Virus record (IMG/VR): IMGVR_UViG_3300042934_000594
Coordinates: 205,431-269,430 of that record
Reading direction: 5' to 3' (one strand)
DNA length: 64,000 nt
In this document: in pieces, positions 1 through 64,000 of the stretch
Numbering within the stretch: position 1 is the first letter of the stretch
How the letters are laid out: each line of letters starts with the position of its first letter
Position numbers and translations under genes: made by a program
Notes under the pieces: generated by a model
The model's database searches: none
What the model was told of the DNA's origin: nothing
Seen by the model: the letters and a program-made list of their open reading frames with translations, nothing else

Positions 1-5
1 CGACC

Positions 6-398
6 GTGCTTGAGATCGGTTCGGCTGGGACTTCCCAGTACCGGGCTATCTTTGACTTCTACGCAGTGGGGGATTACCAGTCCCCCACAGGCATTCGGTA
101 CAGCACCCATGCTGGCTATTACTATTACCTACTTTCAGGCAATAAGGCCGGCCGGTTGTTGGCAGCTCAGACTCAGGAGGAACTGAACCGTCGTCGTAAA
201 GCCAACCCGTGGATGCACCGTGAAGGGTTGGAGGAACTGTTGTATGAAAACCTGGTGCACAACACCGCCAGCAAACCCCTGCTACGAGCTGGGATCCCAA
301 AAGGCACTCGTGTGACCTGGACGGAACCTGGAAGAAAGCTCAATGCTGCGGAGAAGCGCTGGCTTAAGGTCGTGCAACGTTACATCGACGAAGCGTAA
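6..398 (+). CDS. hypothetical phage protein, 5'-partial
   Basis: Frame open to the window edge; followed by a GC hairpin at 404-426. Confidence 0.7.
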   Translation: MLEIGSAGTSQYRAIFDFYAVGDYQSPTGIRYSTHAGYYYYLLSGNKAGRLLAAQTQEELNRRRKANPWMHREGLEELLYENLVHNTASKPLLRAGIPKGTRVTWTEPGRKLNAAEKRWLKVVQRYIDEA

Positions 399-476
399 CG
401 TGGTGCTGCCCCTGCGGGGGCAGCGCTATTACGCCCCCATCCTATAGGTTCTTTTTTTGTTTGCGTGGAGTCCGAC

Positions 477-1505
477 ATGGTCAAATTAGCCACCCCCGCC
501 TTTAATGGCAACCCTACCGACAAGCTGGCCGCCGTTGATGTATACGGCGCCGTTGATCCGGCCACTAAAAACGCCCTGACCTCACAGGTATCCTCCTTCG
601 GTTCCAGCCTCAGTGAGACCTTAGGCGGGGTGTACAACAAGGTCGCCTCCATTGGCACTAAGCTTTTGGGGGACAAGAGTATCAACCTGGACCAAGCCAA
701 GGACCGTATCCAACGGGCCATGGGGGGTTCACGCAATGACATCCTCGCCCTGGCCACCTCGGTGCAAGGGGGCATCGTCAGTGAGCTGACCGGTCTGGAC
801 CCCAATACCAACTACGTGCGCAAAGCCAGTGAGTTGGCCAACAGCGTGGTATTGATCACCACTCAAGGTAAACAACTGCTCAACCGTCAGGGTTATAACC
901 AGGCCGGCGCCTTGATGAACTTCGTCGGGCAGCTGACGGGTAACCCGGTGTTTAAAGCGTTGGACCTGGGTGCAGAGACCGCCATGCTCAAGGGCGTGTT
1001 GACGGAAGTGTCCAAATGGGGCATTCCTAGCCTGGTCGATGACCTGATTCGGGAGAACACCGCACGGACAGGGTCCTCTAAGGGCTCCTACCACGCTGTG
1101 AGCCGCGCAAGCGGTACGATCGCTATGACGGCCGACATCTCGGTGATCAAGCAGCTGATCGCCTCTGTGGGCGTTACAGCCCTCACTGCCGGTACACCCA
1201 ACTTCGCACAACTGTTCTTGAGTCGTTATGATTTCAAGGTGGGCACCACGGCGGACCAATACCCGGCACTGCTGGCGGAGCTGGTGGGGGTGATGAATTC
1301 CTTAAAGCCTGACTGGTTCTATGTGATCCGCAACGGTGAGCGGATCGTGAACTTGGCAGTGATCACCACGGCCAGTGAGAATGCCAAGACGCTGTTCTTG
1401 AGCAACGATGAATACGCCGGTCCCAGCATGTACGCCCCTCAGTACAAACCCAGCACGACCCTGTCGTTGATCAAAGGCCTGTACCCCAAGATCGGCATTC
1501 TCTAG
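477..1505 (+). CDS. virion structural protein (phiKZ gp174 position)
   Basis: GGAG 6 nt before ATG477; converges on the protease as in phiKZ-like synteny. Confidence 0.6.
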   Translation: MVKLATPAFNGNPTDKLAAVDVYGAVDPATKNALTSQVSSFGSSLSETLGGVYNKVASIGTKLLGDKSINLDQAKDRIQRAMGGSRNDILALATSVQGGIVSELTGLDPNTNYVRKASELANSVVLITTQGKQLLNRQGYNQAGALMNFVGQLTGNPVFKALDLGAETAMLKGVLTEVSKWGIPSLVDDLIRENTARTGSSKGSYHAVSRASGTIAMTADISVIKQLIASVGVTALTAGTPNFAQLFLSRYDFKVGTTADQYPALLAELVGVMNSLKPDWFYVIRNGERIVNLAVITTASENAKTLFLSNDEYAGPSMYAPQYKPSTTLSLIKGLYPKIGIL

Positions 1506-1509
1506 GCAA

Positions 1510-1541
1510 CATAAAGCCCCTCCCGAAGGAGGGGCAATATG
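1510..1541. terminator. bidirectional hairpin between convergent genes
   Basis: GCCCCTCC-CGAA-GGAGGGGC (UUCG loop on minus strand) flanked by CATAA and TATG. Confidence 0.8.
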
Positions 1542-1547
1542 CCGTCC

Positions 1548-2342
1548 TTACCAGTTACGCAAGAAGGCCGGGGCTTTCTGTACGTCACGTGCTGGGTGTT
1601 TGCTCCAACCCAGTGCGTTGATCAGGTCATTGGCATCCAGACCCCCGTGTTCCAGCCCGAGCGAACGCATGCGCTTTTGCTCATCAGCCAGTGACCACAG
1701 CATGGTCGGAGTGATCTCGATCGCCCGATCCGTGAAATCTTCCAACGACGGCGAGTTGTACTTGTTCGCCCCCAAGATCCCACCTTCACCCACGTAGTCC
1801 CAAGTCACGATTTCACGGGTGTACTTGATGCCACGGGTGATGTCATCCATGGTCACCGAGCGCACCGAGAAGTACGTGTTCTCGTGTGGGTTTTCGAACG
1901 AGTCTTTGACCACGTGGCCGTAAGGACCACACGGACGGATCTCAGCCATCACGTAGACACACGGACGGCCCTTTTCATCGCGCTGGTTTTCCAACAGGTA
2001 GACCCGGCGGATGTGCGCACAGCGACGGTCGTCGTCGATCTTGCGAATCCGTGCCAGGTACTGCTGGTCGTTCATGGGCTTGCCATCAGGCATGAACGGT
2101 TCAGGGTGCTTGTACTCAGCGTAGACCACGCCTTTAAGCATCCGGCGTACCAACACGCTGTTTTCCTTGAACATGCTCAGACCTGACGCCAAGTCGTAGT
2201 GCATACCCATGGAGTTGTCGGTGCCGTAGGCCCCGACGATCTGCGTGTAGTAGCCATCTTTGTCCGGTGTCAGGATACCCTGCTTACCGGTGCCTTTGAG
2301 CATCGAACAACTGATGCTCGTGCGGTTGGTTTGTGGGAGCAT
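1548..2342 (-). CDS. prohead (head maturation) serine protease, phiKZ gp175 / T4 gp21-like
   Basis: Motifs AEYKHP, FSVRS, TWDYVGEGG; RBS GAGGTGGAG before ATG2342; synteny. Confidence 0.85.
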   Translation of the reverse strand: MLPQTNRTSISCSMLKGTGKQGILTPDKDGYYTQIVGAYGTDNSMGMHYDLASGLSMFKENSVLVRRMLKGVVYAEYKHPEPFMPDGKPMNDQQYLARIRKIDDDRRCAHIRRVYLLENQRDEKGRPCVYVMAEIRPCGPYGHVVKDSFENPHENTYFSVRSVTMDDITRGIKYTREIVTWDYVGEGGILGANKYNSPSLEDFTDRAIEITPTMLWSLADEQKRMRSLGLEHGGLDANDLINALGWSKHPARDVQKAPAFLRNW

Positions 2343-2352
2343 GCTCCACCTC

Positions 2353-3072
2353 TTAAGTCCGTAGAAGTTCTTCGATCCGCTCCACCCGCTCACTGGGGTT
2401 CACAAGGGCGGAGGTAATGCTGTCGCTGAAGTACGAACCGATCAACTTACTGGTGGTGTCAGAGGTGTTCCAAATCACACTTCGGAAAGGCACCACGGCC
2501 GGGGGCCGTTCATCGACGTCACTGTAATCTTGCAGCACGTGCTTGTATAACTGCGTGAAGTCGTCAGCGTTACGACCCATCGTGGAAATGATCAACTCCG
2601 GCACGGCTCGGTTGCCCAAGTTAATGCCGGCGTACTCTTCAGCGGTTTCAAACAACTTAAGCATGTCGAAGTAGTTAAACGACCACGGCATGTTACCCTT
2701 GGCGACGTGCTCATCGTAGATGTAGTACGTCAAGGTGTCATTCTTAACCAGATCGATCCCGTAGAACACCCGGTCACCCGGGAAGAAGCTGAACTCGATG
2801 TAGGCCGTATTGCGGATGGTGACACGTTCGGTAGAGCTTGGGGTGATGCGGATCATCGCCGCCGTTTCAGACACGGTGTAGAACTGGTCATTGACGATCA
2901 AGGAGAAGAACGCGAGGATGTACACCTCGGTGCCAATGCTCGCCAAGTGACGGGTGGTGTAGCGTTCAGGGATCTGAATGCGTACGTGAGCATCTGTGAC
3001 GATGCTCCCGTCGTCCTGCTCAAACAGGTGTTTGTGTACGGCGGCCGGATCACGCTTGAGCTGACCGGCCAT
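2353..3072 (-). CDS. conserved jumbo-phage protein (gp176 position)
   Basis: 239-aa ORF with GGAGG RBS, in the operon between RNAP and protease. Confidence 0.7.
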   Translation of the reverse strand: MAGQLKRDPAAVHKHLFEQDDGSIVTDAHVRIQIPERYTTRHLASIGTEVYILAFFSLIVNDQFYTVSETAAMIRITPSSTERVTIRNTAYIEFSFFPGDRVFYGIDLVKNDTLTYYIYDEHVAKGNMPWSFNYFDMLKLFETAEEYAGINLGNRAVPELIISTMGRNADDFTQLYKHVLQDYSDVDERPPAVVPFRSVIWNTSDTTSKLIGSYFSDSITSALVNPSERVERIEELLRT

Positions 3073-3084
3073 CGTTACCTCCGC

Positions 3085-4875
3085 TTACTTACCGATGCGC
3101 GACCGCAGGATTTTCATCTTGATGTCATCGCCCTTGTCTTCTTCGCTGGGCACTTCAACCGGTTCAGCCGCTTGCGCCACTTCCCCGTCCGCAGGTGCAC
3201 CCAGACCGCTTTCAACGTTGTCCAGTGCTTGCACAGCGTCAGCGTTTTCCACGGTCACTTCCGTTTGCTCGCTGCCGGCTTCTGCTTCACCCGTCTCGGC
3301 TGCCTGAGCGGCGGCCAAGGCGGCGGTGTCTTCCAGCTCTTGCGTCTCATTGGAGATGACGCCTTCGCCTTCCACCGGAACCGACTGCGATTGACCGTTG
3401 TCGACCGCATTGCCCAGTGCTGGGTTGATGAACGGTACGAACGGCACGGCCTGGATTTGTGCAGCCAACCAATCGCCCCCAATGGCCACCAGCGCCACAG
3501 CGGCCAGCGCCCGGTTGTCGTCGCCCCCGTGGATCTTGCTGGCCTTGTCCATTTCCATCAAGAACTCTTGATAGATCGGGTTAGGGAAGTACGCCTCACA
3601 TACCAGCTTGGTGACCACGGCGTAGATGTTGTCGAACATCGCATCCGGACACTGTTGCAGGCTGTTACGCAGACTTTGCATCAGCTCGTTGATCTGAATC
3701 TGTGGCAGGATACTCGCCACGTCCTTATTAGGGGACGACATGACGTTGAGCAGTGTCTTGCGACGATTGCGCACAGCGTCATCGGCTTGGGCCTGGCAGA
3801 TCAGCGGGTAGACCTGCAACCACTTCTTGAGGAACACATCGGCGTGTTGCGCGAAGTCTTCCACACGGGTCACGGACGGATTGAGGATCGCCCCGCCCAG
3901 CAGCACTTGCACATCGTTGCCTTGCTCGATCCAGGCACCGTACAGATCGCCGTTAGCAACGACCTCTACCGTACGACGACCAATGGGGTCGTTACCGTCA
4001 GACCGCAGCACCAGCACGTTGCGTTGCAGCTGAGCCACACGGCGGCCGTAGGCACCGAGCAGGGCAGCACCGAACAGCTCGTGCAGGTGCATCATGGCGT
4101 TGGCCCATTCTTCCAACTCCACCGATTCACCGGTGACGTCCGCTGGGTTCTGCGCCATGTGACCGACCAAGCAGTAGGCCAACAGCAACTCGTCCACCGA
4201 GAACGGCAGACGGTGGCGTTGCAGCATGCTCAGCGACAGGGCGTCCAATGCACGCACACTGAACAACTGTTGCCAGACCGAGGCGATGGTCTCAGCACCG
4301 ACTTTCAGTAGCCACTCGGTGACCTGAGGCGGGTCCAGGTGTGGGTTGTTGTTGGCCACCATCTCGATGACCTGCTCAGCCGAAGCCTGCGGCAGGATGA
4401 ACGAGCGGTAGGACGGGCGCTGTTGCACGGTGGTGTAACGGCTTTGCAGGTGGTTCACCAGACGCGGTTCGTCATGCACCGGGTCGTAGTTGAACACGCT
4501 GATTTCGATCTTCGGCTTGACCACATCACGCTGACGTTCATCGAACGCTGCGCAGTAGGCCAACACCGCAGGACGAATGACGTTGCGCGAGTTGTGCAGG
4601 ATCGCATTCAACCCGTTGGCCATCAGACCGGAAAGACGGTCCACGACATCGCCGTCTTCAGGCGTTGGTTCAGCGTTGGCTTCTTCGAAGTCTTCCTGGG
4701 CCACCTGCATGACTTGCTCAGTCAGAGGGCGTTGATCGCCCTCCACTGGGTTGGCGTACAGGCCCGCCATGGTGGCGAGTGGGAAGGACGGTTCTTTAAC
4801 CGCCAGCACCATGCCAGACTCAGTCAGGGTTTGAGCCAGAGGAGCCACAGCGGCCAGGGTAGTTTGTTGGTACAT
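3085..4875 (-). CDS. conserved jumbo-phage (likely virion) protein with acidic C-terminal tail (gp177 position)
   Basis: AAGGAG before ATG4875; E/A-rich C-terminus; synteny. Confidence 0.7.
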   Translation of the reverse strand: MYQQTTLAAVAPLAQTLTESGMVLAVKEPSFPLATMAGLYANPVEGDQRPLTEQVMQVAQEDFEEANAEPTPEDGDVVDRLSGLMANGLNAILHNSRNVIRPAVLAYCAAFDERQRDVVKPKIEISVFNYDPVHDEPRLVNHLQSRYTTVQQRPSYRSFILPQASAEQVIEMVANNNPHLDPPQVTEWLLKVGAETIASVWQQLFSVRALDALSLSMLQRHRLPFSVDELLLAYCLVGHMAQNPADVTGESVELEEWANAMMHLHELFGAALLGAYGRRVAQLQRNVLVLRSDGNDPIGRRTVEVVANGDLYGAWIEQGNDVQVLLGGAILNPSVTRVEDFAQHADVFLKKWLQVYPLICQAQADDAVRNRRKTLLNVMSSPNKDVASILPQIQINELMQSLRNSLQQCPDAMFDNIYAVVTKLVCEAYFPNPIYQEFLMEMDKASKIHGGDDNRALAAVALVAIGGDWLAAQIQAVPFVPFINPALGNAVDNGQSQSVPVEGEGVISNETQELEDTAALAAAQAAETGEAEAGSEQTEVTVENADAVQALDNVESGLGAPADGEVAQAAEPVEVPSEEDKGDDIKMKILRSRIGK

Positions 4876-4885
4876 GAGTGGCTCC

Positions 4886-5089
4886 TTAGACGCCGAGTTT
4901 CTTGGCCACACGCGCCAGCAGCGCAGTCTGGATGTCTTGTGTGGTCAACAGCTGACCACCGACTTCGTTCGAAGCCCCGTCACCACCCAGGCATTGCTGG
5001 ATGGCAGCGGCGCCCAGTTCCGCTGCGGCGGTCAGGACCTGAAGGGTCTGCGCGTGAGCGGCGTTAGGGCTAAGACTTTGCTTTTGCAT
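4886..5089 (-). CDS. small hypothetical protein
   Basis: GAGGA RBS before ATG5089; fills the gap between RNAP beta and the next gene. Confidence 0.55.
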   Translation of the reverse strand: MQKQSLSPNAAHAQTLQVLTAAAELGAAAIQQCLGGDGASNEVGGQLLTTQDIQTALLARVAKKLGV

Positions 5090-8000
5090 TTGCGGTTCCT
5101 CGGTAAACAGCTGGGACATGTTGAGACAGGAGCCACAACAGGATGTTGGTGGTGCCTGACAATTTAGGTGCGTTGACCATTCGAGCCTCGACCGACGTGT
5201 TGCCGAACTTGGCGTCTAGCGCAATACCCGACTCAGTGGCGTTGGTTCCCGAGAACACCCGGGAGATCACCGTCTTCATCTGGTTGCCCATTACGGCTTT
5301 GTCGCCGACGCCCATGGCGACGTCGTGGTCAATGTAGATGCGAATGGCCACGGTGTCTGGATCCAAGGCCTTACCGCTGACGCGGAAGCTGGTGTCCACT
5401 TCACCGGTGAATGCCGGTTTGCCTTGAGCACGGGAGCTGGTCTTGCGTTCCTTGTCCGATTGCGCTGCAATCGCTTGCAGGTTTTCAGACATGTCCTCAA
5501 AATCGCCGTGGTAGAACACTTCGATCTTGGCCACATCCCCAACGACTTTTGCCCGTGGGGTGGACTGGGACAGGCGGCGCAAGGTGTCCAATGCCGCGCC
5601 CCCAAAGAGCACGTTATTGGCCGTCTCAGGGTCTTCAATCGTACATAGAATTGTTTCCAAGTCTACGTGATCGCCAACCTGCACCAAGCCATGCACCGTT
5701 TGGTCAAACCGAACCTGGATGGTTTTGACTTCGGTGGTCTGGGTATTGAGCTTCTTCGCCATGCTTTCAGAGATGGCCGAACCGTCTTCAAATGTTTCGA
5801 TATCGTCGATCATGGCCACAAAGCCCATGACCCCAGCCTTGACGATCACCTTCCCTGGACTCATGCGATCGGGGGTGAAGAACTTGCGGTTGTAGGCCAG
5901 TGTGTCCCCATGACGAATACGGTCACCGGCTTTAAGGTCGGTGATGACATCGTGTGGGTACGTGGTCCCTGCTGCATTCCCGTGAACCTTACCCAAGGCC
6001 ACCCGCGTTTCAGACCCGTCGGCATAGCGCACGGTGACCGCGTGCTTGTTGACCGAGATCACCTCACCGTCTTGCTCTGCGCACGTCGCAAAGGTGGCGG
6101 TGGTGCGTTGGGCGATAATCTGCTCATACCCGGTGCGCAGTGGGGTGGCGGTATAGCCGTCTGCTGAGACGCCCTGAGCCTGCTGGATCGCAATGAAGTT
6201 GATACGCTTCATGTCGTCGTGGTCAGCACACGGGGCGTTCAAGGCCGAGGCGGAGAACAGTTTGGCAGCACCGTCACGCTCTTTGTCAAACGGACGGGTG
6301 AAACCGCGCATGTTCTTCAAGTTCGCATCAGGCGCTGCGTAGGCAATCACCCCCACGTCACCCGAGTCCACGGTGGATTCAGACACCACCCCCTTATCGG
6401 ATTCGTGGAAGATACGCGTGCGCTCCACCATCGACTGCCCACCCCGACCGCCATCACCCCGGAACGTCATGCGTTCCTGTTCACGCAGGTTCTGGAACGG
6501 GTTGGACTCCTCGGTCATACCGGCCGATGGATCCTGCACGATCTTCATCCACACCGCGTGCGGGTTGAGCTCAACGGCATGGTCCCCGGATGCCGAACGG
6601 TTGTTAAAGCTTTTCACCGAACGGGAGAGTTCACCGTAGACCATCCCCGCAAAACGCTCGTAACCCCGGTAGCGCATGAACGCACCGTCCACTTCCTCAG
6701 GACTGTAGTCGGTCATCAACAACTCAACCGCACGCAACACCAGAGGACCGAACTCGGTCGGCTCACCCATCTCTTCGAGCATGCCGCGGGTGATCGGGTC
6801 CATCCACGCTTTAAACAGCGCGTCGATCTCACGCAAATAACGCACGCCTAGGTCGTTGTCTTCCAAGATACGGAAGTAGACGTCCTTGCGGTCAAAGTCC
6901 CACACCGAGTACTGCTTCAAGGTGCGGTGATAACGGTTCAAGCCGTTGAGCACCAGCGTGGCCCGGTAGTCCAACTTGGAGAACACCAACACCTCATCCT
7001 GGAAGGTCAGTGCATAGTCATCGGCCCCCATCTGGATGCGCTCGCCACGGCGATGGCGCGAGACTTCACAACCCAGTCGACGGATCAACTCCGTCAGGCC
7101 TGAGGCGTAACCCAAGACCAGACCGACTGGCAACACCTTGTTGGCCACGGTCATCTCAGCCGCTTCCACCGGTGCCCCGTTGGTGTCAATCCCCAAGATA
7201 TCGGGCAACGTGCCCAATACTTCCAACCCTTCGTCGGTGTGCAGGTACAGCGCGTTGTTGGTGTCCATCAGCACCAGTTGCTTACCGTTGTGCGCGATCG
7301 CTACTTGGGTGGGTGTTTCGATGGTGTGCACGTCCAACTTCAGGGCCGTGTCAAAGAACTCCGCCCGGCGCTTGTGGTCCAGGAAGAACACGTACTCACC
7401 GGCTTGGAAGGACACGAAGCGCTTGGCCAGCAACGTATAGAAGCGGGGCAATTGCAACGACATGTCAAACACACTGGAGAACCGCACGTCACTGATCGTG
7501 GCGTCCTGAGGGTCCAGACCCCGACGGGTGATGTTCTTGCTGATGAAGTTGTCAAAGTCGTTAACCGCACGACCCGAACGGTCCACGAAGGTTTTGTTGT
7601 AGTAAGAGGTCAAGGCGACTCGCGTCGGGTTGATCTTACGGATGGGTTGGTCAGCGCGCTGAAGGCCGTACTTGTAGGTCACCCCGTTAGAGACAAAGCG
7701 TCCATCGTCATCGAGCACCGGTAGGCGAAAGCGCAGGGTCGATTGACGCCCGCGCAATGGCTTGACCGTTACCGTGTGGATCTGGTAATGGTTCATCGCA
7801 TCGCGAACGGTTTCGATCTGATAGTCCTTGACGGCTACCCCTTGCTGCTGGATCGCTGCCAAGGTGACGTTGAGCACGTCCTTGGCCATCAGTTTACGGA
7901 TGTACTTGGTCTGGATGGCCTTAAGGTTCGACGAGAGCATGGACTTGTCGAAGATCGTGTCGGCATCGGGGAACTTGACTTCTTCAGGCAGCGTCAGGTC

Positions 8001-9464
8001 ACCGTCCTGGTACGTCATGGCCTCTTCAAGCGTGCCCCCCGTCCCGTACGGGTTGGGCAGGGTCTTGTACGTCTCAGCGTCGTCAATGGCACGCTGATAA
8101 GCTCGAGGGGTGATCAATTGCAGTTCCGAGAGTTCCCAGGCCTTTTCGATCACACCGCCTGTGAGCAGGTCGCTGGTCGTGGGCTTTTGCATGTCCACTT
8201 CTTCATCGAGCCCCGCCTGACTCAGCTCCTCGGTGGGCAGCACGCGGTGTTCTTCCTCCTCATCGTCTTCAACGAGTGAGGTGTCCATGACAAACTCGTC
8301 CTGGGTAGTCGGTGGTGCCATGGTGTCGCCAAAGTCAACCCCCAGACCAAAGTCCAGTTCGTCGTCCTCGGTGAGCTCCTCGTCCTTGGCCGAGTCTTCC
8401 TTCTCGTCCTCCGCCGGTTCGGCTGCCACCGGTGGGGCCACAGGCTTCTTGTCGTCCTTGCCCAGTGCCTTTTCAATCTGACCGGCATTGGGCTTGAGTT
8501 CAATGGCGCCTTCGGCGTCAGCGGTTTTACCGTCCAGTTGAACAGAACCGTTGATCAGGTCAGCCAGACTGTGCAGGAGGACCACAAAGCGACGTTGCAG
8601 CTGATCCCCAGCGACGCCCTGGGCTCGGTCGCTAATCGCCTGCTTGTGGGCTCGTAGCTCCTTAGGGGTCATCTTGCTGGTGTCGGTGGTGTCTTCAGTC
8701 AGGTCTTTACGCCAATCGTTGATCTGGCCCAGGTTCCAGACGAAGAAATAGCTGCGTGCTTTGAACACGAAGTTGATCTTGTCCAGCGCCTCTTCGGGCA
8801 CAGTGGCCAACAACGAGTCAGCCCGGTTGTTACCCAACCACTGATACAGGTCAAACGCACTGAGCATGGCCGGGGTGCTGAACACCTCCATGTTCTTTTG
8901 CGTGGCGCCTGCCTGCATCTGCACGAACTGCCCCAGGGTCGGCAGGCGTTCTGGCATGTGGAAGTTGATGTACTGGTTCCAGCCGAACCGCTCGTGGGTT
9001 TTAACCACGTTGTCCCAGAAGGTCTTTTGATTATTGAACCAACGGAAGTACGTCGCCTTGTACGACGGGATGTACCGGTACAGCGAGTTGAGCAGGTTGT
9101 AGTTGACCACCAGCGTGTTCTGCTGGTTGAGCACCAGGGCGTCGTCTTTACGCAGGGGCTTGAACAACCGGTTCTTACGACGGAACTCGTTCTCCAGGAT
9201 ATCGGGGTTGAGGACCGTGCGCTTTGGGGCGCCTTCCGTGGAGTCCAGGCGGCTGACGTGCTCGATGAACACCTTACCCTTGATTGCCGTCAGGTACGGG
9301 TCCTGTGGACTTGGACCCAGGATGGCCTGACCGTCTTCGAAGAACTGGTACACCGAACCCATCGGCAAATACAAGTGCTTGATCGGAATCATGCGCGGGG
9401 CCAGTAACTGACTGACCTGGCGCACACCGACCAACCTGTAGTAGGGGGCTTGTTTTAAACGCAT
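5070..9464 (-). CDS. virion multisubunit RNA polymerase beta-like subunit (phiKZ gp178-like)
   Basis: beta motifs FVSNGV, VSESTVDSGDVG, DDMKRINF, FEDGSAIS, GDKAVMGNQMKTVI; 1464 aa. Confidence 0.92.
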   Translation of the reverse strand: MRLKQAPYYRLVGVRQVSQLLAPRMIPIKHLYLPMGSVYQFFEDGQAILGPSPQDPYLTAIKGKVFIEHVSRLDSTEGAPKRTVLNPDILENEFRRKNRLFKPLRKDDALVLNQQNTLVVNYNLLNSLYRYIPSYKATYFRWFNNQKTFWDNVVKTHERFGWNQYINFHMPERLPTLGQFVQMQAGATQKNMEVFSTPAMLSAFDLYQWLGNNRADSLLATVPEEALDKINFVFKARSYFFVWNLGQINDWRKDLTEDTTDTSKMTPKELRAHKQAISDRAQGVAGDQLQRRFVVLLHSLADLINGSVQLDGKTADAEGAIELKPNAGQIEKALGKDDKKPVAPPVAAEPAEDEKEDSAKDEELTEDDELDFGLGVDFGDTMAPPTTQDEFVMDTSLVEDDEEEEHRVLPTEELSQAGLDEEVDMQKPTTSDLLTGGVIEKAWELSELQLITPRAYQRAIDDAETYKTLPNPYGTGGTLEEAMTYQDGDLTLPEEVKFPDADTIFDKSMLSSNLKAIQTKYIRKLMAKDVLNVTLAAIQQQGVAVKDYQIETVRDAMNHYQIHTVTVKPLRGRQSTLRFRLPVLDDDGRFVSNGVTYKYGLQRADQPIRKINPTRVALTSYYNKTFVDRSGRAVNDFDNFISKNITRRGLDPQDATISDVRFSSVFDMSLQLPRFYTLLAKRFVSFQAGEYVFFLDHKRRAEFFDTALKLDVHTIETPTQVAIAHNGKQLVLMDTNNALYLHTDEGLEVLGTLPDILGIDTNGAPVEAAEMTVANKVLPVGLVLGYASGLTELIRRLGCEVSRHRRGERIQMGADDYALTFQDEVLVFSKLDYRATLVLNGLNRYHRTLKQYSVWDFDRKDVYFRILEDNDLGVRYLREIDALFKAWMDPITRGMLEEMGEPTEFGPLVLRAVELLMTDYSPEEVDGAFMRYRGYERFAGMVYGELSRSVKSFNNRSASGDHAVELNPHAVWMKIVQDPSAGMTEESNPFQNLREQERMTFRGDGGRGGQSMVERTRIFHESDKGVVSESTVDSGDVGVIAYAAPDANLKNMRGFTRPFDKERDGAAKLFSASALNAPCADHDDMKRINFIAIQQAQGVSADGYTATPLRTGYEQIIAQRTTATFATCAEQDGEVISVNKHAVTVRYADGSETRVALGKVHGNAAGTTYPHDVITDLKAGDRIRHGDTLAYNRKFFTPDRMSPGKVIVKAGVMGFVAMIDDIETFEDGSAISESMAKKLNTQTTEVKTIQVRFDQTVHGLVQVGDHVDLETILCTIEDPETANNVLFGGAALDTLRRLSQSTPRAKVVGDVAKIEVFYHGDFEDMSENLQAIAAQSDKERKTSSRAQGKPAFTGEVDTSFRVSGKALDPDTVAIRIYIDHDVAMGVGDKAVMGNQMKTVISRVFSGTNATESGIALDAKFGNTSVEARMVNAPKLSGTTNILLWLLSQHVPAVYRGTANAKAKS

Positions 9465-9466
9465 GG

Positions 9467-11125
9467 TTAACTTTCCTTGAATCCGGTCATGTAGCGCAGG
9501 GTCAAGTCAAGCGGTTGGATTGCCACACTGAAGGACAGTCCACCGGCAGCCTGGATATACGCAGCGCGGGTTGTGAAGTGGTGATCGGTTTCAGCGATCG
9601 CCTCTTTGGAGTACAGCGAGTTGACCGACACGGTGTCTCCGTCAAAGTCCGCACCCAAAGGCGCCAGACGGGCGGGGGAGATACTGGTGGAGTCATGGTA
9701 CTGCATGACCTGACCTTGGGCCAACGTGGGGTACTCGTAGGCTTCAGGCAGGTCAGCGTCGACCTCCCAGTTTGACCCCAATTGCTTGAGGTGCAAGCCT
9801 GCCACGGTGGTCTTGACGTATTGCTTGGAGGGGATCGAGGAGTTGTAGTTCTCCACAGGGTAGCGGGTGACGAACGCTGAGTTATCCGACCACATCGGCA
9901 GGCCGACAATGTAGATCAACTCCACGTAGGTCAATGGGCGCACCAAGTTGCGATCAAAGTCTGGTGGGAAGTCTTCCATGTCACGAAACACCCGGAAGGC
10001 ATCGGCACTGACATACACCAGACCCAGGTAGTGTCCGGCGATCTCAATCGGCCGCCCCCGTTTTTCCAGCACGGAGAGTTCGTTAACGACCTTCTCCATG
10101 CCTTCCTCAGTACCCCACCGGTCCATGTCCTGGTTGGAGATCTCCACCCATTCAAGCTTCAGGGTTTCCTTGTTGATCAATTCCACCCGGTTGGCGGTGG
10201 TGTCAAACACCTGACCGATGGGGTGGGTGCGCAGGTGATAGATGGTCTTGGGCAAGACCGACTTGGCAGCCTGGTACACCCCGATCACCGTGTCGTTGAA
10301 CTTGGGCCGGTTAGGGGCATCCAGGTCCGCGGTGGTGGTGTCGAGTGAGGAGATCACGTTACGGGTACCGTTGAAGATCCGGCGACCCGCCCAGCGGTCT
10401 TGAATAAAACCGCGCTTGCCAGAGATCAGGTTCTCGATGTAATCGTACAGCCCTGCGAACTGAAGCATTAAGTTGTAGCGAGTCCGGTCGTACGTTGACA
10501 GGTCGTCGCGTGGGTTGATGCGCTCTGGGAAGTTACGCACCAACATCAACACCCGTTGGTAAAACTCGTTGATCTCAGGCAGCGACGGGCGGCCATCGGA
10601 TTCCACCTCGGCATCCCGCAGACCCGCCGGCATCACCAACAGGGTGGACAGTTCAGCGTTGTCACGGTATTGCTCGATCAACTGCAAGCGCACGGTGCGC
10701 ACCGAGGACTCGGTCTTGCCGAAACGGATCTGCTTCCAGTGTTTGACAAAGAAGTCAAACCCAGTTTTGCCATCCAGTTCGTTGGCGGGGGTGAAGTCTC
10801 CCTTCTCCTCGTCAAACAGTGCGTACGAGGTGCCCTGCATGATCTCGCCGTAAAGGCCCCGCAGTTTGAGCAGGGTACGAAAGATCACCGGATGGAACAC
10901 GGTGACTTTCAGGTCGATGTAGCCAAAGCGTTGATCACGCAAGGGGTCTCCGACGCGACCAAAGATCACGGTGGAGAACAGGCCGGCGTCGTGGAAGTTC
11001 CCGCCAGGGCCATCAAAGATGTCCAAACTGGTCACGGGCTGCAACAACTTCAGCTGGGGGGCACTGGGCACCAACAGCGAGATGTTGAGGGGGAGTAGCG
11101 CCTTTTTCACGATTGAGACCCTCAT
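9467..11125 (-). CDS. virion RNA polymerase beta-prime-like subunit, catalytic part (phiKZ gp180-like)
   Basis: Catalytic GADFDGD; GLFSTVIFG, RFGYIDL, GKRGFIQ, GTRNVI, TRYP motifs. Confidence 0.93.
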   Translation of the reverse strand: MRVSIVKKALLPLNISLLVPSAPQLKLLQPVTSLDIFDGPGGNFHDAGLFSTVIFGRVGDPLRDQRFGYIDLKVTVFHPVIFRTLLKLRGLYGEIMQGTSYALFDEEKGDFTPANELDGKTGFDFFVKHWKQIRFGKTESSVRTVRLQLIEQYRDNAELSTLLVMPAGLRDAEVESDGRPSLPEINEFYQRVLMLVRNFPERINPRDDLSTYDRTRYNLMLQFAGLYDYIENLISGKRGFIQDRWAGRRIFNGTRNVISSLDTTTADLDAPNRPKFNDTVIGVYQAAKSVLPKTIYHLRTHPIGQVFDTTANRVELINKETLKLEWVEISNQDMDRWGTEEGMEKVVNELSVLEKRGRPIEIAGHYLGLVYVSADAFRVFRDMEDFPPDFDRNLVRPLTYVELIYIVGLPMWSDNSAFVTRYPVENYNSSIPSKQYVKTTVAGLHLKQLGSNWEVDADLPEAYEYPTLAQGQVMQYHDSTSISPARLAPLGADFDGDTVSVNSLYSKEAIAETDHHFTTRAAYIQAAGGLSFSVAIQPLDLTLRYMTGFKES

Positions 11126-11137
11126 CGCGTAGAACGA

Positions 11138-11165
11138 TATGATTGATTAAAGATGCCGGAGCATA
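11138..11165. promoter_or_regulatory. candidate divergent late promoters (TATG on each strand)
   Basis: TATG at 11138-11141 (+) and 11165-11162 (-) in a 43-bp divergent gap; TATG is the known phiKZ late consensus. Confidence 0.4.
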
Positions 11166-11168
11166 GCC

Positions 11169-14100
11169 ATGGCTACCAAGAAAACAAAACCCACCAACAA
11201 GCCGATGAAACTCGAGCCGTTGGATCTGGGGAACCTCGACGATTTTCTCGACGACAACCCCAACCCTGAAATCAAAAAGGGTGGGGCGCTGCGAGACCTG
11301 CGCCTTGGGTTTAAGAAAGGCTTTCTGGAACAAACAAAAGTCAAGACCCTGATGCGCAGCTTCCTGCGCACCGGTATTCCTGATGGGTACTCCCGTGCGT
11401 TTGGCGCTATTGACGACGCCAAGCGTACGGCAGACCAGATCTACCAGGATGTGAAGCAGACCAACGCGGCTGACTTCGACTTGATTGCTGAGAAAGCCGA
11501 ATCGCTGTTGCCAAAGCTCAAAGGCCGGCTCAACGATAAGCACTATCAGAAAATCGCTGACTCGATTGCCAGTAAGCGTGAAGACTTCAAGTACCTGGCT
11601 CGCCAACCACGCAATGCCGCCGAACGGGCGCGCATGCAACAGATGGCACAGCGTCAAGCGGATGAACAGAAGATTCAGGCTGAACTGTTCTCCGAATCGG
11701 AATCCAACGCCGACGCTCGCTTCCAAGCCGAGCGTGCTGAACGGGGGATCCGCGATAAAGTTTCCTCAGCGCGCTTTAACAGCATTGCGCAGAACATGGG
11801 CATTATTGCCGATGCGGCGTCGTCTGAAAAAGCTTACCGTGATCAAATTGGTTATACCCTACAACGTAAAGGCGTCGAGTTACAATTCCGCTCGTACTTT
11901 GCGTTGCGCGATTTGGTCAAGTACGCCGAGACCTCTTTGCAGGTCAATAAGGAAGCGTACGAAGCGATCGTTCGTAACACCGGCTTGCCTGATCACCTGA
12001 AATCCACCAGCGCTGAAATGGTGAACTTCACCGGTAAGCGTGCCGCCGCCAAGTATGCCGTCGACAAGCTGCCTGATTTCCTCGCGCAGTTCATGCCACA
12101 GATTCAGGCCAACTTGACTGGCATGGCCCGTCAAGGGATGTCGAGCCTGGGCATGGCGATGGGTGCTGGCGATGGCATGGACTTGGGGCAACTCAAGAAC
12201 AAGAAGTGGGAACTGCTGGGTCAGGGCTTGGGTGCTTTGGGTGGCAACTATGCTAAATCCAAAGTCATGCCGTTTGTGTCTCGCAAGACCAAACCGCATT
12301 TGGAGCGCCTGTCCAACAAGTACTTGGGTGGTGGCCATGACCTGGCCAACTACTACATGAACAACGCGTCCTCCTCGCTTCAGGACTGGACCCAGGACTA
12401 TGAAAACTCCGTGGGTGGTAAGGGCATTTTGCAGGACTTCCTGCGCATGGTCGTGCCACAGTACAGCCTGAACAATCAGCTCAAAGAGGGCGGTTATCAC
12501 ACCATTGATAAGCAGGCCGCCTTTAACCAGTTGACGCAGCGTTCGATCACCGAGATCATCCCGGGGTATCTGTCGCGTTTACTGCAAGAAGTACGCATGA
12601 TCCGCACCGGCAGTGATGACGTTGAACGGGAAACCTTCGACATCACCAAGGGTAAGTTCACGGGGATGAAAAACGCCCTGAAGAACCAACAAGACCGCAT
12701 CATCACCACGCAGCAACGCACTGCGGTCTCAGGGGCGCTGAACGATGCGCTGAGCAAGTTTGACGAGCAAGGTGAACTCTCCCCTGAAGCGCGTGCTGCG
12801 TTGTCTGAGCGCATTCTGCGGGACTCGGCCACCAATGGTCGGTTTGACCCAGGGCAGTACGCCAACGCCGCTGGCTACCGTCATGACACCGCACAAACCA
12901 CCACCGACGAGCTGCGTAAGTTCTTCGCGAACAAGTTTGAGTTGGACGCCAATGGCAAGACGGTTCGCAACGCTGCTAACAACGGTAAGCTGAACCAGTA
13001 CTCCGACGCCTTCTTGAATGTGCGTAACGTCACCGGGGATCCACGCACTGAGATCAAACGTTTGTTTGGCAGCGGTAACCATGAAATGCTGCGCGAGTTG
13101 GGGTTGGTAATCAACGAGAACGGCATGGACCGGATCAACTACGACAAAGTGTGGGAATTGTACCGCACGGACGTTCCTGGCGGCCCTGGAGGTGGTGGTC
13201 CAGGTGGCGGTGGACCGGGCGGTCCTGGCGGAGGTCCCGGTGGACCCGGTAACGGCCCTGGTGGACCTGGGGGTCCGGGCGATGTGTTTGACCCGAACAA
13301 CCCTCCGCCACCTGGCTCGAACACCATTCGGATTCTGCGTGACAAAGTCAAGCAGGCCGAGGACGCTGCGAAGCGACGCTTGGGAGGTCTTCGTGACCAA
13401 GCCGCTGACCGTGGGTTTGACCGTGCTTACCTGGGCGGTTTGGCTGCTAAGGTCAAAGGGAAGATGCCGGCCTTTAATACAGACGCGGTGTTGGATCGGA
13501 TTCGCAGCATTAAAATGCCGGATGTGGACCGTACCAAGCTGCTTGCCATGATTGGTGGGTTGCAGTTACCCAACATGCCGCCTGTGAACAAGCAGATGCT
13601 CACGCAGATGCTGTCCTCGGTGCGCATGCCGACCGTCGATCGTCAAGCCCTGTTGGCGATGCTGCCTGATGCCGGTCAAGCCAAACTGCAATTTGCGGGG
13701 ATGACCAACCGCTTTACCCCACGTCAACCGTTGGCGTTGCCACACCTGGACGCCTTGCGTGAACGCGGTGGGGCGATGATGCCGTCGGGCTTGCCAAGCT
13801 TTAACATGCCAGGCCTGCCGGGCTTCCAGATGCCAACCTTCAACCTACAGGGCTTGCCAAGCAAAGCCTCGTTGGGCGAACACCTGAGCAAGTTGGGTGA
13901 CCGTCTGCCGAAGGTGGACTTGGACATGATCCGTGACACTGCCAGCCGCTTGCCGAAACTGGACAAGAAAGAACTGGCGGTCTACGGCGCTTTGGGTCGA
14001 GCCAAAGGTCAGGAAGTCATCAAGAAGTTGCTGGGTGCCGGTGAGCAAGGCATGGCCTGCATTAAAGGCCTGTTGGAATCGGGAATGGTAACCGGGGAGT

Positions 14101-17100
14101 CGATGTACCAAGTCGCCACCGATCCTAAGTTGGTGGACGACGTGACGTCCCAAGCCATCGCCCTGGGCAGCTCGCTGCGCAGTCAGGCGCAGAACGCATT
14201 GGGTTCTGACCCGGTGAGTAAACTGCAACTCAAACTGGCTGAAGGCAAGGACGTGGTGGTCGGTAAAGCGGGGGCTGCGGCAGAGGTGGTCAATGACCTC
14301 TATGTCAAGGGCACCAACGAGCTGGCTATCCGTGCTGCGGATCTTGAGGCCGGTAACCTGATCGACGCTACCTCTAAACAGGTGATCACCAAACTCGAAG
14401 ACATTAAAGGCACTGTCATTGACAAGGCTGGGAATGTGCGAGTGACCGCGGCGCAGTTGGGTCGAGGTCTGGTGGACGCTTACGGTGAAGTCAAAGCCTT
14501 GGTACCGTTCAAAGGGGCCATGGCGTGGGCGGGCAAGCAGTACGCGGCAGCAGCGGGGGCTTACTGGACATGGTTGGCCGGTAACTTCCAAGGCAAGAAC
14601 GCGCTGATGGGTACCCAGGGTGTGCAGGATCTGTACCTACCGGGTCGTAAAGAACCGGTACTGCTGGCACGTGACATTGAAGCCGGCCTGTACATCAACC
14701 AGGAAACCAATCGGCCGATCGAGTCGTTGGATGACATCACAGGTCCTGTGGTCGATCAGAACGCTCAGGTGGTGCTGACCAGTGCCGACATTGAGAAGGG
14801 CCTCTACACCGCTCAAGGCGGTAAGGTCAAACTCAGTCGCTTTAAGATCCTCTCAGGGGTGATCAAAGCAGGTCTGTCGCCGGCCACGACCTTGATCAAG
14901 GCTCAGCTCTGGCTGGCCAAGAAGGTCGCCACCATTGCTATCAAGTCGGTCATGGTGTTGGATGCGTACCTGCCGGGCGTTAAAGAGCCGCTACTGCGTT
15001 CGAGTGTGCTTAAGAACGGTGGTTACTTCTACGCTGACGGCCGCCCGATCCGTTCGTTCGACGACCTGCGTGATGGGGTCTTTGATGAGCGGGGTAATGA
15101 ATTGGTCTCCGCCGAGGAGATCCCTCACCTGATCAACCGCGATGGCTCCAAGCACACCGCCGCCAAGCGTCGCAGCTTGGTGCGCAAGTGGGGCAAGAAG
15201 ATCCTGACTGCGCCGTTTAAGGCAGTCGGTCGCGGTTACATGAAACTCACCAAGGGTTATTACAACTGGCTGGGGAGTAAGTTCAGCGGGGGACGTAAAG
15301 GTAAAGCGGGTCAGCCGTTGTCACCTGAACTGCAAGCGATCATTGCCAAGCGCGGTGGTAAGGGAACCGACCCTATCGGCACCCCAACCGATGCCTTGCT
15401 CGCTAACATTGCTCAAACCCTGGACCGTCGTTTGCCTAAGGAAGCGCCAACTGAAGGCAGCTGGCAACAACAGCTGGCTGAACGTGAAGCGCTGGAAGCC
15501 CAGGCACGGGCGAAGAAAGCCGCCAAGGATCCTCGCGACCCGAAAGGGAAGAAGGAGAAAGGGTTGCTGGAACGCCTGGCCGCGAAACTGGGTGCCGGGA
15601 AGGCGGCGGGTGAGGAAGAGGAAGGCGGTGGTATCGGGGACATCAACATCGGAGAAGGTGAGGAGAAGGATAAGCCTCGCAGTCGTCGAGACCGTGCCCG
15701 TGATCGCCTGCGTCGTCGTAAAGAAGCCAAGTATGGGCGGTTCCGTAAGGGCATCCTGCGTGGCGGGCGTGCGGTGATGAACTCAGGGGTGGGTCGTGCC
15801 GCAGGGTCCTTGGGCATGAATGCTGCACGCCTAGGTGCCACGGCGCTGCTCGGTGAGGGCGCTGTAGCCGCATTGGGTACCGGTGCGTCCATGCTCGGTG
15901 GGGGTCTGGCATCGGCCGGTGGTGCATTGGCTACCGGAGCAACGGCAATCGCTGGGATTCTCTCAGCGCCAGTGGTCTTGGGGGTTTTGGGTGTGGCTGC
16001 CGTCGGGGCGGGTGCGTACTGGCTCTACAGCCGCGACCGCGACTCGTCAGGGGACTTCCGTGAGTTCCGTCTGGATCAGTACGGGATCGGTAACGATTCC
16101 ACCAGCCGGGCATTGAAGATCCTCAACCTGGAAGCCGCATTGGAAGCCAGCGCCTCGAAAGGGGCTGAACCACAGTTGAACATCTCGGCTGAGAATGCGT
16201 CGAAGCTGGTTGATATCGTCGGACTGGACATGAACGATCCGCAGAAACTGGCGGAGTTCGGTAAGTGGGTCGACCTGCGATTCAAACCGGTGTTCTTCAC
16301 CTACCTGCGTGCCATGAAAACCATGGGCTTGAACTGCAAGGTCAACGAGCTGGATGATAAGCTCTTGCCTGAACAGAAAGCCGGCTTCTTGGAACTGGTG
16401 CGCATGTCCACGGGTGCGGACTCGCCATACGCGTTCACCGCGTCCCCGTTTGCCGATGGGGACCCACTGACCGTTACCGCCGAACAGGTCACCAAGCATT
16501 ACGAGGAGCTCAAGGCGAAGTTTGCCAAAGACGCCCCAAGTAAGGACACCACCAAAACCGCAGAGACTGAGAAGTCCACTGGAGCTGCTGCTGTGGCAGC
16601 AGGTGCTGCGGCAGTGGGGGCTACCGGGGCAGTTAACGCTGCTGCGGCTGCTTCAGGTGTACCTGCCCCAAGCAACGTCATTCCGTTTGTCGCTAAAGGC
16701 ACTGGCCCCTCGACTGGGGTCATGGGTAAGCTGACGGCTGGGACGGCCTCAGTCACGGCATTCACAGGCAACAAGGTCTCGGCCTTGCAAGCCATCCGCA
16801 TGCGTGCGTACGGCCTCTTCGGATTGTCGGTCTCGCGGGTGTCGGCGTTGATGTCGATTGAGGAAATCGTCTTTGCGGGGGTGCAAACCTCCACAGGCGG
16901 TTTGTCGGAGTTCACCGGGGATCAGGAAACGTTCCTGGATGACGCTGCGACGGCACTGGGCTTTAACATCGCAGACCCTGCTTCTCAAGAGCGGGTGGAT
17001 TTCATCAACTGGGTGCAGTACCGTTTCATGCCCGTGGTGTTGACCTACTGTTCAGCGGTGAAGAACCAGGACGCGTCGATTCAAATGGCGCGGGTGGAAC

Positions 17101-18779
17101 AAGGAATGTCTGCCATCGGTAAGGTGGGTGTAGCCAATGCGTTGATTGCCGCGACCAGCGACTACAATGACGACAAGGTGTCGGTCTGGAAGGTGCCTAG
17201 CATTCTTCTGCCGACTGCGCCTGAGCAGGTGATGTTGGACCTGGCCAAGGCTGACTTGAAGGCATTGCAGGATGAAGCCGACAAGGTCAAACTCAATACC
17301 CCAACCCAATCGGGCGCTGCGCAAAACGCGGCGGCTAATGGTGGGAGTGCGGCCATGGTCGCAGGGGCTGAGATGGCCGGCAGTAAGTCGGGGGCTGAGT
17401 CAGGGGGCTTCCTGAACGGGGTGAACAACTTCGTAGCCGGTGTTGAGGACTCGATCTCCAATGCAGCGTCCAAGGTAGGGGATTCTATCTCCAGTGCTGC
17501 CTCGGGTGCCAAGAACACCGTTAAAGGGTGGTTGGGGATGGACGACAACAAGCCGTCGACACCAGGAGGCACCATTGGCGGTGCGGGTAACGTTACGGCG
17601 ATGGCCAAGGGTAATGGCGGTAGCTGGGAGAGTGTGCCGATGCCAACGGCCAAGACGCGGGCAGGTTGTATGCCTTCGTTCTTGAAGATCCAGGACCTGT
17701 CGGGGATGGACGCTAACCTGTTGGCCACGTTCGCCTCGATTGAGTCGAACTTCAACTGGGAAGTTAAAGCCTCGACGTCGTCCGCCACAGGTTGGTTCCA
17801 GTTCATCAACGCGACCTGGGACTACATCTTGAAGTTAGCCGGTGGTAAATACGGTTGCCCTCAGGATGACGGTGCACGCTCCTTGCGTAAAGACCCACGG
17901 ATCAACGGTTTGATGGGGGCCGAGTACATTAAGCTCAGTTACGAGACGCTGTCCAAAGGCTTAGGCCGGGCTCCAACGGACACCGACTTGTACATGGCGC
18001 ACTTCCTCGGTCCAGGCACAGCGGTGAAGTTCCTGAAAATGGACAAAAACACCGATGCTGTGAACGCCTTCCCGCAACAGGCAGGTGCCAACAAATCGAT
18101 CTTCTTCAAGAAGGGTGGTTCGCACAACACCTGTGGAGAGGTCTACGCCATCATGGACGCCAAGGTGGCCAAGCACCGCGGTGCAGGCGGGACATCGGTG
18201 ACCAAGCAAGTCTTGCCCGGTGACACCGATCCGGTAGCAGCTGCTGAAGCGCAAGCTAAGGCCACTGCCGCCAGTGCAGCAGATGGGATTCAGCAGACCC
18301 CTGGTTTGCCGAACGCTGCCAACGATCCGTCTGCCGCAGCACCAAACCTCAGCCAAGCCACCAACGCTACGGTCAACCCGTTGAATGCCCAAGCCGCTAC
18401 CGGCACTGCCGGCACGCAAGGCACCTCGGGGGCGCCTAACGCACCGGTGGGTTCAGGTCAGGACGATCCCACCCTGCAAGCGTCGCAGAACGCTCAGATG
18501 CAACAAGCTCAAGCGCAAGACAAAACGCGCGCGGCGCAAGTCCAAGACCAGCAAGCTGCAAGCAAGTCGGCCATGGACATTCAAAGCAAGCAGCTTGATG
18601 AGCTTGTGGAGATGAAAGGGTATCTGAAGACGATTGCTGACAACATGGGACTGCTCAAACCTTCGGGGACGAGTCAGGTTGCACCCGCGTCGTCTGGCAA
18701 TGCTATAGACAACTCTGCACCGCAGCGTACTGATCGCAGTGTCGGCCAAGGCCGTCCACCGCTTCAGATGACTCGCTAA
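11169..18779 (+). CDS. giant tail-associated lytic transglycosylase (phiKZ gp181-like)
   Basis: 2536 aa; C-terminal SLT motifs FASIESNFN, SSATGWFQFINATW, LYMAHFLG; central hydrophobic segment; synteny. Confidence 0.9.
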   Translation: MATKKTKPTNKPMKLEPLDLGNLDDFLDDNPNPEIKKGGALRDLRLGFKKGFLEQTKVKTLMRSFLRTGIPDGYSRAFGAIDDAKRTADQIYQDVKQTNAADFDLIAEKAESLLPKLKGRLNDKHYQKIADSIASKREDFKYLARQPRNAAERARMQQMAQRQADEQKIQAELFSESESNADARFQAERAERGIRDKVSSARFNSIAQNMGIIADAASSEKAYRDQIGYTLQRKGVELQFRSYFALRDLVKYAETSLQVNKEAYEAIVRNTGLPDHLKSTSAEMVNFTGKRAAAKYAVDKLPDFLAQFMPQIQANLTGMARQGMSSLGMAMGAGDGMDLGQLKNKKWELLGQGLGALGGNYAKSKVMPFVSRKTKPHLERLSNKYLGGGHDLANYYMNNASSSLQDWTQDYENSVGGKGILQDFLRMVVPQYSLNNQLKEGGYHTIDKQAAFNQLTQRSITEIIPGYLSRLLQEVRMIRTGSDDVERETFDITKGKFTGMKNALKNQQDRIITTQQRTAVSGALNDALSKFDEQGELSPEARAALSERILRDSATNGRFDPGQYANAAGYRHDTAQTTTDELRKFFANKFELDANGKTVRNAANNGKLNQYSDAFLNVRNVTGDPRTEIKRLFGSGNHEMLRELGLVINENGMDRINYDKVWELYRTDVPGGPGGGGPGGGGPGGPGGGPGGPGNGPGGPGGPGDVFDPNNPPPPGSNTIRILRDKVKQAEDAAKRRLGGLRDQAADRGFDRAYLGGLAAKVKGKMPAFNTDAVLDRIRSIKMPDVDRTKLLAMIGGLQLPNMPPVNKQMLTQMLSSVRMPTVDRQALLAMLPDAGQAKLQFAGMTNRFTPRQPLALPHLDALRERGGAMMPSGLPSFNMPGLPGFQMPTFNLQGLPSKASLGEHLSKLGDRLPKVDLDMIRDTASRLPKLDKKELAVYGALGRAKGQEVIKKLLGAGEQGMACIKGLLESGMVTGESMYQVATDPKLVDDVTSQAIALGSSLRSQAQNALGSDPVSKLQLKLAEGKDVVVGKAGAAAEVVNDLYVKGTNELAIRAADLEAGNLIDATSKQVITKLEDIKGTVIDKAGNVRVTAAQLGRGLVDAYGEVKALVPFKGAMAWAGKQYAAAAGAYWTWLAGNFQGKNALMGTQGVQDLYLPGRKEPVLLARDIEAGLYINQETNRPIESLDDITGPVVDQNAQVVLTSADIEKGLYTAQGGKVKLSRFKILSGVIKAGLSPATTLIKAQLWLAKKVATIAIKSVMVLDAYLPGVKEPLLRSSVLKNGGYFYADGRPIRSFDDLRDGVFDERGNELVSAEEIPHLINRDGSKHTAAKRRSLVRKWGKKILTAPFKAVGRGYMKLTKGYYNWLGSKFSGGRKGKAGQPLSPELQAIIAKRGGKGTDPIGTPTDALLANIAQTLDRRLPKEAPTEGSWQQQLAEREALEAQARAKKAAKDPRDPKGKKEKGLLERLAAKLGAGKAAGEEEEGGGIGDINIGEGEEKDKPRSRRDRARDRLRRRKEAKYGRFRKGILRGGRAVMNSGVGRAAGSLGMNAARLGATALLGEGAVAALGTGASMLGGGLASAGGALATGATAIAGILSAPVVLGVLGVAAVGAGAYWLYSRDRDSSGDFREFRLDQYGIGNDSTSRALKILNLEAALEASASKGAEPQLNISAENASKLVDIVGLDMNDPQKLAEFGKWVDLRFKPVFFTYLRAMKTMGLNCKVNELDDKLLPEQKAGFLELVRMSTGADSPYAFTASPFADGDPLTVTAEQVTKHYEELKAKFAKDAPSKDTTKTAETEKSTGAAAVAAGAAAVGATGAVNAAAAASGVPAPSNVIPFVAKGTGPSTGVMGKLTAGTASVTAFTGNKVSALQAIRMRAYGLFGLSVSRVSALMSIEEIVFAGVQTSTGGLSEFTGDQETFLDDAATALGFNIADPASQERVDFINWVQYRFMPVVLTYCSAVKNQDASIQMARVEQGMSAIGKVGVANALIAATSDYNDDKVSVWKVPSILLPTAPEQVMLDLAKADLKALQDEADKVKLNTPTQSGAAQNAAANGGSAAMVAGAEMAGSKSGAESGGFLNGVNNFVAGVEDSISNAASKVGDSISSAASGAKNTVKGWLGMDDNKPSTPGGTIGGAGNVTAMAKGNGGSWESVPMPTAKTRAGCMPSFLKIQDLSGMDANLLATFASIESNFNWEVKASTSSATGWFQFINATWDYILKLAGGKYGCPQDDGARSLRKDPRINGLMGAEYIKLSYETLSKGLGRAPTDTDLYMAHFLGPGTAVKFLKMDKNTDAVNAFPQQAGANKSIFFKKGGSHNTCGEVYAIMDAKVAKHRGAGGTSVTKQVLPGDTDPVAAAEAQAKATAASAADGIQQTPGLPNAANDPSAAAPNLSQATNATVNPLNAQAATGTAGTQGTSGAPNAPVGSGQDDPTLQASQNAQMQQAQAQDKTRAAQVQDQQAASKSAMDIQSKQLDELVEMKGYLKTIADNMGLLKPSGTSQVAPASSGNAIDNSAPQRTDRSVGQGRPPLQMTR
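13174..13280 (+). repeat. Gly-Pro low-complexity coding repeat
   Basis: PGGPGGGGPGGGGPGGPGGGPGGPGNGPGGPGGPG. Confidence 0.85.
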
Positions 18780-18787
18780 CTGGCACC

Positions 18788-18818
18788 GGAGTCCCCTTCG
18801 TGGGGACTCCTTTATTTT
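18788..18818 (+). terminator. intrinsic terminator
   Basis: GGAGTCCCC-TTCGT-GGGGACTCC followed by TTTATTTT. Confidence 0.85.
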
Positions 18819-18830
18819 CGGGAACTCACT

Positions 18831-20813
18831 ATGGCTACAATCGATCGGGGTCCGATCTGGCTACGGCATGCGTTTCTGACTCCGACCTCGGAAGACCAGA
18901 CGCAGTACGGGTCTGAAACCAAACGTCGTTTCGCAACCTCCGCCGCCTTTAAGTTCACCAACACCACGTTGGGGGGCAACTGGTGTATTAACAACCCACC
19001 ACAATTTACCCGTTGGGCTGACATTCGCCAACCGGGTCGTGGACGGGATGAATCCAAGGACAGTCGCAAGTGGGGGATGGGGCGTTACTACTCCGAGGCG
19101 ATTGATGATCCACGGCAGATGGTGACGATGTCCTTCGGGGTACCGCGCTTCTCCAACTGGTCCAGCTTCTTTGTTAACTTCTACGACCGTAACTCGGCAC
19201 TGCTCGCTAACACCGGCCGGGTGAACGATCTGTGGTACAACCTGGGCAACGTCGGGGGCTTTATTGTCTCCCTGCCGATCCAGCCGATTATCATGGGGGT
19301 GATGGGCGTCAGTCGGGTGCTGTCGTTCTTGGGCAAGTCCTCACCCAGCAAATGGATGTACTTTAAACCGTCGATGCACGTGTACTGGTCCACGGTCAAC
19401 ACCATTGCCAACGAAATGGCGATCAACATGGGACTGATCCCTAAGGTGCTGCCTGAAGCGCAGCGTCCTCTGGAGGATCCGGGTCAGCGCGTGACGTTGG
19501 ACGACATCAAGCGTTTCCATGAAATCATCCCAGACATCTTCCGGGCTGAGGGCGGGGTGGACGTCATGTCGCTCGCCGGTAAGACGCAGCGCATGTCCGA
19601 CGCCTCTCAGCGCAACTTGCAGGCCATGGCCGATAAGGCCGCAACGCTCGCCGACCTTAAGGCCAGCATTGAGAAGTACCAGCAAGAAGCGGTGACTGAC
19701 CCCAACCCGGGGTACTCGGCCAGGCAGTACATGGAGGAGTACATCAAGAACGCCGACACGGTCACCGACGGTGGGCCTTCCACGGAAAGCTTCTCCAGTT
19801 GGAGCGAACTCACCAAGGTCTCGGACTTTATCATTGCGGCGCAGCGCGACGCCATGCAGTTCGTTTCCTTCCGGGTCAAGCACAATGGGTCCCTGTCCGA
19901 ATCCTGGAGCAGCACCACCAAAGCTTCTGAGGTGGCGCAGCAGATCAACACCAAAGTCTCGGCAGGCCGGTCGGTGTCGTTTAACACGATGAACGGTGGG
20001 ATCGTTCCTGGGATGTCCGATGTTCTGGACAAAGTGCAGTCTTACGCAGCCGGTGCGTTGGACTCGGTGAACCTGGGCGGTCTGGCGGTCCTGACGGGTA
20101 CGGCGTTTATTGACGTGCCTGAGATGTGGGAGTCGGCATCAGCCACCCTGCCTTCGGCCAGCTACACCGTTACCCTGGACAGCCCGTACGGCAACAAGAT
20201 CTCTCGGTTCATGAACCTTATGATCCCGATCGCCATGTTGCTTGCAGGAGGGCTACCGTTGTCGGCAGGTCGGTCGGCTTACACCTCGCCATTCCTGTGC
20301 CAGATCTACCACCAAGGGCGTGTACAGCGGCAACTGGGGATCATCGATGAGATCACCCTGACCCGCGGTACTGGCAATGTGGGTTGGAACGCTGAACATG
20401 ATATGCTCGGCGCTGAACTCACCTTCAACGTCAAGGATCTGTCTAGCATCATGCACATGGGTGTCAAAGGCGGATACGCCTCGGCATCTTGGCTGGGTAC
20501 AGCGACCCGTGCTGCGGCTGCTACCGTGGGAGAGGCGGTAGGGGGTAGCACCGGTCTGAACACCGCTGTCGCGCTGACTGATCCATCCGTGTACGACGAA
20601 TCGAGTCTGTTCAATGATTACATTGCCACGATCACGTCGTTGTCCTTGGCTGACGCCTTCTACGCTGGGAAGCGCTTGAATGTCAACCTGACCCGTTCCG
20701 TGCAAGCTTTCAAATCCTGGCGCAGTCCTTCGAACCTACTGAGTTGGGGCTTGGACGGCGGGACCGCACGGTTCATCTCGGCATTTGCCAACACCACTGA
20801 CCGTCTTGAATAG
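18831..20813 (+). CDS. virion tail/baseplate structural protein (phiKZ gp182-like)
   Basis: 660 aa directly after the gp181-like gene; FTNTTLGGN, GMGRYYSEAIDD motifs. Confidence 0.75.
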   Translation: MATIDRGPIWLRHAFLTPTSEDQTQYGSETKRRFATSAAFKFTNTTLGGNWCINNPPQFTRWADIRQPGRGRDESKDSRKWGMGRYYSEAIDDPRQMVTMSFGVPRFSNWSSFFVNFYDRNSALLANTGRVNDLWYNLGNVGGFIVSLPIQPIIMGVMGVSRVLSFLGKSSPSKWMYFKPSMHVYWSTVNTIANEMAINMGLIPKVLPEAQRPLEDPGQRVTLDDIKRFHEIIPDIFRAEGGVDVMSLAGKTQRMSDASQRNLQAMADKAATLADLKASIEKYQQEAVTDPNPGYSARQYMEEYIKNADTVTDGGPSTESFSSWSELTKVSDFIIAAQRDAMQFVSFRVKHNGSLSESWSSTTKASEVAQQINTKVSAGRSVSFNTMNGGIVPGMSDVLDKVQSYAAGALDSVNLGGLAVLTGTAFIDVPEMWESASATLPSASYTVTLDSPYGNKISRFMNLMIPIAMLLAGGLPLSAGRSAYTSPFLCQIYHQGRVQRQLGIIDEITLTRGTGNVGWNAEHDMLGAELTFNVKDLSSIMHMGVKGGYASASWLGTATRAAAATVGEAVGGSTGLNTAVALTDPSVYDESSLFNDYIATITSLSLADAFYAGKRLNVNLTRSVQAFKSWRSPSNLLSWGLDGGTARFISAFANTTDRLE

Positions 20814-20823
20814 GTGCATCACT

Positions 20824-21078
20824 ATGCAGTTCAAACAACGCCTCAAAGCTTTCCTCGTGCGCACCCTGCTGGGGGTGCTCGTGGGTCGCCAAAACACGCC
20901 ACGTCTGCTGGCGTACGTTGAAGATGCCCAAGCCATTGGCAAGGGTAACATCATCATCAAACGCGCTCACGTGCACAAATCCATCAAGGAAACCGTGGGT
21001 TCGGACTTGAGCAAAAGTGAGTTGAACTTGGCCGTAGAACTGGCGGTGCAATTGGACCGTTTGATCTACCAAAAATAA
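20824..21078 (+). CDS. hypothetical protein
   Basis: AGGTG before ATG20824. Confidence 0.6.
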   Translation: MQFKQRLKAFLVRTLLGVLVGRQNTPRLLAYVEDAQAIGKGNIIIKRAHVHKSIKETVGSDLSKSELNLAVELAVQLDRLIYQK

Positions 21079-21144
21079 CTGCTCGGAATAAGGTATAGGT
21101 CTTAGGATCTGTACCTTATTTTTGTCCGCCCGGAGGTTAGGGAC

Positions 21145-21465
21145 TTGGATATCGAACTGACAGCACGCGAACCGGTACAGTTGCCCAAGCGTGTGAAGCT
21201 CACTGAGGTGCAGGTGGTGGACGTGGTCACTGAAAGCGGTCGCTCATTGTTGACCGAACTGACAGTGGTCGAATCTAAGAAGGCTGTGCACAAGGACGAC
21301 CCACGCACGGCATTGTTTCTTCGCGCGCAGACGGATGACAATGGTCCTTTTACGCGTACTTACGCTATGATCTTGATGGACCGGAAGAAAGGGACAATTG
21401 AATTGAGCATTGCCCCAGATTACTTCCATCAGTCCATGATCGCAAAGTTGCACATCAATTCATAG
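21145..21465 (+). CDS. hypothetical protein
   Basis: TTG start after GGAGG/AGGGA; operon context. Confidence 0.55.
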   Translation: MDIELTAREPVQLPKRVKLTEVQVVDVVTESGRSLLTELTVVESKKAVHKDDPRTALFLRAQTDDNGPFTRTYAMILMDRKKGTIELSIAPDYFHQSMIAKLHINS

Positions 21466-21492
21466 CTACCCTGACTTGGTCCTGAGGCATGT

Positions 21493-21858
21493 ATGGAAGT
21501 CAATCTCCCGTTCTTTGAAGGCGCCCGTGTGGCGATGCCCGATAACATCATCGACGCTGTTTCCTTAAAGGAGGCAGTCAACGGTGAGGGGCTGTCCCTT
21601 AAAGAGCTGTTGTTGGATAAAAAGGATTACGGTTTCTACCACGAGAAGAACCACATTCGTCCGCAAGACAACGTACAGGCGTATTCGCTGTACGGCAAGG
21701 TACCCGCTGACCGTCGGGCCAAGCATTCGTTAATGGCCTACATCCACTTTGACTTAAAAACCCGCATGATCACACTCAACAACGTCAACCCCCTGCTAGC
21801 GCGAGGACGACTGTTGTTGCGTTTGGACCTGCGTCGTCGTGAGGCTCTTTCCGCATGA
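21493..21858 (+). CDS. hypothetical protein
   Basis: GAGG RBS; coupled to the next gene (ATGA). Confidence 0.7.
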   Translation: MEVNLPFFEGARVAMPDNIIDAVSLKEAVNGEGLSLKELLLDKKDYGFYHEKNHIRPQDNVQAYSLYGKVPADRRAKHSLMAYIHFDLKTRMITLNNVNPLLARGRLLLRLDLRRREALSA

Positions 21859-22208
21859 TACATGAACAACCCATCTTGACCAGTTTTAAGGACTTTGATT
21901 TGCTGGCTGCTGCTGGCCGTACGGACCTGTTGGCTGCCGAGGGCAAGAACATTATCACCGGCCTTGGGTGGGGTGGGTTGTTCTTAAACGGCGTGCCTCA
22001 CCCGGAAGATGCCAAGACCACCGTCCAGCCGTCGGTGGTGCCTGATCACGACCCAGACCTGGCCGTCATTGAAGTTGAACACCTGACCATCACCGTGAGC
22101 ATGCGGTCTGGACGCTGCACGGTGGAGGATGCCCTTAACCGCCCTACTGACCAGGCCCCCTTTGGGATCTTGCGCCTGCGTCTGCCTGATCGAGGAATGC
22201 CCCTGTGA
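21855..22208 (+). CDS. hypothetical protein
   Basis: ATGA/GTGA overlaps on both sides. Confidence 0.65.
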   Translation: MIHEQPILTSFKDFDLLAAAGRTDLLAAEGKNIITGLGWGGLFLNGVPHPEDAKTTVQPSVVPDHDPDLAVIEVEHLTITVSMRSGRCTVEDALNRPTDQAPFGILRLRLPDRGMPL

Positions 22209-22687
22209 CCCGCGTACTGAGTCAATACTTTGCCCGCTTGCAAATCTCCCAGGAGGCGTCTGTTGAAGGCGCCCCATTGGGCGACCCTGGTGACAGTGTC
22301 GAGTTGTCGTTGCCACCTTTGAACGAACACTCCAAGAACCTGAGCATCGTGGCCTCTGGGGCCAATGAGACCACAGGTGCCCATCATCGCTACGACATCG
22401 CCAACTTCGATGCCAGTACCAACCCGGCCTACCGCGACTCTGACACCGCTAACCTGCTGACGATTCTGTTCCAGCAAGGGCCCGTACCGGACGTCGGCAT
22501 CAACGGCGTCACCCCAGAAGCGGTACTGGTGTGTCTGCTGCATCTGTTTGAAGGGTATCAGACCAGTAAGTTTGCCTGCCCTGAGAACGAGGAGGCCATC
22601 AAAGGTTTCCAGGCCTCGCTCGATGCCATTCGCTCACGCACAGCGTCGCGGATTGAACGAGGCGTTGAAGGTACTCATCAAGCGTAA
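22205..22687 (+). CDS. tad1: Tad1-family anti-defence sponge (anti-Thoeris/CBASS signal binder)
   Basis: GAHHRY, FQQGPVPDVGINGVT, YQTSKFACPEN and RTASRIERGVEGT match the Tad1 pattern recalled from the family. Confidence 0.75.
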   Translation: MTRVLSQYFARLQISQEASVEGAPLGDPGDSVELSLPPLNEHSKNLSIVASGANETTGAHHRYDIANFDASTNPAYRDSDTANLLTILFQQGPVPDVGINGVTPEAVLVCLLHLFEGYQTSKFACPENEEAIKGFQASLDAIRSRTASRIERGVEGTHQA

Positions 22688-22698
22688 GAGGTGACGGG

Positions 22699-22917
22699 AT
22701 GACTGGTAACTACGAATTGATTCAACACTGGTTGGGTACTGAGGCCGCTCATCGATTGGCCAATGCCAACCCTGATGCCGCCGCAGAGCGCTTTGCGCCC
22801 AGTTCAGTGGTCAGTGGTAACCCACGGTTGTTCTGTCGCCCTGACGGGGCTCAGCGCACTGTGGTGGAATTGCTTGAAGTTCTGCAAGCCCGCACCTGTG
22901 ACTGTAAGCTGCATTAA
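22699..22917 (+). CDS. hypothetical protein
   Basis: GAGGTG RBS. Confidence 0.55.
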   Translation: MTGNYELIQHWLGTEAAHRLANANPDAAAERFAPSSVVSGNPRLFCRPDGAQRTVVELLEVLQARTCDCKLH

Positions 22918-22918
22918 C

Positions 22919-23088
22919 TCGTAGACCTATATCACCCTTGTGTAAGCGCAGTCTTCGGACTGCGTTTATGCCCATTCCAACAAATCTGAAAGCTATATCA
23001 CTCAGGTGTATCAGAGCAATCTGATTCAGGAAATACCCAGCAGCTAAACCCTGTGAGGAATAGCCGGCGATGAGCCTGACTATATCAC
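22919..23088 (+). promoter_or_regulatory. cluster of three CTATATCAC early-promoter-like boxes
   Basis: TATATCAC at 22928, 22994 and 23081; resembles the phiKZ early TATATTAC. Confidence 0.65.
22943..22970 (+). terminator. UUCG hairpin
   Basis: TAAGCGCAGTC-TTCG-GACTGCGTTTA then TG. Confidence 0.65.
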
Positions 23089-23151
23089 CTACCCTATCTA
23101 ACCTTCAGACAGTTAGGTCGGCGACCCCAGAATCAAGAACTGTGGTGATCT

Positions 23152-23949
23152 ATGCACGTCCCTGAACCGGCAACACCTTTAACCCCGAATAAGATCGACC
23201 CCATTGTGGTGGATGACAGCACTCGACACATGCGAAGGTTTCGCTGGGTTGAAGTGAACCTGCCTGACCTGGTCGACGATTTGGTGGGTGAGGCCCTGGA
23301 GAATTCCACCTACGGTTACACCCGGCAACAAGCTGAAGCGGCGATCCACGAATGGTTCGACGCCCACCAGGTTCCCCATGAAGGACTCGTCCCGGACCTG
23401 GAAGCACTCTGCATCGAGTCCTTACACACCGAGTTATCCATACGCAAGCGTTACACTGACGCGGCGTCCCCACCTGAAACAAGTGAGACTCTCATGGCTG
23501 ACAAAGATAAAGCAAAAGTGGTTGAATTGAAATCCCGCGAATTCATCGAAAAGCACAGCCTGGCTGAAAAGGTGCTGCTGGCCGACAACAACATCGTGAC
23601 CCTGCCGGAAGACTACCGTGCGGCGATCCTGGCTTCCGAGCAAGGCATCACCGTCGAGGAAGTCAAGAAGCAGCAGAAGATCGAGCAGCGCGTTGACCAG
23701 TCCCTGCTGGCAGCCACCACCCTGCTGTCCGGTGAACTGGCCAAGAGCAAGTTCGTCGCTGACCCTGAAGCTCGCGAAGTGGCCTTCAGCTACGAAGTCG
23801 GCCCACACGCCAAAGCCTCCGGCGTCTTCACCCGCAATGACGACGGCACCGTCGCCATCGTCAATGCCGTAGAACACCGTTTCCAGACGGCCGAGATGAA
23901 CCGCGTCTACGGTCACCTGAACGACCTGTTCGCCAACGTCAACTCGTAA
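23152..23949 (+). CDS. hypothetical protein, probable second in-frame start at 23494
   Basis: GGTGAT before ATG23152; codon bias looks much stronger from MADKDK (23494). Confidence 0.7.
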   Translation: MHVPEPATPLTPNKIDPIVVDDSTRHMRRFRWVEVNLPDLVDDLVGEALENSTYGYTRQQAEAAIHEWFDAHQVPHEGLVPDLEALCIESLHTELSIRKRYTDAASPPETSETLMADKDKAKVVELKSREFIEKHSLAEKVLLADNNIVTLPEDYRAAILASEQGITVEEVKKQQKIEQRVDQSLLAATTLLSGELAKSKFVADPEAREVAFSYEVGPHAKASGVFTRNDDGTVAIVNAVEHRFQTAEMNRVYGHLNDLFANVNS

Positions 23950-23960
23950 CACCCCCGGTG

Positions 23961-24000
23961 CCCCTGCTTCGGCAGGGGTTACCATCCACCTTTTCTTTTT
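23961..24000 (+). terminator. intrinsic terminator
   Basis: CCCCTGC-TTCG-GCAGGGG with a downstream T tract. Confidence 0.7.
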
Positions 24001-24012
24001 CGAGATTGCACA

Positions 24013-25416
24013 ATGACTGAAGCAACCCCAGCTGTTGAACGCGGCGTATTGATCGTCCTGGAAGGTCAGGAATACGTAGGCAAATCCACCCAGCGCGATT
24101 TGCTTGCTGAGCGCCTGCGCGCATTGGGCCATGACGTGGTGGTAACCCGTGAGATCGGCGGTACGCCCTACGCTGAAAAGATTCGCACCCTGGTCCTGAA
24201 CACCGACCGCGACGGCGAGCATGTTTCTCCGCTGACCGAAATGCTGTTGGCCTACGCCGCCCGTTCACAACACTTGGAGCAAGTCATTGCACCAGCCCTG
24301 GAAGCCGGTAAGATCGTTCTGACCGATCGCTTCGTAGCCTCCACGTTCTGCTACCAGGTCTGGCCGTACATCGACGGCAACATGCAGCATGGTCTGTTGA
24401 ACATGTTCATGGGCCTGAACGGTTCGGTTCTGTCGGGCATCATCACCGAAGAACCTCTGGTGTTGATCCAGACGCTGAACGATGAAGACTGGCAAGCACG
24501 CCGTCGTGCCAACAACAAGCCTGACATCATCGAAAGCCGTGAAGTGGAATTCCATGCCAAGGTTGCCGCCGCGTATGCGCAGCATGCCGGTGCCCCGAAC
24601 CACCACCTGGTCGATGGCGGTCGTGAAATCCAAGTGATCAACGACGAACTGTTCCAGCTCGTGACTGATTACCTGGCCGCCACCAAGATCGTGCGCAAGC
24701 AAGCCGCTGAAGCGCGTGCGGCGCAAGCCGAACTGACCGAAGCTGGGATCAGCGACATGCCGCCTGAATTGGCGGCTCTGATGAACCAGATTCAGATGGC
24801 CCAACCCGGTGACGTCCATCCCGGTGTGAAGTCCTATGAGGAAGCGCAAGCAGAAGGCTTCCCGGGCACTGAAGCGGAATGGGTGACTTACGTCAGCGCC
24901 ATGCAACAGAACGCTCTGCACGGTGAGCCTGGCAATGGCACCTTCGACCCTGAAGCTGAGCGTCTGATCACTGACTACGCCGAAGCCAAGAACCTGGGCT
25001 TTGATGGTACGGAAGAAGAATGGCAGGCGTACCTGGCTGAGCAGGGCATCAACTCCACCTTTGCTGTACCGGTGCAGCAGAAGACCATCCAGGAAAACAT
25101 CGACGCGTACTACGACCTGGCACAACGCTACGACGCCGACCCTTCGCAACTGACTGAGGGGGAGCGCAAGTCGGTCGAAGAGTTCCGCGCCAAAGCTAAA
25201 GCCACCATGGCTGAAGTGACGCAGGTGGCTTCCACCATCGACAACGTCTCGGCAGTGTTTGCCCCGACCTTGGCTGAGCTGGGTATGGGTGTGGACGACC
25301 TGTCGTACGAAACCGCACAAAGCAAAGGCTTTGACGGCACGCGTGAAGAGTGGGATGAGATGCTGAACAAATACGTTCCAGCGGACCTGAACCCTAACGC
25401 CGCCGCGGCGCAGTAA
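24013..25416 (+). CDS. tmk: thymidylate kinase with long acidic C-terminal repeat extension
   Basis: LEGQEYVGKSTQ P-loop, TREIGGT, LLAYAARSQH, TDRF..ST..YQ. Confidence 0.9.
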   Translation: MTEATPAVERGVLIVLEGQEYVGKSTQRDLLAERLRALGHDVVVTREIGGTPYAEKIRTLVLNTDRDGEHVSPLTEMLLAYAARSQHLEQVIAPALEAGKIVLTDRFVASTFCYQVWPYIDGNMQHGLLNMFMGLNGSVLSGIITEEPLVLIQTLNDEDWQARRRANNKPDIIESREVEFHAKVAAAYAQHAGAPNHHLVDGGREIQVINDELFQLVTDYLAATKIVRKQAAEARAAQAELTEAGISDMPPELAALMNQIQMAQPGDVHPGVKSYEEAQAEGFPGTEAEWVTYVSAMQQNALHGEPGNGTFDPEAERLITDYAEAKNLGFDGTEEEWQAYLAEQGINSTFAVPVQQKTIQENIDAYYDLAQRYDADPSQLTEGERKSVEEFRAKAKATMAEVTQVASTIDNVSAVFAPTLAELGMGVDDLSYETAQSKGFDGTREEWDEMLNKYVPADLNPNAAAAQ

Positions 25417-25418
25417 CA

Positions 25419-25450
25419 GCATAACGCCCTCCCTTCGGGGAGGGCTTATG
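25419..25450 (+). terminator. UUCG hairpin with GCATAA/TTATG flanks
   Basis: GCCCTCCC-TTCG-GGGAGGGC. Confidence 0.8.
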
Positions 25451-25459
25451 TCGGCGTAC

Positions 25460-25487
25460 ATTGAAAAGATTTTGAGACCTAAATAAT
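25460..25487 (+). promoter_or_regulatory. early promoter candidate
   Basis: ATTGAAAA-gat-TTTGAGACCTAAATAAT. Confidence 0.5.
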
Positions 25488-25548
25488 CCGTAGGAGAGCC
25501 GCGTGACTATAGGCATCTTAACCCCCATATCCGTCTAGGAGCTTCCCT

Positions 25549-26043
25549 GTGAAACGTTTTGCATTCTTGGCTACATTGCTGTTGGCTGGTGTTGTTCACG
25601 CTCAGGAGCCTTACCAGGCCTTCCTGGACCGTCCTCTCTTTATGTCGGCCTGGCTCCCGGATTCGATTCCCTGTGTGTTTGACGCCGCCCACAACGTCAA
25701 CACCTGTATGGCACCGGACGTACCTTTGAAAGTCACCGTGCGCTTGACCACGCTCGATGGCAAAGAACAAACCGAGATGTCCTGGCCTACGCTGAACAAG
25801 ATCCGCTGCCCGAAAAACACCTGTGAAGGGGTGGACGGTTTGGCCGCAGGTTCACTGAGCGATCATCCTGAGGCTGGCGACAGTGTGTGGATCGTCACCC
25901 AGAATTACTACCTTGCCTCCCAGCAGGGCAAAGTGGTGGCGTGGCGTCACGGTAAAGGACCCATGGCAGAACAATACCTGGAACCCTTGATCTATAGCGA
26001 AACTCCTCGCTTGAAACCCACAGCCTCCTTAACGAGTAACTAA
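25549..26043 (+). CDS. exported Cys-containing protein with signal peptide
   Basis: MKRFAFLATLLLAGVVHA|QE; four Cys; AGGAG RBS. Confidence 0.75.
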   Translation: MKRFAFLATLLLAGVVHAQEPYQAFLDRPLFMSAWLPDSIPCVFDAAHNVNTCMAPDVPLKVTVRLTTLDGKEQTEMSWPTLNKIRCPKNTCEGVDGLAAGSLSDHPEAGDSVWIVTQNYYLASQQGKVVAWRHGKGPMAEQYLEPLIYSETPRLKPTASLTSN

Positions 26044-26044
26044 C

Positions 26045-26359
26045 ATGCCTTTCTTCTGGTTGGTGGTCTCTCTACTGATGTGCTTCATTGCTCAGTGCTA
26101 TTGGCGCAGCCGCTTCCGGTTAGACGGTGGTTGGCGTAATGCGTTTGTGAACAGTCACTGGAAGATCGCTGAGTGGGGTGTGCCGCAGATCCTGTGTTCC
26201 GCGCTGGTGGTCACGTTGCCGATTCTGATCGCCTCCTGGTACGACATCATGACCGTCGCGGTGGCGTACATGGGGATCCTGTTTTTCTACATGGCCGGGA
26301 TGGTGATGACGTACGACACTTTCCTCAAAGAGTTCTACGCCCGCCACCCGATGGAGTGA
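26045..26359 (+). CDS. small membrane protein (about 3 TM)
   Basis: Three hydrophobic segments. Confidence 0.65.
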   Translation: MPFFWLVVSLLMCFIAQCYWRSRFRLDGGWRNAFVNSHWKIAEWGVPQILCSALVVTLPILIASWYDIMTVAVAYMGILFFYMAGMVMTYDTFLKEFYARHPME

Positions 26360-26361
26360 GC

Positions 26362-26646
26362 ATGGATTCGCACATTCGTGACCGTTATCGCAAGATGGGG
26401 TGTAAGTGGCAATTAGGACAGTGGCCTGTAATGAGCTACTCCCTGCCCTTTATCACCCTGGCGTTTCATGGACGACCACCCAGAGCCACGGTATTCAATG
26501 ACCTGCACAACCTGGGTTACGCGCCGTATGGCCCGCTGGTTACCAGCTGCTATGGCTTGAACGTCGATGACAACTATTTCTACGAGCTGACCTTCAAGGA
26601 AATAGAAGGGCACGCGGATATTGTCCGCATGTCACGTTTTGAGTAA
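26362..26646 (+). CDS. hypothetical protein
   Basis: GGAG before ATG26362; ends at a terminator. Confidence 0.6.
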   Translation: MDSHIRDRYRKMGCKWQLGQWPVMSYSLPFITLAFHGRPPRATVFNDLHNLGYAPYGPLVTSCYGLNVDDNYFYELTFKEIEGHADIVRMSRFE

Positions 26647-26655
26647 CGACATTAC

Positions 26656-26694
26656 GGCCTCCCTTCGGGGAGGCCCTATGTTGTCTTTCTTTTT
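26656..26694 (+). terminator. intrinsic terminator
   Basis: GGCCTCCC-TTCG-GGGAGGCC, TATG, T tract. Confidence 0.8.
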
Positions 26695-26695
26695 G

Positions 26696-26723
26696 ATTGC
26701 AAATAATTTGAGACCTATATCCC
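26696..26723 (+). promoter_or_regulatory. early promoter candidate
   Basis: ATTGCAAA-taa-TTTGAGACCTATATCCC. Confidence 0.65.
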
Positions 26724-26776
26724 TAGGTTGAAGGATGACAATGTCGTTGGCCTTCGTACCCTTTTGGAGTGACAAC

Positions 26777-27025
26777 ATGAAACATCTAACTCGCACAACT
26801 GACCTGATCGATTCCGTCTTTGGTTTGTTCACAGGGGTAACTCTCTTGGAACAGATCGGTGACGATCACGTTGAAACGTGCTGGGAGTTATCGAACAACC
26901 CTACCTTTGAAGAAACCAATTGGGGTGATGCCCACGAGCAGTACTTGCAAGAGCATCGCAACCAACTGGAAGAAGAGCTGGTGGAACAACGTCGGGCTTC
27001 TTCGCTTAACCGCTTTAACTATTAA
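26777..27025 (+). CDS. small acidic early protein (monocistronic)
   Basis: GGAG before ATG26777; has its own promoter and terminator. Confidence 0.7.
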   Translation: MKHLTRTTDLIDSVFGLFTGVTLLEQIGDDHVETCWELSNNPTFEETNWGDAHEQYLQEHRNQLEEELVEQRRASSLNRFNY

Positions 27026-27032
27026 ACCCAGA

Positions 27033-27073
27033 CGGCAGTCCTCAGGGGCTGCCGCACTGACTCTTTCTTTTTT
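27033..27073 (+). terminator. intrinsic terminator
   Basis: CGGCAGTCC-TCAG-GGGCTGCCG then a T tract. Confidence 0.7.
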
Positions 27074-27123
27074 GGTAGTGGCACAATGCCACAGGAAAAA
27101 ATACTGACGTTAACTGATATTAT

Positions 27124-27630
27124 GCGAAGTCCGTAGTGGGACGCTGCACGGTGTTAATCCTTGGGTGCTGGCGCTACCGAGTTGATCAACACCAACCTTG
27201 GCGATGTACCCGGTTTGCCATGACGGGGGAGTCGCAAGTTGTGTTTTATGCACAGCCTACAGCACACAGGTGAAACTGATCGGGGGTTTGCCCGTGTGCT
27301 GTGGGATGGGTATCGAACCCTAGACCTATTGAACAAGGAAAACCCCGTATGGGTGTTCTGGCCGCTGCGCTTACTTTACAGGTGATGGTTAGGCTTCTAG
27401 CCATGGATCTGCCTGCTACCGTTCCCCCTGATGCACACTACGTTGATGCTATCGCCTGGCGACACGACTCGCCTGTGCCGTACCTCAATAGCGTACCCGC
27501 GGTTGTTAAGCGGATCAGTACGCGTGTCGGTGTGTATCACCCTCTGGTCCCTCCGTCTGTGCAGGATGGAGTGGGAGGTTGCGCCTTGCTGCACACGCCT
27601 AGGGTGCGTGGCTAGCAGATAGGGCACGAC
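27124..27630 (+). ncRNA. candidate large structured non-coding RNA (~510 nt)
   Basis: No convincing ORF; at least 7 stems with G-U pairs, including long-range 27238-49/27619-30; begins at a TATG. Confidence 0.6.
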
Positions 27631-27649
27631 AACCTTACCAGGAGCGGGT

Positions 27650-27940
27650 ATGCGAATCTTAATCCTCGGTGGTGGTGCGTCATTGGGCCTGGCTTTGCGC
27701 GATGCTCTCCTGGACACAGCGAGACTCTACAAAGACCTGGCGGTGACATTAGCACCATGCATTGAATGCGATTGGACCTTTGTCGAGGGCGTATCGGACA
27801 CTGGGTTATTGACGACTTATAAGCGAACAGCTAAAGCTCGTTGTGGGCGCCAGTATAAGGCACTGGTTGGCCCCCAGACCCAGGGATCGAGATCCCACAC
27901 TACTGAAGGTCCTGCGTCGACCTCAAAAAACCGTACTTAG
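27650..27940 (+). CDS. hypothetical protein
   Basis: AGGAG RBS; followed by a hairpin at 27952-27974. Confidence 0.5.
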   Translation: MRILILGGGASLGLALRDALLDTARLYKDLAVTLAPCIECDWTFVEGVSDTGLLTTYKRTAKARCGRQYKALVGPQTQGSRSHTTEGPASTSKNRT

Positions 27941-28025
27941 AGTACGGCGTCAGAGCCCTCGATGGAGGGCTCTGTCTATGCCCTCTTGCGGTTAAGGGAT
28001 ACCCTGTTTTATGCCGTCTGGGTCC

Positions 28026-28053
28026 ATTGCAAAGAGTTTAAAACCTATATGAC
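28026..28053 (+). promoter_or_regulatory. early promoter candidate
   Basis: ATTGCAAA-gag-TTTAAAACCTATATGAC. Confidence 0.65.
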
Positions 28054-28107
28054 TCAGGTGTAGAAGTTCTACAATTTGTATCCCATACCAGGTCCTAAGG
28101 AGGACAT

Positions 28108-28614
28108 ATGACTGCTTTGAAACTTCGCCGCCGCGGACACTATTACATCCAGGGTATCGGCTTGATTACGGTTCCTGCATTAATCAGCCGTAACGAGGAA
28201 CAAGCCCGCTGGTACTTAAACAGCCGCTTGGACGTAGAACAACATAGCTATTCAGATTCCGCTCATGGCGGTGCACTGGGTAGCTTGCGAAAGGTGGTGC
28301 GTGAGTATGTAGAACTCATCGATCACCCCATGCAAAAGCTTAGGTTCGTCAGAACCAAAGAATCGGATACCAAGGCCTTCCCTTTACAGATGGCTGGGGT
28401 GTGTTACCGCCGTAGTGGCCGGTACGAATACTTCGTGGTTTCCAACCCGCTCGGCAGCCCTGAACGGGTACCGGTAAACAATGATTGGGATGCCGCCCTG
28501 GCACATGCCAAAGCGTTACGTCAAGACTTTGTCTGGGCGTACATGGACAAGTACCGCTTTGACATGAAAAACCTGTACAAACAACTCGGACTGCGAGGAC
28601 CTCAACATGTTTGA
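28108..28614 (+). CDS. putative AP2-like DNA-binding protein
   Basis: YSDSAHGGALGSL and GVCY...AALAHAKALR resemble two AP2-type strand-helix units; AAGGAGG RBS. Confidence 0.45.
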   Translation: MTALKLRRRGHYYIQGIGLITVPALISRNEEQARWYLNSRLDVEQHSYSDSAHGGALGSLRKVVREYVELIDHPMQKLRFVRTKESDTKAFPLQMAGVCYRRSGRYEYFVVSNPLGSPERVPVNNDWDAALAHAKALRQDFVWAYMDKYRFDMKNLYKQLGLRGPQHV

Positions 28615-29092
28615 CAACCTGAACACCCAGAAGATCGACGCCACCGTCGCCGCTGGTGAAGTGATTGCGGTATTGAAGAAAGAAGACCTGGCCAGCAACA
28701 TCCCAGGGCAGATCGGGGATTGGACCATCCGTGTGGTGACCTCCTCCAACACCGAACTGCGCACCGTGGTGGCGGTACCGTCCAATGGACGTACCCGCAC
28801 GCTGTACAACGCCGGTCGCATACTGTGGCTGCGCAACATGGGCTTTAGTGAGGAAAGAGCCAATCGCTACTTCCACGCCAGTGCCCAGGTCGCTCACCGC
28901 TGGGAAGACGACGTCGCTCGCTTTGTCCTGGACAACTGGGACATGTCGGACGACACCTACGACGCTATCCGGGCCGCCACCAGTCCTCGTCAGCGGGCTG
29001 AGGAACTGGGTGTTACTGTCACCCTGACGCGTCCCCGTTTAAATGCTGCGATGCAAATCCTGGCTAACGTCACTGAACCCACCCACCATTGA
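28607..29092 (+). CDS. hypothetical protein
   Basis: GAGGA RBS; overlaps the previous stop. Confidence 0.7.
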   Translation: MFDNLNTQKIDATVAAGEVIAVLKKEDLASNIPGQIGDWTIRVVTSSNTELRTVVAVPSNGRTRTLYNAGRILWLRNMGFSEERANRYFHASAQVAHRWEDDVARFVLDNWDMSDDTYDAIRAATSPRQRAEELGVTVTLTRPRLNAAMQILANVTEPTHH

Positions 29093-29125
29093 TCCATCCA
29101 CCCCCGTACCGTTAAGGAAAATGTC

Positions 29126-30544
29126 ATGGCCCGTAAGACTCCAGCCGTAGAACCAGTTGAAACTGTGACAACTGGTGCCAGCAAATTGCGTAAGTACCAG
29201 ACCGAATACGAGGAAGCTCAGCGTAACGGCTTTACCGAAGACTACGCCAAGTTCGCCAGTCGCCACACCAGTAAGCTGCGGGCACAAGCCAAAGACCAAC
29301 GCCTGGTCGATGACTTCAATGCGCGCAATCAGCAGCGCGCTCAGCCAGCGAAGAAGGCTCAGCCTAAACCGTTGACGCATTCGGCGCTGAACGCCAAGAT
29401 CATTGACGACCTGAACTTGCTCAAGAGCAATCCTGACCAGGTCTGGACCTATATCCTCAACACGTTCTCAGACGTGGTGGGGTCGGTGAACGGCATGACC
29501 ATCAAGGACATCGTCGACTCACTGCCGGCGGTTGAAGACCCTGCGCTGATGCAACAGCCAACCGATGCACCGATCAAACAGGACTTCACGCCTGAGGAGC
29601 TGGCGAAGTTGGTTGGTGTTTCAGGTTCTGGTCAATTGACCCCAGAACAACTCAAAGAAGCCGTACACCTGGCGTTCCAGGAAATCGCGGCTCGGCGTCG
29701 GGATCGGGTGCGCACCCGCAAGGAAGAGGCGGCAGCACAAGAAAACCTTAACCGCGAGAAGGCTGAGGAGGAGCGCTTTCAAGCGCGCCACAAACGTCAT
29801 CCGCTGGTCGAAGGGTTGGAGGTGGCCTTCCTTCAGAACTACACCCCAAGCCTTCAGGACCCGACTTACGGTTTTGTTCTGCGTACCTTCAAACGCAATG
29901 CTCAGCAATACCCACTGTACTACCGCCTGTACGACACACGCAACATGACACGGGGGTACAGGAGTCGGCACGAGGAAGAATTGATTGGACGGGGCGCTGA
30001 AGCACGGGGTCGTAACCCGCTGTACAACGCCGGTTTACCGACTGGGCGTGACGAGAGCTTTATCGCTCAGCAGGTGCAAGCGTTGGCGCAGTCACTCTTC
30101 GGTGACGACGATTGGGTGTTCCGTGGGATCCAGGTCCACGAGACATTCGAAATGCCAGACGTCCATACCCGGCAACTCTTCCCACTGCATGACTTTGGTC
30201 GGTTCACTGGCCAAATCATCATCGACAAGTACACCCGCCTTAACGTCGGTGCCTCAGCCGAGTCCAGCGGTTACTACCCCGTAGGTGGTTTCAGCATCGT
30301 CCTGCCATTCGACGGCAAGATGCGGCACTACCGCATTCAGGCAACACTGGAGTCGGTGCTCCCCGCTGACGTCCCGCTGGGTGAAGGTGACGCACGTTAC
30401 GTGGCTAAGCGCCTTGCTGAACTGTTGGCGGCAACCGATTCCAGTCTGATCGGTGTGGCCCACGTTCTCTACCAAGCTTCACCCACCGGCAACGAAGAAC
30501 GCGGGATGGTCACTCCCGCCATTGACATCGACATTACCGTCTAA
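29126..30544 (+). CDS. hypothetical protein (472 aa, coiled N-terminal half)
   Basis: Long ORF with AAGGA RBS. Confidence 0.8.
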   Translation: MARKTPAVEPVETVTTGASKLRKYQTEYEEAQRNGFTEDYAKFASRHTSKLRAQAKDQRLVDDFNARNQQRAQPAKKAQPKPLTHSALNAKIIDDLNLLKSNPDQVWTYILNTFSDVVGSVNGMTIKDIVDSLPAVEDPALMQQPTDAPIKQDFTPEELAKLVGVSGSGQLTPEQLKEAVHLAFQEIAARRRDRVRTRKEEAAAQENLNREKAEEERFQARHKRHPLVEGLEVAFLQNYTPSLQDPTYGFVLRTFKRNAQQYPLYYRLYDTRNMTRGYRSRHEEELIGRGAEARGRNPLYNAGLPTGRDESFIAQQVQALAQSLFGDDDWVFRGIQVHETFEMPDVHTRQLFPLHDFGRFTGQIIIDKYTRLNVGASAESSGYYPVGGFSIVLPFDGKMRHYRIQATLESVLPADVPLGEGDARYVAKRLAELLAATDSSLIGVAHVLYQASPTGNEERGMVTPAIDIDITV

Positions 30545-30613
30545 CCCCAACCGGGGGTAAGCAGCGGATGCTTGCCCCCTTCCTATCTATATAGGTCAAA
30601 CAGGAAGAACACC

Positions 30614-31075
30614 ATGGCCGTACATAACCACTCCCTGGACCCAGGATCGCATCCACCTCGGATCGACCCGAAACATCAGGTGTTGCTTCACCGTGTGAAG
30701 ACGTATGAAGACATGCGCGCCGGTTTTGCAGCAGCGATGCAGCAGTTTGCAACTAACACTGCGCCCGTGACACTGTGTATGAACGACCCCATTCAAGCGC
30801 TGATGATTTTCGCTTTAAGTGGCGATAAGACGCGCTACGCGTTCAAACACTGGGCTGTACATCTGCACAAAGTGACGAAAGGTAAAGTTTCGTTCGTGGG
30901 AGCGCGGGAGTTACTCGCCCAATCGATCGGCTACGACTGTTACCTCTCCGCTAAGCAGAGTGAGGTGGACTACACCTACAGCAACGCCCGTGGACCGAGC
31001 TGCCTGAATGAGCGGTTCTTCCTGAGCGAGGCTGCGCGAAACTGGTTCGCTCGTACTGATGTAAAGATCCATTAA
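30614..31075 (+). CDS. hypothetical protein
   Basis: AGGA before ATG30614. Confidence 0.65.
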   Translation: MAVHNHSLDPGSHPPRIDPKHQVLLHRVKTYEDMRAGFAAAMQQFATNTAPVTLCMNDPIQALMIFALSGDKTRYAFKHWAVHLHKVTKGKVSFVGARELLAQSIGYDCYLSAKQSEVDYTYSNARGPSCLNERFFLSEAARNWFARTDVKIH

Positions 31076-31132
31076 AATGTCATAGGGGGCACTGTTGCCC
31101 TTTATGCCGTCACCTCACATTCTGGAATCACC

Positions 31133-31495
31133 ATGACTCACACCGAAGAGAAGTCACCCCGTTGGGCACGCATCCCTCTGCGCAACCTGCGACTGGGCGA
31201 CACGTTCACCGATCGACAAGCCGGTCAGGAGTTCACCGTGGTCAGCGAACGTTGCACCACGCCAGACATCGTGGTCGAGAACGGTAAGCTGCGTGCTGGG
31301 GACCGCCTGATCTGCGACGTCTTGATTCTGTCGTATGACCTGGACAACCATCAGAGCCGTGCAGAGCTCAGCCTGCTGACCCGTGAGCTGACGGTTTTCA
31401 ACCACGACGGCAGTTCCACCCAACAACCTTATCCAGAAACGGCTCTGACGCGTTTTGCGAGCACCGAGTGGCTTAAGCTCTGGGATGTTACTTGA
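31133..31495 (+). CDS. hypothetical protein
   Basis: ORF followed by a hairpin at 31513-31534 and a T tract. Confidence 0.65.
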   Translation: MTHTEEKSPRWARIPLRNLRLGDTFTDRQAGQEFTVVSERCTTPDIVVENGKLRAGDRLICDVLILSYDLDNHQSRAELSLLTRELTVFNHDGSSTQQPYPETALTRFASTEWLKLWDVT

Positions 31496-31603
31496 TTGAA
31501 CGAAGTCGGCGTAGAGGGGCTTATAGGCCCCTCTGTGACCGCCTTTTTCTTTTTGTTCGAATAGTATGTACGCTACACCTTTTCTAAGTTTGAGGAACTC
31601 TGT

Positions 31604-32038
31604 ATGAGCAACTTGTGGATCGATTGCGAATTTAACTCAGGGGGTGGTGACCTGATCTCGTTGGCACTGGTCAATGAGGACGGCAGTCGGGAGTTTTACG
31701 AGGTCGTTGAATGCAAACAACCCATCGATCCATGGGTCGCTGAACACGTGATGCCTTTCCTGGAGAAGGAGGCGTTGAGTCACGATGAGTTCCAGGCGCG
31801 GTTGCAAAAGTTCCTCAAACAGTTTCCTGGCATTAGCGTCTATGCCAACCATCCGGCTGACTTTAAGTACTTCATGCAGGCCGTCGAGTTCACCCAGGGT
31901 AAGTGGATGATGATCCAGCCCTTGACGATGATCCTGGATGATGACATCTCCGGTAAAGGCTCCAAGGTCCCCCACAATGCTTTGCACGACGCCCGCGCCA
32001 GTCGTGATAGCTGGATGAAGAATAACGGCTACTTATAG
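31604..32038 (+). CDS. DEDDh 3'-5' exo(ribo)nuclease (RNase AS-like)
   Basis: IDCEF, LISLALV, DPWVAEHVMP, HNALHDA. Confidence 0.8.
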   Translation: MSNLWIDCEFNSGGGDLISLALVNEDGSREFYEVVECKQPIDPWVAEHVMPFLEKEALSHDEFQARLQKFLKQFPGISVYANHPADFKYFMQAVEFTQGKWMMIQPLTMILDDDISGKGSKVPHNALHDARASRDSWMKNNGYL

Positions 32039-32057
32039 CCATCCAGGATTTACCATC

Positions 32058-32762
32058 ATGCACCATCCCCGAAAAGAACATGCCTTAGAGGTGATTCTCC
32101 GACGCCCTCTACGAAAGAGTCGCGCGGAAACCATTTTGCGGATGCTCATGGCATCCAGCTACCCGCACGCTACCCTGGCAAACCTAACCCTTGAACTGAG
32201 CCGCATGGGCGGTGTCGAGAAGGGTGAGCTGGAGCGTGTGTCTGAAGAGCTGCGCGACATGGAGCGCAGTTTTGACATGATGGACTTTATCCGCTGTGTG
32301 GAAATCAAGCGCAACCAAGAACGGGTCACCGTGGTGGTCAAGCGTCTGAAGATCACGCCGTCGATGCAGACCATCAAAGACACGCAGTTGCACCATGAGC
32401 CGTTAACGTCTTCAAACATTGATGTCGGGGAAGGCTTGGTGTTGGCCGATACCGAAGCGATGGCGAAGACGCTGTTGGATGCGTTTCACCGGACTCAGGT
32501 CAAGCAGCCCGCCGTGGGCCGTGCGATCGAACAGTCGCTGTGGGTGCAGCGCCGCAAAGACCCAGATTCCAGCGCAGTGTCACCCGAAGGGGCCTGTAAC
32601 AAGTTTATTGACCTGAAGATTGATTTCTCCCAGGCCGGTACCTTGATTAAAGCGTCTTTGGACAAGGACAAGTTTCACCTGATCCTGACCCAAGATACGA
32701 TTCTCCTGTTGGATCAAGAGACGCGTCTGTGGTTGGTCGAAGCCGAAGCACCTGCGCCGTAA
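32058..32762 (+). CDS. hypothetical protein
   Basis: 234-aa ORF with AGGA RBS. Confidence 0.7.
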   Translation: MHHPRKEHALEVILRRPLRKSRAETILRMLMASSYPHATLANLTLELSRMGGVEKGELERVSEELRDMERSFDMMDFIRCVEIKRNQERVTVVVKRLKITPSMQTIKDTQLHHEPLTSSNIDVGEGLVLADTEAMAKTLLDAFHRTQVKQPAVGRAIEQSLWVQRRKDPDSSAVSPEGACNKFIDLKIDFSQAGTLIKASLDKDKFHLILTQDTILLLDQETRLWLVEAEAPAP

Positions 32763-32764
32763 CG

Positions 32765-32797
32765 GCATAGACGCCTCCCACTGGGGAGGCGCTTATG
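32765..32797. terminator. bidirectional hairpin between convergent genes
   Basis: CGCCTCCC-ACTG-GGGAGGCG flanked by GCATA and TTATG. Confidence 0.8.
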
Positions 32798-32802
32798 TTG
32801 TC

Positions 32803-34578
32803 TCAGTGCTTCACCAGGTTACCGGCTTGGCCAACGTGGTAAAACCCCTTGCCGTTGGTGCTGCTGATCCAACGCCCGTACTCCAAGAAGTTCAGGAAAT
32901 TGGCCCCCTCCATTCGCACCGCCGTGTTGCCGGAGGGGTAGTACCAGACCTGATCCGGTAACACCAAGGCTGCACGCTTGCGGTCTGGGTTACTGGCAGC
33001 ATTAAGCTCTGCCACCGAATCGTACACCGGCAAACTCACCAGGCTCAACACCCCCATCACTGACTGCACGATGGGCCCGTCCTTGTGCACCGCCACTGGC
33101 AATTGCTGAGGGTGGTTAGCATTGTCACTGAAGTAAGCCTGGGCGTAAGCCTGCACTTTGGCGTACGCTTGTTGCCAGGTCAGGCTTGCGTATTCGTCAC
33201 GGGCAAACTGACGGATCACGTAAGCATGGTTCAGCACACCCTTGACCTTGTTGGCGTTGTCCACCGTGAACTTGATGCCGTAGTTGTACGGCGTAGTAAA
33301 CCGGTGTTCAATGACGTCTCCGTGGCGCAATTCAAAGCCGCGCACGCTGCCGGTCAACCAAGTGTACGTGGTTTGCACCCCGTTAAATTGGAAGTTACCC
33401 AGCAAGATCCCATTGCGGTACACCCCACCCATAAAGGTCGGGGGTTGAGCGATGGTGGTTTTAAGGGACCCATCCCACGCCCGTTTGAACGTGGTGTGTT
33501 TGTCCCCCAGCTGCTGCCCCGTCGCATTGAGGTGGAACAGAAACTCCCCCTTAATGATGGTGTACTTGTACTTCCCTGTCACCAGCGTACCGTCTTTCAT
33601 GACCACCAGGAAGTTGATCTGGTTCTCCCCCTCGGTGGCCAAAGGGATCGCCGGGATGTTACCTGGGGTGTAGGTCGGGTATTCAGTGACCACCACTTTG
33701 GATTCAGACGGGCCGGCGTAGATGTCCTCACTGTCCAACATGCCGTTGTACAGAGGATGGTCCCCGTACGTACGGCGCAGGAAACCTACGTTGACCGGCG
33801 AGCGGTCAAAGTTACCCGTGAAGAACGAACCGAAATTCACCATGACCCGGTTAGCGGTGGCGTAGAAGCCGGCACCGGCTGGGGTGGTGACCTGTTTGAT
33901 GTCGGTCTGCACATTTGTGCCGTGGTCCGTGATGAAGATCAGGCCGTTACCCTGTTCCCGGTACGTCACCAAATCTGTGATCGCCGCTGGAGTGATCAAC
34001 TCAGGGTTGTTGGGGGCGTAGGCGGTGGAGTACATCACCACACAGCAGTAAGCATCCAATTCACTGAACGTACAGCCCAGGACGCCGCCTGGGTAATCGG
34101 TCAGGTCCTTGTACACGCCGGTGAAACCCATCAGCGCTAACAGCCCCTGCATAGAGGTGTTAAACCCATCAGCCCCGGTAGACTTCACCGCGTAGCTTGC
34201 GGTGATCGGGTTGTCTCCCAGAAACAGCACTTTCTTATTGCCAGCCGCGACCTTGGCTGCGTTGGCACAAAAGTGAATGGCGTTCCACAGGTACTTGTAA
34301 CCCCCGGGGAGCTGGCTGAAGCTGGTGAAGTTCGTCCACGTGGAGTTATAGAACTTAGGGAAGCCGCCGTCGTACACCACATTACCCTTACCGTCCTGGG
34401 TCACGGCGATGAAAGGGTTGGGGGGTGTTAAGGTGTCGTAGGCGATGTACTCCGACAGTGCCGGAGGAATGTCATTGACACTGTAGGCCACCCGTTCGAC
34501 CTGGGGGTCGAACGTCCAGGTGGTGTCCGCGCGATCAGGGTAGAACTGTGGCGCAAGACCCGGGTTGATGATGGACAT
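32803..34578 (-). CDS. virion structural / tail-fibre-associated protein
   Basis: GNVVYDGGFPKFYN motif recalled from phage virion proteins; beta-rich; minus-strand operon. Confidence 0.55.
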   Translation of the reverse strand: MSIINPGLAPQFYPDRADTTWTFDPQVERVAYSVNDIPPALSEYIAYDTLTPPNPFIAVTQDGKGNVVYDGGFPKFYNSTWTNFTSFSQLPGGYKYLWNAIHFCANAAKVAAGNKKVLFLGDNPITASYAVKSTGADGFNTSMQGLLALMGFTGVYKDLTDYPGGVLGCTFSELDAYCCVVMYSTAYAPNNPELITPAAITDLVTYREQGNGLIFITDHGTNVQTDIKQVTTPAGAGFYATANRVMVNFGSFFTGNFDRSPVNVGFLRRTYGDHPLYNGMLDSEDIYAGPSESKVVVTEYPTYTPGNIPAIPLATEGENQINFLVVMKDGTLVTGKYKYTIIKGEFLFHLNATGQQLGDKHTTFKRAWDGSLKTTIAQPPTFMGGVYRNGILLGNFQFNGVQTTYTWLTGSVRGFELRHGDVIEHRFTTPYNYGIKFTVDNANKVKGVLNHAYVIRQFARDEYASLTWQQAYAKVQAYAQAYFSDNANHPQQLPVAVHKDGPIVQSVMGVLSLVSLPVYDSVAELNAASNPDRKRAALVLPDQVWYYPSGNTAVRMEGANFLNFLEYGRWISSTNGKGFYHVGQAGNLVKH

Positions 34579-34586
34579 GGTTCACC

Positions 34587-34940
34587 TTACGCGGCTTTGA
34601 GTTTGGTCGGTGCGTCACAGCGCACAAACACGGTCAGCGGAGCGCTGTGATAATTCTGCACGATAACGGACCCGTCATCCTTCAACCCCACCGTGATCAA
34701 CATCTCAGAGTTGATAAAGTACCCATTGGTGGGAGACGTCGTATCAGTGTCCAGCACCGTGGCCACGATGCGTGCAGACAAGGGATCGAACTTGGCCAAG
34801 TCTACCCCCAGGGTGGCCAGGTTGTACGTCTTGGTGGCGCCTGAGGGCAGCGTGATCTTTTCGCTGATCACCGGCTTGACGCGGGCTTTGATGGCAGAGA
34901 AATAGTTGGCCACCGCTGTAAGTAAACGAGATTGCGACAT
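34587..34940 (-). CDS. small virion/tail-associated protein
   Basis: Beta-rich 117 aa, same operon. Confidence 0.55.
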   Translation of the reverse strand: MSQSRLLTAVANYFSAIKARVKPVISEKITLPSGATKTYNLATLGVDLAKFDPLSARIVATVLDTDTTSPTNGYFINSEMLITVGLKDDGSVIVQNYHSAPLTVFVRCDAPTKLKAA

Positions 34941-34960
34941 GTGGAGTACTCTTAAAGGGA

Positions 34961-37081
34961 TTACCAGTTACTCAGGTATGCCGGTACGGACACACGAGGT
35001 GCACACACCACCTGAGGCATGAAGTCTTCTTGACTGATCATGATGTCAGTGCCGTCAAACAGCGCCTGAACGTGTCGGTGCATCAGACGGTTCTCATCCA
35101 GCTCCTGCTCGTCATCGAACGCTTCCACCGCCACCCCTTCAGCAAAGGGTGACTTGATCCCCATGATGGCTTCCACCATTTCCTGCGACCAGGCCAGGAT
35201 GTCCGCTGAACGGGTCGAGATGTTCGGCCGGTCACCGGTGTCCAAGCGTACCTTCCACACCACGGTCTGGGTAGTCGCCCCGATCCGGTGGATACGGGAA
35301 ATGGCCTGCTCATTGATGTATGCCCGGAAGGGATCGTTGAGCATGATCATGTTGTCCGCCATCACCAGCGGTACCGCGGTGGACAGTGAGTTGAAGGTGG
35401 CAAGCAGCGGGTTGATGTGCACGTCCGATTCAAACCGAGCCACGGTGTTGGCCAACTCGTTGTTGGTCTTACCGTAGACCGTCAGTGGATTGAGTCCCAC
35501 TGTGGAACAGTGCCGGTCCATCGCTTCCAGCGCTTCTACAAAGCTGGTGAACACCACCGTCTTCTTGGTGGTCGAGTCGCAGACCCCCACAAAGTCAACA
35601 TGAGGTACCATCGCTACGTGGCATTCAATCCGAGCCCGCCCCAGGACACGCCCTAAGCACTCGCCCTGGATCTTAAGCGACACGTACTTGATGATGGTCT
35701 TGGTCTCCTTAAACCGTTCCACCATCTCCCGGGGGAGTGTGGGTTGGAAGACCTTCTTCTCGTACACGTTGCAAAAGCGGATCTCTTCCCCGATGTACCG
35801 AGGGTCCGCAGTACGGACCACGATGTTCAGCACCCGCAAGTATTCACTGAACCCTTTACGGGCTGCTGTGCTTTTGAGGCTGGCTTCGTGAACACTCAAA
35901 CACTGTTTCCAGAAAGCTTCGTCCTCCTTACGGCATCCCTCGTAGTAACGGGACCGCTCCAGGATGAACTTTTGCATCAATCCCTTGATGGACTCCAAGG
36001 TGAAGGCGTCCCCATTGGGGATGGTCACCGGCAGGATCTTCATGATCGGATCAGCCAGCTTGAGCTCGGACTTCTCGACCTTGTAGGAGATCAACCCCAT
36101 GCGGTGCTTGAGAATGTCCAAGCCTTTATTCGCACTGGAGCCGTAGATCTTCTTGAAGCGCATCTCAGCATCAGCATTAAAGCGGGGATCAATGCTGCGT
36201 AGCATCGGGATGCATTCCGAACCCAAGGCTTTGATCGGTGTGCCCGAGGCCCACAGGGTGTCCTGCGAGTCCACCATCCGGTCAACCTCCAGGAAGTTCT
36301 GGGTGCGCTGACTGGTCAGTTCATTGAGGAAATGGGATTCGTCGAGAATCACCATCACCGACTTGCCTTCCTTGCGCAGCATCTCCGCAATGTGCTGGAT
36401 CTTGCCGAGGGATTCAAAGTGCACGATCAAGTACTTCTCACCGCGGTACTCGTGTCCTTGGGCCTCGATCCAGTAGGTCGGGGTTTCCTTGAACAGCTTG
36501 AGCATGCCGTCCTTTTCCCAGACCCGCTCGGTGGCGTTCAAGGGACAGGCCACCAGCACGTGATCCACGTCCAGGCACTCTGCCACCGCACAGCAGGTAA
36601 AGGTCTTACCCGAACCTGCCGCAGCAGCCAGTAGATAACCGCGCAGCCCGTAGGCGGTCACCAGGGTGCTGTAGGTCTCCAGGAAGCGCTGTTGGAACGG
36701 CAGCGGTGTGTACTTAAGCCGTGACAGGTTCTTAAGGTTCAGCCGCTCTGGAGCGTCTGCATCGGGCTTGGTGTTCTTAAGCCAGGTGTGCTCTTCCAGC
36801 GCATCACGCAGGTTGGTCAATACCCGCGTGGAAGTGAACCGTGATCGCTTGGTGGACACCAGGGTGTCCAGGATGTAGACGATCTCTGGGGCAAAGAAGG
36901 GGTTGAAGCTGAAACTGTTCTTACCGAAGTCTGAGAACATCCACTCATTGACTTTGGATGTCTTCCAAATGCGCAGGATGTCGCGCTGCATGATGTCACC
37001 GGGAATACCGCTGACTTCGATCAGGCGGTCAGTCGCGGTAACCTTGATTGTTCCTATTAGCCGCCGAAAGCCACCTAACAT
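34961..37081 (-). CDS. SNF2/SF2 helicase (virion-associated in phiKZ-like phages)
   Basis: AAGSGKT, ILDESH, ASGTP, QAISRIHRIG; GAGGTG before ATG37081. Confidence 0.9.
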   Translation of the reverse strand: MLGGFRRLIGTIKVTATDRLIEVSGIPGDIMQRDILRIWKTSKVNEWMFSDFGKNSFSFNPFFAPEIVYILDTLVSTKRSRFTSTRVLTNLRDALEEHTWLKNTKPDADAPERLNLKNLSRLKYTPLPFQQRFLETYSTLVTAYGLRGYLLAAAAGSGKTFTCCAVAECLDVDHVLVACPLNATERVWEKDGMLKLFKETPTYWIEAQGHEYRGEKYLIVHFESLGKIQHIAEMLRKEGKSVMVILDESHFLNELTSQRTQNFLEVDRMVDSQDTLWASGTPIKALGSECIPMLRSIDPRFNADAEMRFKKIYGSSANKGLDILKHRMGLISYKVEKSELKLADPIMKILPVTIPNGDAFTLESIKGLMQKFILERSRYYEGCRKEDEAFWKQCLSVHEASLKSTAARKGFSEYLRVLNIVVRTADPRYIGEEIRFCNVYEKKVFQPTLPREMVERFKETKTIIKYVSLKIQGECLGRVLGRARIECHVAMVPHVDFVGVCDSTTKKTVVFTSFVEALEAMDRHCSTVGLNPLTVYGKTNNELANTVARFESDVHINPLLATFNSLSTAVPLVMADNMIMLNDPFRAYINEQAISRIHRIGATTQTVVWKVRLDTGDRPNISTRSADILAWSQEMVEAIMGIKSPFAEGVAVEAFDDEQELDENRLMHRHVQALFDGTDIMISQEDFMPQVVCAPRVSVPAYLSNW

Positions 37082-37124
37082 GTTACACCTCAAAATGCTA
37101 AAGAAATCGGACCTATAGGATCTG

Positions 37125-37152
37125 ATTGTAAAGGCTTTAGAGTTTATATCAT
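37125..37152 (+). promoter_or_regulatory. early promoter candidate
   Basis: ATTGTAAA-ggc-TTTAGAGTTTATATCAT. Confidence 0.65.
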
Positions 37153-37347
37153 GCTTAGGAGGAAACTACTGAGGGACTTTTACTGACTCGATTAGTAGTA
37201 TGTTCTTTCACCCCGAATCCCCTGAGTAGTGAGCTCGTTTTGACTCTGTCAAACTTGCACATTAAAGGGGGGTTTGGGGGGTTTCTTAAACCAGCGAGAG
37301 GTGAGTGTAACGAACCTCTCTACGTATATACCCGAAGGGGAATACAC

Positions 37348-37758
37348 ATGAGTCTTGTAGACATACAGGTTGAGGGACATCAAGTGAGTCTCGAGGAAGA
37401 GACGATCAGGGAGATCATAGAGGCTAAGGGACCTAACGGTGAGTGGGACATCTACCACCTGGACAAGGTCATCCTTCAATACCAGAACGCTCAGACCGAG
37501 ACTGAGCGTGAACAGTTCCTGTATGAGATCAAAACCCGCACCGACAATGTCATCCGTACCCAATCAGGCTCTCCTACCGGCAGCATCGAAAGTGCTGTGC
37601 ATTCAGCCGTGGAGCAAGTGCTTCGAGTGATTGACGGCAATGGGGACGACCGACCGGGGTATAACCTGATTCCACGCGAATACGTCGGTCAACCCGAGCC
37701 CCAGTACGACATCGCCGGGGCATTGAGCGATGCCTACTTCACGATGATCAACACCTAA
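37348..37758 (+). CDS. INT-module family protein 1
   Basis: Ends VLRVIDG..PGYNLIP..DIAGALSDAYFTMINT; AAGGGG before ATG37348. Confidence 0.75.
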   Translation: MSLVDIQVEGHQVSLEEETIREIIEAKGPNGEWDIYHLDKVILQYQNAQTETEREQFLYEIKTRTDNVIRTQSGSPTGSIESAVHSAVEQVLRVIDGNGDDRPGYNLIPREYVGQPEPQYDIAGALSDAYFTMINT

Positions 37759-37767
37759 GGAGTTGTT

Positions 37768-38013
37768 ATGGCAGTAGCGCCCGATGTCACCCAACTGGTA
37801 GCGGCGTTAGACCCCGATCATCGCAGTAAGCTTGAGGCGTTTCTGACCGATTCCCGCTCAGGCTACTTAAAGCGGTTGGCCAGTGGTATGGATCACAAAC
37901 AACTCAGTAGCCGTAAACTGTGGCGCGACTTGAATGATCGTGCCCAAGCGATGGTTACTGAGAACCTTCTCATGCTCCAACAACAGTGGTTAAAAGGCTA
38001 TGGTTATCTCTGA
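37768..38013 (+). CDS. hypothetical protein
   Basis: AAGGAG RBS. Confidence 0.65.
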   Translation: MAVAPDVTQLVAALDPDHRSKLEAFLTDSRSGYLKRLASGMDHKQLSSRKLWRDLNDRAQAMVTENLLMLQQQWLKGYGYL

Positions 38014-38710
38014 CAAGGCTGCGGTGGTGTCCGACGCCAAGCAACTGCATACCCTCATGCACCAACAGCATGAGTACTACATGTCGGCGCCGGACAGTGA
38101 AACGTTTGAGTCGGTTGATGAGTTCATCGCCAACTGGAAAGACTACGACATCGACCTCAATCACATCGTACGCTGGGACTTTAGCGTTCAGGACAGTGAG
38201 TACCCGGAAGAGACCAGAGACTACGGCCCTAAAGGCTGTACCTACGCCAACATCGTGTGGGTGATGCCTCGCAAGGGGTATTTGTTTGGCAACATCATCA
38301 AGGACGTCAAGGTCCACGAGACGCCGCGCTTGCTGGCGTTCCTACAGAAGCACTGGGGCTACATGCAGAAACAGTGGGCGCCGGTGCCTGACGTGATCTA
38401 CGACCCGGTCACCAGTGCACGCGGCGTGTTCCTGGACGCCGTCACCCGCATCACGGACTTTCAAACCACGCCAGTGTTTGACACCGACAAAGAGGTGACC
38501 TACACCGCCCAATCGGTGGACGAGCTGATTCACGCACGGGTCCATCAGACCGCGGTAGATATCTTGTCGCTGGTCGATACGGGCGTGGCGGGTGTCAACG
38601 AGGGCTACCACCTGATTCCGGTGGGGGACCTCAAAGCTGACGACCTCAACCACGTCAATGACCTCGCTGGGGAATTGGCAACCTGCTATTTCGACATGAT
38701 CAATACCTAG
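38000..38710 (+). CDS. INT-module family protein 2
   Basis: N-terminal DIDLNHIVRWD..PRKG domain; ends DLAGELATCYFDMINT. Confidence 0.8.
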   Translation: MVISDKAAVVSDAKQLHTLMHQQHEYYMSAPDSETFESVDEFIANWKDYDIDLNHIVRWDFSVQDSEYPEETRDYGPKGCTYANIVWVMPRKGYLFGNIIKDVKVHETPRLLAFLQKHWGYMQKQWAPVPDVIYDPVTSARGVFLDAVTRITDFQTTPVFDTDKEVTYTAQSVDELIHARVHQTAVDILSLVDTGVAGVNEGYHLIPVGDLKADDLNHVNDLAGELATCYFDMINT

Positions 38711-38719
38711 GGGGTTACC

Positions 38720-39046
38720 GTGGGCGATCTACTGCAAGTCCAAGCACGGGGGCAAACTCACACCATCAACTCCGTCGAAATCGGGTCACCGGAACTTGAC
38801 ACCGGGGGCTATAAAAACTACATCTGGAGTTACAACAGCAAGCACGGGCAGGGTGACGGCACTATCCGAGCCGTGTTTCTGGTATCGCCGGACAAAGAAG
38901 CCGCGGACAAGCTTCTGGTCCACACCCTGGAGAAACGCACCGCCAAGCACTGCATTGCCGGCTATGAAGGAGGCACCTGGTACGCCCGTAAAGAAGGTCC
39001 TTCCTTCTACGACGACGAGCCGGTCCTCAACGTCTGCTGGACGTAA
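38720..39046 (+). CDS. hypothetical protein
   Basis: AGGGGG RBS with GTG start. Confidence 0.65.
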   Translation: MGDLLQVQARGQTHTINSVEIGSPELDTGGYKNYIWSYNSKHGQGDGTIRAVFLVSPDKEAADKLLVHTLEKRTAKHCIAGYEGGTWYARKEGPSFYDDEPVLNVCWT

Positions 39047-39051
39047 GGGCC

Positions 39052-39486
39052 ATGGACCCTCGCCTGGTAATGGCCATCGCGGTGGACGACAGTGACCTGG
39101 ACCACGAGGAAGCCAAGTTCCACTTTCGGGTCTACGGTGGGACCTGCTACCCCCATCGGGATACCTTAGCGGGTATCCCGCCCTGGGAAGTCAGCAGCAC
39201 GGGTGAGGTAAAAGCGCATCCAGGTGGGCATTACCTGTTGCGCACGATCTGTCACGTGGTACAGAAGGTCCTGGATGAACACCCTCGCCAGTTCACCAAG
39301 GAGCAAGCACTGCTCTTTACCCATCAAGTCACGGCGCCCTTGTATTTCGAACAGAACCACCCGGACCTGGCGAACTACATCGCTACCATGGCCCTGCGTA
39401 TTTGTTTACTGCTGCCCACTAAGGTATGGCGTATTCAACTACTGACCGTCCGTAAACGCATGCTGTACGTGCTACTTAACGACTAG
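39052..39486 (+). CDS. hypothetical protein
   Basis: AAGGG RBS; operon context. Confidence 0.65.
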   Translation: MDPRLVMAIAVDDSDLDHEEAKFHFRVYGGTCYPHRDTLAGIPPWEVSSTGEVKAHPGGHYLLRTICHVVQKVLDEHPRQFTKEQALLFTHQVTAPLYFEQNHPDLANYIATMALRICLLLPTKVWRIQLLTVRKRMLYVLLND

Positions 39487-39494
39487 GAACTGCA

Positions 39495-39821
39495 ATGACC
39501 AATTCTCGCACCCTCCACGACATCCTTCCAGCGGACCTCATCAAGGTCAACGCACTGCTGCAAGGCGTTAACCAGGAAGAGCTGGTGGAAAAAGCCCAGG
39601 CGGTTACCAAGCGCCTGACGCGCAAGTTCAGCAAGGACACTGCCGTGGCCCCCGCTGAGATCGTCCAGACTACTGTAGTCGCCATGCTCAAGGTTCTGGA
39701 CGGCACCGGCGGCCACCCGGGTTACATCGTCCTGGATCGGGAAAACCGTTTGAACGAGCCGCAGGCTAACGATTTGAGCGGTAAGTTGGTCGAGACGTAC
39801 TTTGACTTGATTAACGATTAA
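39495..39821 (+). CDS. INT-module family protein 3
   Basis: Ends MLKVLDG..PGYIV..DLSGKLVETYFDLIND. Confidence 0.75.
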   Translation: MTNSRTLHDILPADLIKVNALLQGVNQEELVEKAQAVTKRLTRKFSKDTAVAPAEIVQTTVVAMLKVLDGTGGHPGYIVLDRENRLNEPQANDLSGKLVETYFDLIND

Positions 39822-39830
39822 TCATGTTAT

Positions 39831-39984
39831 GTACAGGTGTATTGTAGTTGACACCTAGGAGGTGATCCAGCCTGCTGTTGTTACCCCGGGGTTATTTGCA
39901 CTCGCTGTGAAGCGACTTCGTAGCCCCAACGACTGCCTGTACGACCCCCGTCACCCCCTCCCCTTACCGGGAGGGGTTTTATTT
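39831..39984 (+). ncRNA. candidate sRNA with a 16-nt complement to the 16S rRNA 3' end
   Basis: TATG start; closing stem 39831-38/39935-42; AGGAGGTGATCCAGCC at 39857-72; terminator at 39955-84. Confidence 0.6.
39955..39984 (+). terminator. intrinsic terminator
   Basis: CCCCTCCC-CTTACC-GGGAGGGG followed by TTTTATTT. Confidence 0.8.
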
Positions 39985-40006
39985 CGTTTACCCCACTGAG
40001 GTTTTT

Positions 40007-40651
40007 ATGGAAGACAATTTCTGCATACAGCACGTGCCCGACTCTGAATGGCAAGCGAACCGTCAATGGTTGTTGACCACCCCCGAAGGAAAAACCATGC
40101 GGGTGAATGTAGGGCCTGAACGGCGCCCTACTGACGTGCGTGTGCATGCCAACCCGATCGTGCCCGACGGTAACGTTCACCATGGCATCCCGGCCATGCT
40201 CACCAGCAGCGGCAGTATGTTGGAACTGCGCCATCCCGAGCATCCTGAATTCAGCCACGGTGTAGCGGGCATGAACATCTGGTTCAAGTACGACGCCCTG
40301 GTGAAGGCCACGGAGCAGGGCATATTTAACCTGATGCCCATGATCCCCTTCACGCATCGCATGATGATGTTGGACGGACTGACTTGGCGACAAGCTGAGC
40401 ACTTTACCGACGAGACCAGCTATGACCCCGTTGCGGTCTGTGCGTTTCTGTTCATCCCGTACAAATCCTGCGAAGGGCAATTGCATTTCCCCAAAGCGTT
40501 GCAAAGCGACAAATCACGCGCCCTTACTGTGACGATCGATGAGGAGCTGCGCCAGATCATCGACGACGAACGGGTGCAGATGTACCCCATCAACCCCGAT
40601 CAACTCAAGCACATGACGGTCAACGTGGATCAAGCGGTGAGGGTTCTCTGA
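40007..40651 (+). CDS. hypothetical protein
   Basis: GAGGT RBS, 214 aa. Confidence 0.75.
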   Translation: MEDNFCIQHVPDSEWQANRQWLLTTPEGKTMRVNVGPERRPTDVRVHANPIVPDGNVHHGIPAMLTSSGSMLELRHPEHPEFSHGVAGMNIWFKYDALVKATEQGIFNLMPMIPFTHRMMMLDGLTWRQAEHFTDETSYDPVAVCAFLFIPYKSCEGQLHFPKALQSDKSRALTVTIDEELRQIIDDERVQMYPINPDQLKHMTVNVDQAVRVL

Positions 40652-40959
40652 TGGCTGACGCTGAAAAGAAACCTTGGGTGTGTCCCGAGGACGGTCAGTG
40701 GACCCAGGATGACGTTGCCGAACAACACATCGAGGACCTGGAACAAATCCGTACCGGGGCCATGCTTCAAATCGCTCGGATCGCTGCCGGCGAGAGCCTG
40801 AACAGTGAGTCGGCGCTGGCCATTGTCACCGACGCCATGTGTAAAGTGGTAGAAGTCTACGACAACCACCAGGTCATGGTGTACACCGGGGAACCAGACC
40901 GCACCACCATGATGCCACTTGGGATGACCCAGCGGTATTACGACCGGATCAACACGTAA
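40651..40959 (+). CDS. hypothetical protein ending YYDRINT (divergent INT-family member)
   Basis: TGATG coupling; UUCG hairpin at 40967-40984. Confidence 0.7.
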   Translation: MADAEKKPWVCPEDGQWTQDDVAEQHIEDLEQIRTGAMLQIARIAAGESLNSESALAIVTDAMCKVVEVYDNHQVMVYTGEPDRTTMMPLGMTQRYYDRINT

Positions 40960-41020
40960 CAATAGTCCCTCCCTTCGGGGAGGGGTTATGCCCGAAATCT
41001 TACGCACCAGAGGTATCACT

Positions 41021-41473
41021 ATGTCCCTACCAGGCAGCATTATCCGCATCAACCTGCACGATACGGATAAGCAGACTGAATGCTTCCACCCAGGCTGCCA
41101 GGCAGCCGGTACGTATCGCTTCACCGCAGAGTCGGACTCAGCAGGGGACGAATTTGAGTACTACTGCGATGTGCATATCCAACCCATTCAACAGTCGCTC
41201 CAGCAAGCAGATCGCTCGGGCTTTTGTGAGTGGTGCAAACGTCATGTGACGCTACTGAGTCCACGGCGGGATTTTGAAGAAGGGGCCCATGGACAGGTGT
41301 ATCAAGTATGCCAAGGGTGCATCCACAAACAAAACAGTGCCATCGACGCTGAGAATGCCCAACTGCGTGAAGACGAAGGCGCCTTCGAACCGTTTGACGA
41401 TTCAGAAGACGACTTGATCCTGGATCCAGATGAGTTTGACGATGACGACGATGGTGAACCCCCGATCATCTAG
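41021..41473 (+). CDS. Zn-binding protein with acidic tail
   Basis: CxxxxC, CxxH, CEWC, CQGC; D/E-rich C-terminus. Confidence 0.7.
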   Translation: MSLPGSIIRINLHDTDKQTECFHPGCQAAGTYRFTAESDSAGDEFEYYCDVHIQPIQQSLQQADRSGFCEWCKRHVTLLSPRRDFEEGAHGQVYQVCQGCIHKQNSAIDAENAQLREDEGAFEPFDDSEDDLILDPDEFDDDDDGEPPII

Positions 41474-41482
41474 GAGTCACCC

Positions 41483-41857
41483 ATGCACATCACCCAATCG
41501 ATCATTGCAGCCATCGCCTTGGAACGGCAGCTGCAATTGACCGGGCTGGAACTCAAAGCCACCATGCAAACCGGTGAGCCTGCTTTCCTGTGGCATTCGG
41601 TGGATGGCTTGAACTACAAGTGCTATCGCTTGTCGCTTGAGCCCACGGACACCAATCTGTACCTGGCGCTCAAGGCGCAACCTGGCCTGGGAGCGCAACA
41701 GCGCCCGATCATTGCCAACCACTGGCTGTACTGCGAGTGTGCAGGCGTGATCCAACAATCGCACTTCACGTTGAAGGACGATGACGTGGTCTACCTGGAC
41801 GACGAACAACACTTTACCATGCGACTGTCGGTTGTGGCAGTCATCACACCCAACTGA
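41483..41857 (+). CDS. hypothetical protein
   Basis: AGGAG RBS. Confidence 0.7.
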   Translation: MHITQSIIAAIALERQLQLTGLELKATMQTGEPAFLWHSVDGLNYKCYRLSLEPTDTNLYLALKAQPGLGAQQRPIIANHWLYCECAGVIQQSHFTLKDDDVVYLDDEQHFTMRLSVVAVITPN

Positions 41858-41866
41858 GGAGTAACC

Positions 41867-42514
41867 ATGAAGCTGTATATCGCAGGTGTTGGTAGTCGTG
41901 ACACACCGGCGGACATATTGCTATTGATGATCCGAATGGGGCGTACCCTGACGGACCAGGGGTATTCCCTGAGCAGTGGGGATGCGATTGGGGCAGACCG
42001 GGCGTTCTATTACGGAGCGAGCCTGTCGCCCCGATTCGCAGAAGTGGGTTGTCGGATCTACCTACACAAAGACAATTTCCAGGGTCGCTTTAATGACCCT
42101 GTGAATGGTTTTCTGGTGGCCCCACAGTTTACGGAAACCTGGGAAAAGGCTAAGGAACTCGCCTCGCTTGCCCGAGGCGGGTTTTATAACCTCACCCCTG
42201 GGGGCATCGCACTGCACACCCGCAATGTGTTCCAGATTTACGGGCACACCCTCAAAGCCAAAGTCAAGGCCGTGTACTACTGGGCCAAGCCTAAAGGCAA
42301 GAGTGAGAAGGTTGAGGGCGGCACCAACACCGCCTTGCAGATCGCTATTCGTGGGAACATCCCGCAGCGCATCAACCTGTACTACCCCGAAATGCAAGAG
42401 CGGGCTCTGGCTTTCTTGGCCAAGTTCGAATCCAAAGAACCTTACCCTGAGAACATGCTGGAAGCCAATCCCTGGATTGTTGACGAGCGTGCTCCATTGC
42501 CAAAGGCGGCCTAA
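41867..42514 (+). CDS. SLOG / DprA-like nucleotide-binding protein
   Basis: AGVGSR, LSSGDAIGAD, GGTNTA. Confidence 0.75.
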   Translation: MKLYIAGVGSRDTPADILLLMIRMGRTLTDQGYSLSSGDAIGADRAFYYGASLSPRFAEVGCRIYLHKDNFQGRFNDPVNGFLVAPQFTETWEKAKELASLARGGFYNLTPGGIALHTRNVFQIYGHTLKAKVKAVYYWAKPKGKSEKVEGGTNTALQIAIRGNIPQRINLYYPEMQERALAFLAKFESKEPYPENMLEANPWIVDERAPLPKAA

Positions 42515-42928
42515 GTGAACACCACACAAACCCTGAACTACCCGGCATACAACTGGATCGTGGCCAACAGCCTGGAAGAGGCGCAGCGCATCGCCAATGC
42601 GCTTAAGCTGGTGTACACGGTCCCTGTAGAGGAAATCCTCCCAGAGAGCGTTGAGGCCACTGAGGAGGCACGCATGGCGGCCGTGCGTGAGTGGTCAGAA
42701 GCCAACAAAGCGGTACCGACGATTGTCTCGGTGACCGACATGTCTACGTTCACCCGTGAGACCCTGGGGGAACTGAGCAAGGCCATGTTTGGTCTGCACA
42801 CCACGTTCCTCGTCACGATCGGTGCGATCCAAACGGCAGGCAACCCTGAGGAGTTCTTCCTCTTGCGTAACCGCAAACATGGCAGTGGTCCGTACAACGT
42901 CAACGACCCCAATATCCCCATCGGCTAG
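42515..42928 (+). CDS. hypothetical protein
   Basis: Abuts the previous stop. Confidence 0.6.
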   Translation: MNTTQTLNYPAYNWIVANSLEEAQRIANALKLVYTVPVEEILPESVEATEEARMAAVREWSEANKAVPTIVSVTDMSTFTRETLGELSKAMFGLHTTFLVTIGAIQTAGNPEEFFLLRNRKHGSGPYNVNDPNIPIG

Positions 42929-42940
42929 GAGCGTCACGCC

Positions 42941-43312
42941 ATGAAAACCCTCACAGCCTACTGGCAGGGTCTTAAGCGCTGGTACCGCGATCACAAACAT
43001 CAGGCGTACATCACCCAAGCAGAAAAGACCACCATCAAGGAAATGAAAGTGATCTGCGCTTACTTCGAGATCCCTCTGGCCCGCACGCACACCTGGGAAA
43101 TCTACCAGTGGCCTTACAAACCCCTGGTGCGTGAGCCTGACGGGTGGGAAGAACTGGAGGCCATTATCCGGGTCAAGGAGTCACCTGCCCGTCGGACCAG
43201 GCTGTATCAATTCATGGTTAAGTTCCATGACATCACCCCGGTCATGCACCGTCGGTTGCGGTGCAGTGAGCATTACCACGATTTCATGGACTGGTTTAAC
43301 GAAGAGCGATAA
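42941..43312 (+). CDS. hypothetical protein
   Basis: AGGAG RBS. Confidence 0.65.
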   Translation: MKTLTAYWQGLKRWYRDHKHQAYITQAEKTTIKEMKVICAYFEIPLARTHTWEIYQWPYKPLVREPDGWEELEAIIRVKESPARRTRLYQFMVKFHDITPVMHRRLRCSEHYHDFMDWFNEER

Positions 43313-43377
43313 CGGTTAAATAAAAAACCTACAGGCTCAATGGTAGGAGCCAATTACTTTTCCCTTGGGGTGTTGTT

Positions 43378-44133
43378 GTGAGTGTATTAGTAGACCGTAG
43401 TATCCGTAAGTTGTGCAACAAGCCGGACCTGTATGTCCGGGCTGGCAGCGCCCTGAAGTGGGAACCCTTACATCGGCAAGACATGACCGTGCGTCAACGG
43501 GAAATCCACCGCCACTTGAGTTCACGGGCCAACCGTGAGTTGCCGAACCTGGAGGAGATCGCTGACGGTTTGTCCCATCGCCTACCCACGGCGCAAGAAG
43601 ACGCCGCCTTCATCCCGATGATCGAACCGTACCACCCCAATAAAGTGCGGGTTGATGAGCAGGGTCTTAAGATCGCCTCTTACGGGCAGTCGTCGATGGG
43701 CTACGACATTCGTTGTGCCCCGGAGTTCAAACTCTTCCGTGGGGTAGACGGTGAACCCATCGATTACAAGAACATCCGTGAGGAGCAGTTCGAAACGTTC
43801 CACCAGGACCAGATCATCCTGCCACCCAACAGTTTTGTGTTGAGTCGGTCAATGGAGCGGGTCCAGATCCCACTCGACGTGCTGGTACTCTGCATTGGTA
43901 AATCCACGCCGGCCCGTGCCGCGATCAGTTGCCTGTGCACCCCACTGGAACCTGGCTGGGGTGGTTACGTCACCCTGGAATTCGCCAACACCAGCAACCA
44001 GCCTGTAATCTTGTACGCTGGCGAAGGGGCAGTGCAGCTGGTCTTCCTCAAAGGGGACGGCGAGTGCGAGAACCCCTACGGCGACGGCAAGTACCAAGGT
44101 CAGGGGGCCAGCATCATTTTACCGCGTGTCTGA
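43378..44133 (+). CDS. dcd: dCTP deaminase with N-terminal insertion
   Basis: SYGQSSMGYDIR, GKSTPAR, TPLEPGWGGYVTLE, KYQGQ. Confidence 0.92.
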   Translation: MSVLVDRSIRKLCNKPDLYVRAGSALKWEPLHRQDMTVRQREIHRHLSSRANRELPNLEEIADGLSHRLPTAQEDAAFIPMIEPYHPNKVRVDEQGLKIASYGQSSMGYDIRCAPEFKLFRGVDGEPIDYKNIREEQFETFHQDQIILPPNSFVLSRSMERVQIPLDVLVLCIGKSTPARAAISCLCTPLEPGWGGYVTLEFANTSNQPVILYAGEGAVQLVFLKGDGECENPYGDGKYQGQGASIILPRV

Positions 44134-44149
44134 CACAGGAGCGTTATCC

Positions 44150-44449
44150 ATGAGCCTTGAGAAGCCTGAGTTACCCAAGTACCGTCACATTGAAACGGGT
44201 GAAGAAATCAACGCACTGCGCATCGCCGGCATTGTGTGGACGGGTCCGGCATTGGGGACCGCTGACGAGTCTCCGACTTCATACCAGATCAACTTCGACC
44301 AGTTCAGTGCCCATGGCCCTGTGCAGGTGGACCAAGCCTGGTACGACGCACACAACCCCAAACCGGGTGACTTCTACGCCCGCCGTGAAGACGGTACGGT
44401 CTTCAAGGTCAACGCCAGTGAGTTCGTTACTCAGTACGAACGCCTTTAG
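44150..44449 (+). CDS. PGDYG-like small protein, paralog A
   Basis: PKYRHI..W...HNPKPGDFY..F..QYER. Confidence 0.7.
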   Translation: MSLEKPELPKYRHIETGEEINALRIAGIVWTGPALGTADESPTSYQINFDQFSAHGPVQVDQAWYDAHNPKPGDFYARREDGTVFKVNASEFVTQYERL

Positions 44450-44463
44450 CCACCGGAGCCTCC

Positions 44464-44727
44464 ATGGCCGTTACCAAACCTGCCGTACCCAACTACCGCC
44501 ACATCAAGACGGGTCGGCGTTTCCACGTCAAGCGCATTGCCAATATCAGTTGGCCACGTCTGGGGTTCGACCAGTTCGGGTCCTCAGAGCCTGTATTGGC
44601 CACCCGTGAGTGGCTACGTAAGCACAGTCCCGACGTGGGTGATTACTACCTGATTGATGAAAACGAAAACGTCTCTCTGGTGGAGGCGCATTTGTTTAAA
44701 GGTCAATACGAACGGTTCTATCGGTGA
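44464..44727 (+). CDS. PGDYG-like small protein, paralog B
   Basis: PNYRHI..W..KHSPDVGDYY..F..QYER. Confidence 0.7.
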   Translation: MAVTKPAVPNYRHIKTGRRFHVKRIANISWPRLGFDQFGSSEPVLATREWLRKHSPDVGDYYLIDENENVSLVEAHLFKGQYERFYR

Positions 44728-44996
44728 GCCGTTCGTTTGAAGAACTCGACCGGCTTTTAATCGAGCTGGTCGAGGAACGCAACGCGGCGTTAGACACTAG
44801 TACCCAGGACACGTACCCCCACCCCAAAGACGGGTGGCGGTGCTTTCACTGCGGTCACGTGTTCTACCATGCACCTCAAGCGGCCAAGCATTTCGGCATA
44901 CAGCCCTCGCAAACACCGGCGTGCGTGATCAAGGTCGATGAGTTGGGATTGGTTGGAAGGATCCGTGAGTTAGAAGCGGCACTGCAACAAAAGTAA
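44724..44996 (+). CDS. C2H2-type Zn-finger protein
   Basis: WRCFHCGHVF..AAKHFG..PAC. Confidence 0.65.
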   Translation: MSRSFEELDRLLIELVEERNAALDTSTQDTYPHPKDGWRCFHCGHVFYHAPQAAKHFGIQPSQTPACVIKVDELGLVGRIRELEAALQQK

Positions 44997-45008
44997 AATC
45001 TATATAAC
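44981..45008 (+). promoter_or_regulatory. early promoter candidate
   Basis: ACTGCAAC-aaa-AGTAAAATCTATATAAC. Confidence 0.45.
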
Positions 45009-45064
45009 ACAACTGGTAAGCTGACTTAATGGCTTGCTCAACATTAACTAAGATGAGGATTATT

Positions 45065-45268
45065 ATGTCAAATAAAAGAAGAAAGAGAGCGTCCAAGGCT
45101 CTCGGTAATAAAAACGCCAATAAGCACGCCCCTGGGCACCAGACTCCTAAGAGTCGGTGGAGGCTGCACAAGCAACATCTTTATACTGGTTTTGGTTTGT
45201 TCAAAGCTGGGATCTGGGTGTATGAACACCAAGAAGCCATCCTAGCATTTATTTACCAGCTGTTCTAA
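45065..45268 (+). CDS. small AT-rich basic protein
   Basis: GAGGA before ATG45065; followed by a weak hairpin and T tract at 45280-45312. Confidence 0.55.
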   Translation: MSNKRRKRASKALGNKNANKHAPGHQTPKSRWRLHKQHLYTGFGLFKAGIWVYEHQEAILAFIYQLF

Positions 45269-45345
45269 AGCAGGCGATAGAAGAGGAAGGACCCAATGGG
45301 CCTTCTTTTTTTGCCGTCTTTATACCCACACACCAAGGATTTTAC

Positions 45346-45768
45346 ATGAACTTCGATGCCATCAAGGACCAGATGCGCCCCGGTGATATTGTGCGACGCA
45401 CCACCTGGGAGCAGGGCTATTACCTGGATCGCACCGCAGAAGGCGTGATTCGTTTGCGTCGCCACCGTATGTGTGAACGCACCTTCAGTCCACCGTGGGC
45501 CAAAAGCGGTTACGATGCTCTGGCTGACGATTACTATTTCATCGCCCACCTTAAGCGCGACGATATGATCTACGCGCTACGTCGCTGCGTCGACCACACG
45601 GACCTGGAACGGGCCCGCGTACAGCTCTCACGCCACTTTGCAGAGCAAACCTTTAGCATTGACTTAAGTCGGGAAGGTTACGTGCTGGTGCGCTTTGCAG
45701 ACGCCCCTGAGCACACCGACCCGATTGTGCAATTGGACTTTGAAAAGCGCATCCCGGTGCGCATCTAG
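45346..45768 (+). CDS. Tad2/DUF2829-like domain fused to a C-terminal extension
   Basis: MNF..GDIVRRTTW..PWAKSGYDALADDY resembles MNF..G..V.R.GW..PW.ASQ.D.LA.DW. Confidence 0.55.
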   Translation: MNFDAIKDQMRPGDIVRRTTWEQGYYLDRTAEGVIRLRRHRMCERTFSPPWAKSGYDALADDYYFIAHLKRDDMIYALRRCVDHTDLERARVQLSRHFAEQTFSIDLSREGYVLVRFADAPEHTDPIVQLDFEKRIPVRI

Positions 45769-45808
45769 GAGTCCCTACCCACACCCCTAACTTTATAGCG
45801 AGGTCTTG

Positions 45809-46291
45809 ATGAGCGCTATTGTCGTTTACCAACGCAACATGATGGTGTTCGGGCACGATCTGGACTGCCGACACATGATCCATTCCAGACCCACTAGCCG
45901 TCCGGCGATGTTGATCGACCGCACGGTGGTGGACATTTACGACGTGATGTTCTTTGGCAAAGCCGACCTGGTGATTGCACTGACGCCTCTGTTGATATCG
46001 GTCGCAGACGGGACTGCTGGGGTAAACGACACACTGACACCTCTGGCCAATAACATCCCAGGTTTCTCGATTCTCTTACGAGCGCGCGATGAAATCTGGC
46101 AATGCACCAACCGCCGGTGGCAACCGGTACCGCCGAGCGAGACGCTGATCCTGGGGACTCCCGATATCGACCCTCAGGTAGCCGCTGCCTTGCGAGCCAA
46201 TACGCAGGTGTCGCCGTACCTGATCCTTCAAGACTTGGTCGATGCCCGTAAGTTGGGGCGCGCTGGGTTTCAAGTGAGGGCCATGAGCTGA
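45809..46291 (+). CDS. hypothetical protein
   Basis: GAGGT RBS. Confidence 0.65.
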   Translation: MSAIVVYQRNMMVFGHDLDCRHMIHSRPTSRPAMLIDRTVVDIYDVMFFGKADLVIALTPLLISVADGTAGVNDTLTPLANNIPGFSILLRARDEIWQCTNRRWQPVPPSETLILGTPDIDPQVAAALRANTQVSPYLILQDLVDARKLGRAGFQVRAMS

Positions 46292-46321
46292 TCGTATGAC
46301 TCCCTACAGGACATACCGGTC

Positions 46322-46582
46322 ATGGTCGATTTTTGGAAGCGTCATTCCCTCAGTATTATCCTGGGGTCCCTGTTCTTTGGAATGGTAGCCATCAGCTACC
46401 CACTGGGTTACTACATGTGGGATGGCAAGGGCGTCTATTTCTGGTGGTGGTTGGCCCAGACTGTGTTCTCATGTGAGGCGGACATGGGCGGTGCACTGAT
46501 TTTAGTATTGGCCACCAAATGGTTCTTTGAATACAAGTCAGCTGCCAGCCGTGACTTTGTCCCCGGAACTAAATCTAAGTAA
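46322..46582 (+). CDS. small membrane protein (DUF6766-like)
   Basis: FWKRHSLSIILG..ILVLATKWF..SAASR; preceded by TATG, followed by a UUCG hairpin. Confidence 0.6.
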   Translation: MVDFWKRHSLSIILGSLFFGMVAISYPLGYYMWDGKGVYFWWWLAQTVFSCEADMGGALILVLATKWFFEYKSAASRDFVPGTKSK

Positions 46583-46643
46583 TCTAACGGCGAGGTCTTC
46601 GGGCTTCGCCGTTATGTCTTTTATACCCTTTGGAGTTTCACCC

Positions 46644-47255
46644 ATGACCGTTCACAACTTTGCCGAATTGAAAGCGGCACGCCTGATGGAAGCCCGTGAC
46701 CTGACGGTCAATGAAGTCTATGAACTGCAACGCCGCATCTTCACGAACCTGGGCAAGCCGTACACTGCGGTGGCTCTGGGTCTGGAGACTGCGGCCCGTA
46801 CGCAGACGGACAATCAGCGCGCGATGCTCTTTCTCTCGGTAAATGACCCAGAGGTAGAGCCTAACCTGCGCCTGGAATACAAAAGCATGATTCACTCCAC
46901 CCTGCTGGAGAACGAAGCGCCTCGCACCTTTGCCACCTTGCAATTTTTCATGGACGGTTACGACGGCCCTGCTGCCCGGGTAGCCACCAACCCCTCGTAC
47001 CTACTGCGTCAGTTGGTACTGCAAGAACCGCGCATCAATGAATGGATGCTCGACGCCCCTTCACGCACTGTCCGTGAACTCTACAAGGCCGGCTACAAAA
47101 TGGCCACGGTGGCGCAAGACGGAATCAACCATATCTGGACGATGCGCAAAGGTCCTCATTATGTCCGCTTCGCGTTGTATGGCGACGTACTGGTGGCTGA
47201 CCGTGAACTGCTCAATCGCTACATTGCTGACAACGTACCCATGGGGACTTTCTAA
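46644..47255 (+). CDS. hypothetical protein
   Basis: GGAG before ATG46644. Confidence 0.75.
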   Translation: MTVHNFAELKAARLMEARDLTVNEVYELQRRIFTNLGKPYTAVALGLETAARTQTDNQRAMLFLSVNDPEVEPNLRLEYKSMIHSTLLENEAPRTFATLQFFMDGYDGPAARVATNPSYLLRQLVLQEPRINEWMLDAPSRTVRELYKAGYKMATVAQDGINHIWTMRKGPHYVRFALYGDVLVADRELLNRYIADNVPMGTF

Positions 47256-48172
47256 TGTCGGGTTTTATCAAAGTACCAACGGTGGCTAAGACCACTCACT
47301 CTGTCACCTGTCCATGCTGCGGCAAGTACAGTTGGACGGTGGACCATCTGTTTGAAGCGGCGCCCAAGCACTCTGGCGGTCACTACACAGTTCACTGGGA
47401 TTGCAATAAGTGCCAGGAAGACTTCGAGATCCACGTCTACGGTCCAGACCGGGTGGAGTTCAAACAGAAAGGCAAGAAAGCCAATCCGTTTATCCCGGCG
47501 TTGGTATTGCTCAAGTCCTGCCACGAAGAAAGCCCGGTCTACGCCTTGGTCGAGACGTCCTCGCACCTTAAGTCGATCAAGGAATCGCAACTGCCTGAGG
47601 ATCATCCGGACGCAGGCGGTGGCATGCGCTACTACTACGACGAGAGCACGTGCCCGACTAACTGGTTTCGTGACGTCACCAAACTGATCCATGAGGGAGA
47701 CGATGACCCACATGGCGTCTTTACGTTCGTGGCGGCGTTGTCCCAAGAAGAAGCCATGGCGTACCTGGAGAAGCACCACCAGACGCAGCGTTCGATTAAT
47801 CGCCCAGGCGGTGGTAAGCCAGACGTGGAGTTCATCGAATTCGGTGAGAACGTGCATTTGCTGTTCCCACAAGCATTCGGTGAAGGCCAAACCCTGGATG
47901 GCGTGGTCATGCGTGATGGGGCAGGTGAACTGACCCGTGCAATGACCTTCGTTGCAACACCTGAAGACCCGGGTCATGAAATGTACCTCTACGGCGACCC
48001 CAGCGCCGAAGAACGTTCGATCATGGATAAGTGGCTGGTCAAAAACACCACACCCACCCCCTCGACACCGTACAGTGCCACACTGGCATGGCCACCGGGG
48101 ATCACGTGGAACCAGCCTGCACAATCTGACACACTCCCTACTGAGACCCAGGACAAATCCGATGCCGAATGA
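47255..48172 (+). CDS. Zn-ribbon-containing hypothetical protein
   Basis: CPCC..WDCNKC; YYYDESTCPTNW; DPHG. Confidence 0.75.
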   Translation: MSGFIKVPTVAKTTHSVTCPCCGKYSWTVDHLFEAAPKHSGGHYTVHWDCNKCQEDFEIHVYGPDRVEFKQKGKKANPFIPALVLLKSCHEESPVYALVETSSHLKSIKESQLPEDHPDAGGGMRYYYDESTCPTNWFRDVTKLIHEGDDDPHGVFTFVAALSQEEAMAYLEKHHQTQRSINRPGGGKPDVEFIEFGENVHLLFPQAFGEGQTLDGVVMRDGAGELTRAMTFVATPEDPGHEMYLYGDPSAEERSIMDKWLVKNTTPTPSTPYSATLAWPPGITWNQPAQSDTLPTETQDKSDAE

Positions 48173-48776
48173 ACCGCACTTGTATTTGCGTGACTTGATC
48201 AACGCTTCCACCACGACTATGTTTCTTTGTGTGTTCAGTGAGCGTTACGGGTCCGGTTACGTGGCGGCAGTGGCCCCGACCATGGAAACCCTGGATGACA
48301 TCAATCGGGGTTTTGTGGCCAACAACATGGCCAGTGCCGAACACACTGACACCTACCCGTTGACCGATTGGTACCCCATTGCCACCGGTCGCTCACCCCA
48401 GGCTGCAATCGATGCTCTGGAAGCACGCATTGCTGCAATACCTACGGACGACTACGACGCGTATATCGGAGCGATCCATTACGTCAGCGGTCTTATCGAC
48501 AACGGGCGATTGGGTAAGGTGTACCTGACTCGCACATGGGTCGAAGCCAAGACGGGCCTGTTCACTGAAAACCCCCAGACCAGTCATCCGGGCGACATCA
48601 AGCGAATCAACTTCACTACAACCACCACCACACGTGGGCCTGACCTAAGTACCGTCCTTAGCCGATCTAAGGATCAGGCACCGGTAGACCCCACTGGGAT
48701 GAACCCGGCCATCGTAGGGGCGCTCCTGCGTGCTCACGGCATTACTAAGGAACCGGACCATGACGAATCCGAATAA
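48162..48776 (+). CDS. hypothetical protein
   Basis: AGGA before ATG48162. Confidence 0.7.
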   Translation: MPNEPHLYLRDLINASTTTMFLCVFSERYGSGYVAAVAPTMETLDDINRGFVANNMASAEHTDTYPLTDWYPIATGRSPQAAIDALEARIAAIPTDDYDAYIGAIHYVSGLIDNGRLGKVYLTRTWVEAKTGLFTENPQTSHPGDIKRINFTTTTTTRGPDLSTVLSRSKDQAPVDPTGMNPAIVGALLRAHGITKEPDHDESE

Positions 48777-49062
48777 CTGCACCACCTGCGAGTACAAGCA
48801 GATGAAAGAAGTCGGGCAACAGCCCGACCAGTTCTGCTACATGTTCCAGGACGCCCCGCAAGAGCAATGCATGCAGCACACCGGTTACAAGGAAGAAGAC
48901 GCCAAGTTGATGTCGAGCCTGGCCACGCTTGCCGCGCTGGCGGAGAAAGGTCTGCTCAAAAACACCACCCGTGTCCTGCGCAGTGTCACACTGCCTGACC
49001 GTGCCGACCCGGGCGTCATCTCCGGCGTGACCGACGGAATCTATCCAGTAAGGGGTAAGTGA
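48760..49062 (+). CDS. Cys-containing hypothetical protein
   Basis: CTTC..FCYMF..CMQH. Confidence 0.6.
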   Translation: MTNPNNCTTCEYKQMKEVGQQPDQFCYMFQDAPQEQCMQHTGYKEEDAKLMSSLATLAALAEKGLLKNTTRVLRSVTLPDRADPGVISGVTDGIYPVRGK

Positions 49063-49448
49063 TGGACATCGATAAACACCTCGAGAACCTGTACCTGAAA
49101 ACCGACCACATCACGTTTAAGGACATCGGGGCTAACGATGCGGTCACAGGTGCCCAGATCGCCATGCATGAAGACTTGAGTGGCGAGGGCATCTGGATCA
49201 ATACCGAGCTGGCTGCTGACATGGAGCCGTGCAAGCACTTGGGTCGTGTGATCCTGATGTCGTGCGATGTACGCTTTAACGTTGAAGTGCCCGACGGTTG
49301 GAACAGCACCAAGCTGGAACGACGCACCGTTAAGGTGTCGGTGTTTGGCGCCAACTACGCCACAGTGATCCGCCGCATGGAAGACTGGGTGTCCCGCAAC
49401 CCTAAGTTCCCCGAAGGCCTTATCCACTACCGGACCCGATTGAAATGA
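49059..49448 (+). CDS. hypothetical protein
   Basis: Coupled overlaps. Confidence 0.7.
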   Translation: MMDIDKHLENLYLKTDHITFKDIGANDAVTGAQIAMHEDLSGEGIWINTELAADMEPCKHLGRVILMSCDVRFNVEVPDGWNSTKLERRTVKVSVFGANYATVIRRMEDWVSRNPKFPEGLIHYRTRLK

Positions 49449-50050
49449 CCGCTACCTCCATACCGCAAGGGATTCCTCGCCAGTACATGGCTGCCGAAGA
49501 CATTTGGCTGTCGCTACTGTCTAACCGCAAGACCGGCAAAACCGCGGTGCGTAAGCTGTGCTTGAAGCTGCAAAAGCGCACCACCCCCAACATCGCCCAG
49601 GGATTGTTGGCCCGTATCTTGGAGTGCTCTGACCCCGAAACCGAGATACTGCTAGCGGCTGACGAAGAAGCCTCCCTCAAAACCATCATGCGTGACTTTG
49701 ACGAGGCCAACCACACCGGCATGGTCATCGTCAATGACAAGATCTACCCGTTGACGCTGGACTTCAGTCCTAAGACGTTCACCACCCACCGCATGGTCGA
49801 ACTCCAAGGCGAGTACTTCTGGATCCCAGACCAGGTTCGCGTCGAAGAAGGTGACGCAGATGACCCACAGTGGTGTGTGGAGAATGAAGAGTCCCTGGTC
49901 AATGAATGCGCTCGCGCGGCCATGAACTTTCTGGGGGTGCACACCTTGCGCTGCACGGTGGTGCTGTCACGCAAATTCGGCTTTACTAACCGACCACACA
50001 AAATCGTGATCATGCGTCAACAACACACTCGACTCAAGAAGGCAGGATAA
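49445..50050 (+). CDS. hypothetical protein
   Basis: 201-aa ORF in operon. Confidence 0.65.
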   Translation: MTATSIPQGIPRQYMAAEDIWLSLLSNRKTGKTAVRKLCLKLQKRTTPNIAQGLLARILECSDPETEILLAADEEASLKTIMRDFDEANHTGMVIVNDKIYPLTLDFSPKTFTTHRMVELQGEYFWIPDQVRVEEGDADDPQWCVENEESLVNECARAAMNFLGVHTLRCTVVLSRKFGFTNRPHKIVIMRQQHTRLKKAG

Positions 50051-50052
50051 CC

Positions 50053-51192
50053 ATGCTGTTCAGCGAACGCAGTAAAATCCAGAGGGCGTTATCCAAACCC
50101 CACGCCCTGTTCACCGGGGTGACGTTTACCGACAGCCGTGGGGCATCGCGTAAAGTCAACTGCCACCGTATTGATGAATCGGCACTGTGGTACGTGGGAC
50201 CTAACTTCGAAGACCTGGGTGAAACCTGGGACAGTATCCAGGACCTTAAGTGGTTGGGCCTGACGGACGCTGAGACCGCTTGTGTTCGTGAACACTTGGA
50301 GTCACGTAGCGTGCACCTGGCGCAAGTGAACCAAGCCATTAGCCAAATCTCAGCACCGGGTCGCTGGCGTGTCCCGGCCTATCGAGACCCCCAAGGGCGG
50401 CAATGGTACATCACCAGTCGTCACAACCTGCACCGCACCAATGGACACTGGAGCGTAGTGCTGCATCGGGACGCTGATGCTCAAGACGGTGAGCACCCTT
50501 CGCTGTACTTGCCGTACTCAACGCTTAAAGGTCCGATCGATTGGGCCTTTGGGGAACGTGAAGAACTGCCACCAGAGCCGCCACGTAAACCCCGCAAGGG
50601 CGAGTGGTACAGTGTACGCCTCTATGACGTGAAGACGGACACCTTACTGCCTAACGTCGTCGCACAGGTCAGGCTGGCTCCTGGAATCATCGACTACCGC
50701 TACGGCGTACTGACCTTGAACCCCGGTGAGTTACCGGCCCGTTCACCGTCCATGTCCTTGGATTACCCCAAGCTGCACAAGGATGTGGCTCGGACCATGT
50801 CGCAGTTGCTCAATGATGACTCGGTGAAAGTCACCGCGGTGGTAATCCCTGAAGAAGAGTTTTACGGGGAGTACTACCCTGAAGTCCTGGCCATGTTCTT
50901 CCAGGGAATCCATCCAAATGGTGCGTTGGAATTGCGTCGTGGGTTTCAACTGACGCGTCATCCGCATCAGCACCCCAACCGCACTGTGCACCTGACGGCC
51001 CGTGGTCGAACGGATCACAGTGGTATTAACTGGTCAGTGGACGACGACTTCGGCGTCACGAGTATCATAGACCACAGTGGCGAGTTCTTCCCGATCTCCC
51101 GGGAAGCTCGCCAAGGCATTGAGGATGATTTGCGCGAACGGTTGACCAGGTGCGCGCAGGGACACTTGGACGGTTTTACTTTTAACTTCTGA
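50053..51192 (+). CDS. hypothetical multidomain protein
   Basis: 379-aa ORF with AGGA RBS. Confidence 0.75.
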   Translation: MLFSERSKIQRALSKPHALFTGVTFTDSRGASRKVNCHRIDESALWYVGPNFEDLGETWDSIQDLKWLGLTDAETACVREHLESRSVHLAQVNQAISQISAPGRWRVPAYRDPQGRQWYITSRHNLHRTNGHWSVVLHRDADAQDGEHPSLYLPYSTLKGPIDWAFGEREELPPEPPRKPRKGEWYSVRLYDVKTDTLLPNVVAQVRLAPGIIDYRYGVLTLNPGELPARSPSMSLDYPKLHKDVARTMSQLLNDDSVKVTAVVIPEEEFYGEYYPEVLAMFFQGIHPNGALELRRGFQLTRHPHQHPNRTVHLTARGRTDHSGINWSVDDDFGVTSIIDHSGEFFPISREARQGIEDDLRERLTRCAQGHLDGFTFNF

Positions 51193-51230
51193 GGTTAATG
51201 TTGTACCTAACTCTCTAAAGGAAGTTTCCC

Positions 51231-51740
51231 GTGATCAAGTGGTTGTTTAAACGGGCGTGTCGACGGCAGGACATTCCTGAGTACAGCGCTGAGGCCATTT
51301 GGCAAGCCTTTGCTCCTCACACCAAAAGCAGCTGGTTCTTGAAGTTCTACGGCAAGTCATTGCTGCGAGCGAACAAGTACCAGTTGTTGTTGTCGATGTT
51401 GTTGCTGGACTTTCTGACTGGCGACGGCGTGGACTGGACGTTGCAGACCTTGCGCCGCTACCTGGAACCTAAGCACGTCACCCTGGCGATCTGTCAGTTT
51501 TGCCGTGACTTTCAAACCGGGTACGGGCGACACTACTTGGAGAACCCTGACCAAGTGGCGTTCGATACTGGTTCCTACGATGCCATGCGCCGGGTGTTCA
51601 CCCAGCAGTTGGTGGCCATATTGGTGCGCGAGTCTCGCAAGCCAGATGCTGAGGACAAGTACCTGACACGGCTGCAAGGTTTCTATTGCCAGCCTTGGAA
51701 AGATTGGATGCAAGGACGCGTCACTGAACGCAGTGCGTAA
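51231..51740 (+). CDS. hypothetical protein
   Basis: AAGGA RBS with GTG start; hairpin at 51746-51765. Confidence 0.7.
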   Translation: MIKWLFKRACRRQDIPEYSAEAIWQAFAPHTKSSWFLKFYGKSLLRANKYQLLLSMLLLDFLTGDGVDWTLQTLRRYLEPKHVTLAICQFCRDFQTGYGRHYLENPDQVAFDTGSYDAMRRVFTQQLVAILVRESRKPDAEDKYLTRLQGFYCQPWKDWMQGRVTERSA

Positions 51741-51779
51741 TAACGCCCTCTCCTACGGGAGAGGGTTTATAACCTGGGC

Positions 51780-51807
51780 ACTCAACGGTATTTGAAGTTT
51801 ATATCAC
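51780..51807 (+). promoter_or_regulatory. early promoter candidate
   Basis: ACTCAACG-gta-TTTGAAGTTTATATCAC. Confidence 0.6.
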
Positions 51808-51956
51808 TACGGAGAGCACAGTAGGGTTCGCCCTACTGGGCGTGCCTTTCTTTTTTAGAGTGGATGAAGATGTCTCAGATGCTCAACCTTAACCGAGCAC
51901 CCGGGTCCCAGATGGACGTTGTCCGGGAGGTGCTACCTTAACTACAGGAGTTTGTA

Positions 51957-52463
51957 ATGTCACGCCTCGTCAAGTCACCCCGTGCTGCCAAGTCCGTGTT
52001 CAAGGACTTCTACCCGGGCCGTTTGTATTTGATCTACAAAGTCAACCCCCACATTGGTCGTCTACTGCTGGAAGACTTCGCCAAGACGTTCCATGACGGC
52101 TATATGACCGTCAAACCGCGCTGGGAGGATGCTCACGACAACATTCGACTGATCACCTACGATCACCCGGAAAAGGGCCGTGCGGCGATCATGTACGACT
52201 ACAGCCGCTCTGAGGCCGTCGTTCAGCTGATCCTGGACTTGAATGGCCCGTTGCCCGAGCTGTTGTGTAAAGACTGGCGAGCGTACCGTATAGTGCGCCA
52301 AGGTCGCAAACTGCACCCCAATGCAGACACCCCCTGGGGCGTGGTTTACACCGAACAAATTTCTCACCCCACCGTACCCGATGAGCGCAGTGAAGAGCGT
52401 GCTACCCACGACCGTTCACTGTGGGCTTTGATCGTGCGTTACTTTAAAGGAAAGTTTTCATGA
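51957..52463 (+). CDS. hypothetical protein
   Basis: AGGAG RBS. Confidence 0.75.
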   Translation: MSRLVKSPRAAKSVFKDFYPGRLYLIYKVNPHIGRLLLEDFAKTFHDGYMTVKPRWEDAHDNIRLITYDHPEKGRAAIMYDYSRSEAVVQLILDLNGPLPELLCKDWRAYRIVRQGRKLHPNADTPWGVVYTEQISHPTVPDERSEERATHDRSLWALIVRYFKGKFS

Positions 52464-52831
52464 TTCGTAAAATCCATTGGGCCAATGCCGCTGTGCAACT
52501 GGACACCATCCTTCACGAACTGACCCTGGCTGAGCAACACCACCCAGGTTTCCCGCGTCTGGTAGTCCCGTTCGAAATCTTCAAGTGCTACATCAGCTTG
52601 CAGCGCGCACGGGTAGACTTCTTCGCCCCCCTTGAGGTGAACATCGGTTTTCCGATTGCCGATGCGGCGATCGCCAAGCATGTTGACGCCCTGTCGTCCT
52701 ACACCACCCTGGTAGAACCGGAGAACGGCTTCAGTGTGCTGGAAGTCATGGAGTACGTACTCACCCTGCGTCACAAACTGGAGCGGGCTAAGCTGGATTA
52801 CCTGGCTGGTCCGTACAGGGTGCGACTGTGA
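52460..52831 (+). CDS. hypothetical protein
   Basis: ATGA overlap. Confidence 0.7.
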   Translation: MIRKIHWANAAVQLDTILHELTLAEQHHPGFPRLVVPFEIFKCYISLQRARVDFFAPLEVNIGFPIADAAIAKHVDALSSYTTLVEPENGFSVLEVMEYVLTLRHKLERAKLDYLAGPYRVRL

Positions 52832-53133
52832 TCCCGATGACCGAAGTCCCAAAGGTACGCATGCCGCTGTCCGCCGAGCGTTACTTGCAACGTTTTGAAG
52901 GCGTGCGGGTGTTGTTCCGTGTACCGGTTGAGCAAGAAATGCGTGGCAGTTACGAATACGTCCACCCACTGCAAGACAGTGACTCGGTGGGGGCCCTGGA
53001 ACAACGGGTTCGGGAATCGTTCCCGGGCGTGTGCTTCTCTATTCTGGATGGGCGCAGTTCAATCCCCCTTACCTGCATCAGGACCATGGGGCAACTGCGC
53101 AACACCTACGAACACAGCAGGAGGTGTCCATGA
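52828..53133 (+). CDS. hypothetical protein
   Basis: GTGA overlap. Confidence 0.6.
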   Translation: MIPMTEVPKVRMPLSAERYLQRFEGVRVLFRVPVEQEMRGSYEYVHPLQDSDSVGALEQRVRESFPGVCFSILDGRSSIPLTCIRTMGQLRNTYEHSRRCP

Positions 53134-53609
53134 ACGTACCCATACTGCACCCCTTACTGTTTCTGGTTATCAGCGCCGAGCCTGAGATGACTGCCGAGAT
53201 CGCCATGGAGGCGGTCTCCGACATCCCTCTCCATGGTCTGACTGAAGACACCGTGGTGGAAATTGCCATGGCGGCGGTGGAATCTAACCTCAACAACATG
53301 TCGCTTGGTGTGGTGCGCATCACCAACCACATGCAGCGCCAACCTGAATTGCGTGTGGTGGGTCATGGCTTTAATGCCCTGGGTCACGGCGTCCCAGGTG
53401 CCCTGGAGGAATTCCAGAACTGGGTCAAGGGATACGTGTCGGGCGGTCTTCCTGAAGAACTGCTGCTGCACAACACTCTGACCAACTGCTACGTGTCACT
53501 GATGGTGTCACCGATGACCTTGGCCCAACTGGCCATGGTGACGTTACCACCAGACCCCCCTCGAGAACTGCCCAAGCAAAACGCACCCAGTACACCCACC
53601 CTGCACTAG
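53130..53609 (+). CDS. hypothetical protein
   Basis: AGGAGGT before ATG53130. Confidence 0.75.
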   Translation: MNVPILHPLLFLVISAEPEMTAEIAMEAVSDIPLHGLTEDTVVEIAMAAVESNLNNMSLGVVRITNHMQRQPELRVVGHGFNALGHGVPGALEEFQNWVKGYVSGGLPEELLLHNTLTNCYVSLMVSPMTLAQLAMVTLPPDPPRELPKQNAPSTPTLH

Positions 53610-53617
53610 GAGGCTGT

Positions 53618-54154
53618 ATGTTTGATTGGTGGAATACCTTACGTTACCGTAAACGGATCTTTGCTTTCTTACAGACGGTGGTCGCCGCCCAGTACCCGCA
53701 CTTGAGCGTGCGCTTTATTGACGGGATGGGTGAAGACCGGCGCGCGACGTTTGTGGGTTTTGATCGCCAGCGGGTCTGGTTGCGCACGGGGTGCCATTTG
53801 ATCTGGATCCCGCGCAACAAACTGCGCATGTCCCTGCACGACGTAGCTGAGGAGACGCCTCAGCTACAGCGCTGGAAGAACTCGGACCGGTATCAAGCTA
53901 CGGTGGCGGCATTGGCACAACACCGGGCATTGCACCCTCAGCAAAAGATCAGTGTGTTGGTGCGTGATACCAATGAGATCATCACCAGTAGCCGAGGCGT
54001 GCAGCACACCACGTTTGTGGAGGCACAGTACCCAGACGAATCCCTCTCGGTGATCTGGCATTACACCGACGCCAGTTGGTCTCGGGCCAGGGTCTTCTTC
54101 CCTCACGAACTGCTGATCGGAGTCTTCCATGAAAAACCGATGGTACCCGCCTAA
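53618..54154 (+). CDS. hypothetical protein
   Basis: AGGAGG RBS. Confidence 0.7.
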   Translation: MFDWWNTLRYRKRIFAFLQTVVAAQYPHLSVRFIDGMGEDRRATFVGFDRQRVWLRTGCHLIWIPRNKLRMSLHDVAEETPQLQRWKNSDRYQATVAALAQHRALHPQQKISVLVRDTNEIITSSRGVQHTTFVEAQYPDESLSVIWHYTDASWSRARVFFPHELLIGVFHEKPMVPA

Positions 54155-54341
54155 ACGGCAAAAAGCGTTTCGTAACACCATCAAGCAGCCTACCCGTTAT
54201 CGGCTGGGCGATATCGCTTGGGTCACGCGATTGATCACCGACTCCCTAATTGGCCACCTCCAAGACGTGGCGGCCAGCTGGACCCCTGAACAACGCACCG
54301 CGGTGCGTGAACACATTCACCTTAATTTCGCCTCTGTGTAA
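54129..54341 (+). CDS. hypothetical protein
   Basis: GGAG RBS; fills the gap to thyA. Confidence 0.55.
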   Translation: MKNRWYPPKRQKAFRNTIKQPTRYRLGDIAWVTRLITDSLIGHLQDVAASWTPEQRTAVREHIHLNFASV

Positions 54342-54350
54342 GGAAGTAGT

Positions 54351-55604
54351 ATGCGCGCTTATCAAGACCTGGTCCGTCACGTCCGGGACAATGGCAATAA
54401 TCACCCCAACGATCGCACTGGTGTGGGCACTCGTAACGTGGTCGGTGCTCTGATGCGCTGGTGGCTGCCCGACGGTTTCCCCGCGGTCACCGTCAAGCAC
54501 ACCGCCACCGGGAATGTGAAGAGCGAGCAGCTGTGGCTGCTGTCGGGTAACACTGACCTGAAGTTCTTGTTGGACAACAACAACCACATCTGGGACGAGT
54601 GGGTCCTACCTGGCACCGAAGTTTGGGGTGAGACGCCGTACACCCTGGAAGAGCGTTGGAAGATTTTCCTGCGTGGTTGGGAACGCGAGCAATACGACGG
54701 CAAGCAGCTACACGCGCTGGGCCTGTCTTATGACGTCGCGCTGCCTGAGTCGAACAAGCAGAAACAAATTGTCCTCGATGCGCTCAACATCTACACCCAC
54801 CCGCTGCTTGACGGCAAATTGGGTAAGGTATACGGCCAGCAGCAACGCGCCTGGGACGACACCCGTACCGTTACCCGTGACGCTTACTACCACGGCAAAT
54901 ATAGCAGCAGGGGCTACAAGGTCATCGGCGAGTACCACGCGAAAACCGATGATGAAAGCAACCCGCGGGTTGACATGGTGGTGATTCAACGCAAGGTCGA
55001 TCAGTTGAAGAACGCGATCGACACCCTCAAGACCAATCCTGACTCACGCCGGATCATCGTGATGTCCTGGAACCCGGGTGAGTTGGAAGACATGGCATTG
55101 CCGCCGTGCCATATGGACTATCAGTTCACCACCACCATCCTGACGTTGCACGAACGCATGGAGCTGTTCAACGCACTGTTAGCCAAGGCTCACCTCAAGG
55201 CTGTACTGCCGGCCATGCCTGAGCCGGACTTCAATGAAGAGCTCGTGCACGCGATCATGGACCGTTACGAGGTGCCCAAGCGTCGTCTGAACTGCATCTT
55301 CCACATGCGTTCGATCGACGTGGGTCTGGGGCTGCCGTTTAACATCGCCTCCTACGCGATGCTGACTCACATGGTCGCGCAGTGCGTGAACATGGAAGTT
55401 GGTGAGTTGGTCTGGCTGGGCGGTGACGTCCACATCTACGACAACCACCAGAAGTTGTACAAGATCCTGGAACGCGATCCGCTACCTCTGTGTCAGATCA
55501 AACTGAACCCAGAGGTCAAAAAGATCGATGACTTCAAGATGAGCGACATCGAAATCCTCAACTACAAGTCGCACCCCAAGATCACCCTTCCGGTGGCCGT
55601 ATGA
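54351..55604 (+). CDS. thyA: thymidylate synthase with insertions
   Basis: DRTGVGT, IWDEW, LGKVYGQQQR, DSRR, ALPPCH, RSIDVGLGLPFNIASY, DVHIYDNH. Confidence 0.96.
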   Translation: MRAYQDLVRHVRDNGNNHPNDRTGVGTRNVVGALMRWWLPDGFPAVTVKHTATGNVKSEQLWLLSGNTDLKFLLDNNNHIWDEWVLPGTEVWGETPYTLEERWKIFLRGWEREQYDGKQLHALGLSYDVALPESNKQKQIVLDALNIYTHPLLDGKLGKVYGQQQRAWDDTRTVTRDAYYHGKYSSRGYKVIGEYHAKTDDESNPRVDMVVIQRKVDQLKNAIDTLKTNPDSRRIIVMSWNPGELEDMALPPCHMDYQFTTTILTLHERMELFNALLAKAHLKAVLPAMPEPDFNEELVHAIMDRYEVPKRRLNCIFHMRSIDVGLGLPFNIASYAMLTHMVAQCVNMEVGELVWLGGDVHIYDNHQKLYKILERDPLPLCQIKLNPEVKKIDDFKMSDIEILNYKSHPKITLPVAV

Positions 55605-55846
55605 AGGTACGCGAACACCGCGGGTCGCTCGATGAATCCATGACCACCGTCGCGGAGATCGAACCGACTCGCAGTGCTTTGCTGGCCCACATCAAAACAC
55701 GGTTGCACTGGCCTGTGCACCTGAGCGTTGACGACCTGGTGCTCAAGCCAGGTCTTTACGATGCGCGCATTGACTGGAACACCCATGTCCTGGCCATTCG
55801 TGGCTATGGGGTGTTCGGGATGACGGACGGTCCATTGGAGGACTGA
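55601..55846 (+). CDS. hypothetical phage protein
   Basis: ATGA overlap; HRGSLDESM, YDARIDW. Confidence 0.7.
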   Translation: MKVREHRGSLDESMTTVAEIEPTRSALLAHIKTRLHWPVHLSVDDLVLKPGLYDARIDWNTHVLAIRGYGVFGMTDGPLED

Positions 55847-55847
55847 G

Positions 55848-56126
55848 ATGACCCTTGAACAAATGATGCCTAAGCACTTCCCTGATGCGATTGGGGTGAC
55901 GCTGCAAGGCCCCGAGTCTGTACTGGATTCGATGGTCGTGGATTTGGCTGCCGTTCTGCAAGCCAAGGGCTACTCCGTGTACAGCGCCTCGCGCATGGTC
56001 GAAGGCCAACGTCCGGTGGTGTTCCTCAACGCCGGGGATGCGCAGGCTGCACAAGAACAACTCCACCACTCCTGCCGCAATAGCTTGGCGGGCGTTCTTA
56101 CCTTTGATAAGGAAGCTTCACAATGA
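55848..56126 (+). CDS. hypothetical protein
   Basis: GGAGG RBS. Confidence 0.7.
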   Translation: MTLEQMMPKHFPDAIGVTLQGPESVLDSMVVDLAAVLQAKGYSVYSASRMVEGQRPVVFLNAGDAQAAQEQLHHSCRNSLAGVLTFDKEASQ

Positions 56127-56524
56127 CTTCACTGGCCCCCAAACTTTACCCTGAAGACGTGCGTCGTGTCACCCGCGCGCTGATCGCTGCGCTGTTGGAG
56201 ATCGTCGATGGGGTGTTGCCCAATGAACCGATTGACGTCGATTACATCCTCTACAAACCCAAAGACCTCAAGTACGTCAAGATCACCCTGACTCAAGTCA
56301 CCCCTGATCGTATCCGCGTGGCCTTCACGCTGGAAAATGGCTCCTCGGCCACTTACGGCTGGCGTCGCAATCAATTTGGCAAGTGGGTGCAGTTGGATGA
56401 CGCCAACGTCGACGCCGGTAACGGGCCGTCACATTGGATGCTCACGGGCATGGATGAGGTCCGTGCCTTGACGCATGCAGTGTTGGTGGTGCGCGGGTTG
56501 ATCCGCGACAGCGAAGATGAATGA
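56123..56524 (+). CDS. hypothetical protein
   Basis: ATGA overlap. Confidence 0.7.
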   Translation: MTSLAPKLYPEDVRRVTRALIAALLEIVDGVLPNEPIDVDYILYKPKDLKYVKITLTQVTPDRIRVAFTLENGSSATYGWRRNQFGKWVQLDDANVDAGNGPSHWMLTGMDEVRALTHAVLVVRGLIRDSEDE

Positions 56525-56741
56525 CCGTCTGCTGATCCTCGGGTTTGCCATCGGTGGCATCCTGTTGCTCGGCTCGTTCATTGCCCGCATCGCGATCTAT
56601 TGTCAGGGTAAGATCGCAGAGATGGATGACATCGGTGCACGGTTGTTCTTCACCCTGGCCAATGCCGTGGGGTGGATCATCCTGACCATCACCTGGATGG
56701 CGTTTATCGTCCCAGCGCTCTGGCGTTATTACTACTCGTAA
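56517..56741 (+). CDS. small 2-TM membrane protein
   Basis: Two hydrophobic helices; hairpin at 56751-56771. Confidence 0.65.
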   Translation: MNDRLLILGFAIGGILLLGSFIARIAIYCQGKIAEMDDIGARLFFTLANAVGWIILTITWMAFIVPALWRYYYS

Positions 56742-56800
56742 CCGCATAACGCCCTCCCGCGGTGGGAGGGCTTATGTCCTTTTACCCCATGGAGTTTCTT

Positions 56801-57097
56801 ATGACTGTCCGCATGCTTGTTGTTACCCCTCAGAGCGCACCGACCTTGTTCAATGGGGAGGATATTCTCAAGTACCTCAGCGCTAACATCGCCAGCGACG
56901 ATCCCGATGCGACGATTTACACCTGGAGCAGTGAAGGTAACCAGGTCACCGCAGGCGGTCATCGTCATGACCTTAATGTGGAAGTTCTGGACGTCAAGGT
57001 CACCCCCGCCCTAAAAGGCTTGAAGGGTGATCTGCTGAGCTGGCTGCAAGACGGTAATGAAACCGACACCCTGGAAATGGGCTTCGGCACACTCTAA
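56801..57097 (+). CDS. hypothetical protein
   Basis: GGAG before ATG56801; hairpin at 57105-57129. Confidence 0.65.
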   Translation: MTVRMLVVTPQSAPTLFNGEDILKYLSANIASDDPDATIYTWSSEGNQVTAGGHRHDLNVEVLDVKVTPALKGLKGDLLSWLQDGNETDTLEMGFGTL

Positions 57098-57162
57098 ACA
57101 TAAGGGGCCTCTTCGCCGGAAGAGGTCCCTGCAATACCCCTTACCTATTTAGGAGCTGTACT

Positions 57163-57672
57163 GTGACAACATTTGAAACCCGAGACCTGCCTGAAGATGA
57201 CGCTGGTGCCAAGGCTGCTGACCTTATGCGCAAACGCAGTCTTGCCAGCAAAGCGCTCAAGGCCTTCAAGATCACCGTGTGGGTGTTTATCGCTGTGGGC
57301 CTGCTCGCTATCGCAGGTTTCCTTTATTACGCCTACACCACGCACGTAGGCGGTTACGTGACCGATGAACGCGCTTGCTCGATCGACATCGGTAAGAAGA
57401 ACATTGCAGGCACCCGTTCATACGGCTACCACTACGACGAGTACCTGGGCTTTCGTTTTATCGACACCCGCACCATCAGTGAACAGACCAAGATGCAAGT
57501 CCGCGGGGCCGGGTACACGGTAGTGAACCTCTATACCGACAATACCTTTGACACCACCCGCGTCGGGCAAGGCGAGCAAGGCATTCAGGTCCTCAAAGCT
57601 GCGGAGCGCTACGTCTTTATTTTCGAAGACGGCTCCATTGGTATGTCCGACTACAAGAAACTGTGTAAATAG
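57163..57672 (+). CDS. single-pass membrane protein with beta-rich ectodomain
   Basis: TM ITVWVFIAVGLLAIAGFLYYAY; two Cys. Confidence 0.7.
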   Translation: MTTFETRDLPEDDAGAKAADLMRKRSLASKALKAFKITVWVFIAVGLLAIAGFLYYAYTTHVGGYVTDERACSIDIGKKNIAGTRSYGYHYDEYLGFRFIDTRTISEQTKMQVRGAGYTVVNLYTDNTFDTTRVGQGEQGIQVLKAAERYVFIFEDGSIGMSDYKKLCK

Positions 57673-57682
57673 GAGTCTTTCA

Positions 57683-57892
57683 ATGACTGATAAACACGCA
57701 GGTTACCTGATTGTTCTCGATCAGGACATTCGTGAAGATGACGCTGAGGCGATCATCAACGCGATCAAAATGATCAAACACGTTTCCACCGTGACCCCCG
57801 TGGTGGCGAATCCGACGATGTACATTGCCCAGAATCGCGCTGACGACGTCTGGCGTGAGCGTCTGCTTACGCTGTTGCAGGAGCCTAAGTAA
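57683..57892 (+). CDS. hypothetical phage protein
   Basis: AGGAG before ATG57683. Confidence 0.7.
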   Translation: MTDKHAGYLIVLDQDIREDDAEAIINAIKMIKHVSTVTPVVANPTMYIAQNRADDVWRERLLTLLQEPK

Positions 57893-58545
57893 TGGGAAGT
57901 AGTGCCTATCCGGTGGTAGGGCGCTTGCGTCGTGACCACCCGTTCCCGTTCACGGGCGACCTGATGGCCATGATGGCTTCCGGGCTGTACCGCCCTCAAG
58001 ACTTTGAGTTCCTCGACCCGGATAAAGACGAGCCTTTGATCAATGGTAACTTCGCGGTTCATCTTCACTCCAACTACCCACTGTTCAGTTGGTTGGCAGA
58101 CATTCGTGGAACCACTGCACCGATCGAAGGGTACCTTCAAAACAAGGTGGACAGCGAAGCGTTTTGCGATTGGTTGAGTAAAGGTTTTCCGAAGTACCTG
58201 GACGGTACATGGAACCCGATCGACCCGAAGGAAGACTTCAATGAGCGCTACGTCGTCGGATGGCGGGGTCCGCACATTCGCACCATCGACTGGTTGCTGA
58301 ACTTTAACTACGACACCGTGGCGCATCTACAGCATGGGTTTGACGACGACGAGGTGGTGTTCAACGAGACCACCTGTTGTTTCGAGTACGTAGGTCCCGG
58401 CGTGCCTCACCCCGAAGGGCGTACGTACCGAGATATATTCACGTTTGCCGAAGGTTCCGTAAATTGTCCGGTTGATGAGTACTTCCAGTACTTGAAAGCT
58501 GCCAAGGCCGAAGATTGGGATTTCATCATCTTTCTGTTTGATTAG
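57892..58545 (+). CDS. hypothetical protein
   Basis: TAATG coupling; NYPLFSWLADIRG. Confidence 0.75.
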   Translation: MGSSAYPVVGRLRRDHPFPFTGDLMAMMASGLYRPQDFEFLDPDKDEPLINGNFAVHLHSNYPLFSWLADIRGTTAPIEGYLQNKVDSEAFCDWLSKGFPKYLDGTWNPIDPKEDFNERYVVGWRGPHIRTIDWLLNFNYDTVAHLQHGFDDDEVVFNETTCCFEYVGPGVPHPEGRTYRDIFTFAEGSVNCPVDEYFQYLKAAKAEDWDFIIFLFD

Positions 58546-58553
58546 GAGGCCCT

Positions 58554-58952
58554 ATGGCTCTCAGCGATAAAGATTACATCCACCGCTTGACCGCGGTGGA
58601 CCCAGGGTTGACAACGTGTCACGTGGCGTCTGTCGATGTGGACAAAGACGGTAATGTGACTGCGGCGGCCGTATTCAAGGACGGGACCGAGACGACCTTC
58701 GGAATCCCTAAGGGACCACGGCCAGTGCGCAGCTTAAATGTTGACTACGATGGGGACGCCTGCCACGGTACGGGTCACCAACCCCGTGAAGACCTGGCGG
58801 TGGGTTGGATGGACACTAACCTGTACGCGACTCGACTATTGCTTACTTACGCAATGCTCGTTTCGCGTTATCACGAAGAAAACACCAAGCGTCGTCCGAG
58901 TCGGGACAAGTACCTGACCAAGCTCATGCGTTACCACAACCGCGCCAAATAA
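58554..58952 (+). CDS. hypothetical protein with NVDYDGD motif
   Basis: AGGAGG RBS; terminator at 58955-58996. Confidence 0.7.
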   Translation: MALSDKDYIHRLTAVDPGLTTCHVASVDVDKDGNVTAAAVFKDGTETTFGIPKGPRPVRSLNVDYDGDACHGTGHQPREDLAVGWMDTNLYATRLLLTYAMLVSRYHEENTKRRPSRDKYLTKLMRYHNRAK

Positions 58953-59079
58953 ACCAGCAGGGGCTTCGGCCCCTGCTGTATGCCCTTTTCTTTTTTGTGT
59001 TGGAGGCATTACTGGATGTCTTATCTATTGTAGGGTAGCACCCTATTCCGATGTACCACCCTTCACTCGGAGCTTCACA

Positions 59080-60177
59080 ATGCGGTTTGCACAGTTGAAC
59101 GAGTTCAATCACACGGACTCGACGAACCACCTCACGTCCAACAAGGACTTGCCGGCACTGAACAACCAGTACTTTCAGCAGTGGCCTGATCGTCTGCGTT
59201 TCAACAGTCCGACATCAGGTGAGAACCTGGACAGCACTTCCGATGCTACCCCGTACGGGCGCTCGGAGCTGCGTGAGTGGGACATCAAGAAAAACCGTAA
59301 GGCTGGCTTCTTAATGAACCAGTTCGCGCAGAGCTTCTTTGCTGCGCGCCAAGCCATTGTCGACGTAGGCCCTGCGGGTAAGTCGATCTCCATGCAGATC
59401 CACGGTGCTGGTGATCATCCTGTTGGCAAGTTGCAATGGAAGCTGGCTAAGGACAAGAAGTCCGTTGACCTGAACTTCCAGTATCGGGTCAAGTGCAACA
59501 CCAAGGAAGACCAGGACATCATCTTGGTCAAAGGCGTTCCGTTCAACGTCGCGTTCGACCTGGCCATTTCGTATGGCGAAGGTTGGATGGCTGTCGACTA
59601 CAACTGGAACACTGACAAGCCAGTCAGTAAAGTCATCACCCTGGACAAGAAAAGCTACGCCAAAGACCCGCAGTACTTTAAGTCAGGTGTGTATTGTCAG
59701 ACCCAGGTGGTCGACAAGAACAAGCAGCTTAAGGGTCAAGGTGTGGTTGACATCTTTGCCTTCGCGATGCATCACGGGGAGAAAATCGAATTGCCAGACT
59801 TCGATAAGCAAGCAGAGTTCAAGGCTGGTGAAGACACCACCAACCAGAAAAACCCAGCACCCGTCCCTACACCCGGCACGCCTGAAAAGCCTGCTGAGTC
59901 GCAGAACCCCGGTCAGAACCCGGTGGATTACCCTGAGGTGGACATCCCGAAAGTCCCCGCAGCCACCAACGCTGACCAATTGCTCGCAGGCGTTCCTGCT
60001 GGCAAAGTAGAAGCAGTCAAAGTGCTGATCGGTCAGATCAACACCGCCGCCAATGCGGGCCAACCGGCGCTTGCCAAAGAAGCGCTGACCAAGTTGGAAG
60101 ATATCGCCGATCATTTCGATGAAGACGAGATCGTCAACTTGCGTACCTGGCTCAAGTCCATGCGCGACGCGATGTAA
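59080..60177 (+). CDS. polysaccharide lyase family 7 (alginate lyase) with Pro-rich linker and helical C-terminal domain
   Basis: All three PL7 signatures: RSELRE, QIH, YFKSGVYCQ. Confidence 0.88.
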   Translation: MRFAQLNEFNHTDSTNHLTSNKDLPALNNQYFQQWPDRLRFNSPTSGENLDSTSDATPYGRSELREWDIKKNRKAGFLMNQFAQSFFAARQAIVDVGPAGKSISMQIHGAGDHPVGKLQWKLAKDKKSVDLNFQYRVKCNTKEDQDIILVKGVPFNVAFDLAISYGEGWMAVDYNWNTDKPVSKVITLDKKSYAKDPQYFKSGVYCQTQVVDKNKQLKGQGVVDIFAFAMHHGEKIELPDFDKQAEFKAGEDTTNQKNPAPVPTPGTPEKPAESQNPGQNPVDYPEVDIPKVPAATNADQLLAGVPAGKVEAVKVLIGQINTAANAGQPALAKEALTKLEDIADHFDEDEIVNLRTWLKSMRDAM

Positions 60178-60182
60178 TAAGG

Positions 60183-60206
60183 GCAGTCCCTTCGGGGACT
60201 GCTTTA
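60183..60206 (+). terminator. intrinsic terminator
   Basis: GCAGTCCC-TTCG-GGGACTGC followed by TTTA. Confidence 0.8.
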
Positions 60207-60217
60207 TATCGTCTCTA

Positions 60218-60245
60218 ACTGCACCGATTTTGAAAACTACATAAT
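60218..60245 (+). promoter_or_regulatory. early promoter candidate
   Basis: ACTGCACC-gat-TTTGAAAACTACATAAT. Confidence 0.5.
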
Positions 60246-60272
60246 GTCGTTAGTAACCCTGAGGACTAACAC

Positions 60273-60707
60273 ATGCGTGAACCGATCACCGAAGTCATCC
60301 AATCCCTGACCCAACAGTACCTTGATAAAACCCCAGGCCTTACGCTTGAAGGTATCAACCGAGGTGAATGTGAAACCTTCGCCCAAGCGGTTATCGCTCG
60401 GGTGTATGGGGGCAACATGTTTGGTGTGGAGGAATTCCAACAGCCCGACGGGAAATTCGATTGGCATCACCTTGAGGCGGAATGGGGCATTAGCCCGCCC
60501 GGCGGCTTTACCCACGAACAGGTTGATGCGGCTGATCTGGGTGGCCATCTGTGGATCGTCCAGAGAACCGTGACGTTTGGCGGCGTTACTACAAACCGCC
60601 ATTATGACTGCGAGTGCCCTGAGGGGGTGGACAGTTTCTTTGACCTCCCTTTCTTCAAACGACAACTCACCAAACGAGTACCTGACCATGGCCTTCACAC
60701 TTCCTGA
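60273..60707 (+). CDS. putative papain/transglutaminase-fold protein
   Basis: INRGECETFA, GHLWI, HYD in Cys-His-Asp order. Confidence 0.5.
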   Translation: MREPITEVIQSLTQQYLDKTPGLTLEGINRGECETFAQAVIARVYGGNMFGVEEFQQPDGKFDWHHLEAEWGISPPGGFTHEQVDAADLGGHLWIVQRTVTFGGVTTNRHYDCECPEGVDSFFDLPFFKRQLTKRVPDHGLHTS

Positions 60708-61347
60708 GTTCTTTCAGCGCCTACAATCAATGCAGGATCAGCACGATCAACATTATCACGCTGACGTCTATACTTTGTCACGCGCCGATAACCTGCGTCA
60801 CATGACCCTGCACATGGGTAAGTACCTGGGTAAGCTGGCCCAATTCGAACGCGATGGTAAGGCACTCGATCCAGCCGTTGAGGGTGTGCTGGTGGACTGG
60901 TTGATCATCTGCATGTCATCAGCCTGCCGCTTGAACTTCAACCTGGGTGTGGCCCTGCATGAGAAAACCCTGACAGGCGATCTGTGGGAACGCCATCACG
61001 GCAGCTATCCTAATCCCGAAACTGCGGATGAGGCCATCCGTCAGATCGCCAACGAGCAGATCCTGGGTAAGGGCAGCCGCCTGTCGATCGTCCACCTGGC
61101 AATCCCCGTTGGGCGCATGGCCAAGGCACTGGAAGCACTGGACCACCTGGAGGATTTTGATTCCAGGGGTGTTCTGGAAGCCAGCGTTAAAGAAGTCTTC
61201 ATGCAAGTACTGGCGCTCTGGGCTCACTACAGCCCGCACGCGAAGTTCAGCGCCTGCATGCGCGCCCGTTTGGAGCACGTGGAGTCCCGTAACTTCATGT
61301 ACCGCTTCAAACCCAAGTACCGCGAAAACTTCAAGGCCCCGCTGTAA
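60688..61347 (+). CDS. MazG-like all-alpha protein (two degenerate helical units)
   Basis: LRHMTLHMGKYLGKLA..DWLIICMSSACRLNFNL; second unit IVHLAIPVGRMAKALEALDH. Confidence 0.5.
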   Translation: MAFTLPEFFQRLQSMQDQHDQHYHADVYTLSRADNLRHMTLHMGKYLGKLAQFERDGKALDPAVEGVLVDWLIICMSSACRLNFNLGVALHEKTLTGDLWERHHGSYPNPETADEAIRQIANEQILGKGSRLSIVHLAIPVGRMAKALEALDHLEDFDSRGVLEASVKEVFMQVLALWAHYSPHAKFSACMRARLEHVESRNFMYRFKPKYRENFKAPL

Positions 61348-61904
61348 TGAAATTCCAGGCCGCGATGGATGCGTGCCCACCAGGCTTCTTCGTCAAAGAT
61401 GAACGTGAGGGTTGGAACGAGTACGCCGTGCAGTTTGGTCGTGGTGCCGATGGCGTACCGTTCTGGACGGCGGGCGGTACGGTGGGTGGGGATCTCACTC
61501 CAGAACGTACACCCACCGATGAGGCGGTGTACCACATCTACGACCGAATGGGCAGCAAAAGTCCGCTGAGCCTTAACGAGGTCAAGCGTCTGTACGAAGG
61601 ACGTCAACGCCGACTTAAGGTCGAGCAGGAAGTGTGGGTCAACGACCGTAACGACTTCCTGGGTAAAGTCAATCGGGTCATCCACCGCCAGCTGGAAACC
61701 CCGATTGCGGAAGGGACCTTGCTGTACGACGCCCTCCCCAGCCAGCTTAACACCTTGGCAGTTGAGATCCTCAAGATCATCGATGGCAAACAACACCCTA
61801 AAGATCCCGGCTACACCCTGATCGCCAAGAGTGTTGGTCCGATAGGCCACCACAGCGATATCAGCGGTGAATTGGCGGTCCTCTTCAATGGCATTAATAC
61901 TTAA
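61347..61904 (+). CDS. INT-module family protein 4
   Basis: Ends ILKIIDG..PGYTLIA..DISGELAVLFNGINT. Confidence 0.8.
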   Translation: MKFQAAMDACPPGFFVKDEREGWNEYAVQFGRGADGVPFWTAGGTVGGDLTPERTPTDEAVYHIYDRMGSKSPLSLNEVKRLYEGRQRRLKVEQEVWVNDRNDFLGKVNRVIHRQLETPIAEGTLLYDALPSQLNTLAVEILKIIDGKQHPKDPGYTLIAKSVGPIGHHSDISGELAVLFNGINT

Positions 61905-61915
61905 AGGAGTCGTCC

Positions 61916-62587
61916 ATGTATCAAACCCCGAGCGCAGGCCAGCTGGCTGAAATCAAATTGCTAGTCCCAGGTATCGCTGACCTGATCAACGAAGCGCAAC
62001 TGGCTACGCTGGCCACCAATCTCACCCGTGAAGACGACGCAGGCACTACCCTGCGTCAGGTCCTGGAAGTGATGGTCAAGGCGCAGGCTGTCACTGAAGA
62101 GCACCTGGTAGATTTGGTGCGGTATGTCAACTTCCAGCGCTTAGGCCCTATGCTTAAGCAGCAGGAACAACTGGCCATCGCAACCCAAGGATTTGCGTTG
62201 CAGGGTGTGTTCTCCACCAAAGAAGGGGAAACAGATCGGGCCTACACCATCGGCCTCAGCATCCGCACAGGCTTTGAAGTGTTTGCCATGGCCGGTAATG
62301 ACGTGAACCTACTGCAAGCCATGGTAGCGTCCTACGCAAAACTAGCGCTGGATGGGCAGGACATTGAAGTGCCTCGCAACGATTTAGGTGGTATGAGGCA
62401 TCAGCCCAACTATGGCGTGCGCACGGTGGCCGTTCCGGTAACTGACCCTGAAGCGATCCAACGGTACTTGCCAGGTCAGCCTCATCCGGTGACCAAGGTG
62501 TACCAGATTCTGATTGCCGACAAAAACAACCTCCTGCCTAACGAGCAGGGCTACGATACGGACTGGGTCCAACCCCTGGTTGGGTAG
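61916..62587 (+). CDS. DUF4262-like protein
   Basis: AYTIGL..E; YQILIAD..LP.EQGYD..QP. Confidence 0.6.
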   Translation: MYQTPSAGQLAEIKLLVPGIADLINEAQLATLATNLTREDDAGTTLRQVLEVMVKAQAVTEEHLVDLVRYVNFQRLGPMLKQQEQLAIATQGFALQGVFSTKEGETDRAYTIGLSIRTGFEVFAMAGNDVNLLQAMVASYAKLALDGQDIEVPRNDLGGMRHQPNYGVRTVAVPVTDPEAIQRYLPGQPHPVTKVYQILIADKNNLLPNEQGYDTDWVQPLVG

Positions 62588-62596
62588 AGGTGGTAT

Positions 62597-63688
62597 ATGA
62601 ACGATACGCCAGCATGGGTTACTCTGGCTGTACGGGACGTCCTGAGTGATGTCACTGATCGCCGTGGCCTGCGACAAGCATTGGACCAGTGTGATCAGGA
62701 AACCCTGGACGCGATGGAAGGGCATTTCAAAAGCTTGGTAAGTTGCACGTCCACTTCGGCGCTGGCGGTGGATGCGATCCTGTGCTATCTGCGCAATGAG
62801 GACAACTCCTTTGCCCGTGAGTGGGATCAGGTCGATGCAGAAACACAGCACGACATACGCACCCAGTGGGAGACATTGATCCAGCGTCGTCGTGAGACGG
62901 ATTGGAAGAAAGTCACCCCCAGTCAGGACCGTAGTGAGCGCTCCTGGGAGCGTGAGGTTGCCGTCAAGCTCTGGGACGGCCTCTGGTTGAAAGCCGGCAC
63001 TCGAAAAATCGTCGGCGATGTCGCACTGAACGAACGTGAGCAGTTGTTGGACTTGATGGCGGATATGATTCGCCGCAACAAGAATACCACCGCAGCTGCC
63101 AACGGGGTGCTGTCCTTACTGCTGTTGGAGATGGCGGGTTTCCATGACATCTACTACGGGCTCACGTACACCGAGCGGATGGAGTTGCTGCGCGATTGGA
63201 ATCAGATGATCCTGGCTGCCATTCCCAAGACCGAGCCGGCACCCAAAGATAAAATCTTCAAGCAAGACACCGGCGCGTTCTACCAACTCCCCGTCCCGGA
63301 ACAGCAAGCCAACCTGTACGCTCATGCGCGTTACCCGCTGATCGATGCAGGCCTCACCGCTGAGCAACAAGCCTGGGAACTGCGCAGTGCATGGCTTAAG
63401 GGGTGTGAGTGGCAAAAGACCCAAACACCGTTGGACAACCTGGGGCCTAAAGACCGGCTGATGTATGACCTCAATGCCATCGTCGATATGTGGGACGACA
63501 ATGGCATCTCACGGGCTGACACCAAAGACATCATCGGTTCGGTACTCAGTTTGATTGACGGGGAGCCCTACGATGACGACCTGCCTTCAGGACCTGGGTA
63601 TTACCTGATTCCGAAGAGCGGTCCACTCAATGCCGAATTCGACCTTTCTGGAAGCCTGGCCTACCTCTGGGATGAGATTAATACCTAA
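62597..63688 (+). CDS. INT-module family protein 5 with four N-terminal helical repeats
   Basis: Ends VLSLIDG..PGYYLIP..DLSGSLAYLWDEINT. Confidence 0.8.
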   Translation: MNDTPAWVTLAVRDVLSDVTDRRGLRQALDQCDQETLDAMEGHFKSLVSCTSTSALAVDAILCYLRNEDNSFAREWDQVDAETQHDIRTQWETLIQRRRETDWKKVTPSQDRSERSWEREVAVKLWDGLWLKAGTRKIVGDVALNEREQLLDLMADMIRRNKNTTAAANGVLSLLLLEMAGFHDIYYGLTYTERMELLRDWNQMILAAIPKTEPAPKDKIFKQDTGAFYQLPVPEQQANLYAHARYPLIDAGLTAEQQAWELRSAWLKGCEWQKTQTPLDNLGPKDRLMYDLNAIVDMWDDNGISRADTKDIIGSVLSLIDGEPYDDDLPSGPGYYLIPKSGPLNAEFDLSGSLAYLWDEINT

Positions 63689-63730
63689 TACTCTGTGGTA
63701 CCCGATCGCTTACCCGAAAAGGAGACACCC

Positions 63731-63883
63731 ATGAGTTTGGCTCTGACAATCTTGTTGGTCTTGCTTTTACTTGGCTGCCTACCTACGTGGGGTTACTCAC
63801 GCAGTTGGGGTTATGGGCCAGGTGGAATCGTCGGCACCCTCCTAATCATCGTCATTGTCTTGGCGTTGATGGGACGGTTGTAG
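63731..63883 (+). CDS. DUF3309 family small membrane protein
   Basis: LLLLGCLPTWGYSRSWGYGPGGIVG..LMGRL; AAGGAG RBS. Confidence 0.85.
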   Translation: MSLALTILLVLLLLGCLPTWGYSRSWGYGPGGIVGTLLIIVIVLALMGRL

Positions 63884-63949
63884 CACCACCGCCCTTCCCT
63901 TCGGGGGAGGTTATTTCCTGTACCTCTGAAGAAGATGAGAAACTTACCT

Positions 63950-64000
63950 ATGTCGAATGTCATCGACCTCTTTGCTAAGCGCAGTGATGCAGAACAGCGC
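63950..64000 (+). CDS. hypothetical protein, 3'-partial (MSNVIDLFAKR...)
   Basis: ATG63950 after a hairpin; frame open to the window end. Confidence 0.5.
   Translation, partial: MSNVIDLFAKRSDAEQR

What the first reader, a model, noticed from the sequence alone, without database searches (positions are those of the whole stretch)
39831..39984. Candidate phage sRNA carrying a perfect 16-nt complement of the 16S rRNA 3' end (possible ribosome decoy)
Seen: the 185-bp gap starts with TATG (39828-31). Its ends pair (GTACAGGT 39831-38 with GCCTGTAC 39935-42, extendable by GTAGTTG/CAACGAC), it has an inner GGGGTTA/TAGCCCC arm, and it ends in a strong terminator. It contains AGGAGGTGATCCAGCC (39857-72) with no ATG downstream before the terminator. 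Known: the 16S 3' end in Pseudomonas and many bacteria is GGCUGGAUCACCUCCUUA, so the match covers the anti-SD and runs into helix 45, far beyond a normal SD. A given 16-mer is expected about 3e-5 times in 128 kb of both strands. Alternative pairings (CACCT/AGGTG versus AGGTGT/ACACCT) could mask or expose the site, and a 9-codon ORF (MYRCIVVDT) ends with its TAG overlapping the motif. Inference: an RNA that captures or stores 30S subunits, blocks host SD-dependent initiation, or shields the anti-SD from defence nucleases.
Basis: partly seen in the sequence, partly recalled or inferred. Interest (0 to 1): 0.9.

Follow-up and report, generated by a model that had tools for sequence, protein, structure and literature searches.

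The report
Jumbo-phage small RNA matching ribosome's tail
The gap holds a real, previously unnamed small structured RNA gene shared by phiKZ and its Pseudomonas jumbo-phage relatives. Its one unchanging stretch is a 16-19-letter mirror image of the end of the ribosome's 16S RNA, so the phage probably uses it to grip the host's small ribosomal subunit.

Summary

- **What is in the window.** Window 39831-39984 (+) encodes a ~154-nt RNA. It starts at the G of an invariant TATG, which is the phiKZ nvRNAP late-promoter element with G as +1. It ends at an intrinsic terminator.
- **How widely it occurs.** I found 29 distinct homologues. They come from syntenic metagenomic relatives whose flanking proteins are only ~49% identical, from IMG/VR contigs, and from cultured Pseudomonas jumbo phages: phiKZ, PhiPA3, PA1C, 201phi2-1, Noxifer, Psa21, D6, RVTF4, Viktualia and pPa_SNUABM_DT01. 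At least 60 GenBank genomes carry it; nearly all leave it unannotated.
- **Structure.** All copies share a three-way junction (P1, P2, P3-P4 with a GNRA-type loop). Of 24 base pairs, 22 show compensatory changes, and 94.6% of cells are paired against about 30% in slid controls.
- **The motif.** The only invariant block is single-stranded: AGGRGGUGAUCCRG(Y). In all 27 aligned members checked (20 by script, 7 by eye) it forms 16-20 contiguous pairs, G·U included, with the 3' end of 16S rRNA. It usually reaches the last nucleotide.
- **What it is not.** It does not code for a protein, has no conserved start codon, and matches no Rfam family.
- **Function.** Binding of the 30S subunit or the 16S tail is inferred, not shown.

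The parts
39828..39831 (+). TATG promoter element; G39831 is the predicted +1 and the first base of P1
   Evidence: TATG sits at the 5' edge of P1 in 20 of the 27 aligned members; the phiKZ subgroup has TATAG or a TAG-type variant. The phiKZ late-promoter consensus is TATG with the G as the start site (PMC4666361). Use of this promoter in this phage is inferred.
39831..39838 (+). P1, 5' strand (GTACAGGT)
   Evidence: Pairs with 39935-39942. 100% of cells are paired in 27 sequences, and 5 of 7 pairs show double changes, e.g. AGCAAGG/CCUUGCU in phiKZ and UAGACAAGG/CCUUGUCUA in D6.
39836..39855 (+). P2 hairpin (GGTGT 39836-40 / ACACC 39851-55; overlaps the top of P1 by 3 nt in this phage)
   Evidence: Block fold gives -5.0 kcal/mol. 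In the family P2 covaries (CAGU/ACUG, CAAUG/CAUUG with UUCG loops, CUAAGC/GCUUAG), with 4 of 4 pairs showing double changes. The model aligns the window's own P2 poorly.
39857..39872 (+). Invariant single-stranded motif AGGAGGTGATCCAGCC, complementary to 16S rRNA nt 1525-1540
   Evidence: 12 of 16 columns are 100% identical in 27 homologues; mean identity is 0.93, against 0.59 for other unpaired columns. 16-18 contiguous pairs with the 16S tail in each of the first 20 members. Lies in junction J2/3 of the consensus structure.
39877..39887 (+). Linker with GTTGTT (pairs with AACGAC 39928-33, window clade only) and the pyrimidine tract TTACCCC
   Evidence: MFE structure. An (A/U)(A/C)CC tract is semi-conserved in the family and could pair with GGU(GA) of the motif. 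Not tested for covariation.
39888..39927 (+). P3-P4 arm: P3 GGGGTTA (39888-94) / TAGCCCC (39921-27); P4 TCGCT (39902-06), loop GTGA, AGCGA (39911-15)
   Evidence: P3 has 6 of 6 pairs and P4 has 7 of 7 pairs with double changes. Loops are GNRA-like (GUGA, GAGA, GGGA).
39935..39942 (+). P1, 3' strand (GCCTGTAC)
39955..39984 (+). Intrinsic terminator (stem-loop 39955-76, then TTTTATTT)
   Evidence: My script found a GC-rich hairpin plus T-run in 28 of 29 homologues, usually ending in TTTATGCC.

Best explanation
Window 39831-39984 is the gene for an independently transcribed, structured small RNA of about 154 nt. It belongs to a family confined, as far as tested, to phiKZ-like jumbo phages of Pseudomonas and their metagenomic relatives.

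**Anatomy.** The RNA starts at the G of a TATG phage-polymerase promoter element and folds into a three-way junction (P1, P2, P3-P4). Between P2 and P3 it displays an invariant single-stranded segment, (UA/UG)AGGRGGUGAUCCRGYN. It ends at an intrinsic terminator.

**Proposed mechanism.** The segment base-pairs with the last 16-20 nucleotides of host 16S rRNA: the whole anti-Shine-Dalgarno tail plus the first 4-5 nucleotides of the 3' strand of helix 45. The RNA would therefore act as an ORF-less 'super Shine-Dalgarno'. It would occupy the mRNA-docking site of free 30S subunits, or of 16S that is not yet or no longer fully folded, and so change which RNAs those subunits can initiate on.

**What is shown and what is inferred.**
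- Shown: the family, its fold, the invariance of the motif and its complementarity to 16S.
- Inferred: transcription in vivo, binding to 30S or 16S, and the consequence of that binding.
For: **1. Conservation far above the neighbourhood.** Relatives found by synteny alone (L090, L091, L093; flanking protein about 49% identical) keep the element nearly base for base.

**2. Homologues found without using the motif all carry it.**
- A scan with a pattern made only of the closing stem.
- BLAST from those hits.
- A covariance model run at the locus next to the SNF2 helicase.
- The carriers include phiKZ (AF399011 212,852-212,971 +), PhiPA3, PA1C, 201phi2-1, Noxifer, Psa21, D6, RVTF4, Viktualia and DT01.

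**3. RNA structure.**
- 94.6% of 632 cells are paired, against 28-35% with slid partners.
- 22 of 24 pairs have compensatory changes.
- 0 of 500 shuffles reach the observed values.
- RNAalifold recovers the same helices independently.
- The window RNA folds with z = -3.85.

**4. The motif.**
- 12 of 16 columns are invariant, while paired columns average 67% identity.
- There are 16-18 contiguous pairs with the 16S tail in each of the first 20 members; 15 of these 20 reach A1542.
- phiKZ, PA1C and Psa21 extend to 19-20 pairs.
- Variation is A/G, A/G, C/U and C/U/A. All but one allele keep a wobble pair with 16S.

**5. An autonomous unit.**
- The immediate neighbours differ between clades.
- In phiKZ, D6 and Psa21 a separate promoter-like motif follows the terminator.
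- TATG with G as +1 is the phiKZ nvRNAP element (PMC4666361).

**6. Not coding.**
- The GTG-frame ORF varies from 4 to 53 codons.
- Close relatives differ by indels that are not multiples of three.
- No start codon is conserved.

**7. Precedent from established knowledge, not tested here.** Synthetic oligonucleotides complementary to the 16S 3' end block initiation (Taniguchi & Weissmann 1978; Jayaraman et al. 1981).
Against: - **No expression or binding data were accessible.** The phiKZ Grad-seq and dRNA-seq studies sampled only early infection and do not list this RNA. The supplementary ncRNA tables of the ONT-cappable-seq papers are not held.
- **Helix 45 must open.** Pairing beyond G1530 needs the base of helix 45 to open in a mature 30S subunit.
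- **The motif is only partly accessible in predictions.** Mean unpaired probability is 0.3-0.5, and GGU(GA) can pair with a downstream ACC tract or form a 3-bp mini-hairpin.
- **A decoy would also hit phage mRNAs.** From the examples I looked at, phage genes use ordinary SD sequences, so a pure decoy would compete with them too.
- **The wobble pattern is weak evidence on its own.** 4 of 5 alternative alleles keep pairing, which gives P about 0.05-0.2 depending on transition bias.
- **No host-matched test exists yet.** No homologue was found in phiKZ-like phages of other genera, so there is no case of phage-host co-variation.
Confidence: 0.55

Rival explanations
1. It is a cis-acting leader, that is, a conditional-termination or riboswitch-like element. 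The three-way junction would be a sensor, and the terminator straight after P1 would be its expression platform controlling the downstream gene. The short RNA would then be the prematurely terminated product.
For: - The layout of junction, closing stem and terminator immediately after it is that of many riboswitches.
- ONT-cappable-seq found many phiKZ 5'UTR RNAs made by premature termination, including 17 candidates in phiKZ (PMC10914365).
- The junction nucleotides are the most conserved part.
Against: - The gene immediately downstream differs between clades: family F18 in the window, F23 in L090, F25 or F7 elsewhere, gp204 in phiKZ and gp305 in 201phi2-1.
- I saw no conserved anti-terminator pairing.
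- In phiKZ, D6 and Psa21 a separate promoter-like motif lies between the terminator and the next gene.
- This reading does not explain why the conserved core equals the complement of the 16S 3' end.
- In nucleus-forming phages ribosomes are excluded from the site of transcription (established knowledge for phiKZ).
Confidence: 0.15
2. It is a STAB-SD-type stabiliser. The SD-like motif would recruit a 30S subunit only to protect this RNA, or read-through mRNA, from 5'-end-dependent decay, with no effect on the ribosome pool.
For: - It is an ORF-less SD-like sequence near the 5' end of a transcript.
- This is a known mechanism in Bacillus (cryIIIA STAB-SD; established knowledge).
- It also relies on pairing with 16S, so it fits the motif.
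Against: - 16-20 nt of invariant complementarity, reaching the last 16S nucleotide and entering helix 45, is far more than stabilisers need.
- The 5' end is already protected inside P1.
- A terminator separates the element from any mRNA.
- It leaves open what the stabilised RNA itself does.
Confidence: 0.1
3. The motif is conserved for an internal tertiary contact or for a protein partner, such as a phage RNA-binding protein. On this reading its match to 16S is incidental.
For: - Part of the motif can pair locally: GGR/UCC as a mini-hairpin, or GGU with a downstream ACC tract.
- Invariant junction strands are typical of tertiary cores.
- The A-to-G change weakens the classic GGAGG.
Against: - By my own estimate, a conserved 16-mer would match some 16-nt stretch of rRNA by chance about once in a million, and here it matches exactly the functional 3' tail.
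- The extensions in different clades (UAAGG or UGAGG at the 5' side, CCG or UCGU at the 3' side) continue the same 16S register.
Confidence: 0.1
4. It is simply the ribosome-binding site of a small ORF with a GTG, CTG or TTG start, or the match is a chance one.
For: - In the window a 45-codon GTG ORF (39862-39999) and a CTG/TTG-started 12-codon frame follow the motif.
- Elsewhere in IMG/VR the same 16-mer does serve as an SD placed directly against an ATG.
Against: - The ORF in the GTG frame ranges from 4 to 53 codons across homologues.
- No start codon is conserved.
- Indels between close relatives break the reading frame.
- The helices covary as RNA.
- Chance is excluded by invariance of the motif core in all 29 distinct homologues.
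Confidence: 0.03

Closest known systems
Shine-Dalgarno sequences and ORF-less SD 'stabilisers' (STAB-SD of Bacillus cryIIIA)
   Same: A purine-rich tract that pairs with the 3' tail of 16S rRNA. The STAB-SD type likewise has no start codon after it.
   Different: - Here the complementarity is 16-20 nt, against 4-9 nt.
- It reaches the terminal nucleotide and enters helix 45.
- It sits in the junction of a conserved three-way fold, in a terminated ~150-nt RNA rather than in an mRNA leader.
6S RNA (a decoy that mimics an open promoter and sequesters RNA polymerase)
   Same: Only the concept: a small structured RNA that imitates the normal nucleic-acid ligand of a core machine and occupies its docking site.
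   Different: The target, fold and sequence are all different, and there is no homology. Sequestration of ribosomes is not shown here.
Ribosome-associated ncRNAs, e.g. the Haloferax Val-tRNA fragment that binds the small subunit and blocks mRNA binding (PMC11009984)
   Same: A non-coding RNA that targets the small subunit and competes with mRNA.
   Different: The tRF is a processed host tRNA piece that binds at the decoding site. This RNA is a dedicated viral gene predicted to pair with the anti-SD tail.
Published phiKZ and 201phi2-1 ncRNA candidates (sRNA005 / 'sRNAgp182'; 5'UTR-p40; 3'UTR-PHIKZ298; PHIKZ221 and PHIKZ302 leaders)
   Same: Small structured RNAs of the same phages, bounded by a phage promoter and an early terminator (PMC11512511, PMC10914365, PMC8545117).
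   Different: - The loci differ. sRNA005 lies upstream of the gp182 homologue (window about 18.8 kb), whereas this RNA lies next to the SNF2 helicase gp203.
- I could not check whether this RNA is among the 17 unnamed phiKZ candidates, because the supplement is not held.
- None of the accessible texts mentions complementarity to 16S.
Synthetic antisense oligonucleotides against the 16S 3' end
   Same: The same target sequence. These oligonucleotides are known to block initiation-complex formation (established knowledge).
   Different: Those are artificial. This would be a natural, virus-encoded counterpart embedded in a folded RNA.

Membership tests
Any Rfam 15 family | Match to a curated covariance model | tested here: not met
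   At E <= 10 the only hit overlapping the core element is a weak minus-strand one, Hrs1 (21.5 bits against a gathering score of 56.4); a weak plus-strand ClpQY_promoter hit (14.8 bits against 42) covers the terminator.
RBS of a protein-coding ORF | SD complementary to the 16S tail | tested here: met
   16 nt of complementarity.
RBS of a protein-coding ORF | A start codon 5-10 nt downstream and a conserved ORF | tested here: not met
   No conserved start codon. The GTG-frame ORF spans 4-53 codons, and indels between relatives break the frame.
Structured non-coding RNA family | Helices kept through compensatory changes across homologues | tested here: met
   22 of 24 pairs have double changes; 94.6% of cells are paired against about 30% when slid; 0 of 500 shuffles reach this. 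RNAalifold agrees. Caveat: the alignment was fitted to the model.
Independent phiKZ-type transcription unit | A TATG promoter element with G as +1 at the 5' end | tested here: met
   TATG is invariant in the window's subgroup and TATAG in the phiKZ subgroup. The consensus is from PMC4666361. Actual promoter activity was not tested.
Independent phiKZ-type transcription unit | An intrinsic terminator at the 3' end | tested here: met
   Found in 28 of 29 homologues.
Independent phiKZ-type transcription unit | A discrete transcript in infected cells | not testable with these tools
   The supplementary tables with phiKZ and 201phi2-1 ncRNA coordinates are not held. The published early-infection data sets do not list it.
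Riboswitch / conditional-termination leader | A conserved sensor fold directly followed by a terminator | tested here: met
Riboswitch / conditional-termination leader | The same class of regulated gene downstream | tested here: not met
   The genes immediately downstream fall into different families. phiKZ has gp204 and 201phi2-1 has gp305.
Riboswitch / conditional-termination leader | A conserved alternative (anti-terminator) pairing | not tested
   None was noticed by eye, and no systematic search was made.
phiKZ sRNAgp182 / 201phi2-1 sRNA005 family | Location in the 5'UTR of the gp182/gp277 tail-protein homologue | tested here: not met
   The homologue in the window is 18831-20813. In PhiPA3, gp214 follows gp213 after a 51-nt gap. 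The present RNA is about 21 kb away.
16S-tail-binding RNA (proposed new class) | Contiguous complementarity to the 16S 3' terminus kept in all members | tested here: met
16S-tail-binding RNA (proposed new class) | Physical binding to 30S subunits or to 16S rRNA | not testable with these tools
   Needs biochemistry or interactome data.

The most novel reading that the evidence does not exclude
The RNA would be a viral 'cap' for the ribosome's 16S 3' end.

**How it would work.** It would pair from the very last nucleotide (A1542) through the anti-SD and into the base of helix 45, turning the single-stranded tail into a duplex with a fully paired 3' end. That would have one of two effects:
- It shields host 30S subunits, late in infection, from 3'-to-5' exonucleolytic ribosome breakdown of the RNase R type and from factors that act on the anti-SD region (for example RMF-type hibernation factors).
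- It traps 16S whose helix 45 is not yet formed, and so shuts down new 30S assembly.

**Why it would be new.** Either way, this would be the first natural RNA known to act directly on the rRNA anti-Shine-Dalgarno tail.
Probability: 0.2. Interest if true: 0.95.

Novelty: categorically new. Interest (0 to 1): 0.88.

Why it matters
phiKZ-like phages are the model for nucleus-forming viruses of bacteria, and how they take over host translation is an open question. So far only proteins such as gp014 have been implicated.

- **A ready-made probe.** A conserved phage RNA whose only invariant part mirrors the 16S anti-SD tail would be a compact, directly testable tool for studying that takeover.
- **A possible new class.** If it does bind 30S subunits, it would be the first natural RNA ligand of the anti-Shine-Dalgarno site, a counterpart for the ribosome of what 6S RNA is for RNA polymerase.
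- **Easy to test.** phiKZ and PAO1 are standard laboratory strains, and the RNA is 100% identical over 186 nt in 44 sequenced phiKZ-like isolates.
- **Annotation.** It also fills an unannotated gap in at least 60 GenBank genomes and provides a covariance model for annotating it.

Tried and rejected
**Searches that found nothing**
- Direct BLASTN of the window region, and tblastn of the downstream ORF, against GenBank phages gave no hit.
- PHROGs and Pfam searches of the flanking ORFs gave nothing useful.
- A homologue search with the 214-aa downstream protein found only the protein itself.
- The search for related loci with both flanking proteins returned only the source contig, IMGVR_UViG_3300042934_000594.

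**Searches that were too loose or biased**
- The bare 16-mer across IMG/VR gave 87 stretches, mostly unrelated contexts. Three are 16S genes and one phage family uses it as an SD placed against an ATG. The 16-mer alone is therefore near my rough chance estimate.
- The first motif-plus-stem pattern was too loose.
- I then used a pattern built only from the closing stem, so that hits were not selected for the motif. The genome-contig scan with the same pattern gave no true members among the rows returned.

**Alignment**
- The MAFFT alignment A1 misaligned P2 and P3, and RNAalifold on it recovered only P1 and part of P4. I replaced it with model-guided alignments.

**Ideas considered and dropped**
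- Extended antisense similarity beyond the motif, into the helix 45 loop. Some clades suggest it, but phiKZ, PhiPA3 and the DT01 clade lack it.
- Leu-rich leader-peptide attenuation (CTG CTG TTG TTA in the window). It is not conserved.
- A MITE or other mobile element with inverted ends. There is a single copy per genome and the internal helices covary.
- An RsmA/CsrA sponge. There is only one GGA, and none in the GGGGG variants.
- A homologue near the helicase in phiKZ-like phages of Erwinia, Burkholderia, Ralstonia, Klebsiella, Salmonella, Serratia and Vibrio. None was found within 4 kb.

**Literature**
- Searches found no description of this RNA or of any phage RNA aimed at the anti-SD.

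Full report
**1.
- The window is the last 64 kb of IMG/VR contig IMGVR_UViG_3300042934_000594, which is 269,430 bp long.
- It is a phiKZ-like jumbo phage. It has split multisubunit RNA polymerase genes, and the tested beta subunit is 59% identical in protein to those of Pseudomonas phages of the PA1C group (56.6% to PhiPA3, 58.5% to Noxifer).
- A 185-nt gap (39822-40006) lies between two + strand ORFs, 39495-39821 and 40007-40651.
  - TATG at 39828-31;
  - the closing stem GTACAGGT / GCCTGTAC (39831-38 / 39935-42);
  - the arm GGGGTTA / TAGCCCC (39888-94 / 39921-27), which encloses a TCGCT-GTGA-AGCGA hairpin;
  - AGGAGGTGATCCAGCC at 39857-72;
  - a terminator at 39955-84.
- The RNA 39828-39984 folds at -61.4 kcal/mol with z = -3.85 against shuffles.
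- In rRNA-bearing contigs the same 16-mer continues into the 1492R primer region. This confirms that it is the complement of the 16S 3' end.

**2. The 16-mer alone is weak evidence.** In about 2.9 million viral contigs it occurs in 87 stretches, in what I read as roughly 25-30 unrelated contexts. By my rough estimate that is about what chance would give.

**3. Relatives decide the matter.**
- DNA and protein searches with the immediate neighbours failed.
- The 236-aa protein 1.1 kb upstream has homologues at 47-49% identity on long metagenomic contigs with the same gene order.
- At the matching position these contigs carry an element that is almost identical in its key blocks.
- Using only the closing stem as a search pattern, I found 11 more distinct members in IMG/VR, mostly on contigs of 160-280 kb. 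All of them carry the motif although it was not part of the query.
- BLAST from these hits, and covariance models R1 and R2, then located the RNA in cultured phages:
  - pPa_SNUABM_DT01, D6, RVTF4, Psa21, Noxifer, Viktualia, PhiPA3, PA1C and 201phi2-1;
  - phiKZ itself, at AF399011 212,852-212,971 on the + strand, between the gp203 helicase and gp204.
- At least 60 GenBank Pseudomonas jumbo-phage records carry it, nearly always with nothing annotated there. In DT01 a spurious 40-aa CDS is annotated on the opposite strand.
- 44 phiKZ-like genomes are 100% identical over 186 nt.
- The ancestral position seems to be the divergent intergenic region next to the SNF2 helicase. The window clade has inserted a small family of paralogous genes between the two.

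**4. It is a structured RNA and not a protein gene.**
- On the model-guided alignment of 27 distinct sequences, 94.6% of 632 pair cells are standard pairs, against 28-35% when partners are slid by 1-3 columns.
- 22 of 24 pairs show changes on both sides.
- No shuffle out of 500 reaches the observed values.
- That alignment is fitted to the structure. However, single-sequence folds of the sub-blocks and RNAalifold recover the same helices.
- The helices are:
  - P1 (for example GUACAGG/CCUGUAC, AGCAAGG/CCUUGCU, UAGACAAGG/CCUUGUCUA);
  - P2 (often closed by a UUCG loop);
  - P3;
  - P4 (closed by GNRA-like loops).
- The ORF in the frame of the motif's GTG ranges from 4 to 53 codons. Close relatives differ by 1-3-nt indels, and no start codon is conserved.
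- No Rfam family matches.

**5. The motif is the heart of the family.**
- Columns 61-76 of alignment A4 read AGGRGGUGAUCCRGYN.
- Twelve of these columns are invariant in all 27 sequences. Paired columns average 67% identity and other unpaired columns 59%.
- The motif lies in the junction between P2 and P3.
- Each of the first 20 members forms 16-18 contiguous pairs with the Pseudomonas-type 16S tail...GGCUGGAUCACCUCCUUA-3'. Fifteen of those 20 reach the terminal A1542 through UAAGG or UGAGG.
- phiKZ, PA1C and Psa21 extend at the other end to 19-20 pairs.
- The variable positions change by transitions that keep a G·U pair:
  - A/G opposite U1537 and U1528;
  - C/U opposite G1526 and G1525.
  - The one exception is an A at the last position in the DT01 clade.
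- This pattern fits pairing with 16S but is statistically weak on its own. The weight rests on invariance and on exact register with the functional 3' end.
- An apparent further antisense similarity towards the helix 45 loop appears only in some clades, and I dropped it.

**6. It is an autonomous unit.**
- The phiKZ late-promoter element is TATG with the G as start site (PMC4666361).
- Here that G is the first base of P1, so the 5' end of the RNA would be base-paired.
- The phiKZ, PhiPA3, D6 and Psa21 subgroup has TATAG preceded by an AAAATAC-like box, which resembles the phiKZ middle-promoter element.
- A hairpin plus T-run follows P1 in 28 of 29 members.
- The next gene differs between clades.
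- In phiKZ, D6 and Psa21 a conserved 'aaatctatattac' motif, probably the next gene's own promoter, follows the terminator.
- All of this argues against a leader dedicated to one gene.

**7. Mechanism.**
- *Shown:* the fold, the conservation and the complementarity.
- *Inferred:* the RNA is made in middle or late infection and reaches the cytoplasm. There it pairs with the 16S tail, as an mRNA's SD does, but with a far longer duplex (predicted -34 to -41 kcal/mol) and with no start codon. It would therefore occupy the docking site of 30S subunits.
- *Difficulties:*
  - Nucleotides 1525-1529 lie in helix 45 of the mature subunit.
  - The motif is partly masked in predicted ensembles.
  - Phage mRNAs use ordinary SD sequences, so a pure decoy would compete with them.
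They also leave room for the rivals listed in this report.
- I put 0.55 on '16S-tail pairing is the function'. I put about 0.95 on 'a real, conserved, independently terminated structured RNA'.

**8. Comparison with what is known.**
- No accessible paper describes this RNA or any phage RNA aimed at the anti-SD.
- The published conserved jumbo-phage sRNA (sRNA005 / sRNAgp182) is at another locus.
- Early-infection dRNA-seq and Grad-seq would have missed a later RNA.
- The RNA may be among the 17 unnamed phiKZ 5'UTR candidates of Putzeys et al. 2024. I could not check, because the table is not held.
- The closest mechanistic relatives are SD and STAB-SD elements, 6S RNA as a concept, ribosome-associated ncRNAs, and synthetic anti-16S oligonucleotides.

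**9. Verdict.**
- The finding is real and unusual.
- The functional claims remain hypotheses.
- They can now be tested directly in the phiKZ/PAO1 laboratory system.

Noticed in passing
window 38000-38710 (+); homologue P0004 in L091 9339-10061: JGI labels the 240-aa homologue of this gene, which lies 1.1 kb upstream of the RNA, 'ribosomal protein S18'. Pfam gives no support (best E = 0.14, to an unrelated family). The label is probably spurious, but it is curious next to a 16S-directed RNA.
   Followed up: partly
window 37240-39821; L090 10001-11968: A small family of paralogous genes fills the space between the SNF2 helicase and the RNA in the window clade: 172 aa and 236 aa in the window, four copies in L090. 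In phiKZ, D6, Psa21, L343 and L059 the RNA directly adjoins the helicase.
   Followed up: partly
L003 3350-3365, L014, L027-L029, L048, L063, L066, L081, L089: An unrelated family of IMG/VR phages has the same 16-mer placed directly against an ATG (GGGGGT-AGGAGGTGATCCAGCC-ATGAAGTAC). This is a 16-nt Shine-Dalgarno used as a real RBS.
   Followed up: partly
L010, L012, L013, L042, L045, L046, L074, L078 (e.g. L013 around 4181-4196, minus strand): In another unrelated phage family the 16-mer sits exactly where two alternative upstream sequences join a common downstream part. A CCGCTG...CAGCGG hairpin and a GGGAGGTG-ATG gene start follow it. This may be a module boundary or a standby site.
   Followed up: partly
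window ~18779-18831 (upstream of 18831-20813, the phiKZ gp182 homologue): This is the position of the published conserved jumbo-phage sRNA (201phi2-1 sRNA005 / phiKZ sRNAgp182). It is a different locus from the present RNA.
   Followed up: no
L486 ~6700-6725 (minus strand; phiKZ), L484, L059, L483, L482 (3' of the terminator): The motif 'aaatctatattac' is conserved downstream of the RNA's terminator in phiKZ, D6, RVTF4 and Psa21. It is probably the promoter of the next gene.
   Followed up: no
GenBank records of D6, RVTF4 and the PA1C group (PA1C, PS119XW, BRkr, phiHQ, HPP-Temi): BLAST reports two matching places per record for the element plus its flank. A second partial copy, or a repeated terminator or promoter, may exist.
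   Followed up: no
L489-L496 (phiKZ-like phages of Erwinia, Burkholderia, Ralstonia, Klebsiella, Salmonella, Serratia and Vibrio): No family member, and no complement of the 16S tail of 10 nt or more, lies within 4 kb of the helicase. Ea35-70 and SA002 nevertheless have unexplained ~290-nt gaps at the same position.
   Followed up: partly
MW735835.1 229,921-230,043 (L480 4031-4153, minus strand): In pPa_SNUABM_DT01 a 40-aa 'hypothetical protein' (PA10_00263) is annotated on the strand opposite the RNA. This is very probably a mis-annotation.
   Followed up: partly
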